A DNA stretch of 64,000 nucleotides from Candidatus Latescibacterota bacterium (GTDB lineage Bacteria > Latescibacterota > UBA2968). Under the pieces are notes generated by a model, which was not told where the DNA came from, searched no databases, and worked only from the letters and a program-made list of their open reading frames with translations. This document shows positions 1 through 64,000 of this stretch, piece after piece (the first letter of the stretch is position 1; every line of letters starts with the position of its first letter). The translations under genes were made by a program, and so were the position numbers. Where the stretch lies: assembly GCA_965222605.1 (NCBI GenBank), contig OZ244960.1, positions 1,888,001-1,952,000 on the forward strand, read 5' to 3'.

Positions 1-687
1 GGCAACTTGCGAAGGCCGCTCGGCAATGATATACACCGATACATCGTCCAAATTAGACAGTGTATCGGGCAAATTCGTCCATCCATTATACGCGCGATCC
101 GTTACAAAATACAACTCGCGGTTGGGCATCTGTGATCTGGACAAATGCGACAAAGCCAATTGCAATCCCGCCTCAAAATCTGTACTGCCAAATCCGGGTT
201 GCAGCGCATCCATAAGCAACCGCAACCGCTCTGGCGAAACCACATCGACCTCCTCGACACCTTTATCGATCAGTGCCAGACGCACATCGTCGCGCTCATC
301 AAACAGGGACAACAGAGCCTGCACCCTGCGAAGCGCCCGCTCAAACAACGTACCTTCTGCTGTGCGATATTGCATACTCAACGAACGATCGAGCAAAATA
401 AACGCCGACGTACCCGCATCGCCCACCTGCCCACTACCCCCGCTCAAAGTCGGACGCGCAAAAGCCAGCACCAACAAAATAATGAGCAGGGTTCGCAAAA
501 TGAGCAACGCGAGATGCTTTAACTTTAGCCGCCGCATGCGGTCGTGCTGGAGTTTTTGCAAAAGTGCCACATTTGAAAACGACACCGTTACCGTACGACG
601 CCGATTCAGCAAATGAATCACAAGCGGCAACAGTGCCGCCCACAAACCGTGCAACAACATTGGATTTGTAAATGAAAGACCGAACAT
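1..687 (-). CDS. BatA-domain / VWA-domain membrane protein (runs off window start)
   Basis: Manual minus-strand translation from ATG at 687: MFGLSFTNPMLLHGLWAALLPLVIHLLNRRR...LLILRTLLIILLVLAFARP, the typical BatA N-terminal double-TM signature. Not in the ORF track because it is truncated. Confidence 0.8.
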   Translation of the reverse strand, partial: MFGLSFTNPMLLHGLWAALLPLVIHLLNRRRTVTVSFSNVALLQKLQHDRMRRLKLKHLALLILRTLLIILLVLAFARPTLSGGSGQVGDAGTSAFILLDRSLSMQYRTAEGTLFERALRRVQALLSLFDERDDVRLALIDKGVEEVDVVSPERLRLLMDALQPGFGSTDFEAGLQLALSHLSRSQMPNRELYFVTDRAYNGWTNLPDTLSNLDDVSVYIIAERPSQVA

Positions 688-705
688 AAAAAAAAACGCT
701 CAAAC

Positions 706-733
706 AAAAAAACCTGCTTCGCAGAAAAGCAGG
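706..733 (-). terminator. Possible intrinsic terminator after PTS IIA gene
   Basis: CCTGCTT/AAGCAGG stem followed by T7 on minus strand. Confidence 0.45.
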
Positions 734-759
734 CATTGGGTTAAAACTTATGGAATTTA

Positions 760-1221
760 TTAGTATTTCTTATCTTCTGTTTCAATAATCGCCAGAGCCT
801 CCTCGCTATTGCGAATGCCAATCAAACGCTGTCTAAAATCTTCTCCTTTAAGCACCCTTGAGATACGCGCTAAGGCTTTAATATGTGGTCCCGATACATC
901 TAGAGGCGAGACCAAAAGAAAAAAAATATAGGTCTTTTTACCATCTAAAGCATTAAAATTGATACCTTCTGACTTGATGCCCAGCACACCACCCAGCGTC
1001 GTGGCATATTCCGACTTCCCATGGGGAATGGCAATACCGTGCCCGATACCCGTACTCATAATATCTTCGCGATACAAAACCGCCTGGAGCACCTTATCTC
1101 GGTCAGTAATTTTATCGCCTACTTCGAGTTCATTAACAAGCTCTTCGAGAATTTCCCGCTTGTTTTGCCCCTTAAGCCCGATAATGACCGATTTACCCGA
1201 CAGAATCTCCATCAACGTCAT
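760..1221 (-). CDS. PTS IIA-like component (fructose/nitrogen-regulatory family)
   Basis: REDIMSTGIGHGIAIPHGK phospho-His motif; HIKALARISR. Confidence 0.9.
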   Translation of the reverse strand: MTLMEILSGKSVIIGLKGQNKREILEELVNELEVGDKITDRDKVLQAVLYREDIMSTGIGHGIAIPHGKSEYATTLGGVLGIKSEGINFNALDGKKTYIFFLLVSPLDVSGPHIKALARISRVLKGEDFRQRLIGIRNSEEALAIIETEDKKY

Positions 1222-1467
1222 AAATGCCCTTTCATTCGAGTGAGAGCATAGACATCTCTGCCTGCGCGCCTATCCGCACGCATCGCTTTCAGACGGAAAA
1301 TAAAACGCCCCTTCAACTAAGTCAAGAAAATTAGAGATATTTATACCTGTGCAGCCTCATAAGTCGCAAAAGTCATTGAGAAATTCGGCAAAAGTGTTTA
1401 ACGTTTAAAAGAAACCGAAAATCCGAACAGGCGTGTAAAAACTACCGCGACACTTAAAGGACTATCC

Positions 1468-3771
1468 ATGCACAAAGTCTTCTACTCAACCATTTATCTG
1501 CTTCTCATCAGTTTTGCAAGCACGGGATTCGCGCAAAACCGCGACCTCCACGACGTCATCAACCGGTTGAAAGCCGATCTGGCTACCGCGTCTGATTCAT
1601 CGGCGAGCTATGCGCGCATGGGCCTGCTCTATTTGCGCCTTGAAGAAGCCGACAGCGCCGAAGCAGCCTTTCAAAACGCGCTCGTCTTGCGCCCCAACCT
1701 CGCAATTGCCCACACGGGCCTGGGTCGCGTTTACCAAAACCTGCGCAACAAACCCGACCGCGCGCTGTCACACTATGAAAAAGCGGTCGCCATCGACACC
1801 ACAGATGCCGACGCCCACGACCGCCTCATCAAAACCCTGCTCGCACTTGAAGATACGGGAAGCCGCGCGCGAAAAGCAGCCTCGCAAACCATTGCGCGAT
1901 TTCCCGACCTGCCCTCTCCTTATCTCCTGCTCGCTCGCGCACATCGCAAAGAAGGCAGCGCGCATCAGGTCGCACTTTACTACTACAAAAAATACCTCGA
2001 GCGCAACCCCGAAGATCACGAAACCGCATACCAATTTGCCTACGCGCTATACGAAGCCAAAGAATACCGCGACCTCGAAGACATCACATCTCGCATGCGA
2101 GACCCCCGCGCCCTTCCATTGCTCGCCCAGGCCCTCATTCAAAGACGCGACCACGAAGGCGCACTGGCGGCATTTCAACGCTATCTTAAAACCCTGCCCA
2201 AAGAGGAACAGCCCCTCTTTGACGACATCTCTTATATCGGCTCAAAAGCCGAAGCCCGCGCTTACCGCCTCGCGTCGGCTTCAGACGACAAGACACAACG
2301 CGAGCGTTTTCTCACACGCTTCTGGTTGCAAAAAGATCCCTTTAAAACCTCGGGAGGCGCACTGCGCCGAGCCGAACACTATCGCAGGGTATGGCATGCG
2401 CGAACCCACTTTGGCAAAAAGTGGCCCTGGGATCGCCGAGGAGAAATCTACATCCGATATGGAGAACCCGACTACATCTCGACCTCTCGAAAACTCAATG
2501 CCATTGTCCCACTCGATGTACAGCGCATTCAAGAACAAAGAGCGTATGCAATTTACGGCGATGCGGGCATTGAGGCCAACTTCGTCGGTCCCGTCTATCC
2601 GATTCGCACCATGGAGCAAGGCGGCACAGGTCGTGTGGGCAATATAGGTTTTACCGACTACCGCCCCGTCACAACGACCAGTGGCTGGACCTCTGTACCC
2701 TGGGAAGTATGGCTATACAAAAACCTCGGACAAGGCGCAGAATTTACATTTACCGATGAATTTTTGGGCGGAAACTACGACTTTGCCCCCGTCCCATCGC
2801 TGACCGAAGAAGATCTCGCCAATGCCGAATCCTCCGGGCGTTCGTACATGAGCGTGATTCAACGCCTCAACGAATTTAACCCTGCCACCCTCGCCCAATC
2901 GCTCGCGGCAATAGAACCCGAATTGTACAGCATAGAAGCTCTCGAACCCCTCGACTTTTACTTCGACACCCTCACCTTTCGGGGACCGGAAAACAAAACC
3001 GAATTACAGGTCATATTTGGCCTGCCTTTAGACAATGTAGCCCTGCCTACGGACCCGGACACCACTGTGGTCATTGAGCGCCGCACCGCGCTTATCTATC
3101 CCCGCGCACTCGATTTTCAGAGCACCAAAAGCGCATTGGCTATCGACATCACAGACGACCATCGCGGTCGCGGTTTGCAAGCCCTGAGTGGCGTGCGCCA
3201 CATCGCCGAACCCGGCGAATATGAATTATCCGTCGAAGCATGGCGTCAAAATACCAACCGCATTGGCGCCTATCGCCAGCCCGGTCTTCACCTGCCGGCC
3301 TATCACGACAAAAGCCATCTGATGATGAGCGACATTCAGGTCGCCTCCCGCATCGTCGAAGCAGATCGCGCACCCGACACATCCTTTGTGCGCGGCGACC
3401 TCTACATTCAGCCACAACCCTCGGCAACCTTTGTCCCCGGCATGTCCATGTACGTTTACTTTGAAATCTACAACCTCAAACGCGACGAATTTGGACAGAC
3501 GCGCTACACCATCTCCTACGAAGTACAAAAACGCCAGGAAACCGGTTTCGCGCTCGTTTCCCTCCTCGCCAAATTGGGCACAAAAAATACTGAGGCCGTT
3601 GGCCTCAGCTTTGATCAAGTCGGTACGAACCCCGACGAAAACACCTATCTCGAAATGCCCCTCACCAACCTCGCGCCCGGACGCTACACCCTCAAACTCA
3701 CAGTCACAGACAAAAACACCGACCAGAGTACAAAAAAAGATGCTGTCTTTTTTATTCCTGGCACCCGGTAA
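1468..3771 (+). CDS. Exported TPR + GWxTD-domain protein
   Basis: Signal peptide, several TPR-like repeats, FW..KDP...EHYRRVWHA...WDRRGEIYIRYGEPD motif, C-terminal beta-sandwich ending PGRYTLKLTVTD. Confidence 0.8.
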   Translation: MHKVFYSTIYLLLISFASTGFAQNRDLHDVINRLKADLATASDSSASYARMGLLYLRLEEADSAEAAFQNALVLRPNLAIAHTGLGRVYQNLRNKPDRALSHYEKAVAIDTTDADAHDRLIKTLLALEDTGSRARKAASQTIARFPDLPSPYLLLARAHRKEGSAHQVALYYYKKYLERNPEDHETAYQFAYALYEAKEYRDLEDITSRMRDPRALPLLAQALIQRRDHEGALAAFQRYLKTLPKEEQPLFDDISYIGSKAEARAYRLASASDDKTQRERFLTRFWLQKDPFKTSGGALRRAEHYRRVWHARTHFGKKWPWDRRGEIYIRYGEPDYISTSRKLNAIVPLDVQRIQEQRAYAIYGDAGIEANFVGPVYPIRTMEQGGTGRVGNIGFTDYRPVTTTSGWTSVPWEVWLYKNLGQGAEFTFTDEFLGGNYDFAPVPSLTEEDLANAESSGRSYMSVIQRLNEFNPATLAQSLAAIEPELYSIEALEPLDFYFDTLTFRGPENKTELQVIFGLPLDNVALPTDPDTTVVIERRTALIYPRALDFQSTKSALAIDITDDHRGRGLQALSGVRHIAEPGEYELSVEAWRQNTNRIGAYRQPGLHLPAYHDKSHLMMSDIQVASRIVEADRAPDTSFVRGDLYIQPQPSATFVPGMSMYVYFEIYNLKRDEFGQTRYTISYEVQKRQETGFALVSLLAKLGTKNTEAVGLSFDQVGTNPDENTYLEMPLTNLAPGRYTLKLTVTDKNTDQSTKKDAVFFIPGTR

Positions 3772-3774
3772 TTT

Positions 3775-4305
3775 TCACCCCGTTCTAATCACATAAGTCT
3801 CTGCCACGCGGTCGTGGATCCCCTGTCCATCGGGGTGGCGACGTGCCAGATAGATCAGCACCAGCCAGCCCACCGTGCCGATCACCATTGCAATTGATGA
3901 AGCCAGAACCGATTGTGCATCAACTTCAACGGCATCCATCACTTCTCCATCCACAGGACCCTGGTACAATTCCTCTGGCGTCAACAGTGCCATCACAATA
4001 AACAGCATAAAAACCGGCGACCACTTCACCACCGCACGCCGAAACGTCTGCACATAATCCAACCCACCACCATGGGCATCAATCACGCGCAACCCCAATA
4101 ACATTTTGCCCGGCGTCTGGCCCGTAATCCCCAAAAATACTGCGGAATACACCACAATAAGAATAAAATCCACCATCCAAACGCCCGCAGGCGATAGCAG
4201 CATATTGCGCAGGACCACCGTCAACGCAAGGTGCAAAATCACAAAATCCAGCACCGTTGCCAACAGACGCCGTCCCATACCGGCGATTTCGCTTTGCATC
4301 AACAT
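3775..4305 (-). CDS. RDD family membrane protein
   Basis: RRLLATVLD, GQTPGKMLLGLRV, QGIHDRVAETYV motifs. Confidence 0.9.
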   Translation of the reverse strand: MLMQSEIAGMGRRLLATVLDFVILHLALTVVLRNMLLSPAGVWMVDFILIVVYSAVFLGITGQTPGKMLLGLRVIDAHGGGLDYVQTFRRAVVKWSPVFMLFIVMALLTPEELYQGPVDGEVMDAVEVDAQSVLASSIAMVIGTVGWLVLIYLARRHPDGQGIHDRVAETYVIRTG

Positions 4306-4322
4306 ATCTTCACCTTATCTCT

Positions 4323-5102
4323 CTACTCGCTTCTCGCAATCAACGCTTTTGTCGTTGCGACAACAATCCGCCGGGGTAATAAACGCACGGTAAAAGCCAG
4401 CATCTTATTAATCAACCCGTGAATAGCGACCCGCTTTCCCTTTTGCATAGCTCTATACCCATATTTTGCCACATCGGCACCCGTGGGCAATCCGCGCATA
4501 TCAAACAAGCGCGAACCCGTTGCACCCGCAGCGCGTTGAAACCCCGTCTCCGTTGCCCCTGGACACAGCGCAGTCACGCTCACGCCCGTGCCTTTTAGCT
4601 CATTGGCAATCGCATCTGAAAACGACAACACATACGCTTTGGTCGCAAAATACACAGCCATCCTCGGACCGGGTTGAAACGCCGCAGTCGAAGCCACATT
4701 CAAAATTTTTCCCCGACCTCTATCAATCAAATCTGGCAAAAACAACTTGGTCAAATGCGTCAAAGCGACAATATTCACCTGCAACATATCCGCTTCGGCC
4801 ATCCAATCTGTTTCCGCATAAAAACCATAGACCCCAAACCCGGCATTATTCACCAGATAATCCACATCCCATCCCATTTCCACGACCCGATCATAAACCT
4901 TTTTTGCCTCGCCCGGCACCGACAAATCGGCTGTGATCACCTCGGCCTTCACACCATATTTCTCCCGCACTTCTCTTGCCAGCGCGTGCAACTTATCCTC
5001 TGACCGCGCCGACAAAATCACATCAACCCCATTAGCTGCAAACACCCGCGCCAATTCCAAACCAATACCACTTGACGCGCCCGTAATCAGTGCTATAGCC
5101 AT
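4323..5102 (-). CDS. Short-chain dehydrogenase/reductase
   Basis: TGASSGIG, NNAG, YFATK; start moved to ATG 5102 downstream of a GGAGG RBS. Confidence 0.9.
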   Translation of the reverse strand: MAIALITGASSGIGLELARVFAANGVDVILSARSEDKLHALAREVREKYGVKAEVITADLSVPGEAKKVYDRVVEMGWDVDYLVNNAGFGVYGFYAETDWMAEADMLQVNIVALTHLTKLFLPDLIDRGRGKILNVASTAAFQPGPRMAVYFATKAYVLSFSDAIANELKGTGVSVTALCPGATETGFQRAAGATGSRLFDMRGLPTGADVAKYGYRAMQKGKRVAIHGLINKMLAFTVRLLPRRIVVATTKALIARSE

Positions 5103-5276
5103 AAGACCCGCCTCCTTTTGTCCCTCAATATGCAAAAAAAAATGCGCAATGGCGAACATCTTATCATCCCTATCGCGAACCATAATCTGCTTTACAGGTA
5201 ATCCAATTATAACTATTCTTATTTCTTTCCTTCACCAGATGGGCAGCATATCTGCCCCACAATCACCGAGGCAACT

Positions 5277-6305
5277 ATGAAACTACTGCAATTCGCACAA
5301 CCCGAACAAGGATCTCGCCTGGGGCTTGTCAAAGGAGACGATATCTTCGATCTCACGGCCTGCGCTCCACATCCAGTTTCGCTTCACGACCTTTACTACC
5401 GCCGCGGAGGCAACAAAAATGGCATTGCATCCACAGTAGAGTCAATAAATACCCGCAATGCGCCCCGCCTCTCACTCCGCGACCTCTTAAACAACACGGA
5501 CGACCCCGATCAACCGCACCTGATCAGCCCGATAACAGCACCGGCAGATGCACCGCACAAATTGCGTATCTGGCTGGCTGGGGTCACCCACGAAGACAGC
5601 GCGAAATTGCGCGAAATCGAAGCCAAACAGGCCACGGGTGATGCCGTCAACGTCTATGATCAAAAATATCGGGAATGTGCACAGGGCGGCATACCCGAAC
5701 TCTTTGCCAAAAACGACACCGCTGCCCTCGTCGGACACGGCGGCTCTATATCCCATCCAAACAACACCCAACGCCTCGTACCCGAAACAGAACTCGTAAC
5801 CATCTATGGCCTCAATGGCACAGGTCAAATTGAACGCCTGGGCTACACCGGCGGCAACGATTACACCGACAACGGCATCGAAGCCGAAAACCCACTCAAC
5901 TTACCCCAGGCCAAAAACTGGTCCCACGGCTGCGCCAGCCTCGGCCCGCTGATGGTCACCGACTCGGCTTATGACGACAATGGCGTGGCTGTCTCTTGCG
6001 AAGTGATTCGCAACAATACGCGCATTGCCTACAAAGAAGGACATACCGGACAAAACCATCTCAACATGCCCGACGGACTCTTTCACCTCGAGCGATCGCT
6101 CTTTTCCCGCTTACCCCTTGAACCCGACACCCTCCAAATCCTCTACTGGGGCACACCCATTGTTTTTTCCGACGACGACCTCGAAAGCGGCTTGCGCGAA
6201 GGCGACCGCGTGTGCATGACGTTTGAAGGCATTGGACCTCTCGAAAATCCCATCGTCGCTTTTCCACAAACAGATCAACTGCAATGGCTGGATAATCACA
6301 GATAA
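5277..6305 (+). CDS. Fumarylacetoacetate hydrolase family protein (possible sugar-acid dehydratase)
   Basis: IWLAGVT, PELFAK, VPETEL, GND...EAENPLNLPQAK, LGP motifs. Confidence 0.75.
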   Translation: MKLLQFAQPEQGSRLGLVKGDDIFDLTACAPHPVSLHDLYYRRGGNKNGIASTVESINTRNAPRLSLRDLLNNTDDPDQPHLISPITAPADAPHKLRIWLAGVTHEDSAKLREIEAKQATGDAVNVYDQKYRECAQGGIPELFAKNDTAALVGHGGSISHPNNTQRLVPETELVTIYGLNGTGQIERLGYTGGNDYTDNGIEAENPLNLPQAKNWSHGCASLGPLMVTDSAYDDNGVAVSCEVIRNNTRIAYKEGHTGQNHLNMPDGLFHLERSLFSRLPLEPDTLQILYWGTPIVFSDDDLESGLREGDRVCMTFEGIGPLENPIVAFPQTDQLQWLDNHR

Positions 6306-6318
6306 AAAAGGAGGCACC

Positions 6319-6702
6319 ATGCACCGCACACTTCTCATCGCACTCGTTCTCACACTCGGTTCCCTCATCGTCACCGCATCTTTCGCCCAAATTCCCGACA
6401 CCTACACCAACTTAAAAGTGCTGCCCAAAGACATCAAAAAAGCGCAACTCCTGCAACACATGAAAGAATTTAGCAAATCCCTGGGCGTGCGCTGTCACTT
6501 TTGCCACAAAGGAGAAGAAGGCCAATCCCTATCCACTTACGACTTCGCATCAGACGAAAACCCCCGCAAAGACATCGCACGCCTCATGATCACCATGACA
6601 AAAAAAATCAATGGCGAAATCCTCAAAGACTTCAAAGAAGGACAATTCACCCAGGTCACCTGCCAGACCTGCCATCGGGGACAACAAGTACCGGACGCCT
6701 GA
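6319..6702 (+). CDS. Exported di-heme c-type cytochrome
   Basis: GGAGG RBS, signal peptide, NLKVLP, two CxxCH (CHFCH, CQTCH). Confidence 0.85.
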   Translation: MHRTLLIALVLTLGSLIVTASFAQIPDTYTNLKVLPKDIKKAQLLQHMKEFSKSLGVRCHFCHKGEEGQSLSTYDFASDENPRKDIARLMITMTKKINGEILKDFKEGQFTQVTCQTCHRGQQVPDA

Positions 6703-6902
6703 CACTTGTCCAGCGGAATATGTACGGGCAAGCCTCCTCTCTTAGCAGCCCATTCCTGAGATCCATTATAATCTTATTCTACATTTTTTCCATACTTTAC
6801 CAACCGGTCAACTAAATATACTATTTTAAAAATTAACAATATCTTATACAAATTCATCCCCTTAAAAATTGCCTTTCTCTCCCGCAGAAATATCCTGTAC
6901 AT

Positions 6903-6931
6903 TTGACAAAATTCACTATCCCTCGTAAATT
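6903..6931 (+). promoter_or_regulatory. Sigma70-type promoter of the PDH operon
   Basis: TTGACA-N17-TAAATT about 80 bp upstream of aceE. Confidence 0.55.
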
Positions 6932-7012
6932 TCAAGCTCAGAATAGACATTTGGATACGCGCGTATATTATTAAATACCTGTCATTGCACTCCAGAACAA
7001 AGGGGTTTTACC

Positions 7013-9718
7013 ATGGCCGATTCTGTCGCACCAGGTACATTTCGCGATACCGATCCCATCGAAACCGAAGAATGGATCGAATCCCTGGCTTATGTCCTGC
7101 AACGCGGTGGGCCAGAGCGCGTGCGCTATTTGCTCGACCGCCTCGAACAAGAAGCCCAGGAAAGTCTGAGCGTTGACATTCCCTTCGCATCCCATACACC
7201 TTATGTCAACACCATCCCGCGCGACAAGCAACTGCCCTATCCGGGTGACCGAGAAATTGAGCGCCGCATCAAAAGTCTCGTGCGCTGGAATGCCATGGCT
7301 ATGGTTACCCGCGCCAACAAAGAAGCCGATGGCATTGGCGGTCACATCTCCACCTTTGCATCGGCTGCCACGCTATATGAAGTGGGTCAAAATCACTTCT
7401 TCAAAGCACCCAATGGCGATTTCTCCGGAGATCAGGTCTTCTTTCAAGGCCATGCTTCACCCGGCATGTATGCCCGCGCCTTTCTCGAAGGCCGTTTGAG
7501 CACCGAATACCTCGAAAACTTCCGCCGAGAACTCCGCAATCCCGGCGGCCTGTCTTCCTATCCACACCCTTATCTCATGCCCGACTTCTGGCAATTTCCC
7601 ACCGTCTCAATGGGACTTGGCCCACTCATGGGCATCTACCAGGCCCGCTACAACCGCTACCTCGAAGACCGCGGCCTCAAATCGACTCGCGATTCCAAAG
7701 TCTGGGTCTTCGTTGGCGACGGCGAAACAGACGAACCCGAAACCCTCGGCGCCATTAGTCTGGCAACCCGCGAACAACTCGACAACCTCATCTTTGTGAT
7801 CAATTGCAACCTGCAACGCCTCGACGGTCCCGTGCGCGGCAATAGCAAAATCATTCAAGAACTCGAACAAGTCTTTCGAGGCGCTGGCTGGAATGTCATC
7901 AAAGTTATATGGGGTGACGATTGGGACGCACTTCTCGATAAAGACACCCAGGGCCTGCTTCAGGAACGCATGGAAGAAGTCGTCGATGGTCAATACCAGA
8001 AATACACCGTCGAATCCGGCGAATACATCCGCCGCGACTTTTTTGGCACCCATCCCGACCTGCTCAAAATGGTCGAACACCTCTCGGACGAACAACTCCA
8101 AAAATTGCGTCGCGGGGGTCACGATCCCGAAAAAGTGTACGCCGCATTTAAAGCCGCTGTGGAACACAAGGGCGCACCAACTGTTATCCTGGCCAAGACC
8201 ATTAAGGGCTATGGCCTGGGCGAAGCCGGCGAAGGCCGCAACATGACCCACCAGCAAAAAAAGCTCGAAGAAGACGAGATGCGCGAATTTAAGCGGCGCT
8301 TTGACATCCCCATCTCCGATAGCGAAGTGGGCAAAGCACCCTTTTATCGTCCCCCCGACGACAGCCCCGAAATGCAGTATTTGCTACAACGCCGACGCGA
8401 CCTCGGCGGCTATTTGCCCAGCCGAAGCGTTCGGGCCAAACCTATCCAAGCACCCTCACGCGACGTATTTGACGAAGCCTTCAAAGGTACAGGTGACCGC
8501 CAGGCCTCTACAACAATGGCTTTTGCACGCCTGTTTGCCAAACTCGCCCGAGACAAAGACATCGGCAAACTACTCGTCCCCATCATCCCGGACGAAGCCC
8601 GCACCTTTGGTATGGATTCCCTCTTTCGGCAACTCGGCATCTACTCGCACATGGGGCAAATATACGAACCCGTTGACGCGGGCAACATCAGCTACTATCG
8701 AGAAGCGCAAGACGGCCAAATCCTCGAAGAAGGCATCAACGAAGCCGGTGCCATGTCCTCATTCATCTGCGCTGGCACAGCTTATGCCACGCACGGCGTC
8801 AACACCATCCCATTCTACATCTATTATTCCATGTTCGGTTTCCAGCGCGTGGGCGACCTCATGTGGTTGGCCGGCGATATTCGCTGCAAGGGCTTTCTAT
8901 TGGGCGGTACAGCCGGGCGCACCACACTCAACGGCGAAGGTCTCCAACACGAAGATGGGCACAGCCACATTCTGGCCTCATCCGTTCCCAATTGTATCGC
9001 CTACGATCCGGCTTATGCTTACGAAATTGCCATCATCATCCAGGACGGCATTCGACGCATGTACCAGGAACAAGAAGATGTTTATTATTACATAACCCTG
9101 GGCAATGAAAACTACGAACATCCCCCCATGCCCAAAGGCGTTGAAGAAGGCATTGTCAAAGGCATTTATCCGCTCAAGACGCACGAAATGCAACAGGGCC
9201 AGCACAAAGTTCAGCTCTTTGGCAGTGCATCCATCCTCCGCGAAACCCTGCGTGCGCAAGAAATTCTCGCCGCCGAATACAATATTTCCGCCGACGTGTG
9301 GAGCGCCACCTCATACAAGGAATTGCGACGAGACGCGCTTGAAGCTGAGCGGTGGAACATGCTACACCCAACGCGGCGGCGAAAAAAGCCGTATATCGTC
9401 AAAGTGCTCGAAAAAACCGATGGCCCAATAGTCGCCGCATCCGATTACATGAAATCCCTGCCCGAAATGATCCGCCCCTGGGTACCCGAAGATATGACCG
9501 TACTCGGCACAGATGGATTTGGGCGCAGCGACACGCGCCAGGCTCTGCGCCGGCATTTTGAAGTTGACGCCGAGTGCATTGCTGTGGCCGCGCTTTACGC
9601 CCTGGCCAAACAGGGCAAAATCAAACGCGAACAAGTCGCCACAGCCATCGACGAACTCGGCATTGATCCGGCGAAAGTCGATCCCGTATCGGCAGGCCCC
9701 ATCACGACGTATTATTAG
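7013..9718 (+). CDS. aceE: Pyruvate dehydrogenase E1, homodimeric type
   Basis: DPIETEEW, GGHISTFAS, QGHASPG, FPTVSMGLGP, GDGETDE TPP motif, LGTDGFGRSD. Confidence 0.97.
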   Translation: MADSVAPGTFRDTDPIETEEWIESLAYVLQRGGPERVRYLLDRLEQEAQESLSVDIPFASHTPYVNTIPRDKQLPYPGDREIERRIKSLVRWNAMAMVTRANKEADGIGGHISTFASAATLYEVGQNHFFKAPNGDFSGDQVFFQGHASPGMYARAFLEGRLSTEYLENFRRELRNPGGLSSYPHPYLMPDFWQFPTVSMGLGPLMGIYQARYNRYLEDRGLKSTRDSKVWVFVGDGETDEPETLGAISLATREQLDNLIFVINCNLQRLDGPVRGNSKIIQELEQVFRGAGWNVIKVIWGDDWDALLDKDTQGLLQERMEEVVDGQYQKYTVESGEYIRRDFFGTHPDLLKMVEHLSDEQLQKLRRGGHDPEKVYAAFKAAVEHKGAPTVILAKTIKGYGLGEAGEGRNMTHQQKKLEEDEMREFKRRFDIPISDSEVGKAPFYRPPDDSPEMQYLLQRRRDLGGYLPSRSVRAKPIQAPSRDVFDEAFKGTGDRQASTTMAFARLFAKLARDKDIGKLLVPIIPDEARTFGMDSLFRQLGIYSHMGQIYEPVDAGNISYYREAQDGQILEEGINEAGAMSSFICAGTAYATHGVNTIPFYIYYSMFGFQRVGDLMWLAGDIRCKGFLLGGTAGRTTLNGEGLQHEDGHSHILASSVPNCIAYDPAYAYEIAIIIQDGIRRMYQEQEDVYYYITLGNENYEHPPMPKGVEEGIVKGIYPLKTHEMQQGQHKVQLFGSASILRETLRAQEILAAEYNISADVWSATSYKELRRDALEAERWNMLHPTRRRKKPYIVKVLEKTDGPIVAASDYMKSLPEMIRPWVPEDMTVLGTDGFGRSDTRQALRRHFEVDAECIAVAALYALAKQGKIKREQVATAIDELGIDPAKVDPVSAGPITTYY

Positions 9719-9754
9719 TTTCTGGACATGCTTGTTCAATAGAGGTTCACACCA

Positions 9755-12700
9755 ATGAACACAGTTGACCGGCCAAACAGAGACGCGCTCAATAGTGCGT
9801 TGGACATCTACCGCGACGCCATGCGCCCGTTTATTGTCCGATGCCTGAAGAAGATTCGAGGCACACAGGTCGAAGATGTGATACGCAACGCGTTAAATGA
9901 CCGGCAGGCGGAGCAGTTCAGCCAAAACCTGCGTCAGAACGATAATATTGAAGCTGCTATAGACATCGATGAGTTCCCATTGCTCATCAGTAGAAACTGG
10001 CGCGACATTTTCTGGGAGCAGTTTGATGGGGAAATGACCGTGCAGAATAGGCTATGGCTGATTAAGGAGGCACGGGACAAAGCAGCGCATCCCGGGCAGC
10101 AGGATATGGACGCAGAGTACGTCCGAACCAATCTGTATCAAATCGTCGATGTGCTCGACAAAATCAATGTACCGACACAGAAGCAGGCAGTAGAAAAGAT
10201 CAGGGATCAACTCGTCAACCCTGCCAGTCAAAGCGATCTTGCTATCGCACCGGCACAGGAGCAGAGCGAACCCACAACGCAACCCTCCCGTTCAAGTGGC
10301 AACCTCACACCCTGGCGCGAAGTGATTCGACCCAATACAGATGTTCAGCAGGGAATTTTTCAGGAAGCAGAGTTTGCAGCAGACTTGCAGCAGGTATATG
10401 ATGGACGCGCCAGTGCCACAAATTACGGCAACCCGGTCAGTTTCTTCAATCACACGTATATCACCCCAGGCATCCGCACATTACTGGTAAACACGTTAAA
10501 GCGGCTTAGCGGCAATGGTGGCGATCCAGTTATCCAAACCAAAACGGGCTTCGGCGGAGGCAAGACCCACAGCCTGATCGCGCTCTATCACCTGGTGAAC
10601 AGCACCGATGCCTTGACCAATCCTACTGGAAATGGGCAATCCGAGCAGACCTACAATGAAATACACGGCTTGATGGAAGAGGCTGGGCTGGACACAAGCA
10701 GCGGTATTCAGGCTCGCGTCGCCGTGCTCGATGGGACGTATCTTTCATCCACCGATACAACAAAGACCAGAGAAAAGGACGACCCGCTAAATACACTGTG
10801 GGGGATGATGGCTTACCAGTTGGGTGGACAGGAGGCTTACGACATCGTAGGTCAAGCCGCACGCCAAGGCACAGCACCCGGCGGTGCTCAACTCGATCAG
10901 CTATTCGAACATGTCGCACCCTGTGTCATTCTTATTGACGAACTTGTAGCGTATGTACGCAATGCTGAAAGCGCACAGGACAACATTTACACCTTCGTCC
11001 ATGCACTCACCCAATCTGTCCGCAGGAACGACAAAACTGCTCTGGTTGTAACCCTGCCCGAAAGCAGCATTGAGGCGGGAAGCGATGCCGGTATGGAAGC
11101 CCTCAGTCGGCTTGAGCACCTCCTGGGTCGCATCGAAGCCGTGTGGGAACCCCTTGAAGTCAACGAGGCATTTGAAGTGGTGCGCCGACGGCTCTTTGGC
11201 AATGTTATAGACGAAGCGGAAAGAGATCGCACCTGCGAAAGATTCTCGAGGATGTACAATTCTCGAGACTACCCTCAAGGAACCAGTGAACAGCGTTATT
11301 TGGAACGCATGAAGGCGTGTTATCCCATTCACCCTGAGATATTCGACCGCCTCTATGAGGACTGGTCTGCTATTCCTCAGTTCCAACGCACGCGCGGCGT
11401 ACTTCGGATGATGGCACATTGCGTCAGCCGCCTGTATCTCAACAGCGATTCTTCTCCGCTGATCATGCCGGGCAATCTGACCTTAAGCGATGCAGCATTG
11501 GCCAACGAATTTGTCAGGTTGCTTGGTAGCCAATGGAGTCCAGTCCTATCTGAGGTAGATAGTGACGGCTCCAGGACCGACAATATAGACCGTTCTTACC
11601 AACGATTTGCCAATGTCGGAGGCGCAGCGCGGCGCATAGCTCGTGCCATATTTCTCGGCAGTTCCACAAGCGGTGCCATGAAGGGTATTGATGCCCGCCA
11701 GATTCGCCTGGGCGTCGTCCAACCCGGACAGGGCGTCTCGCTCTATAACGAAGCCCTCAATCGCATGAGCGGCGACCTCTACTATCTCTACAGCAGCGAC
11801 GACCGGTACTATTTTCACGTAGAGGAAAACCTCAATAAAGTCGTCACAGATCGTGCGGGCGCATTGAACAATAGAGAAATCAACGAACACATAGTCAATG
11901 AAATACAAGAGGCTGTCAGACGTCAATCGCAAGTTATAATATGTCCAGATGATTCCAGTGCTGTGCCCGAATCGGATGAGGTGCGCCTGGTGATCCTGCC
12001 GCCTGACAAACCCCTGCCAAGCAGGTCAAGGGAACGCGACGACGCCACACCAGAGGCATTGCACATCCTCCAGAACCGCGGCGACGCAAGTCGGATTCGC
12101 AGAAACACCCTGCTCTTCCTGACCGCCAAGAATGACGAAATTCGCACCCTGCGCAATGCGGTCAGGCAATATCTGGCCTGGCACTCCATCGTCAATGGCG
12201 CAAATCGGCTCGAAAACCTCTCAGGCGACCGTCTAAGACAGGCCCAAAACAGCATCAGAACAGCGGGATCAGAGATACGGACCTCTCTGGTCAGTGCCTA
12301 CCGCTGGGCCATGGCACCCGTGCAAGATGACCCGCAAAAAGCCGAATACCGAATGAACGAATTGCAGATCAATGCCCAGGATACCGGTGAGATTATCCAG
12401 AGTGCGTTCAATATATTTATCAGAGAAGATGCTCTCGTCGAAAACATATCTCCTTCCGCACTTACCAGTATGCTGAATCAATACGTGTGGAAAAATGAGA
12501 CCTACCGCGACCACATCGATATGGATACCCTGTGGAATATGATGACGAATAATGTTTACATGCATCGTCTGCGGAATAAGGACGTTCTGATAAGATGCAT
12601 TGAGCAAGGCGTGACTGAGCGCGAATTCGGATATGCCGCAAGTCACTATAAAGACGATTACAAGGGTCTCCGTTTTGGCGAACCAATGTCTGATGTGCCA

Positions 12701-13096
12701 ATTATAGCAGATAGCGATTCAGGGCTTTTGGTCAATCCCGAAATGGCCCTACTCATAAAGGAAGAAACACCAGAGGAAGAAACGCCGACGCCAACTGACG
12801 ACACAGAGACCTACACCACCGAAGAACCTACCGAAACCGACCATTCTGTAACACCACCAACACAGCGCGGTCCCAGGCACATCACTGCCACCAAGACGAT
12901 GCAGAGCGATATTTCCCTGGATGATGTCAACCTATTGCGCGAAGAGATTATCCGTAACCTGCGCGACGATGGCGGGGAAATAACCATTAGCATTACCATC
13001 AATGCCAAAAAATTAGATGGCTTCTCTGAAAGTATTGCTCGCTCCGTGCGAGAGAACAGCACCCAGCTTAGTATTGATTTTGAACAAAAGCTATGA
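9755..13096 (+). CDS. DUF499 AAA+ ATPase with N-terminal Swt1-like HEPN domain
   Basis: PWREVIRP...EFAADL, Walker A TGFGGGKTHSLIALYH, Walker B ILIDE, YPIHPE, FQRTRGVLR; N-terminal RDKAAH (Rx4H). Confidence 0.88.
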   Translation: MNTVDRPNRDALNSALDIYRDAMRPFIVRCLKKIRGTQVEDVIRNALNDRQAEQFSQNLRQNDNIEAAIDIDEFPLLISRNWRDIFWEQFDGEMTVQNRLWLIKEARDKAAHPGQQDMDAEYVRTNLYQIVDVLDKINVPTQKQAVEKIRDQLVNPASQSDLAIAPAQEQSEPTTQPSRSSGNLTPWREVIRPNTDVQQGIFQEAEFAADLQQVYDGRASATNYGNPVSFFNHTYITPGIRTLLVNTLKRLSGNGGDPVIQTKTGFGGGKTHSLIALYHLVNSTDALTNPTGNGQSEQTYNEIHGLMEEAGLDTSSGIQARVAVLDGTYLSSTDTTKTREKDDPLNTLWGMMAYQLGGQEAYDIVGQAARQGTAPGGAQLDQLFEHVAPCVILIDELVAYVRNAESAQDNIYTFVHALTQSVRRNDKTALVVTLPESSIEAGSDAGMEALSRLEHLLGRIEAVWEPLEVNEAFEVVRRRLFGNVIDEAERDRTCERFSRMYNSRDYPQGTSEQRYLERMKACYPIHPEIFDRLYEDWSAIPQFQRTRGVLRMMAHCVSRLYLNSDSSPLIMPGNLTLSDAALANEFVRLLGSQWSPVLSEVDSDGSRTDNIDRSYQRFANVGGAARRIARAIFLGSSTSGAMKGIDARQIRLGVVQPGQGVSLYNEALNRMSGDLYYLYSSDDRYYFHVEENLNKVVTDRAGALNNREINEHIVNEIQEAVRRQSQVIICPDDSSAVPESDEVRLVILPPDKPLPSRSRERDDATPEALHILQNRGDASRIRRNTLLFLTAKNDEIRTLRNAVRQYLAWHSIVNGANRLENLSGDRLRQAQNSIRTAGSEIRTSLVSAYRWAMAPVQDDPQKAEYRMNELQINAQDTGEIIQSAFNIFIREDALVENISPSALTSMLNQYVWKNETYRDHIDMDTLWNMMTNNVYMHRLRNKDVLIRCIEQGVTEREFGYAASHYKDDYKGLRFGEPMSDVPIIADSDSGLLVNPEMALLIKEETPEEETPTPTDDTETYTTEEPTETDHSVTPPTQRGPRHITATKTMQSDISLDDVNLLREEIIRNLRDDGGEITISITINAKKLDGFSESIARSVRENSTQLSIDFEQKL

Positions 13097-14016
13097 AATA
13101 CTATTTAACCCGTGGAACCTTTGGAGCGACCGATCTTGAAATCGATGAAAACGACTACGAGGGCTACAACGAATCAAATAAGATACTCACAAGCTGTTTG
13201 TCGTTTGAAAAAAGCTATGAAATCCTGATCTTAAACTACATCGATCTGGAAAATGAGCGGTTATCATGGGCAACGCTTGAGATGGTAAGAGTCGTGCCGA
13301 CAGATGACTTTTTGAACGCGACACTCTCTTTAGATCGGCGAATGATAAACTTTTTATCAACGGCTCGTCTGCATATTGAACATCTTCAAAAACGGGGAGG
13401 AGACTGCGTGAGCGGTCAGTCCATTGAAGATGTCAAAGCTGTCATTAAATGTTTCTGCGATACCGAGAAGGCCAATAAGCCTGAATATAAGTTCATGTGG
13501 GACCTCCGAAATGAGGTGCTGCACTCGAGCTTACCAACTCGCTGGGTCAGTTTCTCTTCAAATCGGACGAACCCGTTTGATGATCCAAATTCAAAATTCG
13601 AGTATTCGCTAAACTTTGGATTGTTGAAATCGTTAGCCATGGGTTTTAAGCAGAACGAACTCGAGTCCATATCAAGCAATGACAAAATCGATTTGATGTC
13701 GGTTAGCAGGGTTTATATGGAATCACTCAGCACTATTCACGTAAAGTTTAGAGATTACATCGCAGAGTCGGTTTCTCAAGCGCGTAGCAAAATAGAAGAA
13801 GCGTTCCATCGGTACAAAAAAGTGTGCGAAGATAACCTAAATGGCCTGTATCTTTTGAAAGTCAATGACTCGTCTGATATTGTAGAAAAGCCATACTTGG
13901 TAGAACAGTCATACTTGTCTTTGTTCCATGATGATCGGCGTATTCAACTGCAAAAAAAGAATCGCAAGCTCGTCAACTTGCGTAATAGCCATGTAACTGG
14001 GAAACAGGCCGAGTGA
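13093..14016 (+). CDS. Hypothetical helical protein, putative HEPN-like RNase
   Basis: ATGA overlap with the DUF499 gene; NFLSTARL...LRNEVLH contains Rx4H. Confidence 0.6.
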   Translation: MKYYLTRGTFGATDLEIDENDYEGYNESNKILTSCLSFEKSYEILILNYIDLENERLSWATLEMVRVVPTDDFLNATLSLDRRMINFLSTARLHIEHLQKRGGDCVSGQSIEDVKAVIKCFCDTEKANKPEYKFMWDLRNEVLHSSLPTRWVSFSSNRTNPFDDPNSKFEYSLNFGLLKSLAMGFKQNELESISSNDKIDLMSVSRVYMESLSTIHVKFRDYIAESVSQARSKIEEAFHRYKKVCEDNLNGLYLLKVNDSSDIVEKPYLVEQSYLSLFHDDRRIQLQKKNRKLVNLRNSHVTGKQAE

Positions 14017-14122
14017 CGAGGGATGAACGGGTATTTCCTGTCAGAAGAATCTATGAAGTATGATAAATTACTATGCCGAAAATCGTGATAACGACTAACC
14101 GCATTAATGAAGAAAGAATGTT

Positions 14123-16930
14123 ATGACTACCCAACCCCAATACCGCCGTAAACTCATCGAAGTTGACCTACCACTGGATGATATTAACCGCGAATCCGCA
14201 CGCGAAAAGTCCATCCGGCACGGCCATCCCTCGACCCTGCACTTGTGGTGGGCACGCCGGCCCTTGGCCACCTGCCGTGCCGTCATTTTTGCCAGTATGG
14301 TAGATGACCCTTCCGAATGTCCCGACGAGTTTCCCGACGAAGAGACGCAACGCATTGAGCGCGAGCGGCTGCATGGGATCATCAAAGAACTGGTTAAGTG
14401 GGAGAATACGGACGAGAGCAAACCCGATGTGAAGGTACTCATAGCGGAAGCGCGGTACGAAATTGCTCGCTCAGTGGCACGCACACACGGCGAAACTGCA
14501 CCTAACGATCCGGCTAAAGTGCTACGCTATCTGAACAACAAGGCTCTACCCATCTACGATCCCTTCGCTGGCGGTGGCTCTATACCCCTTGAAGCGCAAC
14601 GGCTTGGACTACGTGCCATTGGCTCCGATCTCAACCCGGTGGCTGTCCTCATCAACAAGGCATTGATTGAACTTCCACACAAATTCAGAAATCGTCCACC
14701 CGTCAATCCCGATGCTGATTCGATGGGCATGACCGTGGGCAAGGGCAGAAGGGCACAGCGCGTCCCCTGGCGTGGTGTGGCAGGACTCGCAGACGATATC
14801 CGCTACTACGGCCAGTGGATGCGCGAAGAGGCGTATAAACGTATCGGTCATTTCTATCCAATGGTAAAACTGTCCGATGGTAGCGAGGCTACCATAATCG
14901 CGTGGCTGTGGGCGCGAACTGTTCCTTGCCCTAATCCAGCCTGCGGGATAAACATGCCGCTTATGCGAACATTTCAGTTGTCAAAGAAGCGCGGCAACGC
15001 GCACTGGACGAGGCCCATTGTTGATCGAGAAACAAAGACCATATCGTGGATCGTACAGGACAATTCCAATGGCGTTCCAACCGGCACGGTGGATCGCAAC
15101 GGCGCAACCTGCCTCGGCTGCGGCGGCGCGGTAAAGCTGACTTATGTGCGCGAACAGGCGCGGGCCGGTAACATGGACGAGGTTATGACGACGATAGTCG
15201 CAGAAGGCGACCGCAAGCGGCTATTCCTATCGCCCACTGACGAGCATATTCAAGCAGCGTTGAATGCAGAACCAGGATGGCGACCAAGCGGAAACTTACC
15301 TGAAAGGGCGTTGAGCTTTAGAGTACAGGCGTATGGTTTTACGAATTGGTACCAGCTTTTCACGGAAAGGCAATTGACTGCGCTGACTACGTTTAGCGAC
15401 TTGGTGCCTGAGGTTGGCGAACAGGCGATAAAAGACGGGGCTGATGGGGCGTATGCCGATACTATCTGTACTTACCTTGCATTGGCTATTGGAAGAGTTG
15501 CGAACGGGAGTTGTGGATTCACAGTGTGGAACGCCCCTGGAGAAAAAATTGAGGGGGTTTTTTCACGCCAGGCAATTCCAATGGCTTGGGACTTTCCTGA
15601 AGTCAATCTATTTTCAAGCTCAACGAAAAACTGGTTAGACCTCGTTGGTGCGATTAGCAAGGTTGTAGAGCGTCTGCCCGCTGATGTGAACGCAGGAGAA
15701 GCATATCAAGCCGATGCATCTACCACAATTTACGCCGAAAGTGGCCCGGTGATCGTTACCGACCCTCCTTATTACGACAACATCGGCTACGCCGATTTGT
15801 CCGATTTTTTTTATGCGTGGCTACGCCCGATGCTTAGGGACATCTATCCCGACCTATTTGCAGGAATTCTTGTTCCTAAAGATGAGGAAATGATTGCTAC
15901 TCCGTTCCGGTTTGAGAATCCACGCGAAAGATTCGAGGACTTGCTGAATAAGACTTTGCGATTGATACGGGAGCGCTGCTCGCCGGAGTTTCCATCGTCC
16001 ATTTTCTACGCCTACAAGCAACAAGAAAAGAAGAGGGGCGATAGAACATCAACAGGTTGGGAAACGATGCTTACGGCACTCGTCTCGGCTGGCTTTCAAT
16101 TAATCGGCACCTGGCCGATGCGGACTGAGCGTCCAACCGGTGTCAAAGTAGGTGCCAATGTGCTCGCTTCGTCCGTCATCCTCGTCTGCCGTCCGCGTCC
16201 AGATGATGCACCTGTTGCCACGCGCCGTCAATTCTTTGATGCACTGGAGAAAGAACTGCCTGAGGCCCTTGACCAACTCACGCAAGAAGGGCATATCGCC
16301 CCGACCGATCTCGCGCAAGCCGCCATCGGACCAGGGATGCAGATTTACTCGCGCTACAGCCGCGTAGAGACCATAAGTGGCGAGCCGGTGCCGGTGCGCG
16401 AAGCCTTGGCAGCTATCAACAAAGCCATTGCCGATTACGACGAACGGCAAGAGGGTGACCTGGATTCGGAGAGCCGCTTCTGCATGGATTGGCTGAAAAC
16501 TTATGGCTATGGAGAAGGACAATACGGCGAGGCAGAGACGCTGGCACGCGCCAAAAATGTAGCCATCAGCAACTTAAATTTGTACCGCTTGCTCACTGCT
16601 GAAGGAGGCAGGGTGAAATTGCTGCCAATTGACGAGTTTGGAGACAGCCGACCACTGACCCTGGGCAATATGACGGCCTGGGAAGGATGTTTCCGAATGG
16701 CATATCATATGAACCGCGAGGATGGTGGAGGCATTAAAGGCGCGGGCATGGTTGCGCGAGCGATGGACGGCAATGTGGAATCTATCGAACGACTGGCGCG
16801 CATCCTCTACGGACATTATGACCGCAAAGGCGACTCTCAAAACGCGGTTATCTTCAACAACCTCGTCACGTCCTGGCAGGATATTATCACGGAAATGCAG
16901 AATGAAGGTCAAAGAACGCTGGAGATATGA
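14123..16930 (+). CDS. DUF1156-domain adenine-specific DNA methyltransferase
   Basis: KLIEVDLPL, LHLWWARRPL, DPFAGGGSIP (SAM binding), CPNPAC Zn ribbon, TDPPYYDN catalytic motif. Confidence 0.92.
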   Translation: MTTQPQYRRKLIEVDLPLDDINRESAREKSIRHGHPSTLHLWWARRPLATCRAVIFASMVDDPSECPDEFPDEETQRIERERLHGIIKELVKWENTDESKPDVKVLIAEARYEIARSVARTHGETAPNDPAKVLRYLNNKALPIYDPFAGGGSIPLEAQRLGLRAIGSDLNPVAVLINKALIELPHKFRNRPPVNPDADSMGMTVGKGRRAQRVPWRGVAGLADDIRYYGQWMREEAYKRIGHFYPMVKLSDGSEATIIAWLWARTVPCPNPACGINMPLMRTFQLSKKRGNAHWTRPIVDRETKTISWIVQDNSNGVPTGTVDRNGATCLGCGGAVKLTYVREQARAGNMDEVMTTIVAEGDRKRLFLSPTDEHIQAALNAEPGWRPSGNLPERALSFRVQAYGFTNWYQLFTERQLTALTTFSDLVPEVGEQAIKDGADGAYADTICTYLALAIGRVANGSCGFTVWNAPGEKIEGVFSRQAIPMAWDFPEVNLFSSSTKNWLDLVGAISKVVERLPADVNAGEAYQADASTTIYAESGPVIVTDPPYYDNIGYADLSDFFYAWLRPMLRDIYPDLFAGILVPKDEEMIATPFRFENPRERFEDLLNKTLRLIRERCSPEFPSSIFYAYKQQEKKRGDRTSTGWETMLTALVSAGFQLIGTWPMRTERPTGVKVGANVLASSVILVCRPRPDDAPVATRRQFFDALEKELPEALDQLTQEGHIAPTDLAQAAIGPGMQIYSRYSRVETISGEPVPVREALAAINKAIADYDERQEGDLDSESRFCMDWLKTYGYGEGQYGEAETLARAKNVAISNLNLYRLLTAEGGRVKLLPIDEFGDSRPLTLGNMTAWEGCFRMAYHMNREDGGGIKGAGMVARAMDGNVESIERLARILYGHYDRKGDSQNAVIFNNLVTSWQDIITEMQNEGQRTLEI

Positions 16931-17307
16931 GTGTGAAACACGATAGCAGTTCAACAACGCCCTTCGCCCTGAAGTACCAGCTTGAGCAGGATATCCGTCC
17001 GTTCAATCGGGATAGCGTGCGCAACTTACCAAAAGATCGTTCAGGCGTGTACGCAATGTGGCTTCCCATCGGTGACGAAGGCGATTACGACTGTTTGTAC
17101 GTCGGCATGTCTCGGGTCTGTGTGCGGCAACGCCTCTTGCAGCACCTCTCCGATGAAGACAATCCCGAACTTCGACGCCAGCTTCGCATGTTCCGCGACA
17201 TCGTCCAGTTCTCAGCAGCATTTACCCAGGGTGTGCAACAGACTCGTGCGCTGGAGGCCTTGGTCATCCATGACTGGCAACCAGAAACGAATAGGATCCA
17301 CAAGTGA
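16927..17307 (+). CDS. Small GIY-YIG nuclease-like protein
   Basis: SGVY...LYVG..S..VRQRLLQH...LE..VI...P..N pattern; ATGA overlap with the methylase gene. Confidence 0.75.
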   Translation: MSVKHDSSSTTPFALKYQLEQDIRPFNRDSVRNLPKDRSGVYAMWLPIGDEGDYDCLYVGMSRVCVRQRLLQHLSDEDNPELRRQLRMFRDIVQFSAAFTQGVQQTRALEALVIHDWQPETNRIHK

Positions 17308-17388
17308 ACGGTGGACACAGCCTGAGAGAGGTGAGGAAGTGAAGGTAGGATCGGTGCCTGAGTATCCTATCAAGACAAATGGCAGTAC

Positions 17389-17450
17389 AAAAAAATAGAC
17401 GCCCCTTGCGGAGCGTCGGGCCAACGATACTATCGTTGGGGTAGTAAAAG
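17389..17450 (-). ncRNA. Putative small RNA, copy 1 (two hairpins + U tract)
   Basis: Minus strand: CCAACGAT-AGT-ATCGTTGG hairpin, GACGCTCC-GCAA-GGGGCGTC hairpin, T run; upstream TTGACG-N16-TAGATT at 17480-17453. Confidence 0.6.
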
Positions 17451-17495
17451 AAAATCTACTAAAATATGTCATTCCGTCAAAAAAAGTTCTATAAT

Positions 17496-17551
17496 AAAGA
17501 AACGCCCCTTTCGGGGCGTCGGCCCAACGATACTACTCGTTGAGGTGGTAT
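17496..17551 (-). ncRNA. Putative small RNA, copy 2, divergent from the NYN gene
   Basis: Minus strand: CTCAACGA-GTAGTA-TCGTTGGG, ACGCCCC-GAAA-GGGGCGT, TTCTTT; upstream TTGACT-N17-TATTAT at 17584-17556. Confidence 0.6.
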
Positions 17552-17619
17552 GATAATAATACTCAACGTAATATAATAAGTCAATATTTGTTTCACTTTT
17601 TTTCTGGCAGGAGAGGCCA

Positions 17620-18243
17620 TTGATACAGCGAGTGTCGGTGTACATTGACGGGTTCAATCTCTACTACGGCCTCAGATCCAAGGGCTGGCGGCGTTACTAC
17701 TGGCTTGACCTTCGTCGTCTGGCTGAGAAACTGCTAATCCCTGACCAGCATTTGGTGGCGGTCAGGTATTTTACCGCTAAGATTCTGCATCAGACCGACG
17801 ACCCAAAAAAAAAGAGACGGCAGAATACCTACCTGGAAGCACTGGCTACGCTTCCAGACCTACACATCCATTACGGTTACTACCTTTCAAAGAACAGAAC
17901 CTGCTCGCAATGTGGCGCGACCAGGCAGACCTACGAGGAAAAAATGACAGATGTAAATATTGCCGTTGAGTTACTCAGCGACGCTCAGGATGATGCTTTC
18001 GATACGGCAATCATCATCTCTGGCGATAGTGATTTGTCAGGCCCGATAAGTTCTGTCTGCCAACGTTACCCAAAGAAACGGGTAATTGTAGCCTTCCCGC
18101 CAGAACGCAGTTCTTTCCAGTTGCAGCAGATGGCAACTGCATATTTTACCATAAGCCGCAAGAAACTCAGTGACAGTCAATTACCGGATCGGATCACCAA
18201 GACTGATGGCTACGTCCTCAGCAAGCCTCTGAAATGGCGTTAA
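17620..18243 (+). CDS. NYN-domain (PIN-like, LabA/DUF88) ribonuclease
   Basis: VYIDGFNLYYG, YFTA, EEKMTDVNIA, IISGDSDL acidic motifs; CSQC insert; GGAGAGG RBS and TTG start. Confidence 0.9.
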   Translation: MIQRVSVYIDGFNLYYGLRSKGWRRYYWLDLRRLAEKLLIPDQHLVAVRYFTAKILHQTDDPKKKRRQNTYLEALATLPDLHIHYGYYLSKNRTCSQCGATRQTYEEKMTDVNIAVELLSDAQDDAFDTAIIISGDSDLSGPISSVCQRYPKKRVIVAFPPERSSFQLQQMATAYFTISRKKLSDSQLPDRITKTDGYVLSKPLKWR

Positions 18244-18254
18244 TGACAGAACCT

Positions 18255-18313
18255 AAAAAAGAAACGCCCCTTTCGGGGCGTCGGGCCAACGATACTATCG
18301 TTGGGGTGGTAGA
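18255..18313 (-). ncRNA. Putative small RNA, copy 3, downstream of and convergent with the NYN gene
   Basis: Same two hairpins + T tract; upstream TTGACG-N16-TAGATT at 18344-18317. Confidence 0.6.
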
Positions 18314-18463
18314 AGAAATCTACTTAAGTATGTAATTTCGTCAAGAAAAAGTTCTATTGGCGAATCGAAATTTGGCACGCAAGAATGCAATGACATAAAG
18401 TGGTAATATTCTTACATTTTATATTCCTTATGTCTATACCCCGTTGCATAGAAAGGAAATCTT

Positions 18464-19714
18464 GTGGCAACTGAATTCAAACTACCCGATCTCGGCGAAG
18501 GTGTAGAAGCCGGCGATGTTGTCGGCGTACTCGTTGCCGAGGGCGACACTGTTGAAATCGATCAGGGCGTGGTCGAACTCGAAACCGACAAAGCCCTCGT
18601 CGAAGTACCCAGCAGTGTTGCTGGCACCGTCACAAAAATACACATTAGTGCCGGAGACCGCGTGCCCGTGGGCAGCTTATTGATCTCTGTTGAAGAAGAC
18701 GAAAAATCCGTCCCGACAGCCCCTGAGCCGGAAGCCGAAGCACCCGCACCAAAAGAAGAAACCCAAGTTGCCGAAGCACCCGCACCAACGCCTTCCAGGC
18801 CACCTGCCCCCACATTCAACGGCGACCCCATTCCCGCAGCGCCATCCACGCGGCGGCTCGCGCGAGAACTCGGCGTAGATCTCACCCAGGTCGCTGGCTC
18901 TGGACCCGGTGGACGCATCTCACAAGACGATATCAAAGCCGCTGTACGCAACCGGCAAACAGGTGGTTTCGCACCAACAGCACCCGTCGAATTGCCCGAC
19001 TTCTCGAGATGGGGCAACATCGAACGCCAACCCCTCAGCAAAGTTCGGCAGATTATTGCAAAAAACATGAGCCAGGCCTGGCAACAGGTGGCTCATGTCA
19101 CTCAATTTGATCGCGCAGACGTCACAGATCTCGAAGCATTTCGGCAGCGCAACAAAGAAAGAACCGAAGCTTATGGGGCCAAACTGACGCCGACCGTCCT
19201 CGCGCTAAAAGCAATCATCACCGCGCTTAAAACCTTTCCGCAATTCAACGCCAGCCTCGATGCCGGAGCCAATGAGATTATTCTCAAGCACTACTATAAC
19301 CTCGGCATCGCCGTTGACACCGAGCGCGGCTTACTCGTTCCCGTCATCAAAGACGTCGATCGCAAAGACATCCTAAAATTGGCTCTCGAACTCGGCGACA
19401 TCAGCAACCGCGCGCGCACCAACAAAATTGGCCTCGACGAATTACAAGGCGGCACATTCACCGTCACCAACCTGGGCAGCCTGGGCGTGGGCGAATTTAC
19501 CCCCATTGTCAATCACCCCGAAGTTGCAATTATGGGGCTCGGGCGTGCCAGAGAAGAAGCCACCGTGCGCGAAGGGCGCATCGAACCCCGACTCATCATG
19601 CCTCTGGCATTGTCTTATGATCACCGCGTTATTGACGGCGCCGACGGTGCGCGATTTATGCGAAAAATCGTCGATGCCCTCGAAAACCCAGAACTCATGC
19701 TCATGGGCGGATAA
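18464..19714 (+). CDS. aceF: Dihydrolipoamide acetyltransferase (PDH E2), single lipoyl domain
   Basis: ETDKA lipoyl site, PSTRRLARELGVDL E3-binding domain, SYDHRVIDGA; GTG start. Confidence 0.93.
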   Translation: MATEFKLPDLGEGVEAGDVVGVLVAEGDTVEIDQGVVELETDKALVEVPSSVAGTVTKIHISAGDRVPVGSLLISVEEDEKSVPTAPEPEAEAPAPKEETQVAEAPAPTPSRPPAPTFNGDPIPAAPSTRRLARELGVDLTQVAGSGPGGRISQDDIKAAVRNRQTGGFAPTAPVELPDFSRWGNIERQPLSKVRQIIAKNMSQAWQQVAHVTQFDRADVTDLEAFRQRNKERTEAYGAKLTPTVLALKAIITALKTFPQFNASLDAGANEIILKHYYNLGIAVDTERGLLVPVIKDVDRKDILKLALELGDISNRARTNKIGLDELQGGTFTVTNLGSLGVGEFTPIVNHPEVAIMGLGRAREEATVREGRIEPRLIMPLALSYDHRVIDGADGARFMRKIVDALENPELMLMGG

Positions 19715-19728
19715 ACTGGAGAAATCAC

Positions 19729-21141
19729 ATGGCCGAAACGCACAAAACCGATCTCCTCGTCATAGGCGGCGGTCCCGGCGGATATACAGCGGCCTTTCGC
19801 GCTGCTGACCTGGGTCTGCATGTCACCCTCGTCAATGCCGACGACAACCTCGGTGGCACCTGCTTATTGCGCGGGTGCATCCCATCCAAAGCCCTGCTCC
19901 ACGTTGCCGAACTCATCACCGAAGCCAGTGAAGCCAGAACTTATGGCCTCACCTTTGGCGATCCCAAAATCGATCTGGACGCCCTGCGTAGCTGGAAAGA
20001 CAACATCATCACCCGCCTCTCGACCGGTCTATCTGGCCTGGTGCGCCAGCGCAAAGTCACCCACCTGACGGGCTACGCGCAATTCGAGAATTCGCAAAGC
20101 GCGTCCATCACAGGTAATGGGGATATCGACCGCGTCGATTTTGAACACGCCATCATCGCCACGGGCTCACGCCCTGTCGTCCTCCCAATTTTCGCGCTCG
20201 ACACCCCGCGCATTTTGGACTCTACAACAGCGCTCGATCTCGACGAAATACCCAAAAGCCTTCTCGTCATTGGCGGAGGCATCATCGGTCTCGAACTCGG
20301 CAGTATTTATGCCGCATTGGGAAGTGCCGTCACAGTCGTCGAAATGACCGACACCCTCTTGCCCGGCACCGATCCCGATCTGGTCAAACCCCTCGAAACC
20401 CGATTGCGTCAGGCATTCAGCGCCATACACACCCGCACGCGCGTCACGCATATCGAAGAAGTCAATACCGGTATTGAAGTACACTGCGAAGGCGTAGGAT
20501 CGAAAATATCTGAAATATTCGACCGCGTCCTCCTCTGCATTGGCCGACGCCCAAATACGGATAATATTGGCCTTGAAAACACGGACATTGAACCCGATGA
20601 CCTCGGGTTCATCGAAGTCGATTCACAGATGCGAACAAACGATCCCCGCCTCTTTGCAATTGGCGACGCTATCCCAGGCCCCGGCCTTGCCCACAAAGCC
20701 GCGCACGAAGGCAAAATCGCCGCCGAAGTTCTCGCCGGTGAACCCGTGTCTTTTGACGCACTCATTCCCTCAGTTGTGTACACCGATCCCGAAATTGCAT
20801 GGGTGGGCCTGACCGAAACCGACGCCCGCGAACAAAACCGAAAAATCGATGTCGTACGCTTCCCCTGGGCTGCCCTGGGCAAAGCGCATGCAATTGGGCG
20901 CATCGAAGGCCAGACCAAGCTCATTGTCGATCCCTATACCCAGCGCGTGCTCGGCATGGGCATCGTGGGACCAAACGCGGGCGACCTCATCGCCGAAGGC
21001 GCGCTTGCCATTGAAATGGCTGCTGTTGCCGAAGACATTGCCCACACCATTCATCCCCACCCCTCGCTTGCCGAATCCATCGGCATTGCCGCTGATATTC
21101 ACCTCGGCTCCGCGACCGATGTGTACATGCCTAAAAAATAG
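19729..21141 (+). CDS. lpdA: Dihydrolipoamide dehydrogenase (E3)
   Basis: GGGPGGY, GGTCLLRGCIPSK, GGGIIGLE, HPHPSLAE. Confidence 0.96.
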   Translation: MAETHKTDLLVIGGGPGGYTAAFRAADLGLHVTLVNADDNLGGTCLLRGCIPSKALLHVAELITEASEARTYGLTFGDPKIDLDALRSWKDNIITRLSTGLSGLVRQRKVTHLTGYAQFENSQSASITGNGDIDRVDFEHAIIATGSRPVVLPIFALDTPRILDSTTALDLDEIPKSLLVIGGGIIGLELGSIYAALGSAVTVVEMTDTLLPGTDPDLVKPLETRLRQAFSAIHTRTRVTHIEEVNTGIEVHCEGVGSKISEIFDRVLLCIGRRPNTDNIGLENTDIEPDDLGFIEVDSQMRTNDPRLFAIGDAIPGPGLAHKAAHEGKIAAEVLAGEPVSFDALIPSVVYTDPEIAWVGLTETDAREQNRKIDVVRFPWAALGKAHAIGRIEGQTKLIVDPYTQRVLGMGIVGPNAGDLIAEGALAIEMAAVAEDIAHTIHPHPSLAESIGIAADIHLGSATDVYMPKK

Positions 21142-21143
21142 CC

Positions 21144-22553
21144 TCACACACTTAAATCCCCATACTGCGCCTGCAACCTTCGCAACTCCGCCTTCAACTC
21201 CGCCACCAAACCTGCATACGCTGCATCTTCGTACACATTCCGCAATTCATTGGGATCTTCTTGCAAATCGAACAACTCCCAGTAATCGCCCTCGGCATAA
21301 TATTCAATCAGCTTGTAGCGATCTGTACGCACGCCGCGGTGCGGGCCAATACGGTGCGGCGTAAAATACTGGAATGACGGTTCTGACATCGCCTCTGCCC
21401 CCTTGCCGTGCAGCACCCACGAATCTTCGAAATAAGCGTAATAAACAGACTTGCGCCAATCATCGGGTTCTGTCCCCTGGAGCAACGGGCGCAAACTCTC
21501 GCCCTGCACGCCTTCGGGAATCTCGACCCCTGCAAAATCCAGAATCGTCGGCGCAAAATCCACATTCATCACCAGCGCATCGGTCACATTGCCGCTTATA
21601 CCTCCATTTGGATAACGCACCACCAGCGGAATGCGGATCGACGGCTCGTACATAAACCTCTTATCGTACCATCCGTAATCGCCTAAAAAATACCCGTGAT
21701 CCGACGTGTAAATCACCAGCGTATCGTCAGCCTGATCCGTCTCATCCAGATAATCCAGCACCCGCCCCAGATTTTCATCTACACCGTAAATCGTGCGATA
21801 TCGATCCTTCACAAAACGCTGGTAAATCCAGTCCTTCTTTTCTCGCTCATTCAAATCTTCGGGTATATCGTCATAATCGGGCGCCAGACTGATATCAAAC
21901 TTCATATCTTCTGCCAGAGCCGCAATTTTGCGCGTGGCAAAATCATCCCCATACGTCTCCGGTTGGGGAATCTCAATATCTTCAAAGAGATCCGCATGCC
22001 GGGGTGCTGGCGTAAACGGCCGATGCGGCGCCTTAAACTGATACACCAGACAGAAGGGCTGTTCGCCATCCAACCCCTTCAAAAATTCAAGTGTCATATC
22101 CGTCGTTATATCTGTGGCATACCCCTCCTTTACGACTTCCTTCCCATTATCGATATACGTCGGATCAAAATACACGCCCTGCCCGGGATGAATACACCAC
22201 GTATCAAATCCGCGCGGATCCTGCCGGATATGATACTTGCCAAACAACGCGGTCTTGTATCCCGCGGCGCGAAGCAATTCGGGAAATGTCGGCACATTCG
22301 GATCCAGATCCTCAATCGCATCGGCTCTCTCGGAATTTCCCCGAATACCGTGGACATGTGAAAAACACCCCGTCAGCACCGTGCCCCGCGCAGGCGCGCA
22401 CAGCGCATTGGTCGAAAAACAGTTGTTAAACCGCGTACCCTCATTCCCAATGCGATCCAGATTGGGCGTATGCAAAATCGGATTGCCATAACTGCTCATC
22501 TCGCGCGGCGTGTGGTCATCGGTCATCACAAACAGAATATTCGGTCGCTTCAT
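21144..22553 (-). CDS. Sulfatase (FGly-dependent)
   Basis: RPNILFVMTDD, CAPAR (CxPxR), GKYH, SDHG...DKRFMYE; start set at MKRPN. Confidence 0.93.
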   Translation of the reverse strand: MKRPNILFVMTDDHTPREMSSYGNPILHTPNLDRIGNEGTRFNNCFSTNALCAPARGTVLTGCFSHVHGIRGNSERADAIEDLDPNVPTFPELLRAAGYKTALFGKYHIRQDPRGFDTWCIHPGQGVYFDPTYIDNGKEVVKEGYATDITTDMTLEFLKGLDGEQPFCLVYQFKAPHRPFTPAPRHADLFEDIEIPQPETYGDDFATRKIAALAEDMKFDISLAPDYDDIPEDLNEREKKDWIYQRFVKDRYRTIYGVDENLGRVLDYLDETDQADDTLVIYTSDHGYFLGDYGWYDKRFMYEPSIRIPLVVRYPNGGISGNVTDALVMNVDFAPTILDFAGVEIPEGVQGESLRPLLQGTEPDDWRKSVYYAYFEDSWVLHGKGAEAMSEPSFQYFTPHRIGPHRGVRTDRYKLIEYYAEGDYWELFDLQEDPNELRNVYEDAAYAGLVAELKAELRRLQAQYGDLSV

Positions 22554-22555
22554 TT

Positions 22556-23083
22556 TCACTCCTTCACAGGTTGGGCACAAACATCAACACAAGACTTCAA
22601 ATCTCGATAATAGCGCAATTTCTCAACTCTCGGCATAGGCAGCGCACCGCTCGTTGACGGTGCGAGAAACAGCTTCGCGCCTTCCAACGTCTCATCTTGC
22701 AAGCCGTAATCTCGCTTCCCGCCCATCACCTTGGCATATCCGCTCTTCCCATTAAAACAAATCACCCTCGGTCGATACAACCGCATTTTTTCTCGCAACA
22801 GTTCAAAACCCGACACATAATCACCATCCGTCAGATCTCCAATCCCCCGCGTCGCGCGTCCCTTCACAATATCTGTCAGCCCGATATTATACTCCAAAAT
22901 AGTCGCATCTTCTCGCGGCGCCAGCAATCGATCTGTCAGCCCGACCTCGTACAAAAACGGCCAAAACTGATTGCCTCGCCCGGCATAATAATAACCAACT
23001 TCCGCAGACTTTAAGCTCGGATTAAACCCCACAAACACCAGATTCAGTCCCACACGCAAATAATCCGGCAACACATATTCCAT
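22556..23083 (-). CDS. mug: G/U mismatch-specific DNA glycosylase
   Basis: LPDYL, FVGFNP, NQFW, GLTD, PSTSG motifs. Confidence 0.88.
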   Translation of the reverse strand: MEYVLPDYLRVGLNLVFVGFNPSLKSAEVGYYYAGRGNQFWPFLYEVGLTDRLLAPREDATILEYNIGLTDIVKGRATRGIGDLTDGDYVSGFELLREKMRLYRPRVICFNGKSGYAKVMGGKRDYGLQDETLEGAKLFLAPSTSGALPMPRVEKLRYYRDLKSCVDVCAQPVKE

Positions 23084-23182
23084 ATTCCACACCCTTATTG
23101 ACACGTTTCCCACAATTCGGTTAAATTACAACCTCGGAAAATAAGACAAATCCAAAGTTTCATCTATGAAAGGAAAACTTCA

Positions 23183-24889
23183 ATGACAAAATTGAATAAG
23201 TACAGCTCTCAAATTACCCAAAAAAAATCCCAGGGCGGATCTCAGGCCATGCTCTATGCCACGGGACTAACGCGCGCAGACATGGACAAAGCACAGGTCG
23301 GCATTGCCTCGGTCTGGTACGAAGGCAACCCGTGCAACATGCACCTCAACGACCTCGCCGCCGAAACCAAAAAAGGCGTCACCGAAGCCGGGTGCGTTGG
23401 CATGCGCTTCAACACCATCGGCGTATCCGACGGCATATCCATGGGCACAGATGGTATGTCCTATTCCCTTCAATCCCGCGACCTCATAGCCGACTCCATC
23501 GAAACCCTCATGGGAGCGCAGTGGTACGATGGCCTGATCGCATTGCCCGGCTGCGACAAAAACATGCCCGGCGTGGTCATAGCAATGGGCCGCCTCAACC
23601 GCCCGGCCCTGATGATCTATGGCGGCACCATAAAGCCCGGTTGCGCCACTATCCAGGGAGAAGAACGCAAACTCGACATCATCTCTGCCTTTCAAAGCTA
23701 CGGCGAATTTCTCACAGAATCGCTCAGCGATGCAGAACGCCAGGAAATTGTCGAACACGCCTGTCCGGGCGCCGGTGCCTGCGGTGGTATGTACACCGCC
23801 AATACCATGGCCAGCGCCATCGAGTGCATGGGCCTCTCCTTGCCCTATTCTTCGTGCACACCCGCCGAAGACCCCGACAAACGCGCCGAATGTATTCGCG
23901 CCGGCCACGCTGTTCGCGCCCTGCTCGAAGCCGACCTCAAACCGCGCGACATCGTCACCAAACAATCCTTTCTCAACGCCATCCGCCTCGCCGTTGTCAC
24001 GGGCGGATCCACCAACCTCGTGCTCCATCTACTCGCCATTGCCAGAGCTTATGAAATAGACCTCAACATCGACGAATTTCAGCAAATATCCAACGAAACA
24101 CCCCTCCTGTGTGACCTCAAACCCTCCGGGCGTTACGTCATGGAAGAGCTTCACAACATCGGCGGAACACCCGCAATGATGAAACTCCTTCTCGACGCCG
24201 ACCTCATCGACGGCGACCAGATGACCGTAACGGGCAAAACAATTGCCGAAAATCTCGCCGATATAAAAACCCTTCCCCCTTATGGCACAGGTGAAGGACA
24301 GCAAGACATCGTGAGACCCTTTGGCGATCCCATCAAACCAACGGGACACTTACAAATTTTACGAGGGAATTTGGCACCGGAAGGTTCAGTCGGAAAAATC
24401 ACAGGCAAAGAAGGCGAGGTTTTCAAAGGTGCGGCCAATGTATTCGACTGCGAGGAAGACATGCTCGCCGCCCTTGAACAGGGCAAAATCGAAAAAGGCA
24501 ATGTCATCATTATCCGCTACGAAGGACCCAAAGGCGGACCCGGCATGCCGGAAATGCTCACCCCCACATCCGCATTGGCCGGCGCGGGATTGGTGCAGGA
24601 TGTGGCACTGATTACCGATGGGCGTTTTTCGGGCGGATCGCACGGCTTTCTCATCGGACACGTCGTCCCCGAAGCCATCGAAGGCGGACCCATCGCCCTC
24701 GTCCAAACCGGCGACGAAATCACCATCAACAGCCAAAAAGGCGAGATCGACATGGACGTCTCTGCCGAAGAACTCGAAAAACGCCGTACCAACTGGATCC
24801 AACCACCGTACAAAGCCAACCGCGGCACCCTTTACAAATACATCAAGAACGTAAAAACGGCTTCTGAGGGATGTGTGACAGATGAGTAA
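23183..24889 (+). CDS. ilvD: Dihydroxy-acid dehydratase
   Basis: [44 protein letters not shown]. Confidence 0.96.
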
Positions 24890-25717
24890 TCAAACACCAT
24901 TTTCCACAAACTCTTTGAGAGGCACATCTTGCGCTTGTGGGATATAAAAACTGAGCGGATCGGAGACCGCGCCTAAGAGTTGTTTTTGAATGGGATTTGC
25001 TCGAGCAACGAGTTCATCGGGCATATTGATATAATCCATAGGCTTGACCCAGCGATACGCATAGCCCATAAAAATGGTCTTCCGCGGAAAACCCGACCAA
25101 TTTCTGCCAATACCGTGATACGTGCGCTGTTCAAAAATGAATGCCGAACCCGCTTTGACATTCATATTGAGCGCACCTCTCGGATGGCCCGTTGCCGGAT
25201 CAATCGCAGGCCTGCCAAATAGTCGATTGCTTCCGGGCACGAGTTGCGTCGCCCCCGATGCGGGATCTGTCTGATCGCTGATGGCGTAGGCAATTTTGAG
25301 CAGAATACGCGGATGGGGTTCTGTCATTTCCCGAGAAGACGAACCGCCATCGCGGTGATACCCACCCTTGCGCTTTACCTCTTCCGGAGGCTCTGGGCCA
25401 GAGGGCAAAACAATGAGGTGCGACGTGATCATCTGGATATTCCAATTGAGAATCTGCCACGCCAGGGGAGCCGTAGCTGGCCAGTCGAGCAATTTGAGAA
25501 AAGCATCGTGATGCACAATGCAGTTCCGCAAATTGAGCTTGCCATTTTGCTCCAGACGATCAGCAGCCTCTTCGCGGTCGTAAATCTCATCCGCCGCCGC
25601 GTTGAGTTCGGCAACAACATCGGGAGGCAGCGCGTCTTCGATCACGAGATACCCATTGTCGTCAAAAAACTGGCGCTGTTCATCTGTGAGAACAGCCCAA
25701 TCGGATTGAATTGTCAT
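24890..25717 (-). CDS. Phytanoyl-CoA dioxygenase (PhyH) family protein
   Basis: FDDNGYLVIEDAL, HRD, GATQLVPGS, distal H (YHG) and R. Confidence 0.88.
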   Translation of the reverse strand: MTIQSDWAVLTDEQRQFFDDNGYLVIEDALPPDVVAELNAAADEIYDREEAADRLEQNGKLNLRNCIVHHDAFLKLLDWPATAPLAWQILNWNIQMITSHLIVLPSGPEPPEEVKRKGGYHRDGGSSSREMTEPHPRILLKIAYAISDQTDPASGATQLVPGSNRLFGRPAIDPATGHPRGALNMNVKAGSAFIFEQRTYHGIGRNWSGFPRKTIFMGYAYRWVKPMDYINMPDELVARANPIQKQLLGAVSDPLSFYIPQAQDVPLKEFVENGV

Positions 25718-25803
25718 AGTAATCATCTCCTTTCATTGACTTGCAAACATACACAAATAAATTTAAGACCAGAACCCACGCAAGGCAAGCCATACGCGCC
25801 TTG

Positions 25804-26442
25804 CTATCTATGGTGAATCATCCTGCGCACGCCATTGGCCACAACATCTACTGCTATTTGCACATCCCCTTCAAATGGCACGATCAAATCGGCATACTCA
25901 CTTGTCGGCTCCGTATAGATGCGATAATTGGGCACGACATCCCGGCGATACCATGCCACAGCATCTTTCAGCGCCATCCCACTCGACGTATTCCGCAACA
26001 TGCGCCTGAGCACCCGCTCGTGTGTATCCACATATAGAAACAGCTTGATATCCAGCAAAGACCTCAGAGCCTCCTGCGAAAAAATCAAGTGACCCTCCAC
26101 AATAATTAGTCTATCGGGCGCGACCTTTTGAGAATCATCGCCTCGCCGAAAAGCGCGCGTATCGGGCGGCGGAATATCAATTGCCTGCCCCTCGCGCAGA
26201 CATTTGACATGTGCGATCAAATGCTCCCACAGCACAGCGCGCGGATGATTTGCCGTTCGCCTGATCTCGCGCACATCTTCTGGCAGCACTGACCAATCGC
26301 GGAAATAGCTGTCCTGATTAAGTACAACGGGACCAAAATCTGCGAGCCTATCAGCCAGCATATCCGTAAAGGTCGTTTTGCCGGCGGCAGATCCTCCCGA
26401 AATACCGATCACTATGGGCTTGAATCCGTTTTTCTTATTCAT
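25804..26442 (-). CDS. Uridine kinase-like protein
   Basis: IGISGGSAAGKTT, QDSYF, NHP, IIVEG, EPT..YADLIVP. Confidence 0.8.
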   Translation of the reverse strand: MNKKNGFKPIVIGISGGSAAGKTTFTDMLADRLADFGPVVLNQDSYFRDWSVLPEDVREIRRTANHPRAVLWEHLIAHVKCLREGQAIDIPPPDTRAFRRGDDSQKVAPDRLIIVEGHLIFSQEALRSLLDIKLFLYVDTHERVLRRMLRNTSSGMALKDAVAWYRRDVVPNYRIYTEPTSEYADLIVPFEGDVQIAVDVVANGVRRMIHHR

Positions 26443-26514
26443 ACCGCAATCCCATTGCACAAAATATACACCTGGCGTATTATAGTTTTATAGAATACAT
26501 CTGACAAGGAAATC

Positions 26515-26685
26515 CAATTCGGATACACAGCCAACGGACTGGGAAATCTTCGTGTTTTCACCACGCCAGAAGTCATCCACGCTGGCGGCATCAATGCCCT
26601 GGCCCAGATCGGGCGGCCTGCGGATTTGCAGGTGGAGATAAAGGAAAGGATATTGCCTTGTAAGTGGAAATTCGGTTAATTATGT
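26515..26685 (+). repeat. ~170 bp direct repeat, copy A (decayed 3' end of a protein-coding gene, HsdR-like)
   Basis: Aligns with 29899-30078 (shared TTCACCACGCCAGAAGTCA, CAATGCCCTGGCCCAGATCGG, AAGGAAAGGATA, GTGGAAATT..TAATTATGT); translates ...FTTPEVIHAGGINALAQIGRPADLQVEIKERI. Confidence 0.8.
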
Positions 26686-26732
26686 ATCAGAATGAACAAG
26701 CCCAAGTCAACGCTAAAGGAAAGAAAGCCTCC

Positions 26733-26876
26733 ATGAACATTGCTGAACAGATAGACCGCCGGTTGACCCATCTCGAAACTGGGCAACGAGAGCTTCAAGC
26801 AGGCCAACGATGGATTATGGGCCTGGTATTCATATCATGGGTAACCACGATGGTTTTGATTGCGTTGGAGATATAA
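26733..26876 (+). CDS. Small coiled-coil protein with C-terminal TM helix
   Basis: MNIAEQIDRRLTHLETGQRELQAGQRWIMGLVFISWVTTMVLIALEI. Confidence 0.5.
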   Translation: MNIAEQIDRRLTHLETGQRELQAGQRWIMGLVFISWVTTMVLIALEI

Positions 26877-27051
26877 AAAATCCGTTTAGTCTGGCACATT
26901 GTACAGGCAGAGGAAAAGGAATTATACACAATAGTGCAAAAAGTGTTTGACAATGGTGTGTGGTTTATATTATAAATCACTAAACATTAGTAATTACAAT
27001 TACTTATATTTACTCTATAGGTGGTGCAATTCAACAAAAGGAGTAAATTTG

Positions 27052-29328
27052 ATGGAAACAATCACGCTTTCGATTGATAGATTCGACAATCAAGTTGAGT
27101 CTAAAAAGGAAAAGGACGGGACGGTGAAGCCTCAAGTTTTTGCGGAGGCAATCACAAAACTCGTTCTCGAAAAGAAATACAATGTCAAAGCTGTTATGAA
27201 TCCCAGTGATCCGCCTGATTTGATATTTGAGAAGGACGGAAAGTGTATTGGCGTGGAAGTGACATGTTTGTATGATCAAATAAAAATTGGCAATGACAAG
27301 ATTTCAGAAAAGGGGCTTAAGAAAGAGGTTGAAATAGGTATTGTAAATCGAGTTCATGCCCGTCTTAAACAGGACGATTCTATTGTTTATCCTGACAAAA
27401 AGCGATTCAGGATAAATCCCGACATTCATGAGATCAAATTTGGCGAAATTGATTGTCATGAGGATTTCAAAGGGATGAAAGATGAAATCGTTTCTTTGTT
27501 ATATGAGAAGGTGAAAGAATACTTTGCGGTAAAGGGTTATCTGTCTAATCCTTATGGGTGGTCTTTTCGGTTGATAGCCAGAAAAGGACTTGTAATTCCC
27601 TTTGAAATTTTCGCTGTTCCAGATAAAAATTGTCACAGGGATAATGTCTTTTTGGAATATACCGAGTTCGATTCCGGCGGAGTAATGGGAAAATCGATAG
27701 GTGACGGCACTTTAGAATTTAAGGGACCTATTAAGGAAAAAGCCGAAAAAATTAATGCCAAAAAAGCTGAAGCTGAAACGTGGCCCTATGATGAATTATG
27801 GCTTTATATCGATGATAGGAAAGGTGAAAGAGGTAATAATTCGGCTGGCGATTTCACGGCATCCATTTCTATTTCTGCGGGTTATAGCAAAGAAAATGAA
27901 AGAGAGATAAAAATTCGCTGGCAAAAAGAGTTCTCTCAAGAAGAATTGAATCATCCGTTTGCAAAAATTGTTGTATTCAATACTCTTTCTTCCCCCAAGG
28001 GTATCAGTTACGATAAGAAAACAGGCATGACTGTAAATGAACTCACTGTTTACGGCAAAGAAGTTGACATATTTGATCCCCGAGAGTTTTGGGATGAGAA
28101 AAAGTTGCTTGAAATGTCTTTGCATGAGTTGAGAGAAATTTTGTCTGTGGAAGAATACAGGGGTGTAAAAGTCCAGGATCATCTTGAAATTATTGGTGAT
28201 AAGCTCCTGGATTTCCTGAAAGGTGACAAGGCGATAGACCCTTATTCCCTAAAAAAAATAAATGAAATTGCAAAGTATATATTGGCAAGATTAGAAGACC
28301 TGGAAGATGAAAGTTTCTTCGCTAATTACAATACAACATTTTGTAATCCTTTTGTTGTGCCAGCGTTCGAAACGCCATCTGTTCGCAGGGATACTTGTAG
28401 TTTTTTAGTCCACAGCGCAAGTCGGTGGCAGAAGTTAGAAGAAAATACATCGTCGGGAATTTCAAAAGCCGAATATCTGTCTCTATTTTCAGAAGCGATA
28501 AAGTCGGGGTCTAAAAACAAGAAAATCGCTTTGTCCTATTTTTGGGAGAATCTTGGTTTTATACATCATTTTGACAAAACGTGGGCAGAAGAAAACCTGG
28601 TGGACTACTTTGGCAAAAAGAATGCACTGCACGAATTTGCGTGGTCTTGCTATTTCGGAGGGCGTATTGACGGGAAGTTTGTGCCTGAATTTTTGCATGA
28701 GAAATTTTTGGAAGTAGCGAAGAATCTGAATGAGTACGAAGTGCGTTTTCAAGCCAAGTTTCTTCGTTCATTTGTTTTCAATCTTTGCCTTAATTTTGAT
28801 ATTGCTGATCCCAAATCCTGGCTCTCTAATCTCTTCCAGCATCAGGATAATGCAAAAATGAGAAAAGAATTTTGTCGAGAGGCTGAGATATTATTGTTGC
28901 AAATAAGGAAAGAAGACCAAAAAGATATATTGGAAGATTGTTGGAAGGGCTGGATCAAAAAATACTGGCAAGACAGATTGGCTTCAGGAGATATTGATGA
29001 TGGTGAGGGAAAAGAGATATTCAACTGGGTTTTTGCTGTCAAGAACGCCAAAGCGATTTCTTTGGCTTTGCAAATGAAGCCTTATGCTCCAAAGGATACC
29101 CTGAGATGGAATCAGTTTGATGACAAATTCATCGCCGAGTATCCAAAAGACGTGGCGGATTTGTTTTTAAAGGTATGTGCATCGGACTTTTTTCACGAAA
29201 TGCGCCGTGATTTAGCCTACAATTGGATTATCAATGAAGCTCGAGAAATCATTGAACGTCTCCTGACTTACAATCAAGAAAGGGAACAAGAACTTGGCAA
29301 GGTTCGAAAAGAACTCTCAAAAGTCTGA
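27052..29328 (+). CDS. Large hypothetical protein: N-terminal PD-(D/E)xK-like domain, C-terminal helical domain (DUF4020-like)
   Basis: AAGGAG RBS; PPDLIF...IGVEVT nuclease-like motif; C-terminal W..WIKKYWQDRL; AT-rich. Confidence 0.6.
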   Translation: METITLSIDRFDNQVESKKEKDGTVKPQVFAEAITKLVLEKKYNVKAVMNPSDPPDLIFEKDGKCIGVEVTCLYDQIKIGNDKISEKGLKKEVEIGIVNRVHARLKQDDSIVYPDKKRFRINPDIHEIKFGEIDCHEDFKGMKDEIVSLLYEKVKEYFAVKGYLSNPYGWSFRLIARKGLVIPFEIFAVPDKNCHRDNVFLEYTEFDSGGVMGKSIGDGTLEFKGPIKEKAEKINAKKAEAETWPYDELWLYIDDRKGERGNNSAGDFTASISISAGYSKENEREIKIRWQKEFSQEELNHPFAKIVVFNTLSSPKGISYDKKTGMTVNELTVYGKEVDIFDPREFWDEKKLLEMSLHELREILSVEEYRGVKVQDHLEIIGDKLLDFLKGDKAIDPYSLKKINEIAKYILARLEDLEDESFFANYNTTFCNPFVVPAFETPSVRRDTCSFLVHSASRWQKLEENTSSGISKAEYLSLFSEAIKSGSKNKKIALSYFWENLGFIHHFDKTWAEENLVDYFGKKNALHEFAWSCYFGGRIDGKFVPEFLHEKFLEVAKNLNEYEVRFQAKFLRSFVFNLCLNFDIADPKSWLSNLFQHQDNAKMRKEFCREAEILLLQIRKEDQKDILEDCWKGWIKKYWQDRLASGDIDDGEGKEIFNWVFAVKNAKAISLALQMKPYAPKDTLRWNQFDDKFIAEYPKDVADLFLKVCASDFFHEMRRDLAYNWIINEAREIIERLLTYNQEREQELGKVRKELSKV

Positions 29329-29893
29329 TTCTGAAATAATTGACGACTCAGAGGCTTTGTATTACAGAGCGGGAGCTTCTTTCGAGCTTTTTCTTCACGG
29401 AATCAAAGTCGCTGTGCCTCATCGGGAAAAATTCCAACAAAAATATATCGGTTTGTTGGATATTTCTCATCATCTTATGGGGACTTGTATCGAGCAACAT
29501 ATAAAATCGCTTCTTACTCTCCAAAGGATTGACTATCAATACTCCCATGTGTATCAGGACCTATACAAGGAATTGCCTGATGACGTAAAGGCGAAAATTG
29601 AAACGGCGTATCGTGAAACCATAGAAAATTACCCATTGGAGAGAGAGACGATAAGCCGGGAGAACTTTAATGAAAGTTTTTCTATCATCGCTGAAGAGCA
29701 TGATAGGATGTCTAACTTCGAGGATTTATTGGAATTTTTGAGTATTGATATTCGCATAGAAAAAAAAAGATTCTCGCCTTATGATGATGAAAATTATATC
29801 AAGGGGGAGTTTTTTCATATCTTTTTTTCCTATCTCGATCAAATTGTCAAGAGAGAAATAGAGGATTTTAAGAAGCTGTTTTTAAAGCAATGA
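29294..29893 (+). CDS. HEPN-domain-like protein (start uncertain)
   Basis: IEQHIKSLL...YSHVYQDLYKELP resembles the HEPN E..LK...H.L..L pattern; overlaps the upstream gene end. Confidence 0.55.
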   Translation: MARFEKNSQKSDSEIIDDSEALYYRAGASFELFLHGIKVAVPHREKFQQKYIGLLDISHHLMGTCIEQHIKSLLTLQRIDYQYSHVYQDLYKELPDDVKAKIETAYRETIENYPLERETISRENFNESFSIIAEEHDRMSNFEDLLEFLSIDIRIEKKRFSPYDDENYIKGEFFHIFFSYLDQIVKREIEDFKKLFLKQ

Positions 29894-29898
29894 CTATG

Positions 29899-30078
29899 CA
29901 ATTTGCGCGCACGGGCACAGACGGACTGGAGAACCCCCGTATCTTCACCACGCCAGAAGTCACCCAGGCCCGGGGGCATCAATCAATGCCCTGGCCCAGA
30001 TCGGACAGCCTGCAGAATTGCTGGGTGGAGATGAAGGAAAGGATATTTGCCTTGTGAGTGGAAATTGGGTAATTATGT
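29899..30078 (+). repeat. ~180 bp direct repeat, copy B (frameshifted HsdR-like C-terminus)
   Basis: Reads QFARTGTDGLENPRIFTTPEVTQA/GGINALAQIGQPAELL/VEMKERIFAL* across small indels. Confidence 0.8.
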
Positions 30079-30234
30079 GAATGCTGATTCTTTGCAAACT
30101 CGGAAGCCACCCTAACATCAGCCGCGAGTTATCTGGTGGGCCATCCATTCTATCTGCCAAAAGCGTAACGCAAAGGTTTGTCGATTACAGAGGTTCTTAT
30201 AGTAATGATGAAAGGCTCACGCGAAGGTGGAAAG

Positions 30235-31353
30235 ATGCAAAAGAAAAAAGAACTAATGCCATCCGCTGATTCTGCTACAGAGGAACTTTTTGAGCGCGTT
30301 GCTCAAATCATCGAATCGGCTCGTTCAAGTGTTGTCCATACAATCAATCAGGAACTGGTCCAAGCCTACTGGGCGATTGGGCGGGAAATCGTCCTGGAAT
30401 TGCAAGAAGGAGAGGCGCGTGCGGCGTATGGAAAGCAAGTGATTCGGAGACTGTCCGAACAATTGACTGAACGATTTGGAAAAGGATTTTCGGTATTGAA
30501 TCTGCAATTATTTCGTCAGTTTTACCTCGCCTACTCAGGAACGGATCAGATTTATTACACAGCGTGTAATAAATTGAAAATAAAACCAGAAACAGAGAAT
30601 GGACCGCGTACCCAATCCGGATTCCAATTTCACCCGAAATTAAGCTGGTCGCACTACCGTATTCTCATGCGAGTGGAGAAACTCGAAGCGCGTGCTTTTT
30701 ACGAGAAAGAAGCTGGGGAAAACGGCTGGAGCGTGCGTCAACTCGAGCGGCAAGTGGGTTCTCTCTTTTACGAGCGCCTGCTCAAGAGTCGGGACAAGAC
30801 CGGGATGTTGACCGAAGCCAATTCTGAAGCCAATCAAACGCAGGTGGTAGATGTAATCAAAGACCCATACATGCTGGAGTTCCTTGATTTGCCAGAATCG
30901 CCGCGCCTACAAGAGAGTGATTTGGAATCGGCCTTGATTGGAGCACTTCAGGAATTTCTTCTCGAATTGGGTAGCGGCTTTGCCTTCATAGGTCGCCAGA
31001 AACGGATCACGCTTGATGGCGATCATTTTTTTCCGGATCTGGTGTTTTATCACATTCGACTCCGGTGCTACGTGATTATTGACCTCAAAACGCGAAAACT
31101 CACGCATGGCGACATCGGGCAAATGCAGATGTATGTCGGGTATTATGACCAAGAGGTGCGCCGAGGAGATGAGAATGCCACCATCGGGTTAATTCTCTGC
31201 TCTGATAAAAATGACACCGTTGTCAAATACGTCTTGGGCGAACAGACTGAACACATCTTTGCCTCTCGATACAAATTGGAACTCCCCGACGAGGAAACGC
31301 TCCGCAAGGAATTGGCACGTGAGCGTGAGCTTTTGGAGAATAAACGAATTTGA
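30235..31353 (+). CDS. YhcG / DUF1016 family PD-(D/E)xK nuclease
   Basis: YWAIGREI, LSWSHY, WSVRQLERQ, KDPY.LEFL, FLLELG.GF.F, IDLK, GQMQMY, IGLILC. Confidence 0.93.
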   Translation: MQKKKELMPSADSATEELFERVAQIIESARSSVVHTINQELVQAYWAIGREIVLELQEGEARAAYGKQVIRRLSEQLTERFGKGFSVLNLQLFRQFYLAYSGTDQIYYTACNKLKIKPETENGPRTQSGFQFHPKLSWSHYRILMRVEKLEARAFYEKEAGENGWSVRQLERQVGSLFYERLLKSRDKTGMLTEANSEANQTQVVDVIKDPYMLEFLDLPESPRLQESDLESALIGALQEFLLELGSGFAFIGRQKRITLDGDHFFPDLVFYHIRLRCYVIIDLKTRKLTHGDIGQMQMYVGYYDQEVRRGDENATIGLILCSDKNDTVVKYVLGEQTEHIFASRYKLELPDEETLRKELARERELLENKRI

Positions 31354-31404
31354 TATTTCTTTTGATTGACACAAGCTCGAAATTGTCTATCGTAAGGAAA
31401 TGGC

Positions 31405-31728
31405 ATGAACACTTTGACATCTAAATCGCCGACCTCTGTTGTCAATGTTGAAACAGATGAGACGCATTTGACCGTCTTTCTAAATGACGGTCGTCGCATA
31501 TCTGTTCCTCTTGAATGGTACCCCAGATTGTATTACGGAACAGTAAAAGAAAGAAAGGATTGGCGCCCCTTTGGATTTGAAAACCGTGCAATCGCTTGGG
31601 ATAGTCTCGACGAGCATATTTCTGTTGAAGGATTGTTAGACGAGCGTCCAAGTAGCGAAAGTCCGCAATCAATTCAACGGTGGCTTTTGTCAAGGGGGCA
31701 AAAGTGCGAGAATGAACTGACCGTGTGA
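31405..31728 (+). CDS. DUF2442-domain protein (antitoxin-like)
   Basis: L.V.LNDGRRISVPL.WYPRL...W..LDEHISVEGLL. Confidence 0.85.
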   Translation: MNTLTSKSPTSVVNVETDETHLTVFLNDGRRISVPLEWYPRLYYGTVKERKDWRPFGFENRAIAWDSLDEHISVEGLLDERPSSESPQSIQRWLLSRGQKCENELTV

Positions 31729-31906
31729 CAAGTTTGTGGCTTGCTTTCTGAGAATAAGCGCCGAGAGCCTCTTAAAACACAGGCTTTCGGCATTATTGTA
31801 TATAATCCCAAAAGCGAGCCTATCGGTTTCTGATGTTGTTAATCGCGGGGTAAATGAACAGGCTGAGCGCAAGATAGAAGTTTCTTGAATAGATAGAGCA
31901 ACGACC

Positions 31907-32146
31907 ATGACGACCATCAGTATAACCATACCCGATTCGCTTCACGCAACAGTCAGGGATATTGTCAAGCGTGAAGGCATATCATTCGAACAATTTATCC
32001 TGCTCGCAATGGCCGAGAAAGCATCAGCTATTGCGACCGAAACATATCTTGAAGCGCGTGCTAATCGCGGGAGCAAAGAGAAATTTCTGGCTGCAATGGC
32101 AAAGGTAGCAGACGTCGATCCGCCGGATGAACAGGATAGGCTTTAA
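31907..32146 (+). CDS. Ribbon-helix-helix (HicB/CopG-like) antitoxin-type protein
   Basis: ISITIPDSLH...REGIS..QFI..A.AEK...L..RA.RG..EKF. Confidence 0.8.
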   Translation: MTTISITIPDSLHATVRDIVKREGISFEQFILLAMAEKASAIATETYLEARANRGSKEKFLAAMAKVADVDPPDEQDRL

Positions 32147-32162
32147 TCAGAGATAGCAGAAC

Positions 32163-33167
32163 ATGAATAATACGATCAAACCACCGAGATTAAAACCGGG
32201 TGATACTGTGGGGATTGCCTCGCCCGCTGCCTCATTTTTTTCTTTTACTAACAATTGGCTTTCCCGTGCCCTGACGGCCATTGAACGTCTCGGTTTGAAA
32301 GTTCAGATAGCGAGTAACGCACTCCATCAACGCGAACATTTGAATCCAGCCCCCCAATTGCGCGTCAATGATCTTCACGACCTATTTGCTGACTCGAACA
32401 TCAAAGCGATTTTTTGTCTCTCAGGAGGATCTGGTACCAATGCACTCCTTCCCTTACTCGACTGGAATTTGATTGCACATTCCCCTAAGATATTGATGGG
32501 ATACAGCGCGAATACGGCCCTGTTACTTGGCATCTACGCACGTCTCAATATAGTCACTTTCCACGGGCCAACCCTACTCAACGGTCTTAGCGAATTTCCC
32601 AAACCCTTGAGTTATACGCTCGAAAGTATAAAAGATGTCCTATTTACACCAACCGCCCCGGGCTCATTGGAGGCACCGGAGACCTGGACAGATGATGGGC
32701 CCAGTGAAAACAGCCCGCGCAAAATGAAAAATAATACTGGTTGGCACTGGCTCAAAGGTGGCAAAACTCAGGGACCTCTTATAGGTGGCAATCTCCATAC
32801 CGTGCTGACATTGGCTGATACGCCATTTTGGCCTTCATTTCACGGTAAAATTCTTTATCTGGAAGAGGCCAATATGGGAAATACCGTTCTTATGTATGCC
32901 GAGGAAGCCCTTGCACAATGCCAACAGATCGGTCTTTTCAGGAAAATTTCTGGTTTGGTCATGGGGAAAATGAACAACCTATCTCAAGACCAGGAAGAGT
33001 TACTTCAAACGTTGATAGGTTATTACACATCGGCATTTGATTTTCCCATCCTGACACAAGTAGATATCGGGCATACAAGTCCTCAAATGGTTCTTCCAAA
33101 TGGTATCAAAGCAACGCTTGACTCTGAACAAAATCTCTTTTCTATAGATGAAGCAGCAGTCATCTGA
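32163..33167 (+). CDS. LD-carboxypeptidase (peptidase S66 / MccF family)
   Basis: PPRLKPGDTVGIASP, GYSA nucleophile region, FHGP, GGNL, ILYLEE, IGH. Confidence 0.88.
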   Translation: MNNTIKPPRLKPGDTVGIASPAASFFSFTNNWLSRALTAIERLGLKVQIASNALHQREHLNPAPQLRVNDLHDLFADSNIKAIFCLSGGSGTNALLPLLDWNLIAHSPKILMGYSANTALLLGIYARLNIVTFHGPTLLNGLSEFPKPLSYTLESIKDVLFTPTAPGSLEAPETWTDDGPSENSPRKMKNNTGWHWLKGGKTQGPLIGGNLHTVLTLADTPFWPSFHGKILYLEEANMGNTVLMYAEEALAQCQQIGLFRKISGLVMGKMNNLSQDQEELLQTLIGYYTSAFDFPILTQVDIGHTSPQMVLPNGIKATLDSEQNLFSIDEAAVI

Positions 33168-33208
33168 AGCACACCAAACGCGCTTGCGTTCTGCACATCT
33201 AAAGAAAC

Positions 33209-33244
33209 AAAAGGTCGTGAGGGGTTATTCCTCATGACCTTTTT
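33209..33244. terminator. Bidirectional terminator between the S66 gene and tRNA-Glu
   Basis: AAAAGGTCGTGAGG...CCTCATGACCTTTTT. Confidence 0.7.
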
Positions 33245-33269
33245 GATATCTGAAAAACAATATATTTTT

Positions 33270-33345
33270 TGGTGACCCCGAGGGGAGTCGAACCCCCGTC
33301 TCCAGAGTGAGAGTCTGGTGTCCTGGGCCACTGAACGACGGGGTC
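33270..33345 (-). tRNA. tRNA-Glu (CTC)
   Basis: GACCCCG acceptor stem, anticodon arm CCAGA-CTCTCAC-TCTGG, GTTCGACT T loop, encoded CCA. Confidence 0.95.
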
Positions 33346-33400
33346 ACTCACAAGAAGATGGCGACAACCTAATAAAGTTCGATAGTTTTGTCAAGCCTCC

Positions 33401-34651
33401 CTACTCAACAAGCGCCTCATAAACCAGAGGCTGGAAAGGCCTCACAATATTGCCCGACCCGCGCAACTGGGTCCACACCATAGAAATCATCTCATTTTGG
33501 GGATCAATCCAGAAATGCGTCTTGGCAATACCAGACCAATAATACGTCCCATTCCTATCCTCCCACGCCGTCTCCGTCTCATCCACAATCACAGAAAAAC
33601 CATAGCCAAAACCATCGCTCTTGCGCTGGCGGTGTCGGTAACGTGCCGTCTCGGGCAAGTGATTAGCCGTCATAAGCTGAATCGTTTCCGGTTTCAAGAT
33701 GCGCGTACCGTACAACTCGCCACCATTGAGCAACATCTGGGAAAATCGGAGATAATCCCGAGCCGTACTCACCAACCCGCCGCCACCGGACTCCCGTGCA
33801 TCGCGCCGTGCATTGCTCCGAAGGCTGCGCGCCTCAAATTTGTCTTCCTTGTTCTTCCCATACACTTTAGCCAGGCGGTCGCGCTTTTCCTCCGGCACAT
33901 AAAAACTTGTATTGACCATCTCTAAAGGCACAAAAATACGCTGCGAGAAAAACTCGCCCAAAGACATATCAGAAGCGACCTCGACCACACTGCCGAGGAT
34001 ATCGGTAGCTACGCTATAGAGCCATCGGGTCCCAGGCTGAAAACGCAAAGGCAATTGGGCGACCTTCTGGGCATATTTGACATTTGATTTGGACGCATAC
34101 AGATTCGCAATCCGATAAAGCGTATCGACAGATGTTTGCCCAAAAATGCCATACGTCAAACCAGATGTATGCGACAACAAATCCGCAATCGTTATCGCGT
34201 GCTCGAGCGGCACCAGAACTGGATTCTCCGTCCCGCCACCCGTATAAACCTTTGTCTCGGCAAATTCGGGTATAAACTTAGACACCGGATCGTCCAGCTT
34301 CAGCTTGCCCTCTTCGTAGAGCATCATAATAGCAACACTGGTAACGGGTTTGGTCATAGAATAAATGCGAAAAAGCGTATCCTCCGTCATCGGCTTATTC
34401 GATTCCCTATCGCGCAAACCTGCAGTCTCGAAATGCACAATTTTGCCTTTTCGGGCGATCAGCGTCAAAACACCCGCAAACTTCCCAGAATCCACAAGTG
34501 CCTGCATTGCGGGTTGGATCTTCGCAAGACCTTCTGCAGAAAACCCCATCTCTGCGGGATCTCCGTGGGGAATTTCAGCAGCAAAAATTGGGTGAAAAGA
34601 CAGAAGAGCAATGAGCAGAACAAACAGGCTACGTTTTAGAAAGCGCGTCAT
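33401..34651 (-). CDS. Exported serine hydrolase (beta-lactamase class C / esterase family)
   Basis: Signal peptide, FRIYSMTK (SxxK), LLSHTSG, PG..W.YS, GGGL.ST, W.G. Confidence 0.9.
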   Translation of the reverse strand: MTRFLKRSLFVLLIALLSFHPIFAAEIPHGDPAEMGFSAEGLAKIQPAMQALVDSGKFAGVLTLIARKGKIVHFETAGLRDRESNKPMTEDTLFRIYSMTKPVTSVAIMMLYEEGKLKLDDPVSKFIPEFAETKVYTGGGTENPVLVPLEHAITIADLLSHTSGLTYGIFGQTSVDTLYRIANLYASKSNVKYAQKVAQLPLRFQPGTRWLYSVATDILGSVVEVASDMSLGEFFSQRIFVPLEMVNTSFYVPEEKRDRLAKVYGKNKEDKFEARSLRSNARRDARESGGGGLVSTARDYLRFSQMLLNGGELYGTRILKPETIQLMTANHLPETARYRHRQRKSDGFGYGFSVIVDETETAWEDRNGTYYWSGIAKTHFWIDPQNEMISMVWTQLRGSGNIVRPFQPLVYEALVE

Positions 34652-34676
34652 GTAAATACTCTCCTTTATTTTCTAT

Positions 34677-34708
34677 AAAAAAAGGGTTACACCGTTGAGA
34701 TGTAACCC
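34677..34708 (-). terminator. Terminator downstream of tRNA-Arg
   Basis: GGGTTACA/TGTAACCC stem followed by T7 on minus strand. Confidence 0.65.
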
Positions 34709-34720
34709 CTTCTCTTGATC

Positions 34721-34797
34721 TGGTGCGGACGCCAGGATTCGAACCCGGAACCGTCTGATCCGTAGTCAGGTGCTCTATCCAGTTGAGCTACATCCGC
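34721..34797 (-). tRNA. tRNA-Arg (ACG)
   Basis: GCGGATG acceptor, TAGCTCAACTGGATAGAGC D arm, anticodon loop CTACGGA, GTTCGAATCC, CCA end. Confidence 0.95.
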
Positions 34798-34972
34798 TAA
34801 AATCAAGCACTTAAGTATATTTGTGACAGCACAATGTCGCAAGACCTGCAAAGATATCAAAACTGCCAGATACTGTCAAGCGGAAATGGGTTATTATCCC
34901 AGATTGCCAAGAGTGTTTTGGGTTGCCCCCAACGCCAGAATGTATAATCATAGTGCAAAGAAGGGACTAATC

Positions 34973-34999
34973 GGGCGGGCACAGGGGCACCGCCCCTAC
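34973..34999 (-). repeat. GTAG-type REP-like palindrome
   Basis: GTAGGGGCGGTGCCCCTGTGCCCGCCC; near-identical copy at 56050-56076. Confidence 0.65.
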
Positions 35000-35022
35000 A
35001 TATCTTAACCGAGGAACCACTC

Positions 35023-36189
35023 ATGAACCTTGAAACGCAATTGATCCATGCAGGTGAAGAAGAAAAAAAATACGAAGGGGCGGTCGCGCTGCCCATATTT
35101 CAGAGTGCCACATTTGCATACAGCAGTGAAGACAGTTACCACGACATAAAATATCTTCGCCTGAACAACACCCCCAATCACACAGTAGTTCATGAAAAAC
35201 TGGCGCAAATTGCGGGTGGTGAAGCCGCCGTAGTCACCGCATCGGGCATGGCAGCGATAACCACCGCCCTATTGACCGTATTGAAAAAAGGCGATCACCT
35301 CCTCGCACAAAATTGTCTCTATGGCGGAACGCGCGTTTTTTTGGCACGCGACATCGCCGACTTTGGAATTGACGTTGATTTCGTGTCGGGAAACGCGCCA
35401 GATGAATGGAAAAGATTGGTGCGACCCGAAACCCGCGCCATCTATGTCGAAACCATGAGCAATCCCCTGCTGGAAGTTGCCGACCTCCCATCCGTCGTCA
35501 CCTTTGCCCAATCCCATAACCTCATCTCCATGATCGACAACACCTTTGCCTCGCCAGTGAACTTTCGCCCCTTAGACATGGGCTTTGACCTCTCCTTGCA
35601 CAGTTGTACAAAATATCTGAATGGACATTCGGATATCGTAGCTGGCTGCGCGATTGGGTCACGCGATCTGATCACCCGCATTATGCACCGTCTGAATATC
35701 ATGGGCGGCTGCCTGGATCCACACGCCTGCTTTCTCTTACTACGCGGCATGAAAACACTCGCCCTGCGCATGGAAAAACAAAACGAAAACGCACACGCAT
35801 TGGCTTCTTTTTTAGAAAATCACCCGGCCGTAGAACGCGTAAATTATCCGGGCTTATCCAGCCATCCACAACACAACTGTGCCAAAAAGCTATTTAAGGG
35901 ATGTGGCGGGGTATTGAGTTTTGAAGTAGTCGGCGACAGCCGCGTGGCTGATGCGGTAATATCGAGACTAAAATTGCCAATCTCCGCACCCAGCCTGGGC
36001 GGCATCGAAACACTGATCACCCGACCCGTACAAACATCACACTCGGGACTAACCGACGAAGAGCGACGCGACGCGGGGATTTCCGAGCGATTGATCCGCG
36101 TAGCAGTCGGCATTGAAGCCGCGGAGGACTTATGCGCGGATTTTGGGCAAGCTCTGAGATGCGTAGAAAAGGAGAAACAACATGGATAA
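35023..36189 (+). CDS. PLP-dependent trans-sulfuration enzyme (cystathionine gamma-synthase/lyase family)
   Basis: PIFQSATF, SGMAAI, YGGT, IDNTFASP, HSCTKYLNGHSD, SLGG.E.LI. Confidence 0.92.
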   Translation: MNLETQLIHAGEEEKKYEGAVALPIFQSATFAYSSEDSYHDIKYLRLNNTPNHTVVHEKLAQIAGGEAAVVTASGMAAITTALLTVLKKGDHLLAQNCLYGGTRVFLARDIADFGIDVDFVSGNAPDEWKRLVRPETRAIYVETMSNPLLEVADLPSVVTFAQSHNLISMIDNTFASPVNFRPLDMGFDLSLHSCTKYLNGHSDIVAGCAIGSRDLITRIMHRLNIMGGCLDPHACFLLLRGMKTLALRMEKQNENAHALASFLENHPAVERVNYPGLSSHPQHNCAKKLFKGCGGVLSFEVVGDSRVADAVISRLKLPISAPSLGGIETLITRPVQTSHSGLTDEERRDAGISERLIRVAVGIEAAEDLCADFGQALRCVEKEKQHG

Positions 36190-37003
36190 TAAAATCAAAA
36201 TTGGAATGTTAAAAGCCATGCCACAAAAGTGGGATGTCGCGGAGAATTGGGCGATATTTGAAAAACAATTTGAGACACATGGGGGAGATACAGACGTATT
36301 CATAACCCCGGAATGTTTCCTGGATGGATACGCAGTCACAGAGAAAAATTGGACCGCAGAACACTTTGCCGAAGTAGCCCAGGACGTCGAGCAGAGCGCG
36401 TACATCCAACAGGTATGCGAGATGGCGCGTGCATCGCGCACCCATATTGTCTTTGGATTCACTGAAAAACGCGCGGGATATTTTTACAATGCTGCTATAT
36501 TAGTGAACCGTGCGGGAAAAATTGTCGGGACATATTACAAAACGCATTTGCAATCGCACGACCACCGTTTTGTGCGCGGCAATGACCTGCCCGTATTCGA
36601 TCTCGACTTTGGCACAGTAGGCATGGTCATTTGTGCGGATCGCCGATGGCCCGAGTCAATTCGCACATTGCGGCTCAAAGGCGCGAAAATCTGTTTGATG
36701 CCAACCTATGGCATGTGGCATGAAGAAAATGAGTGGTGGATGCGCACGCGATCCTACGAAAATCAGATGTTCGTGTGTTTCACACATCCCAACGTAGCCC
36801 TCATCACAGATCCGCGCGGCAAGGTAGCGGCAAAATTGCAATCCAACGTGCCAGATGTGTTGATCCACGAGATCGATACAGAAGACGCATCGGATGAAAA
36901 CCATCTGAGCGACCGGCGCCCCGAACTCTACGGGGTAATGGGAAAAGTTGATCACTGGTCACAGCAGCCCGAATTTTCATCGCCAACTTACAGAGGGGAG
37001 TAA
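36182..37003 (+). CDS. Carbon-nitrogen hydrolase (nitrilase superfamily)
   Basis: E (TPECFLDGY), K (YYKTHL), C (ICADRRWPE) catalytic triad; DRRPELY. Confidence 0.9.
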   Translation: MDNKIKIGMLKAMPQKWDVAENWAIFEKQFETHGGDTDVFITPECFLDGYAVTEKNWTAEHFAEVAQDVEQSAYIQQVCEMARASRTHIVFGFTEKRAGYFYNAAILVNRAGKIVGTYYKTHLQSHDHRFVRGNDLPVFDLDFGTVGMVICADRRWPESIRTLRLKGAKICLMPTYGMWHEENEWWMRTRSYENQMFVCFTHPNVALITDPRGKVAAKLQSNVPDVLIHEIDTEDASDENHLSDRRPELYGVMGKVDHWSQQPEFSSPTYRGE

Positions 37004-37006
37004 ACC

Positions 37007-38056
37007 ATGTATCGCATTGGACTAATTGGCAATCGGGCGCACCAGAATAGTTACGGCCCGATCTGGCAGGGACGAGAGGATTGCAAAATCGTCGCAGCGG
37101 CAGAGCACCACGCGGGCAAAGGCGAGGCCCTATCTCAACTCTACGGCCTTGAAGTCGCCCGAGAATACGACGCAGTTCTGGAAGACCCAAATGTGGATAT
37201 CGTCTCCATCTGCACGGACTTTTATCTCAAGCGCACGCTAATAAAAAAAGCCCTCGCCTGCGGCAAACACGTACTGGTCGATAAAGCCATTGCGCGAACC
37301 GTTGTCGAAGCCAGAGAAATTGTCGATACTGTCGCAGGCGCATCAAACAAAGTGATGCTGACCTACCCCTCGCGATTTTCACCGACAATGATAAGACTCA
37401 AAAAAGCCCTTGACCAGGGCGAATACGGACGTATTTCCGCTTATGCCCACAACAGCGTAAAACAATTTTTTGGCGACCTCATGGCTTATGTGAGCTATCC
37501 GGCACCAGCCATACAAAATGGCGGGGGTGAATTGATGAATTTGGGCAGCCATACAGTGGATGCTCTGCTCTGGTTTTTTGGCATGCCCAACAGGGTGAGT
37601 TGCCAGATGCAAAATCTCTACTTTGAGGAATACGAGCAATTTGGCACAGAAGATATCGCCACGCTCTGGTGTGAATATCCCGATTTTACAGCAACACTTA
37701 CCGCGGGAAGGTCAAAAGCGCGACGCGAAGATGCCACATTCGATTGCGTCAACATCACGGGCGAAGGCGCGTGGGTTCAGGTAGATCGCCTGGGATATGC
37801 TGTCAATGGAGAGATCGTCGATAATCCACCGCCCAGGGCAGCGGGACTGGCAGCCTGTGTAGCCCATCTCATCGACTGCATCGAGCAAGACGCGACACCC
37901 GTCACCAGTGCAGAAAATGGACTATCCGTTGCCCTGCTCACAACAGCCGCCTATCAAGCCGCACACACAGGCGAACCTGTCACCTTGCCCTTACAAAATG
38001 AGCAACACCCCCTCATCGCCGCAGAAGACCACATCGTTGACCGTTTGCTGGATTAA
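37007..38056 (+). CDS. Gfo/Idh/MocA family oxidoreductase
   Basis: Rossmann N-terminus, GKHVLVDK, GGGELMNLGSH. Confidence 0.85.
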   Translation: MYRIGLIGNRAHQNSYGPIWQGREDCKIVAAAEHHAGKGEALSQLYGLEVAREYDAVLEDPNVDIVSICTDFYLKRTLIKKALACGKHVLVDKAIARTVVEAREIVDTVAGASNKVMLTYPSRFSPTMIRLKKALDQGEYGRISAYAHNSVKQFFGDLMAYVSYPAPAIQNGGGELMNLGSHTVDALLWFFGMPNRVSCQMQNLYFEEYEQFGTEDIATLWCEYPDFTATLTAGRSKARREDATFDCVNITGEGAWVQVDRLGYAVNGEIVDNPPPRAAGLAACVAHLIDCIEQDATPVTSAENGLSVALLTTAAYQAAHTGEPVTLPLQNEQHPLIAAEDHIVDRLLD

Positions 38057-38070
38057 TCAGGAGGTATCAA

Positions 38071-39111
38071 ATGAACACGTACCGCGCTGTTATCGTGGGA
38101 TTGACGGGCATTGGAGCCAGCCGCCCGCATGAAACTCGGGGACCAGTCTTTGGCGCGATGCCGCCATCGCACGCATCGGCATATCACAAACACACTCAAA
38201 CAGAAGTCGTCGGCGTATGCGACTTGCGCCAGGAGGCGTTGGATGACTTCTCCGAGCGATGGGGCGATGTCTGGCCCGACATGAATACTTATACAGATTT
38301 CATGGAAATGCTGGACAAAGAGCAGCCCGACCTGGTCAGTGTCGTGACATCTGATCACGCACACGCCGATATCACAGTAGCATCCGCCGAGGGATCGGCA
38401 CGGGCGATCTTGTGCGAAAAACCCATTGCGACAACCATGGCCGATGCCGACCGCATGATCGCAGCCGCAGAAGCAAATAACGTACTGCTCTCAATTGAAC
38501 ACACGCGCCGCTGGTATCCGAGTTTTCTACAAGCCCGGGAAATGATCCGGTCCGGCGAATTGGGCCGTTTGCGAACCATAGTCTGCGACCAATTTGGAAC
38601 GCGCGCCATGATGTTCCGCAACGGCACGCACATGATCGATATGATGTGTTTTTTTGCCGAAGCGAATCCCGAGTGGTTGGTCAGCGAACTGGAACCCGGA
38701 TTCGAGCACTTCACCGAATACAAAGGCGATGGCGGGCACGATCCAGCGACCGATCCTTATGCATCTGCGTACATCCATTTTGACAATGGCGTACGCGCAT
38801 TTTACAACTGCCGCAAAATGGCGTTTAACGGATCAAAATTTTCTCTAACGTGTGAAAATGGACGGATCGAAATCTCAGATCAAAAATTCGAGGTAATCAC
38901 ACAAAAAAACCCGCGCTGGTGGTCGCATGCAGAAGTCCCCGTAGATCCGTATATAGCGATCCGACAAATTGGCGCAGTCTCAGAACTCATCCACGTCTTA
39001 GAAAACGGTGGCACACTCGTCTCACCCGCACGCGAAGCCAGAAAAACACTTCAGATCATGCTGGGCATACTGGACTCTCATCACGCGGGAAATATGCGGG
39101 TCGATCTTTAG
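38071..39111 (+). CDS. Gfo/Idh/MocA family oxidoreductase
   Basis: ILCEKPIA, NGTHMID. Confidence 0.88.
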   Translation: MNTYRAVIVGLTGIGASRPHETRGPVFGAMPPSHASAYHKHTQTEVVGVCDLRQEALDDFSERWGDVWPDMNTYTDFMEMLDKEQPDLVSVVTSDHAHADITVASAEGSARAILCEKPIATTMADADRMIAAAEANNVLLSIEHTRRWYPSFLQAREMIRSGELGRLRTIVCDQFGTRAMMFRNGTHMIDMMCFFAEANPEWLVSELEPGFEHFTEYKGDGGHDPATDPYASAYIHFDNGVRAFYNCRKMAFNGSKFSLTCENGRIEISDQKFEVITQKNPRWWSHAEVPVDPYIAIRQIGAVSELIHVLENGGTLVSPAREARKTLQIMLGILDSHHAGNMRVDL

Positions 39112-39144
39112 GGCCTGTTTGAAGCAGATAAACAGGAGTAAATC

Positions 39145-40689
39145 ATGACCAGACGCAGACTACCCATCGGCATACAGACCTTCCGCAAAATTTGGGAGGA
39201 GAACTGCTATTACGTTGACAAAACCCCTTACATTCAGCGGCTGATAGATGAAGGCACACATTATTTTTTATCCCGCCCGCGCCGCTTTGGCAAAAGCCTT
39301 TTCCTTGACACGTTGAAGGAACTATTCGAGGGCAATGAACCGCTGTTCGAGGAGCTTTACATCCATGACCTCTGGGATTGGGGGGTGCGCTATCCCGTGC
39401 TGCGGCTCGACTTTGGCAGCGGAAGTTACGTAGAGCCGGGCGATTTGCACAAAGAGACAATGGCGCAGTTGGACGCTATTGCAGAAGAAGCCGGGATCGA
39501 ACCCCGTTACGACACAGCAGCGGCTCGCTTCCGCCATCTGATACAGGCACTGCATCGGCGGGATAACCAGCGTGTCGCCGTGCTGATCGACGAATACGAC
39601 AAGCCGATCCTGGACGCGCTCGAGATGCCGGAGATCGCACGCACCAACCGCGACTACCTGCGCGGACTGTATTCGGCTATCAAGGTAAGCGACGCCCACG
39701 TCAAGTTCACCTTCCTCACCGGCGTCAGCAAATTCTCCAAGGTCAGCTTGTTCTCCGGCCTCAACAACCTCAAAGACATCACATTGGATGCGCGCTACTC
39801 GGCCATCTGCGGCTACACCGATGCGGACCTGGACACGGTATTCGCACCAGAGTTGCCAGACCTGAACCGCGATCAAATCCGCGACTGGTACAACGGCTAT
39901 AGATGGCTGGGAGAGGAGGTCTATAACCCGTTCGACATTCTCCTGCTCTTCGACAAGCGACAATTCGGTGCCTACTGGTTCGAGACCGGTACGCCCACGT
40001 TTCTGATCAAGATGTTAGTAGATCGCGGGGTGAGTTCTATAGACCTGAACAATATGCTGGGCAGCGACGAATTATTATCCACATTTGACGTTGACGATAT
40101 CGCCACCGAAGCACTGCTGTTCCAGACCGGCTATCTCACGATTCGCCAAACCGAGCCGCGCGGAGAGCGGATGTTCTACAGACTGGGCTACCCGAACCGT
40201 GAGGTACGGCAGAGCTTGCACGAGAGCCTGTTGAGCCATCTGATTGGACACTCGTCGCGCAGCGTAGAACACAGTGCTCGTCTTTACGACCTGTTGCTGG
40301 TAAACGACTTCACCGGCCTGGAAAACCTGTTCAATGCATTCTTCGCCAGCATTCCCTACCAGTGTCACACGAACAACGACATCGCGGATTACGAGGGCTA
40401 CTACGCCAGCGTGTTCTACTCCTACTTTGCGTCAGTGGGATTGGACATCGTTGTAGAGGACAGCAGCAGCCACGGGCGTCTGGACATGGCGGTTCGCTTC
40501 AACGGCAACATCTATCTGTTCGAGTTCAAAGTGGTAGAACTGGCACCGGAGGGCACCGCGATGGCACAACTAAAAGTGCGGCAATACGCCGACAAATACC
40601 GCGACCTGGGCGAGCCAATCCACCTGATCGCCGTAGAGTTCAGCCGAGAAACCCGCAATCTGGTGGTGTTCGAGACAGCTCTGGCATGA
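39145..40689 (+). CDS. AAA-ATPase-like + C-terminal PD-(D/E)xK nuclease protein (DUF1703-type)
   Basis: LPIGIQTF, YYVDKT, SRPRRFGKSL, LIDEYDKP, WYNGY, GRLD...FEFK...AQ. Confidence 0.92.
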   Translation: MTRRRLPIGIQTFRKIWEENCYYVDKTPYIQRLIDEGTHYFLSRPRRFGKSLFLDTLKELFEGNEPLFEELYIHDLWDWGVRYPVLRLDFGSGSYVEPGDLHKETMAQLDAIAEEAGIEPRYDTAAARFRHLIQALHRRDNQRVAVLIDEYDKPILDALEMPEIARTNRDYLRGLYSAIKVSDAHVKFTFLTGVSKFSKVSLFSGLNNLKDITLDARYSAICGYTDADLDTVFAPELPDLNRDQIRDWYNGYRWLGEEVYNPFDILLLFDKRQFGAYWFETGTPTFLIKMLVDRGVSSIDLNNMLGSDELLSTFDVDDIATEALLFQTGYLTIRQTEPRGERMFYRLGYPNREVRQSLHESLLSHLIGHSSRSVEHSARLYDLLLVNDFTGLENLFNAFFASIPYQCHTNNDIADYEGYYASVFYSYFASVGLDIVVEDSSSHGRLDMAVRFNGNIYLFEFKVVELAPEGTAMAQLKVRQYADKYRDLGEPIHLIAVEFSRETRNLVVFETALA

Positions 40690-40889
40690 GGTACAACTAC
40701 CCATCGGATCTGGAAACTAAATAGTGCCACAGAAAGAGCAGATATTACAAGTTGAGCGAGTAGTCTATGGGGTTTGGAGGATGAAACTTGAACTGGCACG
40801 ACAGAGCAAAGTTGAAGGATTAACCTGTCCAGAAATACTGGGTGAATTGGCAGAAAAACTCACCACCAAACTCAATAGGAAAATAAATA

Positions 40890-43800
40890 ATGGAGATGGG
40901 ATTTTCACAGGGACAAATCGTGGTTTTGAAGTCTGATTCTTCTGTGAAGGGAGCGGTTGTTGAGGTATTGCCAGGTGGGGATGAGGATCGGGTCAGGGTT
41001 TTTACAGAGGGAAATATTCAAACGTATTACGCCTCTCAGTTGAAAACCGGAGAGCAACCCGATGACGACTTTCAACTTCTTTCGCGTGATCAGTTTCACG
41101 CCTACCTGACCGCCCTACAAATACGGCATCCGAGCCTATCGAATTTGTATTCACTCAATGCGGCTCGCGTTGACTTTATACCCTACCAGTTTCGCCCGGT
41201 GCTAAGATTCATTCGGTCAGATCGTCCGAGACTTCTGATTGCAGACGGCGTAGGAGTGGGTAAGACAATTGAGGCGGGATTGATCCTCCGGGAGTTGCAG
41301 GCCAGACGTGACATCAACTCTGTACTCATTATATGCCCGCGTCCATTGGTGACCGAGCGCAAATGGGAGAGTGAGATGAAACGATTTGACGAGCGTTTCA
41401 CCCATCTCGACGGACCTACCTTGAGATACTGCATCAATGAGATGGACCTGGAAGGCGTATGGCCCCAACAGCATCAGCGAACAATTCTTCCTTATTCGTT
41501 ATTTGACGAGGTGCTCCTTCACGGTTCAAAGAGAAGGGGCAGAGGAAAAAGCAGAAAAGGTCTGCTGGATTTAGACCCGCCTCCACGATTCGATCTTGTA
41601 ATTGTCGATGAAGCCCACCATATTCGCAATCAGATTACTTACTCTCACCAGGCTGTGCGATTTTTCTGCGATCACGCCGAAGCCGCGATATTTCTGACCG
41701 CTACGCCTATCCAGCTTCGTAGCCATGACTTGTTTGTTCTGCTGAATACGCTCCGTCCCGATCTCATCCTGGATCATGAGAGCTTTGAGCACATGGCAGA
41801 GCCAAACCCATTTATCAACCAAGCTGTGGACTATGTACGCACACAGGAGCAGGATTGGACTGCGCGGACTATAGAAGTCCTTGACCAGACAACCCAAACT
41901 GCTTGGGGACGAGCGATTCTCCGCGACAATCCTGAATTTAAGCGGGTACAAGAACGACTGGCTGAAGGTCGTATTACCTCTGATGAAAGGGTGCAACTCA
42001 TCACGGACATTGAGTCATTGCATACGTTCTCGGGAATTATCAACAGGACGCGACGGCGCGATATCGGTACGTTTACCATTAGAAAATCGGAAACAGTCAA
42101 CGTTTCATTTACCGCTTCACAGCAACCACTACACGACCAGTTGCTCGAGGTACAAGCAGAGATATTTCGTAGGCTCCATGGGAATATAAACGTCAAGTTC
42201 ATGATGACCACAATCCGGCGACAAGCCGCGAGTTGTTTGTATGGATTAGCTCCTTTTCTCGAAGATATTTTGAGCCGCCATCTCGACGAATTAGAATGGG
42301 ACGAAGCCGACGATATGAGAGCCGTGCCATCAAGCGATACCATTGATTCCATCCAATCGCAAATCCAAGTGATTCTCGAGAAGGCACGATCTCTTGATCC
42401 CTATGATCCGAAGTTGGAGGCCTTTCGCAAAGTCATCCGGGAAAAACAGAGCTTGTCCAACAACAAAATTATGTTGTTCAGTAGCTTTCGACACACACTT
42501 AGATATCTTTACAAACATCTCAAGGCGGATGGCGTTCGTGTCGGTATGATTCACGGTGGGACGCCCGATGAAGAGCGAGTTGCTCTTCGAAGCCGTTTTG
42601 AGAAGCCGCGAGAGAATAGCGATACTCTTGATGTCCTATTGTTTTCGGAAATCGGTTGCGAAGGATTGGACTACCAGTTTTGCGATTGTATTGTGAATTA
42701 TGATCTGCCGTGGAATCCAATGCGCGTTGAGCAGCGAATTGGTCGTATTGACCGCAACGGCCAGCAGAGCGAAACCGTCGCCATTGTCAACTTGATCACT
42801 CCCGGAACAGTTGATGCAGACATTTATGAGCGTTGTCTTGTTCGCATAGGTGTGTTCAATAGTGCTCTTGGCAGCAACGAAGAAATACTTGGGGAGATCA
42901 CCAGAGAGATCAAAAATATCGCGGAAAATTATTCTTTGACCGAAGAGGACCGAAGGGCCAAGTTGCAGCAGTTGGCAGATAACAAGATTCGATTGGTACA
43001 AGAACAAGATAAACTGGAACAGAAGCAGATGGAGCTCTTCGGTATTCGTCTTCCTGAAGATCAGATGAAGAAGGAAATCGAAGATGCCTCAAGCTTTTGG
43101 TTGTCGCCGACCTCCCTGCAAAGACTCGTCGCGCTCTATCTACAGCAAAAGTGCGGGGAAGCTCATGCTTTTATTCTTGGAGAGAGGCCCTTGAAAACGC
43201 TCCGCCTTTCACAAGATGCCCGCAATATCCTTTTGCGCGACTTTCGGCAACTTCCCCGCCAGAACACGACAGCCTATCGCGATTGGGAGAATTGGCTAAA
43301 GGGCGGAGACCCGCACTTGTCCATAACCTTCGATCAGGACTGCGCCACGCAGCATCCCGAGGCCGCTTTCGTCATGCCGCTCCACCCTTTGGTAAAACAG
43401 GCGGCGAAGTCATTCGATACGAAGGAACGAGTTATCGTAAGCCTGAAGGCACAAGCCAATGAAGTACCTGCTGGTCGTTATGAATTTGCCATTTACCAGT
43501 GGCGGTTCCAGGGTATCAGGGAGGATTTGATGCTCAAGCCAATTGCCTCATCAGAGACCTTAACATCACACTTGAGCCATCTTCTTGAGAAAACCGTAGA
43601 TGCAGACAATAAAAAAAGAAGCACCGCTGCTGTGTGGGATGAATTAGACGCTCATCATTACAAGTTGTGGTCCGAGGAACGCACAGATCATCAGCAACGA
43701 AATCAGGAGTTAGCGAAATATCGCAAAGAGAGCCTGTCAACGAGCCACCAGGCACGCATGGCACTTCTTGTCGAACAACTTGCACAGGCAAACGACGAAA

Positions 43801-43949
43801 AGATACAGAGGATGCGCCAATCGCAGATCAAGAGCGCAACTGCCGACTACGATAGACGCATCCAAGAATTGGATAACGCCATAGATAAAGCGGATATTAT
43901 TACTGAGCCTGTGGCTTATGGTGTTCTGAATATTGAGGAGGTAAAATGA
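40890..43949 (+). CDS. SNF2-family (RapA/HepA-like) helicase/translocase
   Basis: ADGVGVGKT, DEAHH, LTATP, EGLDYQ, NYDLPWNP.R.EQRIGRIDR. Confidence 0.92.
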   Translation: MEMGFSQGQIVVLKSDSSVKGAVVEVLPGGDEDRVRVFTEGNIQTYYASQLKTGEQPDDDFQLLSRDQFHAYLTALQIRHPSLSNLYSLNAARVDFIPYQFRPVLRFIRSDRPRLLIADGVGVGKTIEAGLILRELQARRDINSVLIICPRPLVTERKWESEMKRFDERFTHLDGPTLRYCINEMDLEGVWPQQHQRTILPYSLFDEVLLHGSKRRGRGKSRKGLLDLDPPPRFDLVIVDEAHHIRNQITYSHQAVRFFCDHAEAAIFLTATPIQLRSHDLFVLLNTLRPDLILDHESFEHMAEPNPFINQAVDYVRTQEQDWTARTIEVLDQTTQTAWGRAILRDNPEFKRVQERLAEGRITSDERVQLITDIESLHTFSGIINRTRRRDIGTFTIRKSETVNVSFTASQQPLHDQLLEVQAEIFRRLHGNINVKFMMTTIRRQAASCLYGLAPFLEDILSRHLDELEWDEADDMRAVPSSDTIDSIQSQIQVILEKARSLDPYDPKLEAFRKVIREKQSLSNNKIMLFSSFRHTLRYLYKHLKADGVRVGMIHGGTPDEERVALRSRFEKPRENSDTLDVLLFSEIGCEGLDYQFCDCIVNYDLPWNPMRVEQRIGRIDRNGQQSETVAIVNLITPGTVDADIYERCLVRIGVFNSALGSNEEILGEITREIKNIAENYSLTEEDRRAKLQQLADNKIRLVQEQDKLEQKQMELFGIRLPEDQMKKEIEDASSFWLSPTSLQRLVALYLQQKCGEAHAFILGERPLKTLRLSQDARNILLRDFRQLPRQNTTAYRDWENWLKGGDPHLSITFDQDCATQHPEAAFVMPLHPLVKQAAKSFDTKERVIVSLKAQANEVPAGRYEFAIYQWRFQGIREDLMLKPIASSETLTSHLSHLLEKTVDADNKKRSTAAVWDELDAHHYKLWSEERTDHQQRNQELAKYRKESLSTSHQARMALLVEQLAQANDEKIQRMRQSQIKSATADYDRRIQELDNAIDKADIITEPVAYGVLNIEEVK

Positions 43950-46900
43950 ACCTGAAAGAATTACGACAGAAACGTTTAAAGTGGGTAGCGGCGAATCGAG
44001 AAAACGGCTTTGATGATGGCATTAAGCGGTTATTGACAGACCTATATCCGGATAATGCACACTTCATTTATGAACTTCTTCAAAATGCCGAGGATGCAAG
44101 GGCATCAAAAGTCCAGTTTATTCTTACCGATGATAGAGTTGAATTTGAACATAATGGAGACCGTCTATTCTCCATAGAAGATGTAGAATCCATTACAAGT
44201 ATCGGTATAAGTACGAAGCAAGATGACCATACCAACATTGGCAAGTTTGGTGTTGGCTTTAAGGCTGTATTTGCCTATACCTCCACACCAGAAATTAAAT
44301 CAGGTGAATATCACTTCCGCATCTGCGATTTAGTTGTGCCCGATACGAAAGGTTTGTCCCCAATAGAGTGCAAAAAAGAAAAGACCTGTTTTATCTTCCC
44401 GTTCGATAATCCCGACAAAAGCCCAGAGATAGCTCGTGCTGAGATAGAAAGGAATCTTCGGCAATTAAACGAAAGTTCGCTGCTCTTTCTTAGTAATATT
44501 AAAAAGATCGAATACCTGCTACCTGATTCAACTCTGGGTTTTCTTGAACGAAAAAAAATAGATGAAAACCGAATTGAGATTCTTGTCCAGCATCCAGGAG
44601 ACTCGGAGCCTACTTCAGTCGTTTTCCTTCGTTTTAGGAAGACTGTTGATGTGAATGATGAAGACAATAACCTCAAACCTTGCCGGATTGCGGTTGCCTT
44701 TGGCTTAGAGAAGACTCAAGAAAAAAAATGGAAAATCAAACTTTTGGACAGAGGTCAAGTTTGCATCTACTTCCCTGCTGAAAAGGAAACATCCAACCTG
44801 AAATTTCACCTACATGCGCCTTTCGCCTCAACCGTTGCCCGTGATAGTGTGCGCGATTGTGAAGCCAACAATGACTTGCGCGATCAACTTGCAAATTTAA
44901 TTGCCGAATCAATAGCCGCCATACGCAATCAAGGGTTATTGACTGTGGAATTTCTAGCAACGCTTCCCAATGACAGAGATAACCTATCTTCATTTTACAA
45001 ACCAATCCTGAATAAATTGATTGAGGTATTTAAAAATAAAGAATTGGTTCCGATGAAACAGGGAGGACATGCTGCTGCAAATAATATTTTCAGAGGATTA
45101 GCACAACTGTCAGATCTTATCAGCGATAGCGATTTGGTAACAATTCTTGAAGAGGATTACTATCCTCCAGTGTGGATTGCTAATCCTCCACAAAGAAATC
45201 AGCGTGAATATAATTTTCTATCCATGTTGGATATCCCAGAATGGACACGAGAAGACCTTGTAAATGAATTGTCTGCTGAGTCTGAGACGATAATGAAATG
45301 GCTGGCAGAAAAATCCGATGAATGGCATCAAAGACTCTATGCATTGCTGGGTGATTTCCTATCAAATGCTCCGTCATATCCACGTTATGTCGCAACGGAG
45401 CGTAAGGACAAGTTATCAAACCTTCGCATCATTTGTTGTAGCGATGACGAATACAGAGTCGGGAGTGAATGCTACTTCCCCAGCGATGGGATCGAATATG
45501 ATGAATTAATGCCCCGCGTCGCCAAAGGTATCTATTCATCGGGTAATAACAAGCAGGAACAAGAGAAAGCCCGCAAATTTCTTGAAGACATTAGGGTTCG
45601 CGAAGTCGGTGAGGTAGAACAAATTGAGGCAATTTTGAAGCAAAGATATTCAAAAGGCTCAATTAAGCCACTTGAGCAAGATATAGAAAGGTTTATTGGA
45701 CTTATAGAAAAAGAGCTAGAACACGCAAGTTTATTCAGCGAATATTACATCTTTAAATTAGAAAATGAGAAGTGGGGAAAGCCAAGAATAGTCTTCCTAG
45801 ACGCTCCTTATCTCAAAACCGGCTTGAGAGTTTACTATGAGGCACTTGGCGAAAATGCGAACCACAATCAGGCCCTCTCGATGAAGTATTATAAAGAGTG
45901 TGGAATTAGTCCCGAAAGAATCGGAGAGTTTGCAAAAAAAGTTGGTGCACAAACAAAACTAACGCCGAAGAAACAGGAGATTCCGTATGGACATCTGGAA
46001 TGGAGTGAATTAAAAGATGACGGGAGGTGGACTCACCTTGGAATAGATAAAGACTTTGATATACAGGAGTTTGACGTATTATTGATCGAGCCTAACCTAA
46101 GAAAGTCTAAACTCATTTGGGATACTATGAACACATTGCCTGATAGCTTTCTCGAAGCCTCGTATCGTTCAAATCGTCAGTATCCTATTAAAACTGCCAA
46201 TTCCACACTTGTCCACAAACTAAAAAAAAACAAGTGGGTTCCACAAAAGGGCAATGAGTTTGTACGACCTTGCGATGCTTCTCCTGATCGGCTCCTCAAA
46301 GGATTCCCCTTTGATAATGGACAGAAGTGGCTCGCAAAAGTTGAATTTGGCGCATCTACCAAAAAACAGAGTGAGGAAAACAACTACCGTAATCAATACG
46401 CCAAGAGCATGGGCTTCGACTCTACTGAGGATGCCGAGAAATGGGCGAAAGTTGCTAAGTATTCGGAAAAAGCACCGGATGAATTACTCGATGAAATCAG
46501 TCGCCGAAAACGACGTGAGGAGCGGCTTTTTATAAATCTTAGCGAGACCGAAGAAAAAAGTTACGAAATTCGAGCCAGAAGCATTAGGTCCACAAGAGGC
46601 ACGATTGACCCTAGGACTCACCTTAGAGCACAATATACAAGAGACAACAAGATGGAGTGCCAAATGTGTAAACAGGATATGCCGTTCAAGAAGCGCAATA
46701 GCGAAGATGATTACTTTGAGGCAGTAGAGGCTCTCCGAAGAGATCATTTTCCCAAAGAGCATGAGGCTCAGTACTTGGCACTGTGTCCGGAGTGTGCAGC
46801 AAAGTATAAGGAATTTGTGAAGCGCGATCCGGCAACACGAAAAGCCTTGTATAACGCCTTGAAAAATTCCAATGAACCCGAAGTTTGCATGGAATTGAGT

Positions 46901-47005
46901 AATTTAAGAATACGCATTCAGTTTGAAGACAAGCACTGGCGGGATATGAAAACGGTTTTATACTATTACGATAATTTATACGGTACCGAAAATTTAACCG
47001 ATTAG
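43946..47005 (+). CDS. Sacsin/Nov-like GHKL ATPase protein with C-terminal CxxC..CxxC (HNH-like) domain
   Basis: ELLQNAEDA, HNG..F, GKFGVGFKAVF, HAPF; C-terminal CQMC...LALCPEC; ATGA overlap with the helicase gene. Confidence 0.82.
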   Translation: MNLKELRQKRLKWVAANRENGFDDGIKRLLTDLYPDNAHFIYELLQNAEDARASKVQFILTDDRVEFEHNGDRLFSIEDVESITSIGISTKQDDHTNIGKFGVGFKAVFAYTSTPEIKSGEYHFRICDLVVPDTKGLSPIECKKEKTCFIFPFDNPDKSPEIARAEIERNLRQLNESSLLFLSNIKKIEYLLPDSTLGFLERKKIDENRIEILVQHPGDSEPTSVVFLRFRKTVDVNDEDNNLKPCRIAVAFGLEKTQEKKWKIKLLDRGQVCIYFPAEKETSNLKFHLHAPFASTVARDSVRDCEANNDLRDQLANLIAESIAAIRNQGLLTVEFLATLPNDRDNLSSFYKPILNKLIEVFKNKELVPMKQGGHAAANNIFRGLAQLSDLISDSDLVTILEEDYYPPVWIANPPQRNQREYNFLSMLDIPEWTREDLVNELSAESETIMKWLAEKSDEWHQRLYALLGDFLSNAPSYPRYVATERKDKLSNLRIICCSDDEYRVGSECYFPSDGIEYDELMPRVAKGIYSSGNNKQEQEKARKFLEDIRVREVGEVEQIEAILKQRYSKGSIKPLEQDIERFIGLIEKELEHASLFSEYYIFKLENEKWGKPRIVFLDAPYLKTGLRVYYEALGENANHNQALSMKYYKECGISPERIGEFAKKVGAQTKLTPKKQEIPYGHLEWSELKDDGRWTHLGIDKDFDIQEFDVLLIEPNLRKSKLIWDTMNTLPDSFLEASYRSNRQYPIKTANSTLVHKLKKNKWVPQKGNEFVRPCDASPDRLLKGFPFDNGQKWLAKVEFGASTKKQSEENNYRNQYAKSMGFDSTEDAEKWAKVAKYSEKAPDELLDEISRRKRREERLFINLSETEEKSYEIRARSIRSTRGTIDPRTHLRAQYTRDNKMECQMCKQDMPFKKRNSEDDYFEAVEALRRDHFPKEHEAQYLALCPECAAKYKEFVKRDPATRKALYNALKNSNEPEVCMELSNLRIRIQFEDKHWRDMKTVLYYYDNLYGTENLTD

Positions 47006-47085
47006 ACGAGGGCATACAATGGTGCAGCGCGGGAACGCGATGAGAGAGGCAAAACCATTGTGTCCGAGATACTATAAGGAGAAAC

Positions 47086-47334
47086 ATGCCCTATACTAAT
47101 TATACGTCTCAGGAAGTCGAATCACGCGGTGAAGCAATTTATGCACAACAGATCCGCGACAAAGTGGATCCCAAGCACAAAGGCAAGTTCTTGGTCATAG
47201 ACATTGAAACAGAGGAATATGAAATCAACGCTGACGATTTGGTCGCTACAAAACAGCTACTTGCCAAACATCCCAATGCAGTCATTTACGGTTTGCGAAT
47301 CGGGTATCCAACCGCCTACCACATTGGTTTGTAG
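47086..47334 (+). CDS. Small hypothetical protein
   Basis: AAGGAG RBS; GEAIY...GKFLVIDIET..YEI...LRIG pattern. Confidence 0.7.
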   Translation: MPYTNYTSQEVESRGEAIYAQQIRDKVDPKHKGKFLVIDIETEEYEINADDLVATKQLLAKHPNAVIYGLRIGYPTAYHIGL

Positions 47335-47392
47335 TCGCCCAGGAGTTTTCTGGAAAAAACAAACTGGATTACTGGCGTTGTGCTTGCGCGTA

Positions 47393-47417
47393 GCGGCTAA
47401 AACCATGCCGCAATGAC
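47393..47417 (+). repeat. 25-bp palindromic repeat, copy 1
   Basis: GCGGCTAAAACCATGCCGCAATGAC, identical at 47747-47771. Confidence 0.8.
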
Positions 47418-47505
47418 AGGGGAAGTAACATCAGGTCGCTTTTTTTATCCTATGCTGCTACGCACAGCACCACATAGTAATGGTTATCTTAATGGAGAAA
47501 TCAAT

Positions 47506-47709
47506 ATGGCACTGACCGCACAAGAAATCTTTGCCGAAACCGTCCAATCCCTACCACCTGACGAACAGTTTCGTCTCGCAGCCCTGATTTTACAAGAGCT
47601 ATCCCAACCTGGGATTACGGTTGTGGATCGGAGAGACACCTGGAGTGAACAAGATAAAAAAGATTTAACCACGGCCTCTTTACAGTACGGGGCGGCACTT
47701 TATCCATAG
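47506..47709 (+). CDS. Small hypothetical (antitoxin-like) protein
   Basis: GGAG RBS; LPPDEQFRLAALIL...WSEQD..DL. Confidence 0.6.
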   Translation: MALTAQEIFAETVQSLPPDEQFRLAALILQELSQPGITVVDRRDTWSEQDKKDLTTASLQYGAALYP

Positions 47710-47746
47710 ACACAACACCAGTAATGGCAACCAAAACCACTGGATT

Positions 47747-47771
47747 GCGGCTAAAACCATGCCGCAATGAC
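47747..47771 (+). repeat. 25-bp palindromic repeat, copy 2
   Basis: GGATTGCGGC-TAAAACCAT-GCCGCAATGAC hairpin. Confidence 0.8.
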
Positions 47772-47827
47772 GGCTTTGGTGATGGGGCTGAATGATCGCC
47801 ACTGCGCGTCCCGCCGGATAGTTGACT

Positions 47828-48544
47828 TCACTCAAAGAATCCCTCATCGTGAGGCCGCAAATCGATCTCGAAACCCCAGGCACCTTTGTCCTGTTGCACC
47901 AGACTCCAATAGGCATCGGCCACGGCGTCGATATTCAGGAGAGGTTCGCCCTCCTCGACATACCCTCCCTCGCGCACCAGGGGGGTATCCAGCACCCCGT
48001 CTATGATAACGTGGGCCACGTGAATGCCTTCGGGCCACAGCTCGCGAGCCAACGCCCAGGCTAAACCGCGCACCGCAAACTTGGCGCTGCTGAAGGCAAG
48101 GGCACCTGCCCGGCCCCGAATGGACGAGGTGGCTCCGGTGAAAAGGATGGCGCCGCTACCCGCAGATAGCATATCGCTGGCCGCTTCCCTGGCGCATAGA
48201 AAGGAGCCGTAGGCACACACGCGCCAGGATTGTTCAAACTCATCCAGGGTCAGTTCGTGGAAGTTTTTCCAGGAAGCGTTGCCGGCGTGGTTGATCAGGA
48301 CATCAACCGGACCCAGTTCCTCGCGCACTCGGGCAAAACTCCGGATCACCTGCTGGGGATCGGTGATATCCGTGGGTACAGCCAGGGCCCTCACACCTCC
48401 TTGCAGCAGTTCTTCGGCTAATCCCTGGATATAATCAGGGGACCGGGCCAGCAACCCTACCTGGTAGCCTTCGCTTGCAAACTTCCTCACCAGCGCGGCG
48501 CCTAAACCAGAGCCGACTCCTGAAATAACAGCCGTTTTGGACAT
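47828..48544 (-). CDS. Short-chain dehydrogenase/reductase
   Basis: SGVGSGLG, NHAG, TGATSS.RG, FSSAK, HVAHVIIDG. Confidence 0.9.
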   Translation of the reverse strand: MSKTAVISGVGSGLGAALVRKFASEGYQVGLLARSPDYIQGLAEELLQGGVRALAVPTDITDPQQVIRSFARVREELGPVDVLINHAGNASWKNFHELTLDEFEQSWRVCAYGSFLCAREAASDMLSAGSGAILFTGATSSIRGRAGALAFSSAKFAVRGLAWALARELWPEGIHVAHVIIDGVLDTPLVREGGYVEEGEPLLNIDAVADAYWSLVQQDKGAWGFEIDLRPHDEGFFE

Positions 48545-48559
48545 GGCACTCTCCTATTT

Positions 48560-49621
48560 TTAAGGTTGACGATTGCGGGATGACACGGTTTTCGAAGTTA
48601 CCCTACTAATCATTGGATGCGGACCATAGGTCATCACGCCTTGTCGCGCGTGGGCATAAACCGCATCCTGAATCTCGAGAATACGCACTGCGTCAACAAT
48701 TGTCGGCTCAAACGCATTGCCCTCACGGCTCGCGTCGAGAGCTTTGCCCATCACGCGCTGCATTCGTTCACCGTGCGAAATATCCCCACTAAACTGGACA
48801 CCCTCAGTCGTGTGAACCTCAATCAAAGGTTCGCCATTGCGACCGTACTGCTCAAAAACCGAAGCCTTTGTACCGATAAACCGAAAAAAATGATCGCCAC
48901 TGCGCGTACCCGCCGGATAAGTATAACCGGACTCAACGACCCCGGTGATCCCGTCATCTGTTCGCAACACGCCGATACCGCTATCCTCCACACCCCGGCT
49001 GTACATCGCATTGGACATAACCGCACCAACGACGTTAATACTTCTATCACCAACAAATTGCAAAAACGTATCAATCCCATGCGCCGCCTCGACTGCCCAG
49101 CACCCGCCACCCGAAATACTCGGATCATTGTGCCACGCTGACGGCGTCGGATCATAACGGGACGGCGGACCGTTATTCAACCTGCTGCTATACAGCACCA
49201 GATCGCCCAAACTGCCATCTGCAACCATATCTTCCACCACACGGACAATTCGGCTCGCGCGATTTGGCAGCACCAGCGCACTGAACACACCGTACTTCTC
49301 CGATGCCTCGGCCGCGGGACGCAAGCGATCAGCACAATCGGCAAACGGTTTATCCAGAAGATAGGGAACGCGACGATCGATACATGCTTGCACATGAGAC
49401 GGCATCTCAACATGTTTTCCCGCAACAAGTGCCGCATCAGGCTGGCACGCATCGAGACACGCGCCTGCCGTCTCGAAACCACGGCATTGAAACTCATCCG
49501 CCAACTGTTGCCTGGGACCTGCATCGCCATCCATAACACCGACAATATCGTGACCCAATCCGTGTGCGGTACGCGCCATACCTCGCCCGTGGTGACTATA
49601 GGAAAGAACGACCAATTTCAT
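48560..49621 (-). CDS. Gfo/Idh/MocA family oxidoreductase
   Basis: LLDKP, GGGC...HGID. Confidence 0.82.
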   Translation of the reverse strand: MKLVVLSYSHHGRGMARTAHGLGHDIVGVMDGDAGPRQQLADEFQCRGFETAGACLDACQPDAALVAGKHVEMPSHVQACIDRRVPYLLDKPFADCADRLRPAAEASEKYGVFSALVLPNRASRIVRVVEDMVADGSLGDLVLYSSRLNNGPPSRYDPTPSAWHNDPSISGGGCWAVEAAHGIDTFLQFVGDRSINVVGAVMSNAMYSRGVEDSGIGVLRTDDGITGVVESGYTYPAGTRSGDHFFRFIGTKASVFEQYGRNGEPLIEVHTTEGVQFSGDISHGERMQRVMGKALDASREGNAFEPTIVDAVRILEIQDAVYAHARQGVMTYGPHPMISRVTSKTVSSRNRQP

Positions 49622-49637
49622 ATTTTATCTCCTCGTC

Positions 49638-50414
49638 TTAATCCAACGCCACGATAGACCGACACAGCGTTTTGCCGTGCTCTGACAGAGAATCGTAAAT
49701 AGCGCGGGGCATCTCTCCATCTCGTCCGGTTCTGCGAAACCAGGGCGGGTAATAGCCCACACTCGTCATAATACGCACATCCCGAGACATATTGGCCGTG
49801 CCCCCGTGCCAGCAGCGCACATCTCGAACAATGGCCGACTTACTCGGCGCGCAAGCCACGGAATGCTTCATCCAATCGGGTTCCTCTTCCAGACTGGGAA
49901 TAGGATGGCGCGAGCGGTGGGTGCCGCGGATAAATCGCGTAGCCCCATTCTCCACACTAAAATCAATCATGGGAAAATTGACCACAATAAACGGCACTGG
50001 AAGATCCAAAATCGTCACCCGCTGCTCGGGATCATTGATCATATCGGACATATCGCGATGAAGTTTCTGAATTTCTGCACCCGGCAGCGAATAATCGCCG
50101 CCAGCACCACTGCACACAAACTGATTACTATTGAAAATAGCTTCAATAATAGGTAGAATAGTAGGCAGATCAACCAGCATCGCCCATTCGGGGTGATGGA
50201 TCTGCGAACCAAACGAATAACGCGCAAAACCCCTGTTCGCCTTCTCCAGCGGAATCGCGCTCGTCTGTTCTGCAACAACGCGATGCGCGCCCTCCACGAG
50301 AAAGGCGAACTGTTCATCAGTCAGCGCATCCGTCACAACGGCAACGCCATCGCGGTGAAAAACAGAGGCTGCGCGGTCAACTTCTGACGGTTCAATAAGT
50401 TCAAGGTCGAGCAT
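49638..50414 (-). CDS. PhyH-family dioxygenase
   Basis: FHRDG, Q.LHRD, ENGATRFIRGTH, WHGG.AN...R. Confidence 0.88.
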   Translation of the reverse strand: MLDLELIEPSEVDRAASVFHRDGVAVVTDALTDEQFAFLVEGAHRVVAEQTSAIPLEKANRGFARYSFGSQIHHPEWAMLVDLPTILPIIEAIFNSNQFVCSGAGGDYSLPGAEIQKLHRDMSDMINDPEQRVTILDLPVPFIVVNFPMIDFSVENGATRFIRGTHRSRHPIPSLEEEPDWMKHSVACAPSKSAIVRDVRCWHGGTANMSRDVRIMTSVGYYPPWFRRTGRDGEMPRAIYDSLSEHGKTLCRSIVALD

Positions 50415-50436
50415 AAAATCTCCAAAGGAGGTTGTT

Positions 50437-51297
50437 GTGATAGAAGAAACTGATATCTTACAAGACACGTACGAGCCTGGCGAATACGACCCCGCGCTTT
50501 ACAACCACGTCCGCATCGCCGAATGTGTTGACGGCTTTGAAAACGTGAGCGATGAACACATCGCACAATTTCACGCACAGGGCTTTTTGCCAATTCAAGG
50601 CGCGTATTCCAGCGCACAGATCAACGACGGCATGGCCGCAGTAAAAGAATTAATCGCAGGGCAAAATCGCGAGTTCCGAGGCGTACAATTCGAGCGCGGG
50701 CGCGCCCAACAGGTCAAACAATCAGCGGGTCATGCCCGCGAACTACTCGTGCGAAAACTCACCCGATTTGTCGGATTTGATCCGCGTCTGGACGCATTTG
50801 GCGAAGACCCTCATCTCCTGAATATCTTGACGCGCATCATGGGTGAACCCCCCAAATTATTCGCCAACCAGGCCATGTTAAAACCGCCCGGCATTGGACG
50901 CGAAAAACCCTGGCACCAGGATCACGCCTACTTTGATCTGCCCATGCACACCTGCATCGTCAGCGCGTGGGTCGCCCTCGACCCCGCGGATCCCGAAAAT
51001 GGGTGTATGCACGTCATCCCCCAAAGCCATCGAGCGGGTCCCGTCATACATTTCAAAAGACGCGACTGGCAAATATGCGACACCGACGTCGCCCGCAACC
51101 GCATCACCGCCGTAGCCCTGCAACCCGGCGGCGTATTGCTCTGGCACGGACGATTGCACCACGGCTCTCCAGCGAACCGAACAGACCGCCGCCGTCGCGC
51201 CCTGCAACTGCATTACATACCCGCATCCATAGAGAAAACTTCCTCGGAAGAACGCCTCGCCGTCTATGGCAGCGAAGGCAAAAATGTGACGTGTTAG
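50437..51297 (+). CDS. PhyH-family dioxygenase
   Basis: KPP, PWHQD, WVALD..ENGCM.VIP.SH, HHGS..N...RR; GTG start after GGAGG. Confidence 0.9.
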   Translation: MIEETDILQDTYEPGEYDPALYNHVRIAECVDGFENVSDEHIAQFHAQGFLPIQGAYSSAQINDGMAAVKELIAGQNREFRGVQFERGRAQQVKQSAGHARELLVRKLTRFVGFDPRLDAFGEDPHLLNILTRIMGEPPKLFANQAMLKPPGIGREKPWHQDHAYFDLPMHTCIVSAWVALDPADPENGCMHVIPQSHRAGPVIHFKRRDWQICDTDVARNRITAVALQPGGVLLWHGRLHHGSPANRTDRRRRALQLHYIPASIEKTSSEERLAVYGSEGKNVTC

Positions 51298-51305
51298 ACG
51301 TGTTA

Positions 51306-52385
51306 TCAGACCTTTTTCGCGTCTTCCCTGGGACATATTGCCTCGCCCCCGGCAATAGCGACGCGCATCGCAATAAGACCGTCTTCGTGCGTGACACTAA
51401 ATGGCGCATCGTCGATACACTGCGCAATAAAATACTCGAGTTCATTTTTATACGACTCGCCAAATCGGGTGATAAACACGGGCACATCGGGACCGTAATC
51501 CCGCAAAGGGATAGATTCTTTGTAAATCACGCCATCGCGACTGTAAGCCTCAACCTCAACCTTGCGCGGATCTTCCTGAAAATGACCTACGTGAATCACC
51601 CCGTCATCGCCATAAATCCAGGTCGTGTTGCGATACCCTGCAACGTGATTGCGGCTGACAATGACCTGACCGATTAAGCGATCGGGAAACCACATCTGCA
51701 AAAAAGCGTCGTCGTAATCCTCTTTGACAGAACTGATGGTACTATTGTAAAGATTGGATCCAAATGCGGCGACATATTCGGGCAGAGAACCGCCGAGCAA
51801 CCACAGAATCTCATCGCAATTGTGAACAGCCATATCGCTGAGTAACCCCGCGCTATTATAACCATCGGGCGGTGGAATTGGGTCTTCCAGCACCGAGACA
51901 ATTTTGAACACATTGCCGATGGCCTTTTGCTCGAGCAATGCCTTGGCCTTCAACAACGGAGCGTCAAACCGGCGCATAAAAGCCAGCATCAGCGCGTTTT
52001 TGCGCATAGGATCCCGGTTCAAATCGGCAACAAAAGCCTCGGCAGACGCGAGCGAATGAGTCAGCGGCTTCTCCAAAAGCACGCGACAACCCGCATCAAT
52101 AAGCACTCGCGCATCGCGTTCATGATCTTCTGTGCGCGACGCAATAAGCGCAGCATCGATCAAATTCGACGCCGCGAGATCAGATACATCATTAAATGCT
52201 TGAATCGCAGTCGCCTGCTCTGCCTGAAGCTCTGCTGCAACGCGACTGGCCGTATCGCCATGAGTATCGGACACAGCGACGAGTTCACACACACCCGTTT
52301 CCCGGGCGAGTTCCTGAACATGCCGGGCGTGAAAGACGCCAATGCGTCCAACACCGACCACGGCCATGCGGATGGGTTTATTCAT
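51306..52385 (-). CDS. Gfo/Idh/MocA oxidoreductase (inositol 2-dehydrogenase-like)
   Basis: GVGRIG, LEKPL, F.RRFD, DMAVH, RF..SY..E. Confidence 0.87.
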   Translation of the reverse strand: MNKPIRMAVVGVGRIGVFHARHVQELARETGVCELVAVSDTHGDTASRVAAELQAEQATAIQAFNDVSDLAASNLIDAALIASRTEDHERDARVLIDAGCRVLLEKPLTHSLASAEAFVADLNRDPMRKNALMLAFMRRFDAPLLKAKALLEQKAIGNVFKIVSVLEDPIPPPDGYNSAGLLSDMAVHNCDEILWLLGGSLPEYVAAFGSNLYNSTISSVKEDYDDAFLQMWFPDRLIGQVIVSRNHVAGYRNTTWIYGDDGVIHVGHFQEDPRKVEVEAYSRDGVIYKESIPLRDYGPDVPVFITRFGESYKNELEYFIAQCIDDAPFSVTHEDGLIAMRVAIAGGEAICPREDAKKV

Positions 52386-52407
52386 AAAAAATTCCTCTAC
52401 GACAAAT

Positions 52408-52732
52408 TTATGCGGAAATTTGAACGACCTCTCCCGTTTCAACACTATGGCTAATCGCCTCCAAAACGCGCATATTCTGATAGGCATCTTCAAGACTCGA
52501 GTGAGGCTGTATGCCAGCTTGCAGCAACTGCGTGGAGATCTTCATTTTTGAACATCTCATTATAATCGGTATAGTGGCGGAGGGCACCAAATCTGCGCGC
52601 ATTTGATCTCGCCTTCTCTTCGACGAGGTCGCAGGTAGCGACAAATTCAAACTCCGGCACCAGCGGTATGCACCGTTGCAATTGCGACGACATATTACCA
52701 CAGCCAATAAATGCCACTCGGATTTTGTCCAT
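52408..52732 (-). pseudogene. Internally deleted Gfo/Idh/MocA gene remnant
   Basis: N-terminus MDKIRVAFIGCGN...YTDYNEMF...DLHAV joined out of frame to C-terminus SLEDAYQNMRVLEAI..SVETGEVV. Confidence 0.75.
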
Positions 52733-52829
52733 GATATATTCTCCGTGAAGTCTATCGTTAAAAATATTCTGTTGCGTGTGAATGAATAGCGATGCATAAC
52801 CTCTGTCAACCCTATTTTGGAGGTAAAAA

Positions 52830-53849
52830 ATGAAAGCAGCTGCAATATTTGATGAACGCAAAGGCGGCGTAATAGACGTGCCAGATCCAAAGCCAAAAGA
52901 CAACTGGGTACTGGTAAAAATTCACACCGCACCGATGTGTACAGAATACAAAGGATTTGTAGGCGGCAGAAAAACCACCTCTCTGGGACACGAAGCCTCC
53001 GGTGAAGTCGTTGAAATCGCCCAACCCGGGCGCGTATCAGTCGGCGACCGCGTGGCCGTAATGCCCCAATATCCGTGTGGCATCTGCCCATTATGTGTCA
53101 GCGGCGATTATATCCACTGTCAGCAAAGCGCCAACTTTGCTCAATTTACGGGCGGAGACCAGGGCCGTGCCACGATGGCGCAGTATCTTTTGAAACCCGA
53201 CTGGCTGCTGCCGAAAATTCCAGACGACGTATCTTACGAACACGGGGGAATGGCCTGCTGTGGCCTGGGTCCAACATTCGGTGCCATACAGCGCATGCAA
53301 GTAAACGCCTATGACACATTCATGGTCACTGGCCTCGGCCCCGTAGGACTTGGGGGCGTCATCAACGGCAAACACCTGAGCGCGCGTGTCATCGCCGTGG
53401 ATATCAACCCCTGGCGACGCGAAAAAGCCCTCGAATTGGGCGCAGACGAAGTAATCGACCCGCTCGAAGAAAACGCCCTGCAACAAATAATGGACCTCAC
53501 CAACGGCGTTGGCGTGGATGCTGCCGTAGATTGCTCGGGCGCCGTATCCGCACACCGCCTGTGCATCGATGCTTCAAGACGACGCGGACAAGTCGCATTT
53601 GTGGGCGAATGCGGAGAAGACACCCCCTTGCGAATCAGCCAGGACATGATCCGAAAAGGCATCACACTCGTCGGGTCATGGCATTACAACTTAAAAGACG
53701 TGCCAAAACTCATGCAAGTCGTCCGCACAAACACAGACAAATTGAATCGGTTAATCTCACATACATTCTCACTGGACGAAGTGCAAAAAGCCTGGGAATT
53801 GCAAACCACAGGCGCGTGTGCAAAAGTCGTATTGAAACCGTGGGGATGA
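52830..53849 (+). CDS. Zinc-binding alcohol/sugar dehydrogenase (MDR family)
   Basis: GHE.SG, CGICPLC...C, GLGPVG. Confidence 0.92.
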   Translation: MKAAAIFDERKGGVIDVPDPKPKDNWVLVKIHTAPMCTEYKGFVGGRKTTSLGHEASGEVVEIAQPGRVSVGDRVAVMPQYPCGICPLCVSGDYIHCQQSANFAQFTGGDQGRATMAQYLLKPDWLLPKIPDDVSYEHGGMACCGLGPTFGAIQRMQVNAYDTFMVTGLGPVGLGGVINGKHLSARVIAVDINPWRREKALELGADEVIDPLEENALQQIMDLTNGVGVDAAVDCSGAVSAHRLCIDASRRRGQVAFVGECGEDTPLRISQDMIRKGITLVGSWHYNLKDVPKLMQVVRTNTDKLNRLISHTFSLDEVQKAWELQTTGACAKVVLKPWG

Positions 53850-53905
53850 CGTGAGAGTATCTCACACAAAGACACAAAGACACCAAGAAAGGCTAAAGGT
53901 GAGAA

Positions 53906-54928
53906 ATGCTTAAATGTGCAATAATCGGCGTAAGTGGCGGGCGAGCGCGGGGATTGGCGGAAGCGTATCAACACGTAACGCACGGCAAACTCGCCGCAAT
54001 CTCCACGCGAACAGAAGAAAATCTGCACGCATTTGGCGATACATTTGACGTCGATATGCGATATTTGGACTATCGGGAAATGTTTAAAAAAGAACAGCCA
54101 GACCTGGTACACGTAAATACCCCGCCCAGCGTACGACTGGAGATATTCGAAGCCGCGGAAAACGCCGGTGTACCCGCTGTACTCGTGGAAAAACCCATAG
54201 CAATTCAGGGAGAAGACTGGCGCGCGATCAAAGACTTTGCGGCAACTGCGAAAACCAAAATTGCGGTAAATCACCAACTCCACTTTCACCCGCGCAGGCA
54301 GCATTTACAAAATATCGTACAGGAGGGAAAAATCGGCGACATCCGATTTATCGAAGCGAGCTGCGGCATGAACCTGGCGTATCAAGGCACCCATGCATTG
54401 CAATCCATAGCCGCCTTTCACCCAAACGGTCTCCCCGTAAAAGTGATGGGACAAGCCTCTGGCACAGACGGCCTGGAAGACACGCCCAAAAAGCATTTCG
54501 CGCCCGACCAGTGCATCGGAGCGATAGAATATGCCGACGGCTTGCGCGCCCAACTCATCTCGGGACCATTTGCCCCGCGCGTAACAAATGAAGACCGCAC
54601 CAATGTTCACAAGCGGATCGCCGCCTATGGCACGCGGGGATTTGTACACTGGACCATGTGGTCGTGGGAGGTAGGTATCGATGGCCGCATCGAGCGGGGC
54701 ACGCACGAATACCCGGACGAAGACATACTCGGACAAGCGGCCATGACAGATGCCATGTTACAATGGATTGAAGACGACGCAAAGGTCCATCCTCTGAACC
54801 TCGACCTCGCCTTGCGAGACTTCAATATCATCCTGGGAATCTACACAAGCGCATTGGAACATCGGCCCGTAGAACTACCCTGCGAACCAGCAGATGATCT
54901 GATCCATGCCTTGCGAACGCGCCTTTAG
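53906..54928 (+). CDS. Gfo/Idh/MocA family oxidoreductase
   Basis: LVEKPIA, QGTH. Confidence 0.85.
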   Translation: MLKCAIIGVSGGRARGLAEAYQHVTHGKLAAISTRTEENLHAFGDTFDVDMRYLDYREMFKKEQPDLVHVNTPPSVRLEIFEAAENAGVPAVLVEKPIAIQGEDWRAIKDFAATAKTKIAVNHQLHFHPRRQHLQNIVQEGKIGDIRFIEASCGMNLAYQGTHALQSIAAFHPNGLPVKVMGQASGTDGLEDTPKKHFAPDQCIGAIEYADGLRAQLISGPFAPRVTNEDRTNVHKRIAAYGTRGFVHWTMWSWEVGIDGRIERGTHEYPDEDILGQAAMTDAMLQWIEDDAKVHPLNLDLALRDFNIILGIYTSALEHRPVELPCEPADDLIHALRTRL

Positions 54929-54933
54929 ACCTC

Positions 54934-55941
54934 TCAATCCCAGGTATAATCCGTCGCACCTTCTTCACACGCAAAAGCCGACTCGATCATCGTATTCAAA
55001 TCGCCTTGCGGACAATAATCAATCAGGCTCTTGGCTTTGCCAATGGCATGGTCGTACATGTATCGGAGGGGAACCACAACCTCGAGCGGATCAACCCCTC
55101 TTTTTTCTCCAATCAACCGCGCCCCTTCGGGAAATGGAAATGGCTCTGGCGCACCCGCATTAAACGACTCGCCCAGCGCCGCGCCAGAATTCAGCGCGCA
55201 AACCAGACAATGGGCAATATCGCGGGCATCCTGCGGCTGATAAAGCCATGGACGTCCGTCTTCATCGGTAATACTACACGGTTGCTGCGGAGAAACCGCT
55301 TTGGCTTCAATATCGTGCCAGAGTTCCGTACCGTCGGACATATAGAGTTCAGTGCCGGGCTTGCTCTGGCTTTTCTTCAGCGTATTGACCACGCGCGCAA
55401 CACTGAACTGATTCAAAATTTTGGTCCCGGACAAAACGTGACTCGGGCGCACAATCGAATAGCGCAAACCCGTCTCTCGAGCCGCGCGTTCTGCCATCAC
55501 CTCGCCGAAATACTTGGACATAGAATACTCGCCATCCGGCCGTTTGGGATGCAATTCATCAACCGGATGATAAGCACACGGAACATTTTCGCCATTATTG
55601 GGAAACACACCCGAAGAACTGGTATAAACATAGCGCTCGAGACGGTCAGCAACGCTCTCACACGCGCGTGTAACCTGAAGATTGATCTGATTGTTCAGTT
55701 CAAAATGCGGACCAACCAGATTGGCGGTGTGAATAACCGCGTCCATGCCTTGAACGGCATCTTTAATATAGGCGAGATCGGTCAAATCCCCTTCGCGCAA
55801 CTCAATATCGACACCATCGAGACGGCTGCGCGCGGGATCGTCGGGAAGAATGGTCCCCCGAACTTCACAATTTTGATCGAGCAACTGGCGCACCAGCCGG
55901 CAACCGACCTGTCCGGCAGCACCTGTAACGAGAACTTTCAT
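54934..55941 (-). CDS. NAD-dependent epimerase/dehydratase
   Basis: VTGAAGQVG, TSS, YSMSK. Confidence 0.88.
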   Translation of the reverse strand: MKVLVTGAAGQVGCRLVRQLLDQNCEVRGTILPDDPARSRLDGVDIELREGDLTDLAYIKDAVQGMDAVIHTANLVGPHFELNNQINLQVTRACESVADRLERYVYTSSSGVFPNNGENVPCAYHPVDELHPKRPDGEYSMSKYFGEVMAERAARETGLRYSIVRPSHVLSGTKILNQFSVARVVNTLKKSQSKPGTELYMSDGTELWHDIEAKAVSPQQPCSITDEDGRPWLYQPQDARDIAHCLVCALNSGAALGESFNAGAPEPFPFPEGARLIGEKRGVDPLEVVVPLRYMYDHAIGKAKSLIDYCPQGDLNTMIESAFACEEGATDYTWD

Positions 55942-56049
55942 AAAAACTCCTTTGTAATTTTGATTTTTTGATGCCGTTTCAATCCAACACTGCCTGGAAG
56001 GGCAGAATAACGCCAACAGGCCAATCCGTCAAGTTAATCCGTCCCCTAC

Positions 56050-56124
56050 GGGCGGGCACGGGGGCACCGCCCCTACGATGATATTGTTAATCCGGTTTGT
56101 AGGGGCGACCCCTTGTGGTCGCCC
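56050..56124. repeat. Inverted pair of GTAG-type REP-like palindromes
   Basis: GGGCGGGCACGGGGGCACCGCCCCTAC then GTAGGGGCGACCCCTTGTGGTCGCCC. Confidence 0.65.
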
Positions 56125-56215
56125 GCTAACTGCTGACCGCTGATCGCTACTTGCTAATAAACGAATTTAGAAGTAAATTATCCCTTGAACTAACCAAAAT
56201 AGGAAAGGACCGTCT

Positions 56216-57688
56216 ATGCGTATCTTGTACCTCGATCTCGACGCCTTAAATCCCACACACCTGGGCTGTTACGGATATCACCGCAACACATCGCCGACAA
56301 TTGACAAAATTGCAACCGAAGGCATTCGATTTAACCAGGTTTACACAACAGACGCCCCCTGCTTGCCATCGCGCACCGCATTTTATTCCGGGCAATTTGG
56401 CATTCATTCGGGCGTAGTAGGGCACGGCGGCACCGCGTCAGAACGGCGTAATAATGGACCAAACCGCGGTTTTCGAGATCGACTCGCCAATGAGGGACTG
56501 GCCGGATTCTTACAGCGTCAGGGCTTTAAAACATCCATGATCAGCCCCTTTGGACAGCGGCATGCCGCGTGGCATTTTTACGCGGGCTTCAACGAAATAC
56601 ACAACACCGGCAAAGGCGGCATGGAATCAGCCGAAGAAGTAACACCCGTAGTCGAAAAGTGGCTGAATGACAATGCCGCGGGCGACAACTGGTTTTTGCA
56701 CATCAACTACTGGGATGTACACACCCCCTACCGCGCACCTGCGCATTATGGCGAACCCTTTGCCGATGATCCCCTGCCGGACTGGTTGACCCCCGAATTG
56801 CTGGAAGAACACAAAAAGCTCGTCGGACCCCACACCGCGCAAGACATCATGATGTGGAATGACCGCCCCAATCCGCGCTTTTCCCGGCATCCCGGGCGCC
56901 TGGACAACATGGACGATTTGCGGCGGATGATCGATGGCTACGATACCGCGATCCGGTACGTAGATGATCAAATTGCCATCATTGTGGAAATATTGGAAAA
57001 CAAAGGCGTCCTGGACGACACGGCGATAATCATCAGCGCAGATCACGGCGAAAACATGGGCGAACTGGGCATATACGGCGAACACGGCACAGCCGATCAG
57101 GCGACCTGCCATATTCCGATGATTGTAAAGTGGCCGGGCGGGCAGTCTGGAATCACAGACGAGGGCCTGCATTACAATATTGATTTGTCACCCACATTAG
57201 CCGATCTTGTAGGCGGACAGAAACAAGCGTTGTGGGATGGCGAAAGTTATGCCACTGTCATTACCAAAGGCGCAGACGCCGGGCGCAGCGAATTGATCTT
57301 GAGCCAGTGCGCGCATGTGTGTCAGCGGGCTGTTCGCTTTGACGACTGGATCTATATCCGCACCTATCACGATGGATATCGGCTTTATCCACGCGAACTG
57401 TTATTTAACCTATCAGACGACCCCTGGGAAATGCGCGACGTATCGGCTGAAAATCCCGATATATGCCGCGAGGCTGCGTATCGGCTGATGAACTGGCACG
57501 ACCACATGATGGAAACCATGCCGCGGCCTTACGACAACGATCCCCTCTGGACAGTCATGCAAGAAGGCGGCCCAATGCACACCTGGGGTGCTTTCGAAGA
57601 CTATTGCGATCGCCTTGCAGAAACCGGCCGTGCAGAAGGCGCGGTCTTACTACGCGAAAAATTTGGAGATAAATACCGCCATCTATAA
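56216..57688 (+). CDS. Sulfatase (FGly-dependent)
   Basis: HLGCYGY...SP.ID, CLPSR (CxPxR), YD..I.YVD, SADHGE. Confidence 0.92.
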   Translation: MRILYLDLDALNPTHLGCYGYHRNTSPTIDKIATEGIRFNQVYTTDAPCLPSRTAFYSGQFGIHSGVVGHGGTASERRNNGPNRGFRDRLANEGLAGFLQRQGFKTSMISPFGQRHAAWHFYAGFNEIHNTGKGGMESAEEVTPVVEKWLNDNAAGDNWFLHINYWDVHTPYRAPAHYGEPFADDPLPDWLTPELLEEHKKLVGPHTAQDIMMWNDRPNPRFSRHPGRLDNMDDLRRMIDGYDTAIRYVDDQIAIIVEILENKGVLDDTAIIISADHGENMGELGIYGEHGTADQATCHIPMIVKWPGGQSGITDEGLHYNIDLSPTLADLVGGQKQALWDGESYATVITKGADAGRSELILSQCAHVCQRAVRFDDWIYIRTYHDGYRLYPRELLFNLSDDPWEMRDVSAENPDICREAAYRLMNWHDHMMETMPRPYDNDPLWTVMQEGGPMHTWGAFEDYCDRLAETGRAEGAVLLREKFGDKYRHL

Positions 57689-57821
57689 AAGCAACCACAG
57701 AAAAAACGCGAGTAATTTGAGCGTTTTACACAGATGGACACAGATGGTATCTTGCAAATCCTGTAGAATGATGTACAACTGAACTTTTGTTGAAGTTAAT
57801 CCCAATCCAGGGGGCGGGGTG

Positions 57822-57860
57822 GTATCCTGTGGCATCCTGTTAATCCTGTTAATCCTGATC
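57822..57860 (+). repeat. Short tandem repeat (ATCCTGT unit)
   Basis: TATCCTGTGGCATCCTGTTAATCCTGTTAATCCTGATC. Confidence 0.6.
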
Positions 57861-57875
57861 CAAAAGGAGTAAAAC

Positions 57876-58742
57876 ATGCTCACGCAAGAACAAATTGCGT
57901 TTTATCGCGAGCACGGGTATCTCGGTGTAGAGAACGTGCTAAGCGACGACGAGGTCAATGACCTGCGGCGGATTACCGATGAATTTGTAGAAAAATCGCG
58001 GGAAGTCACAGAACACACCGCAGTATTCGATCTCGAACCCGGGCACACGCCCGAAAACCCAAAATTGAGACGCTTAAAAAGTCCGATCTTGCTACATGAA
58101 GTATATCGCAAGACCCTGCATCACGAGAAAATTTTGGGAATCGTATCGCAATTGATCGGATACGGCCTGCGGTGCAATGGCAACAAACTGAACATGAAGC
58201 AACCCGGATACGGCAGCCCGGTCGAATGGCATCAAGATTGGGCATTTTATCCACATAGCAACGACGATTTGCTCGCCGTGGGCGTGGTGCTCGACGACAT
58301 GACAAAAGAAAATGGCCCCTTGCTCGTCATTCCCGGCTCGCACAAAGGGCCTGTGTACGACCATCACCTCGACGGCCATTTTTGCGGTGCCGTAACCGAT
58401 TCGACCTTTAGCGACAAAGGCGCCGTACCCGTAATGGTAAAAGCAGGAGGCATCACAATCCATCACGTACGCATGCTACACGGGTCAATATCCAATACAT
58501 CTGACAAACCCCGTCGGTTGCTCCTATTTCAATATTGCGCGATCGATGCGTATCCCCTATCGGGTATGAACAACTGGGAAGCGTTTAATGAGACAATCGT
58601 GCGCGGTGAGCCGACCAATATCCCGCGCGTAGAAGCCGTACCCGTGCGAATGCCCTGGCCGGGCGCACTCCGAACCGGATCCATTTACGAATCGCAAACC
58701 GTATTAAAAGAAACGAAATTTACCCAAACACAATACAAATAA
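57876..58742 (+). CDS. PhyH-family dioxygenase
   Basis: LT.EQI.FY...GYL, WHQD, ENGPL.VIPGSH, LHGS..N. Confidence 0.9.
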   Translation: MLTQEQIAFYREHGYLGVENVLSDDEVNDLRRITDEFVEKSREVTEHTAVFDLEPGHTPENPKLRRLKSPILLHEVYRKTLHHEKILGIVSQLIGYGLRCNGNKLNMKQPGYGSPVEWHQDWAFYPHSNDDLLAVGVVLDDMTKENGPLLVIPGSHKGPVYDHHLDGHFCGAVTDSTFSDKGAVPVMVKAGGITIHHVRMLHGSISNTSDKPRRLLLFQYCAIDAYPLSGMNNWEAFNETIVRGEPTNIPRVEAVPVRMPWPGALRTGSIYESQTVLKETKFTQTQYK

Positions 58743-58750
58743 CGAACGTC

Positions 58751-59071
58751 TCAATCCCGATAAGTAACAGCCGTGCCACTGGCACTAACCATAAGCATAT
58801 TGCCATCGCCAACAGTCTCGTAATCGAGATCCACGCCTACCACGGCATTGGAACCCAGATCGCGTGCCTCTTCGGTCATTTCCGCAATGGCAATATCTTT
58901 GGCTCTGCGGAGTTCTGCCTCATACGCGCCCGAACGCCCGCCAACAATATCGCGGATACTCGCAAAGAGATCCTTAAAAAAATTGGCACCCAAAATGGCT
59001 TCGCCAGTCACAATGCCCTGATAGCTATCAATTGTTTTTCCTTCAATATTGGGGGTTGTTACTACGAGCAT
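58751..59071 (-). CDS. YbjQ family (UPF0145) putative heavy-metal-binding protein
   Basis: [33 protein letters not shown]. Confidence 0.92.
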
Positions 59072-59228
59072 AAAAGCCTCCTTTTATATTGTTTTTGATG
59101 GTCTCATCCGCAAAATATCGCATTGTATATCATCAGGCAAGGGCATAGGTAAAAATCGACATCTCAACCAACCACGCGAAAGCGCGTCCATCGCGTGAGG
59201 ACAGCATTAAAAACACAGGAGCTTTGAC

Positions 59229-60047
59229 ATGAACCAATTGAGCAAATCCATGCGGCAACAGTGGCAGGAACAGGGGTATTTACACCTCAAAAATGTAATC
59301 CCCAAAGATGAAGCAGAGGGATATCTCGACGCCGCCAATAAAGTAATCGCGAAGTACGAAGCCAAATATCCCGAGGTGCGCGAAAAAGGCGTCTATACCA
59401 TCATCCAAACGCTCTTCCGAACGAGCGGAATCGATGGGTTGATGGACCACCCCAACTTATTTGGCATTATCCTCGACCTGATGGGACCTTATCTCCAGAT
59501 CATGGGCTCGCAAATTTACGTGCGCTATCCAAATGACAAAGCCGATAATTTGATCGGCTGGCACACCGATGCCGGACGCTCATTGGCACAAACTCGGGTC
59601 ACGCCAGATAGTCTGCCATTGAACTTCAAAATTCAGTTCTTCCTCACAGATATACCACAAGAGAATTGTGCAAACTTCTGTCTGGTGCCCGGCAGCCATC
59701 GCCGCCCAATGCCCAAAGGGGCGCGCAATGAAACGCCACCAAGCGGGATACAACTGATTGCCGAAGCGGGAGACTGTGCGATCTTTCCAAATACCATGTG
59801 GCACGCGGTCGCGCCAAATCATACAGACGTCGTACGGCGCAGCATCACCTTCCGATATGGACAAATGTGGTGCCGACCTTATGATTACGAAAAGTGTCCC
59901 GAAGAAGTGCTATCCCGCATGACACCGCGCCGCCGCCGATTAATGGGCGATATGGGCGAGAACTACACGGCGACAGATTATTTCAAGCCGTCCGATCAGA
60001 TAAAAGTCATCATGGATGGCCTGGACTTTAAGTGTCCCAATGCTTAA
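59229..60047 (+). CDS. PhyH-family dioxygenase
   Basis: QGYL, WHTD, VPGSH, WH...N...RR. Confidence 0.88.
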   Translation: MNQLSKSMRQQWQEQGYLHLKNVIPKDEAEGYLDAANKVIAKYEAKYPEVREKGVYTIIQTLFRTSGIDGLMDHPNLFGIILDLMGPYLQIMGSQIYVRYPNDKADNLIGWHTDAGRSLAQTRVTPDSLPLNFKIQFFLTDIPQENCANFCLVPGSHRRPMPKGARNETPPSGIQLIAEAGDCAIFPNTMWHAVAPNHTDVVRRSITFRYGQMWCRPYDYEKCPEEVLSRMTPRRRRLMGDMGENYTATDYFKPSDQIKVIMDGLDFKCPNA

Positions 60048-60060
60048 CAGCCAGTAAATC

Positions 60061-60093
60061 AAAAGCCTCGGATTGTTCCGAGGCTTTTTTTTT
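60061..60093 (+). terminator. Intrinsic terminator
   Basis: AAAAGCCTCGGA-TTGT-TCCGAGGC followed by a T run. Confidence 0.85.
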
Positions 60094-60171
60094 TATCCAT
60101 ACGACACTTTCGGGATGCAGACTCGTCTTTATAGTAAAACACGTGTGGATTGATTTCTTCTGGAGCAATTC

Positions 60172-61536
60172 GTGGAACAGATTGAAGACAGCGCACTCAT
60201 CGCCCGGATTCTGGATGGCGATCGCAAAGCATTCGCGGTTTTGGTGCATCGCTATTCGCGATATGTGTATGCCCAAATTGCCCGATCTGTGCGACTGGTT
60301 GATGACGTAGAAGACCTGGTCCAAATCGTATTTGTCAAAGTGTACGAAAATCTGCATCAGCTTCGCAATCCCGACCGATTTAGACCCTGGTTACACAGCA
60401 TCGTACGCAACGCCGTCAATTCTCATCATCGCTATCGAGCCGTGCAATTGCGGTTAGAAGAGACACTTTATCCAGAGCCTGCAACGCACGCTGAAGAAGA
60501 AATCAAACATGTTGTGCGCGCCGCGCTTCGCATCCTATCGGCTGAACACCGCCAGGTAATCGCCCATCACTATTTCAAAGGGTATTCTTACGCGGAAACA
60601 GCCGACCTCCTGAACCTCACGGTGGAAACCGTGCGCGGGCGTCTGAGGCGTGCGCGTCTAAAATTGAAAGGAGAGTTGCACAAAATGTCGGATACTCAAA
60701 TGCAAACAACTGAACTGGACCGCGCAGATATGGACGCGCTAAAAAAAGTAATCGGTTTTGTAAGCGACGACGAAAAACGCCCGATCTTGCAGGGCGTGTG
60801 TCTCGACATAGGCGGTCGCGCGACTGCGACCAACGGGCATATCATGATCATTCGCACATTGAAAAGCCTCACTGGACTCGCCGCACCCATTGTCATCGGA
60901 CCCTGGTCAGGCACTCAACTGCCCGAACAGGCCACAATGAAAATTGCGGAAACGACCGTGGAAATCCAGAGTAACGGCACAACCCTTCAAGTGCCCTTAA
61001 TCGAAGGCCCTTATGTCAAATATGAACAGGTCATCCCGCAAGAAGATCCCGCAATGCGAGTTTCTATCTCCTCGGCTCTTCTGACACACGCACTGGACTT
61101 ACTACAAAATTTCATGGAAGCGCGGCATCCAGAGTCGGACATGTGGCAATATCGTCCTCGGATAGATCTGCATCTCTCGCCATTGACCCAGACCATAACT
61201 TTTCTCACATCGCGGGATACGGGATATACCCGAGAGGATAATGGCAAATTCCAATATCTGCTTGACGCGAAAAATGACGACTCGCCAGGAGGCGTTGCAG
61301 ATTGGATATTTCAAGTACCGCTCAATGCCAAATTTGAAACATCATCAGAAGACACGCTCAGGTTCGCCGTGAACTTCGCGTATCTAAAAAAGATCCTGCA
61401 TGCGTTAGATTTCGAAGACAGCGATGAGATAATGCTGGAATTTAGAGAACAGGAAAAAGCGATCATCTTTCGCACGCCCTTGAACGCGGAATGGCTGGCA
61501 TTGTTAATGCCGTTGAGGCTGAAGTCAAAGGATTAA
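60172..61536 (+). CDS. ECF sigma factor fused to a DNA polymerase III beta-clamp-like C-terminal region
   Basis: Sigma2 (EDLVQ.VF...F..WL..I.RN) and sigma4 (GYSY.E.A..L...VRGRL.RAR); then RPILQGV, ATNGH, IEGPY..YEQVIP, VNFAYL, LLMPLRL as in DnaN. Confidence 0.8.
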   Translation: MEQIEDSALIARILDGDRKAFAVLVHRYSRYVYAQIARSVRLVDDVEDLVQIVFVKVYENLHQLRNPDRFRPWLHSIVRNAVNSHHRYRAVQLRLEETLYPEPATHAEEEIKHVVRAALRILSAEHRQVIAHHYFKGYSYAETADLLNLTVETVRGRLRRARLKLKGELHKMSDTQMQTTELDRADMDALKKVIGFVSDDEKRPILQGVCLDIGGRATATNGHIMIIRTLKSLTGLAAPIVIGPWSGTQLPEQATMKIAETTVEIQSNGTTLQVPLIEGPYVKYEQVIPQEDPAMRVSISSALLTHALDLLQNFMEARHPESDMWQYRPRIDLHLSPLTQTITFLTSRDTGYTREDNGKFQYLLDAKNDDSPGGVADWIFQVPLNAKFETSSEDTLRFAVNFAYLKKILHALDFEDSDEIMLEFREQEKAIIFRTPLNAEWLALLMPLRLKSKD

Positions 61537-61550
61537 AAATAGGCTTATGG

Positions 61551-62438
61551 TCAAATCACACCTGCATTCTCCAATGCCGCCTGAATCTGCCCCTCCTGCT
61601 CGGCAGACGACGGTGGCATTGGAGGTCTTGGCACACCCCCATCACGCCCCTGCAGCTTCATCGCATACTTGGTATTTGCGGGCAAATTATCATCAAAAAT
61701 CGCATTCCAAATCGGCAGCAACTTTTCATGTAAATCCAACGCCTTTTTATGATCACCTGCACGACACGCATCCCACACCGCCACACACAACTCAGGCACC
61801 GCCGTCAAAATCGCCGCAATCGCACCGTGCGCACCCAAAACAAATGACGGATACAACAACGCATCTACCGCAGTCATAATCCGCGCTCGATCTCCGGCCA
61901 TCAACAACAAATCAGCCAGCAACTTCATATCTCCCGCACTCTGCTTCACCCCCACCACCCCTTCCACCTCGCCAATAATCCGCGTCAACAACTCCGGCGA
62001 CAAATACGTCCACGGCACCACATTGTAAATCATCACCGGCAACCCCGTCCCCTCACACAACGCCTCAAAATGCCTGACCATCGCATCATCGTCTGGCCGA
62101 AACAAATAATGCACCGGCGTCACCTGTAACGCCACCGGACCCAAATCGGCCACAGCCTTCCCCCGCTCAATTGCCGACTTCGTACTGTCCGTAATAATCC
62201 CTGTAATTACTGGCACCCGCCCATCAGCTTCCTCCATCGCCCATTGCGTCAACTGCCTCATTTCATCATCCCCGAGCGTATGCCCCTCTCCCGTACTCCC
62301 CGTCACCGCCAACCCGTGCACCTTCGCCGTCTCAATCATATACTGAATTTCCGCACGAAACGCCCCCTCATCAAGTGAGTCATCCTCCCGAAACGGCGTC
62401 ACCACTGGCGGCACAATCCCATAAATAGAATCCATCAT
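61551..62438 (-). CDS. Dihydrodipicolinate synthase (DapA/NAL) family protein
   Basis: VTPF, GSTGEG, IYNV, GVKQS Schiff-base Lys. Confidence 0.9.
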   Translation of the reverse strand: MMDSIYGIVPPVVTPFREDDSLDEGAFRAEIQYMIETAKVHGLAVTGSTGEGHTLGDDEMRQLTQWAMEEADGRVPVITGIITDSTKSAIERGKAVADLGPVALQVTPVHYLFRPDDDAMVRHFEALCEGTGLPVMIYNVVPWTYLSPELLTRIIGEVEGVVGVKQSAGDMKLLADLLLMAGDRARIMTAVDALLYPSFVLGAHGAIAAILTAVPELCVAVWDACRAGDHKKALDLHEKLLPIWNAIFDDNLPANTKYAMKLQGRDGGVPRPPMPPSSAEQEGQIQAALENAGVI

Positions 62439-62566
62439 CTCCTCCCAATATCTTCTGTCAAAGCAACCACATCTAAAAGTTTGATGTCTTTATCTATATC
62501 ACTTCGCCTTTTTTTTATTGAAAAATATTCCTATATGAGTATATTTAATGCGAGAGGATATTATAG

Positions 62567-62824
62567 ATGAAGACGACGCCATACTTTCGCAACCGAACAC
62601 TTAGAGATCGACCTGAATTACAAAAATATCTGAAAGAAATTGCGGATGCAATAAACCATTATCATGCGATTGAACAGCAAGCAGATGGTCGCACACGGCG
62701 ATGGATTTACATCGCTGAAATTGACAAATATGTTCGCGTCGTTGTCGAAGCCGATGGAGAAACGATTCACAATGCATTTCCGGATCGCACGTACACGAAA
62801 AAAGAAAAACGAAAGGATCCTTGA
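62567..62824 (+). CDS. Small basic protein, putative RelE/BrnT-like toxin
   Basis: Q.DGR.R.W..I...KY.RVV...DGETIHNAFPDR; sits upstream of a DUF2283 gene. Confidence 0.6.
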   Translation: MKTTPYFRNRTLRDRPELQKYLKEIADAINHYHAIEQQADGRTRRWIYIAEIDKYVRVVVEADGETIHNAFPDRTYTKKEKRKDP

Positions 62825-62825
62825 T

Positions 62826-63272
62826 ATGAAATCCCTGGAGTATTTTCCCGAAACGGATACGCTTCATATTACACTGAGTTCAACATCTGCATCTGGTGGC
62901 GCAGAAAATGCCGGATCAGATGGCGAACATCCGGACATCATTTTGTCCTATAATGATAAAGATAAATTGGTATCTATTACAATTGAAAATGCCAGTAAGG
63001 GTGTGGATCTGAACGATATTCTTTCGGGACACGCAAAAATTTTACATGGAAAAATAGAAACCATTTATTCAATTTCAGAATTAGCGGAAAAATTGGACAT
63101 CACACCACGCACATTGCGCAATACCATCCATTCGATGCGGGCTTCGGGAATAGACATCGGCAAACAATACGGGCCTACATATCCCATTATCCTATCTGAA
63201 CCTGACGCGCAAAAAATTGTACAATGGCGCAGTGAACACCCAAGAGGCAGACCTAAATTGGCATCCGTTTAG
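62826..63272 (+). CDS. DUF2283-domain protein with C-terminal HTH
   Basis: YFPETDTLHI...LVSITIENAS; SISELAEKLDITPRTLR HTH; RGRPK tail. Confidence 0.7.
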   Translation: MKSLEYFPETDTLHITLSSTSASGGAENAGSDGEHPDIILSYNDKDKLVSITIENASKGVDLNDILSGHAKILHGKIETIYSISELAEKLDITPRTLRNTIHSMRASGIDIGKQYGPTYPIILSEPDAQKIVQWRSEHPRGRPKLASV

Positions 63273-63373
63273 ACAGAACGCTCAGGCATTCAACAGTCCC
63301 TGAGATTTGCAACATCACCCTGGAACCTAAACAACATGGCAACTCTTATGTCATAGCATTTAAGGATGAAGAC

Positions 63374-64000
63374 ATGGAATCTCATTCTGTTTGGCAATAT
63401 TTGGCACCGGCTGACCGCGAAACTTTTGTTTCAGGTACAATTTGTTGGCTTATGGATCCAAAAGGAGACCATGGTTTAGGTAATCAATTATTATCTGTGT
63501 TACTCGAAAAATTGGAATTATCAGCTAACACAAATTCAGAATTGACAATAAGACCCGAAGTAACCGAGGGCAGAGATAAACGATTCGATATTTGCGTATA
63601 TGAAAATGACAATCTAATTGCTGTTTTTGAGGTCAAATGCAAAACATCCGGAAGTCGAGAGCAAATTGAAAACTATGCACAAACACAGATAAGACTTGGA
63701 AGAATTGCATTTGACGAGTGGAATTTTCCCGACCTTAGTGAAGATAATCGCACGAATTACCCTCTCATAACCTTTGCAAAGTTGGCCAAAATTTTAAGCC
63801 AAATATCATCCGTAGAGAACAATCCATTTGTCTTCTCATTCGCAACTCATCTTCGGCAAGAGGCTGATTTCTTCAAAAAATTACAGGGTTTTTTTATTGA
63901 AGAAACAGAAGAAAAACCTCCCCAACTTCCAACCGTTCATCGTTTTTCTGAACGATTTTGCAATCAACTATTCTGGCATTGGTTCAAAGAACAGAGCTGG
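63374..64000 (+). CDS. PD-(D/E)xK nuclease family protein (runs off window end)
   Basis: Manual translation: E.F.S..I.WLMDPKGDHGLG...RFDI...VFEVK...EQIENY. Confidence 0.75.
   Translation, partial: MESHSVWQYLAPADRETFVSGTICWLMDPKGDHGLGNQLLSVLLEKLELSANTNSELTIRPEVTEGRDKRFDICVYENDNLIAVFEVKCKTSGSREQIENYAQTQIRLGRIAFDEWNFPDLSEDNRTNYPLITFAKLAKILSQISSVENNPFVFSFATHLRQEADFFKKLQGFFIEETEEKPPQLPTVHRFSERFCNQLFWHWFKEQSW

What the first reader, a model, noticed from the sequence alone, without database searches (positions are those of the whole stretch)
17389..18356. NYN ribonuclease surrounded by three self-contained small-RNA genes: candidate RNA-antitoxin (type III-like) TA/defence system
Seen in sequence: three copies of a ~60-nt minus-strand unit (17389-17450, 17496-17551, 18255-18313). 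Each has its own sigma70-like promoter (TTGACG-16-TAGATT, TTGACT-17-TATTAT, TTGACG-16-TAGATT), a CCAACGA/TCGTTGG hairpin and a GC-rich hairpin followed by a U tract. Differences between copies preserve structure only on the minus strand: the loops GCAA and GAAA are both GNRA, and two stem substitutions give U-G wobbles that would be A-C mismatches on plus. The spacer of the copy 2 promoter is unrelated to the others while -35/-10 are kept. Known: NYN is a PIN-fold RNase, and RNase toxins held in check by adjacent structured RNAs exist (ToxIN, AbiF). Inference: the RNA is an antitoxin, decoy or guide for NYN. No protein antitoxin ORF is adjacent, and the module sits in a defence-like island.
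Basis: partly seen in the sequence, partly recalled or inferred. Interest (0 to 1): 0.88.

Follow-up and report, generated by a model that had tools for sequence, protein, structure and literature searches.

The report
Conserved small RNA partnered with NYN nuclease
A predicted RNA-cutting enzyme in a bacterial anti-phage island is flanked by three copies of a tiny RNA gene, a pairing seen across many phyla, and the RNA probably acts as the enzyme's antidote.

Summary
Three ~60-nt minus-strand units (17389-17449, 17492-17553, 18254-18314) each have a sigma70-like promoter, a hairpin and an intrinsic terminator. They are the only copies in the 6.3-Mb genome and match nothing in Rfam.

The flanked gene is an NYN nuclease matching PADLOC's HEC-09, beside HmaB and HmaC.

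The RNA lies upstream on the opposite strand in 78 of 80 metagenome loci chosen only by NYN similarity. Both helices show compensatory changes. Promoter type follows the host phylum.

In 151 genomes of the phylum, all 15 with an intact NYN have the RNA. Seventeen more have the RNA alone or beside NYN wrecks. Twenty-two phage contigs carry the RNA, none with NYN nearby. Sister NYN clades carry a related RNA in ToxIN-like order: promoter, RNA, terminator, NYN.

Best reading: an RNA-antidote (type III-like) toxin-antitoxin or defence module. NYN toxicity, RNA-protein binding and transcription were not shown. The one published test of HEC-09 found no phage protection. I found no report of the RNA in my literature searches.

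The parts
17389..17449 (-). sRNA gene copy 1: C-rich 5' tail, hairpin 1 with loop UAGUA, terminator hairpin with GCAA loop, U tract
   Evidence: R1 89.7 bits; fold -24.6 kcal/mol, z -4.4; terminator scan
17453..17480 (-). sigma70-like promoter of copy 1 (TTGACG-16-TAGATT)
   Evidence: the same -35/-10 layout is seen in orthologous loci
17492..17553 (-). sRNA gene copy 2. It lies at the conserved family position, divergent from NYN, with its 5' end 66 nt before the NYN start.
   Evidence: R1 86.5 bits; fold -26.1 kcal/mol, z -4.1
17556..17584 (-). sigma70-like promoter of copy 2 (TTGACT-17-TATTAT). Its spacer is unrelated to those of copies 1 and 3.
17620..18243 (+). NYN-domain nuclease gene (207 aa), HEC-09 type, putative toxin or effector
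   Evidence: PF01936 E 2.1e-12; PADLOC HEC-09 E 1.8e-90, full length; model pLDDT 93.8; best folds 2qip and MARF1 NYN; invariant D10, N13, E107, K108, D111, D136 in 45 orthologues
18254..18314 (-). sRNA gene copy 3, just downstream of the NYN stop and convergent with NYN
   Evidence: R1 92.5 bits; fold -25.2 kcal/mol, z -5.1
18317..18344 (-). sigma70-like promoter of copy 3 (TTGACG-16-TAGATT)
   Evidence: 85% identical to the promoter region of copy 1 (family D2)
9755..16930 (+). Context: Hma defence genes. HmaC is at 9755-13096, an unassigned 307-aa ORF at 13093-14016, and HmaB (DUF1156 methylase) at 14123-16930.
   Evidence: PADLOC HmaC E 7e-250 and HmaB E 8e-293; NCBIfam DUF499 and DUF1156 anti-phage models match below their curated cut-offs

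Best explanation
The ~57-60-nt RNA and the NYN nuclease form a two-component module of the toxin-antitoxin or abortive-infection kind.

The RNA is made in excess from its own consensus promoter and ends at its own terminator. Here there are three gene copies. It keeps the NYN RNase harmless.

My preferred mechanism, which is inferred and not shown, is direct type III-like binding of the protein. The contacts would be the conserved unpaired nucleotides: the 5' tail ACC(C/A)C, the pentaloop UAG(C/U)A, the CCC linker and the invariant G.U/A-U/C-G base of helix 2.

When host transcription collapses during phage infection, the short RNA would decay and free NYN to cut RNA. Phages that carry a copy of the RNA could supply the antidote themselves.

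Shown here:
- The RNA genes are real and structured.
- The RNA is almost always linked to NYN.
- The module sits among defence genes.
- NYN is not found without the RNA, but the RNA is found without NYN.

Inferred: NYN toxicity, RNA-protein binding, the trigger and the phage counter-measure.
For: 1. Linkage that does not depend on the RNA for selection.
- R2 finds the RNA in 78 of 80 metagenome loci chosen only by NYN similarity (49-65% identity). It is always upstream and on the opposite strand.
- R1 finds it beside all 12 orthologues of at least 50% identity in relatives.
- All 76 RNA copies in NYN-bearing pattern loci lie on the strand opposite NYN.

2. A structured RNA.
- On alignment A5, 99.3% of cells pair and 11 of 15 pairs change on both sides. 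Shifted-register controls pair in 34-51% of cells. 0 of 500 shuffles reach the observed percentage paired, cells changed on both sides, pair types or covariation score; 2 of 500 reach the observed count of pairs with a two-sided change.
- The loop, tail and junction stay constant while the stems vary.

3. Selected expression.
- A TTGACA-type -35 box is seen across phyla.
- It is replaced by the TAnnTTTG type in the Bacteroidota and Ignavibacteria loci L031, L033, L059 and L060.

4. Asymmetry of the kind seen with antitoxins.
- In 151 genomes of the phylum, 15 have an intact NYN and all 15 have the adjacent RNA.
- Seventeen further genomes have the RNA only. In several of these it sits beside NYN fragments or a stop-containing NYN.
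- A contig of run X1 joins copy 1 to copy 3 and so lacks NYN.

5. Phages.
- 22 viral contigs carry the RNA (27-70 bits) among phage genes. None of the 22 has NYN within 2 kb.
- None of the 22 is among the 36 NYN-bearing viral contigs.

6. Sister NYN clades carry a related RNA on the same strand, ending 10-40 nt before the start codon. The order is promoter, RNA, terminator, Shine-Dalgarno (SD) site, NYN. An antisense role cannot explain both orientations.

7. Multi-copy arrays occur: here, and in L016, L018, L038, L050, L053, L104 and L108.

8. NYN has an intact acidic site and no room for a protein antitoxin.
Against: - No experiment or read-level RNA data shows the RNA. Only Logan contigs from RNA libraries were available, and these cannot give strand, ends or level.
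- NYN toxicity is unknown. In the only published test, HEC-09 was cloned with about 150 bp of upstream DNA. It gave no protection against the phages tried and is not among the two systems (HEC-03, HEC-04) that the methods name as apparently toxic (passages read).
- Intact RNA genes occur in genomes with no NYN orthologue (3 of 5 checked). They also occur next to cas3, methylases and transposases. The RNA may therefore have a NYN-independent role.
- In phages the element mostly sits like an ordinary 3' terminator of a gene.
- The pattern scans were biased towards the canonical sequence.
- The model-made alignments lean towards the modelled structure.
- Related genomes are not independent samples.
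Confidence: 0.55

Rival explanations
1. Expression-level control (type I-like or transcriptional interference). The sRNA gene acts on NYN's transcript or promoter, not on the protein. Its strong promoter fires against read-through from the upstream co-directional gene and occupies the 40-110 nt that must hold the NYN 5' UTR. Alternatively, the sRNA pairs with a long NYN leader that runs through the sRNA gene.
For: - In the HEC-09 clade the RNA is always antisense-oriented and tightly spaced.
- The -35 box of the sRNA lies only about 15-45 nt from the NYN start, so the two transcription units must overlap.
- In the upstream sequences the preceding ORF often appears, by eye, to end just before the sRNA terminator on the NYN strand; among the longest upstream ORFs, 28 of 47 lie on the NYN strand. 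That terminator has no U tract on that strand.
- A contig from an RNA library spans sRNA copy 2 and the NYN start, 17496-17665. This is weak, because contigs do not show strand.
Against: - Complementarity between the sRNA and NYN mRNA from the -35 box to +60 is no better than shuffles. Mean z is 0.04, and 0 of 62 loci fall below -2.
- No conserved NYN-sense promoter lies beyond the sRNA gene.
- Sister clades have the related RNA on the same strand as NYN.
- Unpaired nucleotides are conserved across phyla and in phage copies whose stems differ. Pure cis-antisense action does not require that.
Confidence: 0.15
2. Positive partner. The sRNA is a cofactor, scaffold, activator or dedicated substrate that NYN needs in order to work as a ribonucleoprotein effector. 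It is not an inhibitor.
For: Near-obligate co-occurrence fits a cofactor as well as an antidote. The strongly conserved KGWRRYYW motif in NYN could be an RNA-binding surface (this is inference).
Against: - RNA genes outlive NYN: 17 genomes have the RNA only, some beside NYN wrecks.
- The RNA occurs in phages without NYN.
- Extra RNA copies and terminator-attenuated NYN in sister clades give RNA in excess over protein. That is the antidote logic.
- The constant sequence leaves no variable guide segment.
Confidence: 0.15
3. Generic mobile punctuation. The element is mainly a portable promoter and terminator (insulator) cassette of defence islands and phages. It has no specific relation to the NYN protein.
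For: - It sits at gene ends in phages, after endolysin, spanin and major-head genes.
- In NYN-less loci it sits next to cas3, methylases, an OLD-like ATPase and transposases (these were named by eye).
- Homologous recombination between copies deletes NYN.
Against: - It is present in 78 of 80 NYN loci at one fixed position.
- Genomes hold only 1-4 copies, not dozens.
- Hairpin 1, its loop and the 5' tail are conserved although a terminator does not need them.
- Related RNAs accompany distant NYN clades.
Confidence: 0.1

Closest known systems
ToxIN and other type III toxin-antitoxin / abortive-infection systems (ToxN, CptN, TenpN with RNA antitoxins).
   Same: An endoribonuclease-type protein has no protein antitoxin and is tightly linked to a small structured RNA made in excess. 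The module lies in defence or plasmid contexts. In sister NYN clades the gene order is the same: promoter, RNA, terminator, toxin. RNA-only copies in phages recall the pseudo-ToxI escape phage (recalled).
   Different: The toxin fold is NYN/PIN-like, not the Kid/MazF-like ToxN fold. In this clade the RNA is a single unit with its own promoter and terminator on the opposite strand. It is not a tandem array processed by the toxin. Binding, processing and toxicity are untested.
HEC-09, Hma-embedded candidate defence gene (PADLOC-DB; Payne et al., bioRxiv 10.1101/2024.01.29.577857; passages read)
   Same: The protein is a full-length member (E 1.8e-90). It lies beside HmaB and HmaC. Its model resembles the MARF1 NYN domain, as in the paper.
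   Different: The paper treats HEC-09 as a single gene. The words non-coding, ncRNA, small RNA and intergenic do not occur in its main text, and I could not see its supplements. The RNA partner described here is an addition. It may have been inside their construct, which included about 150 bp upstream.
Type I toxin-antitoxin systems with divergent sRNA genes (tisB/istR-1; SymE/SymR). Recalled.
   Same: A small antisense-oriented RNA gene with its own promoter lies next to the toxin gene.
   Different: The toxin is a 207-aa nuclease, not a small membrane peptide. No sRNA-mRNA complementarity above chance was found. Sister clades have the RNA in sense orientation.
VapBC and other PIN-domain toxin-antitoxin pairs (type II). 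Recalled.
   Same: The toxin is a PIN-like-fold RNase with a conserved acidic pocket.
   Different: There is no protein antitoxin gene. An RNA gene occupies the partner position.

Membership tests
NYN domain (Pfam PF01936) | Sequence match above the Pfam gathering score | tested here: met
   48.2 bits against a cut-off of 24.2, residues 4-177
NYN domain (Pfam PF01936) | PIN-like fold resembling solved NYN domains | tested here: met
   Model pLDDT 93.8. Foldseek top hits are 2qip (E 2.6e-11) and MARF1 NYN 5yaa and 6fdl (E about 2e-5 to 1e-4).
NYN domain (Pfam PF01936) | Conserved acidic metal-binding residues | tested here: met
   D10, E107, D111 and D136 are invariant and D138 at least 90% conserved in 45 orthologues. 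Assigning them to the catalytic pocket is by analogy (recalled, and from the passage read).
HEC-09 (PADLOC candidate defence system) | Full-length match to the HEC-09 profile | tested here: met
   E 1.8e-90, protein 3-207 against profile 2-203 of 203
HEC-09 (PADLOC candidate defence system) | Embedded in or beside an Hma system | tested here: met
   HmaC and HmaB lie directly upstream in the window. Among the metagenome loci, 13 have HmaA, HmaB or HmaC next to the module. No HmaA was found among the 7 window ORFs scanned.
HEC-09 (PADLOC candidate defence system) | Anti-phage activity | not testable with these tools
   The source paper reports no protection against the phages tested.
Type III toxin-antitoxin (ToxIN-like) | RNA antitoxin gene upstream of the toxin on the same strand, separated by a terminator, usually as tandem repeats | tested here: not met
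   In the window and the whole HEC-09 clade the RNA is on the opposite strand with its own promoter. The feature is met only in sister NYN clades.
Type III toxin-antitoxin (ToxIN-like) | Toxin of the ToxN/CptN/TenpN families | tested here: not met
   The fold is NYN. The ToxN fold is recalled, not compared here.
Type III toxin-antitoxin (ToxIN-like) | The RNA binds and inhibits the toxin protein, and the toxin is growth-inhibitory | not testable with these tools
   Only indirect support is available: the presence asymmetry and the phage RNA-only copies.
Type I toxin-antitoxin | The antisense RNA base-pairs with the toxin mRNA | tested here: inconclusive
   No complementarity above shuffles was found from the -35 box to +60. 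The NYN 5' end is unknown, so a leader that overlaps the sRNA gene cannot be excluded.
Any Rfam 15 family | Covariance-model match | tested here: not met
   The window region at E up to 10 gave only chance-level hits. Thirteen loci of both clades and of phages at E up to 0.1 gave nothing on the RNA.

The most novel reading that the evidence does not exclude
The NYN-sRNA pair is a large, ancient and unrecognised superfamily of RNA-antidote toxin systems. It spans at least ten phyla and occurs on plasmids and prophages, in two interchangeable architectures: a divergent sRNA gene, or a ToxIN-like leader RNA.

In this reading, phages have repeatedly captured the antidote RNA and placed it in the 3' ends of the genes upstream of it (endolysin, spanin and major-head genes in several contigs) as an RNA-mimic anti-defence. 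That would explain why HEC-09 looked inactive as a 'single gene'. It would also give a second natural example, and a widespread one, of RNA-based evasion of an abortive-infection toxin.
Probability: 0.35. Interest if true: 0.9.

Novelty: new variant of a known kind. Interest (0 to 1): 0.8.

Why it matters
RNA-antitoxin (type III) systems are few and all use ToxN-like toxins. A NYN-fold nuclease held by a dedicated small RNA would add a new toxin fold and a new RNA family to that class.

It would recast the published single-gene candidate HEC-09 as a two-part system and suggest why the published test saw no defence. It would also point to phage-borne RNA decoys as a counter-defence.

The RNA is short and strongly conserved. 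It is present in a cultured, non-pathogenic host: Thermus oshimai JL-2 plasmid pTHEOS01. The idea can therefore be tested directly.

Tried and rejected
- Rfam searches found no family for the RNA.
- The genome-wide repeat or REP idea is rejected. There are only three copies in the genome.
- I considered an integron attC or recombination-site reading from the sequence and dropped it. The palindrome is too short, and the promoters are conserved and adapted to the host.
- The sRNA-mRNA duplex test gave no signal. Mean z was 0.04, and 0 of 62 loci fell below -2.
- I found no conserved NYN-sense promoter beyond the sRNA terminator.
- Public RNA runs yielded only Logan contigs with low shares of the stretch (0.06-0.15). 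They give no strand, ends or expression level. Parts of the stretch without cover mean nothing.
- E. coli, Serratia and Salmonella small plasmids carry NYN paralogues of 33-38% identity. R2 and R3 gave no hit on L235 and L236, and R3 gave none on L300. The promoter and terminator scans of L235 and L236 showed no divergent sRNA unit. By eye, the leader of L235 has tail-plus-hairpin units. That is unverified.
- The two exceptions, L186 and L188, have only a 12-bit hit downstream and a different hairpin upstream. They remain unresolved.
- Earlier-findings look-ups by place and by sequence returned nothing.
- Six literature searches found no paper linking NYN to an RNA antitoxin or to an RNA motif.
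- Complex prediction was not used, because it takes no RNA.
Full report
**1. The observation**

The window holds three copies of a ~60-nt unit on the minus strand: 17389-17449, 17492-17553 and 18254-18314. Copies 1 and 3 also share their promoter regions (85% identity).

The promoter and terminator scan finds one sigma70-like promoter and one intrinsic terminator per copy, all on the minus strand. Each minus-strand RNA folds into a 7-8-bp hairpin and a G+C-rich terminator hairpin. Energies are -24.6 to -26.1 kcal/mol and z-scores -4.1 to -5.1.

The 101-base query gave no other match below E = 1.9 in the 6.34-Mb genome. Model R2 finds only these three copies there. Rfam has no family for the RNA.

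**2. The protein and its setting**

ORF 17620-18243 is an NYN domain protein (PF01936). It matches PADLOC's HEC-09 profile over its full length (E 1.8e-90). Its model (pLDDT 93.8) is closest to 2qip and to the MARF1 NYN domains. In 45 orthologues D10, N13, E107, K108, D111 and D136 are invariant, and the motif KGWRRYYW is nearly so.

HmaC (9755-13096) and HmaB (14123-16930) lie directly upstream. The whole island sits between aceE (7013-9718) and the E2 acyltransferase gene (18464-19714).

HEC-09 comes from Payne et al., bioRxiv 10.1101/2024.01.29.577857. I read passages only. One representative was cloned with about 150 bp of upstream DNA and gave no protection against the phages tested. The main text never uses the words non-coding, ncRNA, small RNA or intergenic. 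I could not see its supplements, which hold the cloned sequence.

**3. Link between RNA and NYN**

A covariance model built from the three copies (R1) found the RNA next to all 12 NYN orthologues of at least 50% identity in related genomes. It also found the RNA beside one NYN fragment. It gave no significant hit (one 12-bit match, E 0.72) at the six paralogue loci of 34-41% identity.

By record title these come from many phyla, including Latescibacterota, Chloroflexota, Proteobacteria, Planctomycetota, Bacteroidota/Ignavibacteria, Gemmatimonadota, Acidobacteriota and Verrucomicrobiota. Of the 80 loci with about 2 kb of flank, 42 had a near-full NYN, 11 had a fragment and 27 had none. All 76 RNA copies in NYN-bearing loci lie on the strand opposite NYN.

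That scan is biased towards the canonical RNA, so I ran the converse test. I took 80 metagenome loci chosen only by NYN similarity (49-65% identity). Model R2 found the RNA in 78 of them, always upstream and on the opposite strand. The two exceptions, L186 and L188, are of one sequence type and remain unresolved.

**4. A real structured RNA under selection**

On the 60 distinct sequences of A5, 99.3% of cells pair, and 11 of 15 pairs show changes on both sides (6 of 7 in helix 1, 5 of 8 in helix 2). No shuffle of 500 reaches the observed percentage paired, number of cells changed on both sides, pair types or covariation score; 2 of 500 reach the observed count of pairs with a two-sided change. 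Shifted-register controls pair in only 34-51% of cells. A4 gives the same picture. These alignments were fitted to the model, which favours pairing. Even so, helix 1 was unconstrained in the pattern and takes CG, GC, AU and UA at one position.

The unpaired parts stay constant: the tail ACC(C/A)C, the pentaloop UAG(C/U)A (GAGUA in one subgroup), the CCC linker, the G.U/A-U/C-G base of helix 2, and GUUUCUUUU.

Upstream of the RNA there is a TTGACA-type -35 box and a -10 box in most phyla. In the Bacteroidota and Ignavibacteria loci L031, L033, L059 and L060 the TAnnTTTG type replaces them (the motif name is recalled). A promoter that tracks its host's type argues for an expressed gene.

**5. 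Setting elsewhere**

I scanned 104 flanking ORFs of the metagenome loci against PADLOC, and 49 hit a defence family at E up to 1e-5.
- HmaA lies upstream in 6 loci, 4 of them strong matches.
- HmaB lies downstream in 10 loci and HmaC in 2.
- In five loci the module sits inside a type I-C CRISPR-Cas locus, with cas5c or cas8c downstream. cas3 is seen upstream in four of them.
- Other neighbours include DISARM genes, methylases, pAgo and AriA.

Thermus oshimai JL-2 plasmid pTHEOS01 carries the pair between a helicase-related gene and an IS4 transposase gene about 1.5 kb beyond NYN. The RNA is not among the listed features, though PLSDB tables list only protein genes.

**6. Asymmetry**

I searched one sample of 151 genomes of the phylum with R2 and with NYN.
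- Fifteen genomes have an intact HEC-09-type NYN (at least 50% identity, full length, no stop). All 15 have the RNA beside it.
- Seventeen more genomes have the RNA without an intact NYN.
- In G019, G026 and G033 (within those 17), and at second loci of the NYN-bearing genomes G016, G018 and G035, a high-scoring RNA sits next to NYN fragments. In G032 the NYN carries a TAG stop.
- The 41-44% paralogues (G126, G150, G068) have no R2 hit.

Of five genomes holding a solitary RNA, one has an orthologue elsewhere, one has a 40% paralogue and three have none.

A 406-nt contig from run X1, an RNA library at 95-99% identity, joins 17412 to 18278. That allele has one RNA gene and no NYN.

Loss of NYN is thus tolerated, while NYN without the RNA is not seen. 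Related genomes are not independent, so I attach no p-value to these counts.

**7. Phages**

The same pattern finds 22 IMG/VR contigs, and all 22 score with R2 at 27-70 bits. None of the 22 has an NYN homologue within 2 kb. None is among the 36 NYN-bearing viral contigs found with the NYN profile, though that search depends on two peptide patterns.

The flanking genes match phage families: DNA polymerase, ribonucleotide reductase, endolysin, Rz-like spanin, tail sheath and major head protein. In most of these contigs the RNA lies just 3' of a co-directional gene, with no obvious promoter of its own.

Comparing 53 of 80 cellular loci with 0 of 22 viral loci gives Fisher p = 4e-9. The loci are not independent. 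The 22 contigs hold 18 distinct RNA sequences.

**8. Sister clades**

Near NYN paralogues of about 29-47% identity, R2 and a third model R3 find a related RNA with a C-rich tail, a hairpin and a terminator. R3 was built from R2-aligned hits, so there is some circularity. This RNA lies on the same strand as NYN and ends 10-40 nt before the start codon.

It occurs in 18 viral or prophage loci, in plasmids of Phaeobacter and Leptospira, in the 245-aa paralogues of the window's own genus (L027-L030) and in L232. The sequences show a promoter, the RNA, a U tract, an SD site and then ATG. This is the ToxIN gene order (recalled). R3 also scores the three window copies at 37-45 bits.

**9. Mechanism**

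An antisense role on the NYN start region finds no support. No NYN-sense promoter is conserved beyond the sRNA gene. The -35 box of the sRNA lies only about 15-45 nt from the NYN start, so some transcriptional interplay is likely.

An antisense role also cannot hold for the co-directional clades. Nor does it explain why the loop, tail and junction are conserved in phage copies whose stems differ.

I therefore prefer direct recognition of the RNA by NYN, with the RNA as antidote. My confidence in this reading, including the binding mechanism, is 0.55. My odds for the rivals are 0.15 for expression-level control, 0.15 for a positive cofactor and 0.1 for a generic promoter/terminator cassette.

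**10. Novelty and caveats**

Six literature searches found no report of an RNA partner for NYN. Earlier notes of this scan describe similar NYN-plus-sRNA modules in other genomes. These are AI notes and do not count as independent evidence.

Nothing here shows transcription, binding or toxicity. The phage decoy idea rests on presence alone.

Noticed in passing
window 7013-21141: The defence island of about 8.7 kb (HmaC, a 307-aa ORF, HmaB, a 126-aa ORF, and the sRNA-NYN module) lies between aceE (E1) and the E2 and E3 genes of a pyruvate dehydrogenase cluster.
   Followed up: partly
window 9755-16930: HmaC and HmaB are present, but no HmaA helicase was found among the seven ORFs I scanned. The 307-aa ORF at 13093-14016 between them has no Pfam, PADLOC or NCBIfam match.
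   Followed up: no
window 16927-17307: A 126-aa ORF overlaps the HmaB stop. It has weak matches to the GIY-YIG-type excinuclease Cho (E 2.4e-5) and to PADLOC PDC-S14 (E 1.7e-6). It may be a small embedded nuclease.
   Followed up: no
window 17412 joined to 18278 (run X1): A contig from a related strain lacks the 865 bases that hold sRNA copy 2 and NYN. This looks like recombination between the flanking sRNA copies.
   Followed up: partly
L167, L168, L180, L181, L182: The sRNA-NYN module sits inside type I-C CRISPR-Cas loci. cas3 lies upstream in four of the five, and cas5c or cas8c lies downstream in all five. All genes run co-directionally with NYN.
   Followed up: partly
L235, L236, L300 (E. 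coli and Salmonella plasmids of 3.4-4.3 kb): Very small enterobacterial plasmids carry NYN paralogues of 33-38% identity. Neither RNA model hits them. By eye, the leader of L235 has two units of tail plus hairpin.
   Followed up: partly
G000:C1:6058127-6060011 (outside the window): The window's genome holds a second NYN paralogue in two pieces. Residues 3-101 and 105-206 of the query match about 1.3 kb apart.
   Followed up: no
L186 1330-1420 and L188: The only NYN orthologues without the RNA have a different long hairpin upstream on the opposite strand (CAGAAAAGCTGC...GCAGCTTTTCTG). This may be a replacement RNA.
   Followed up: no
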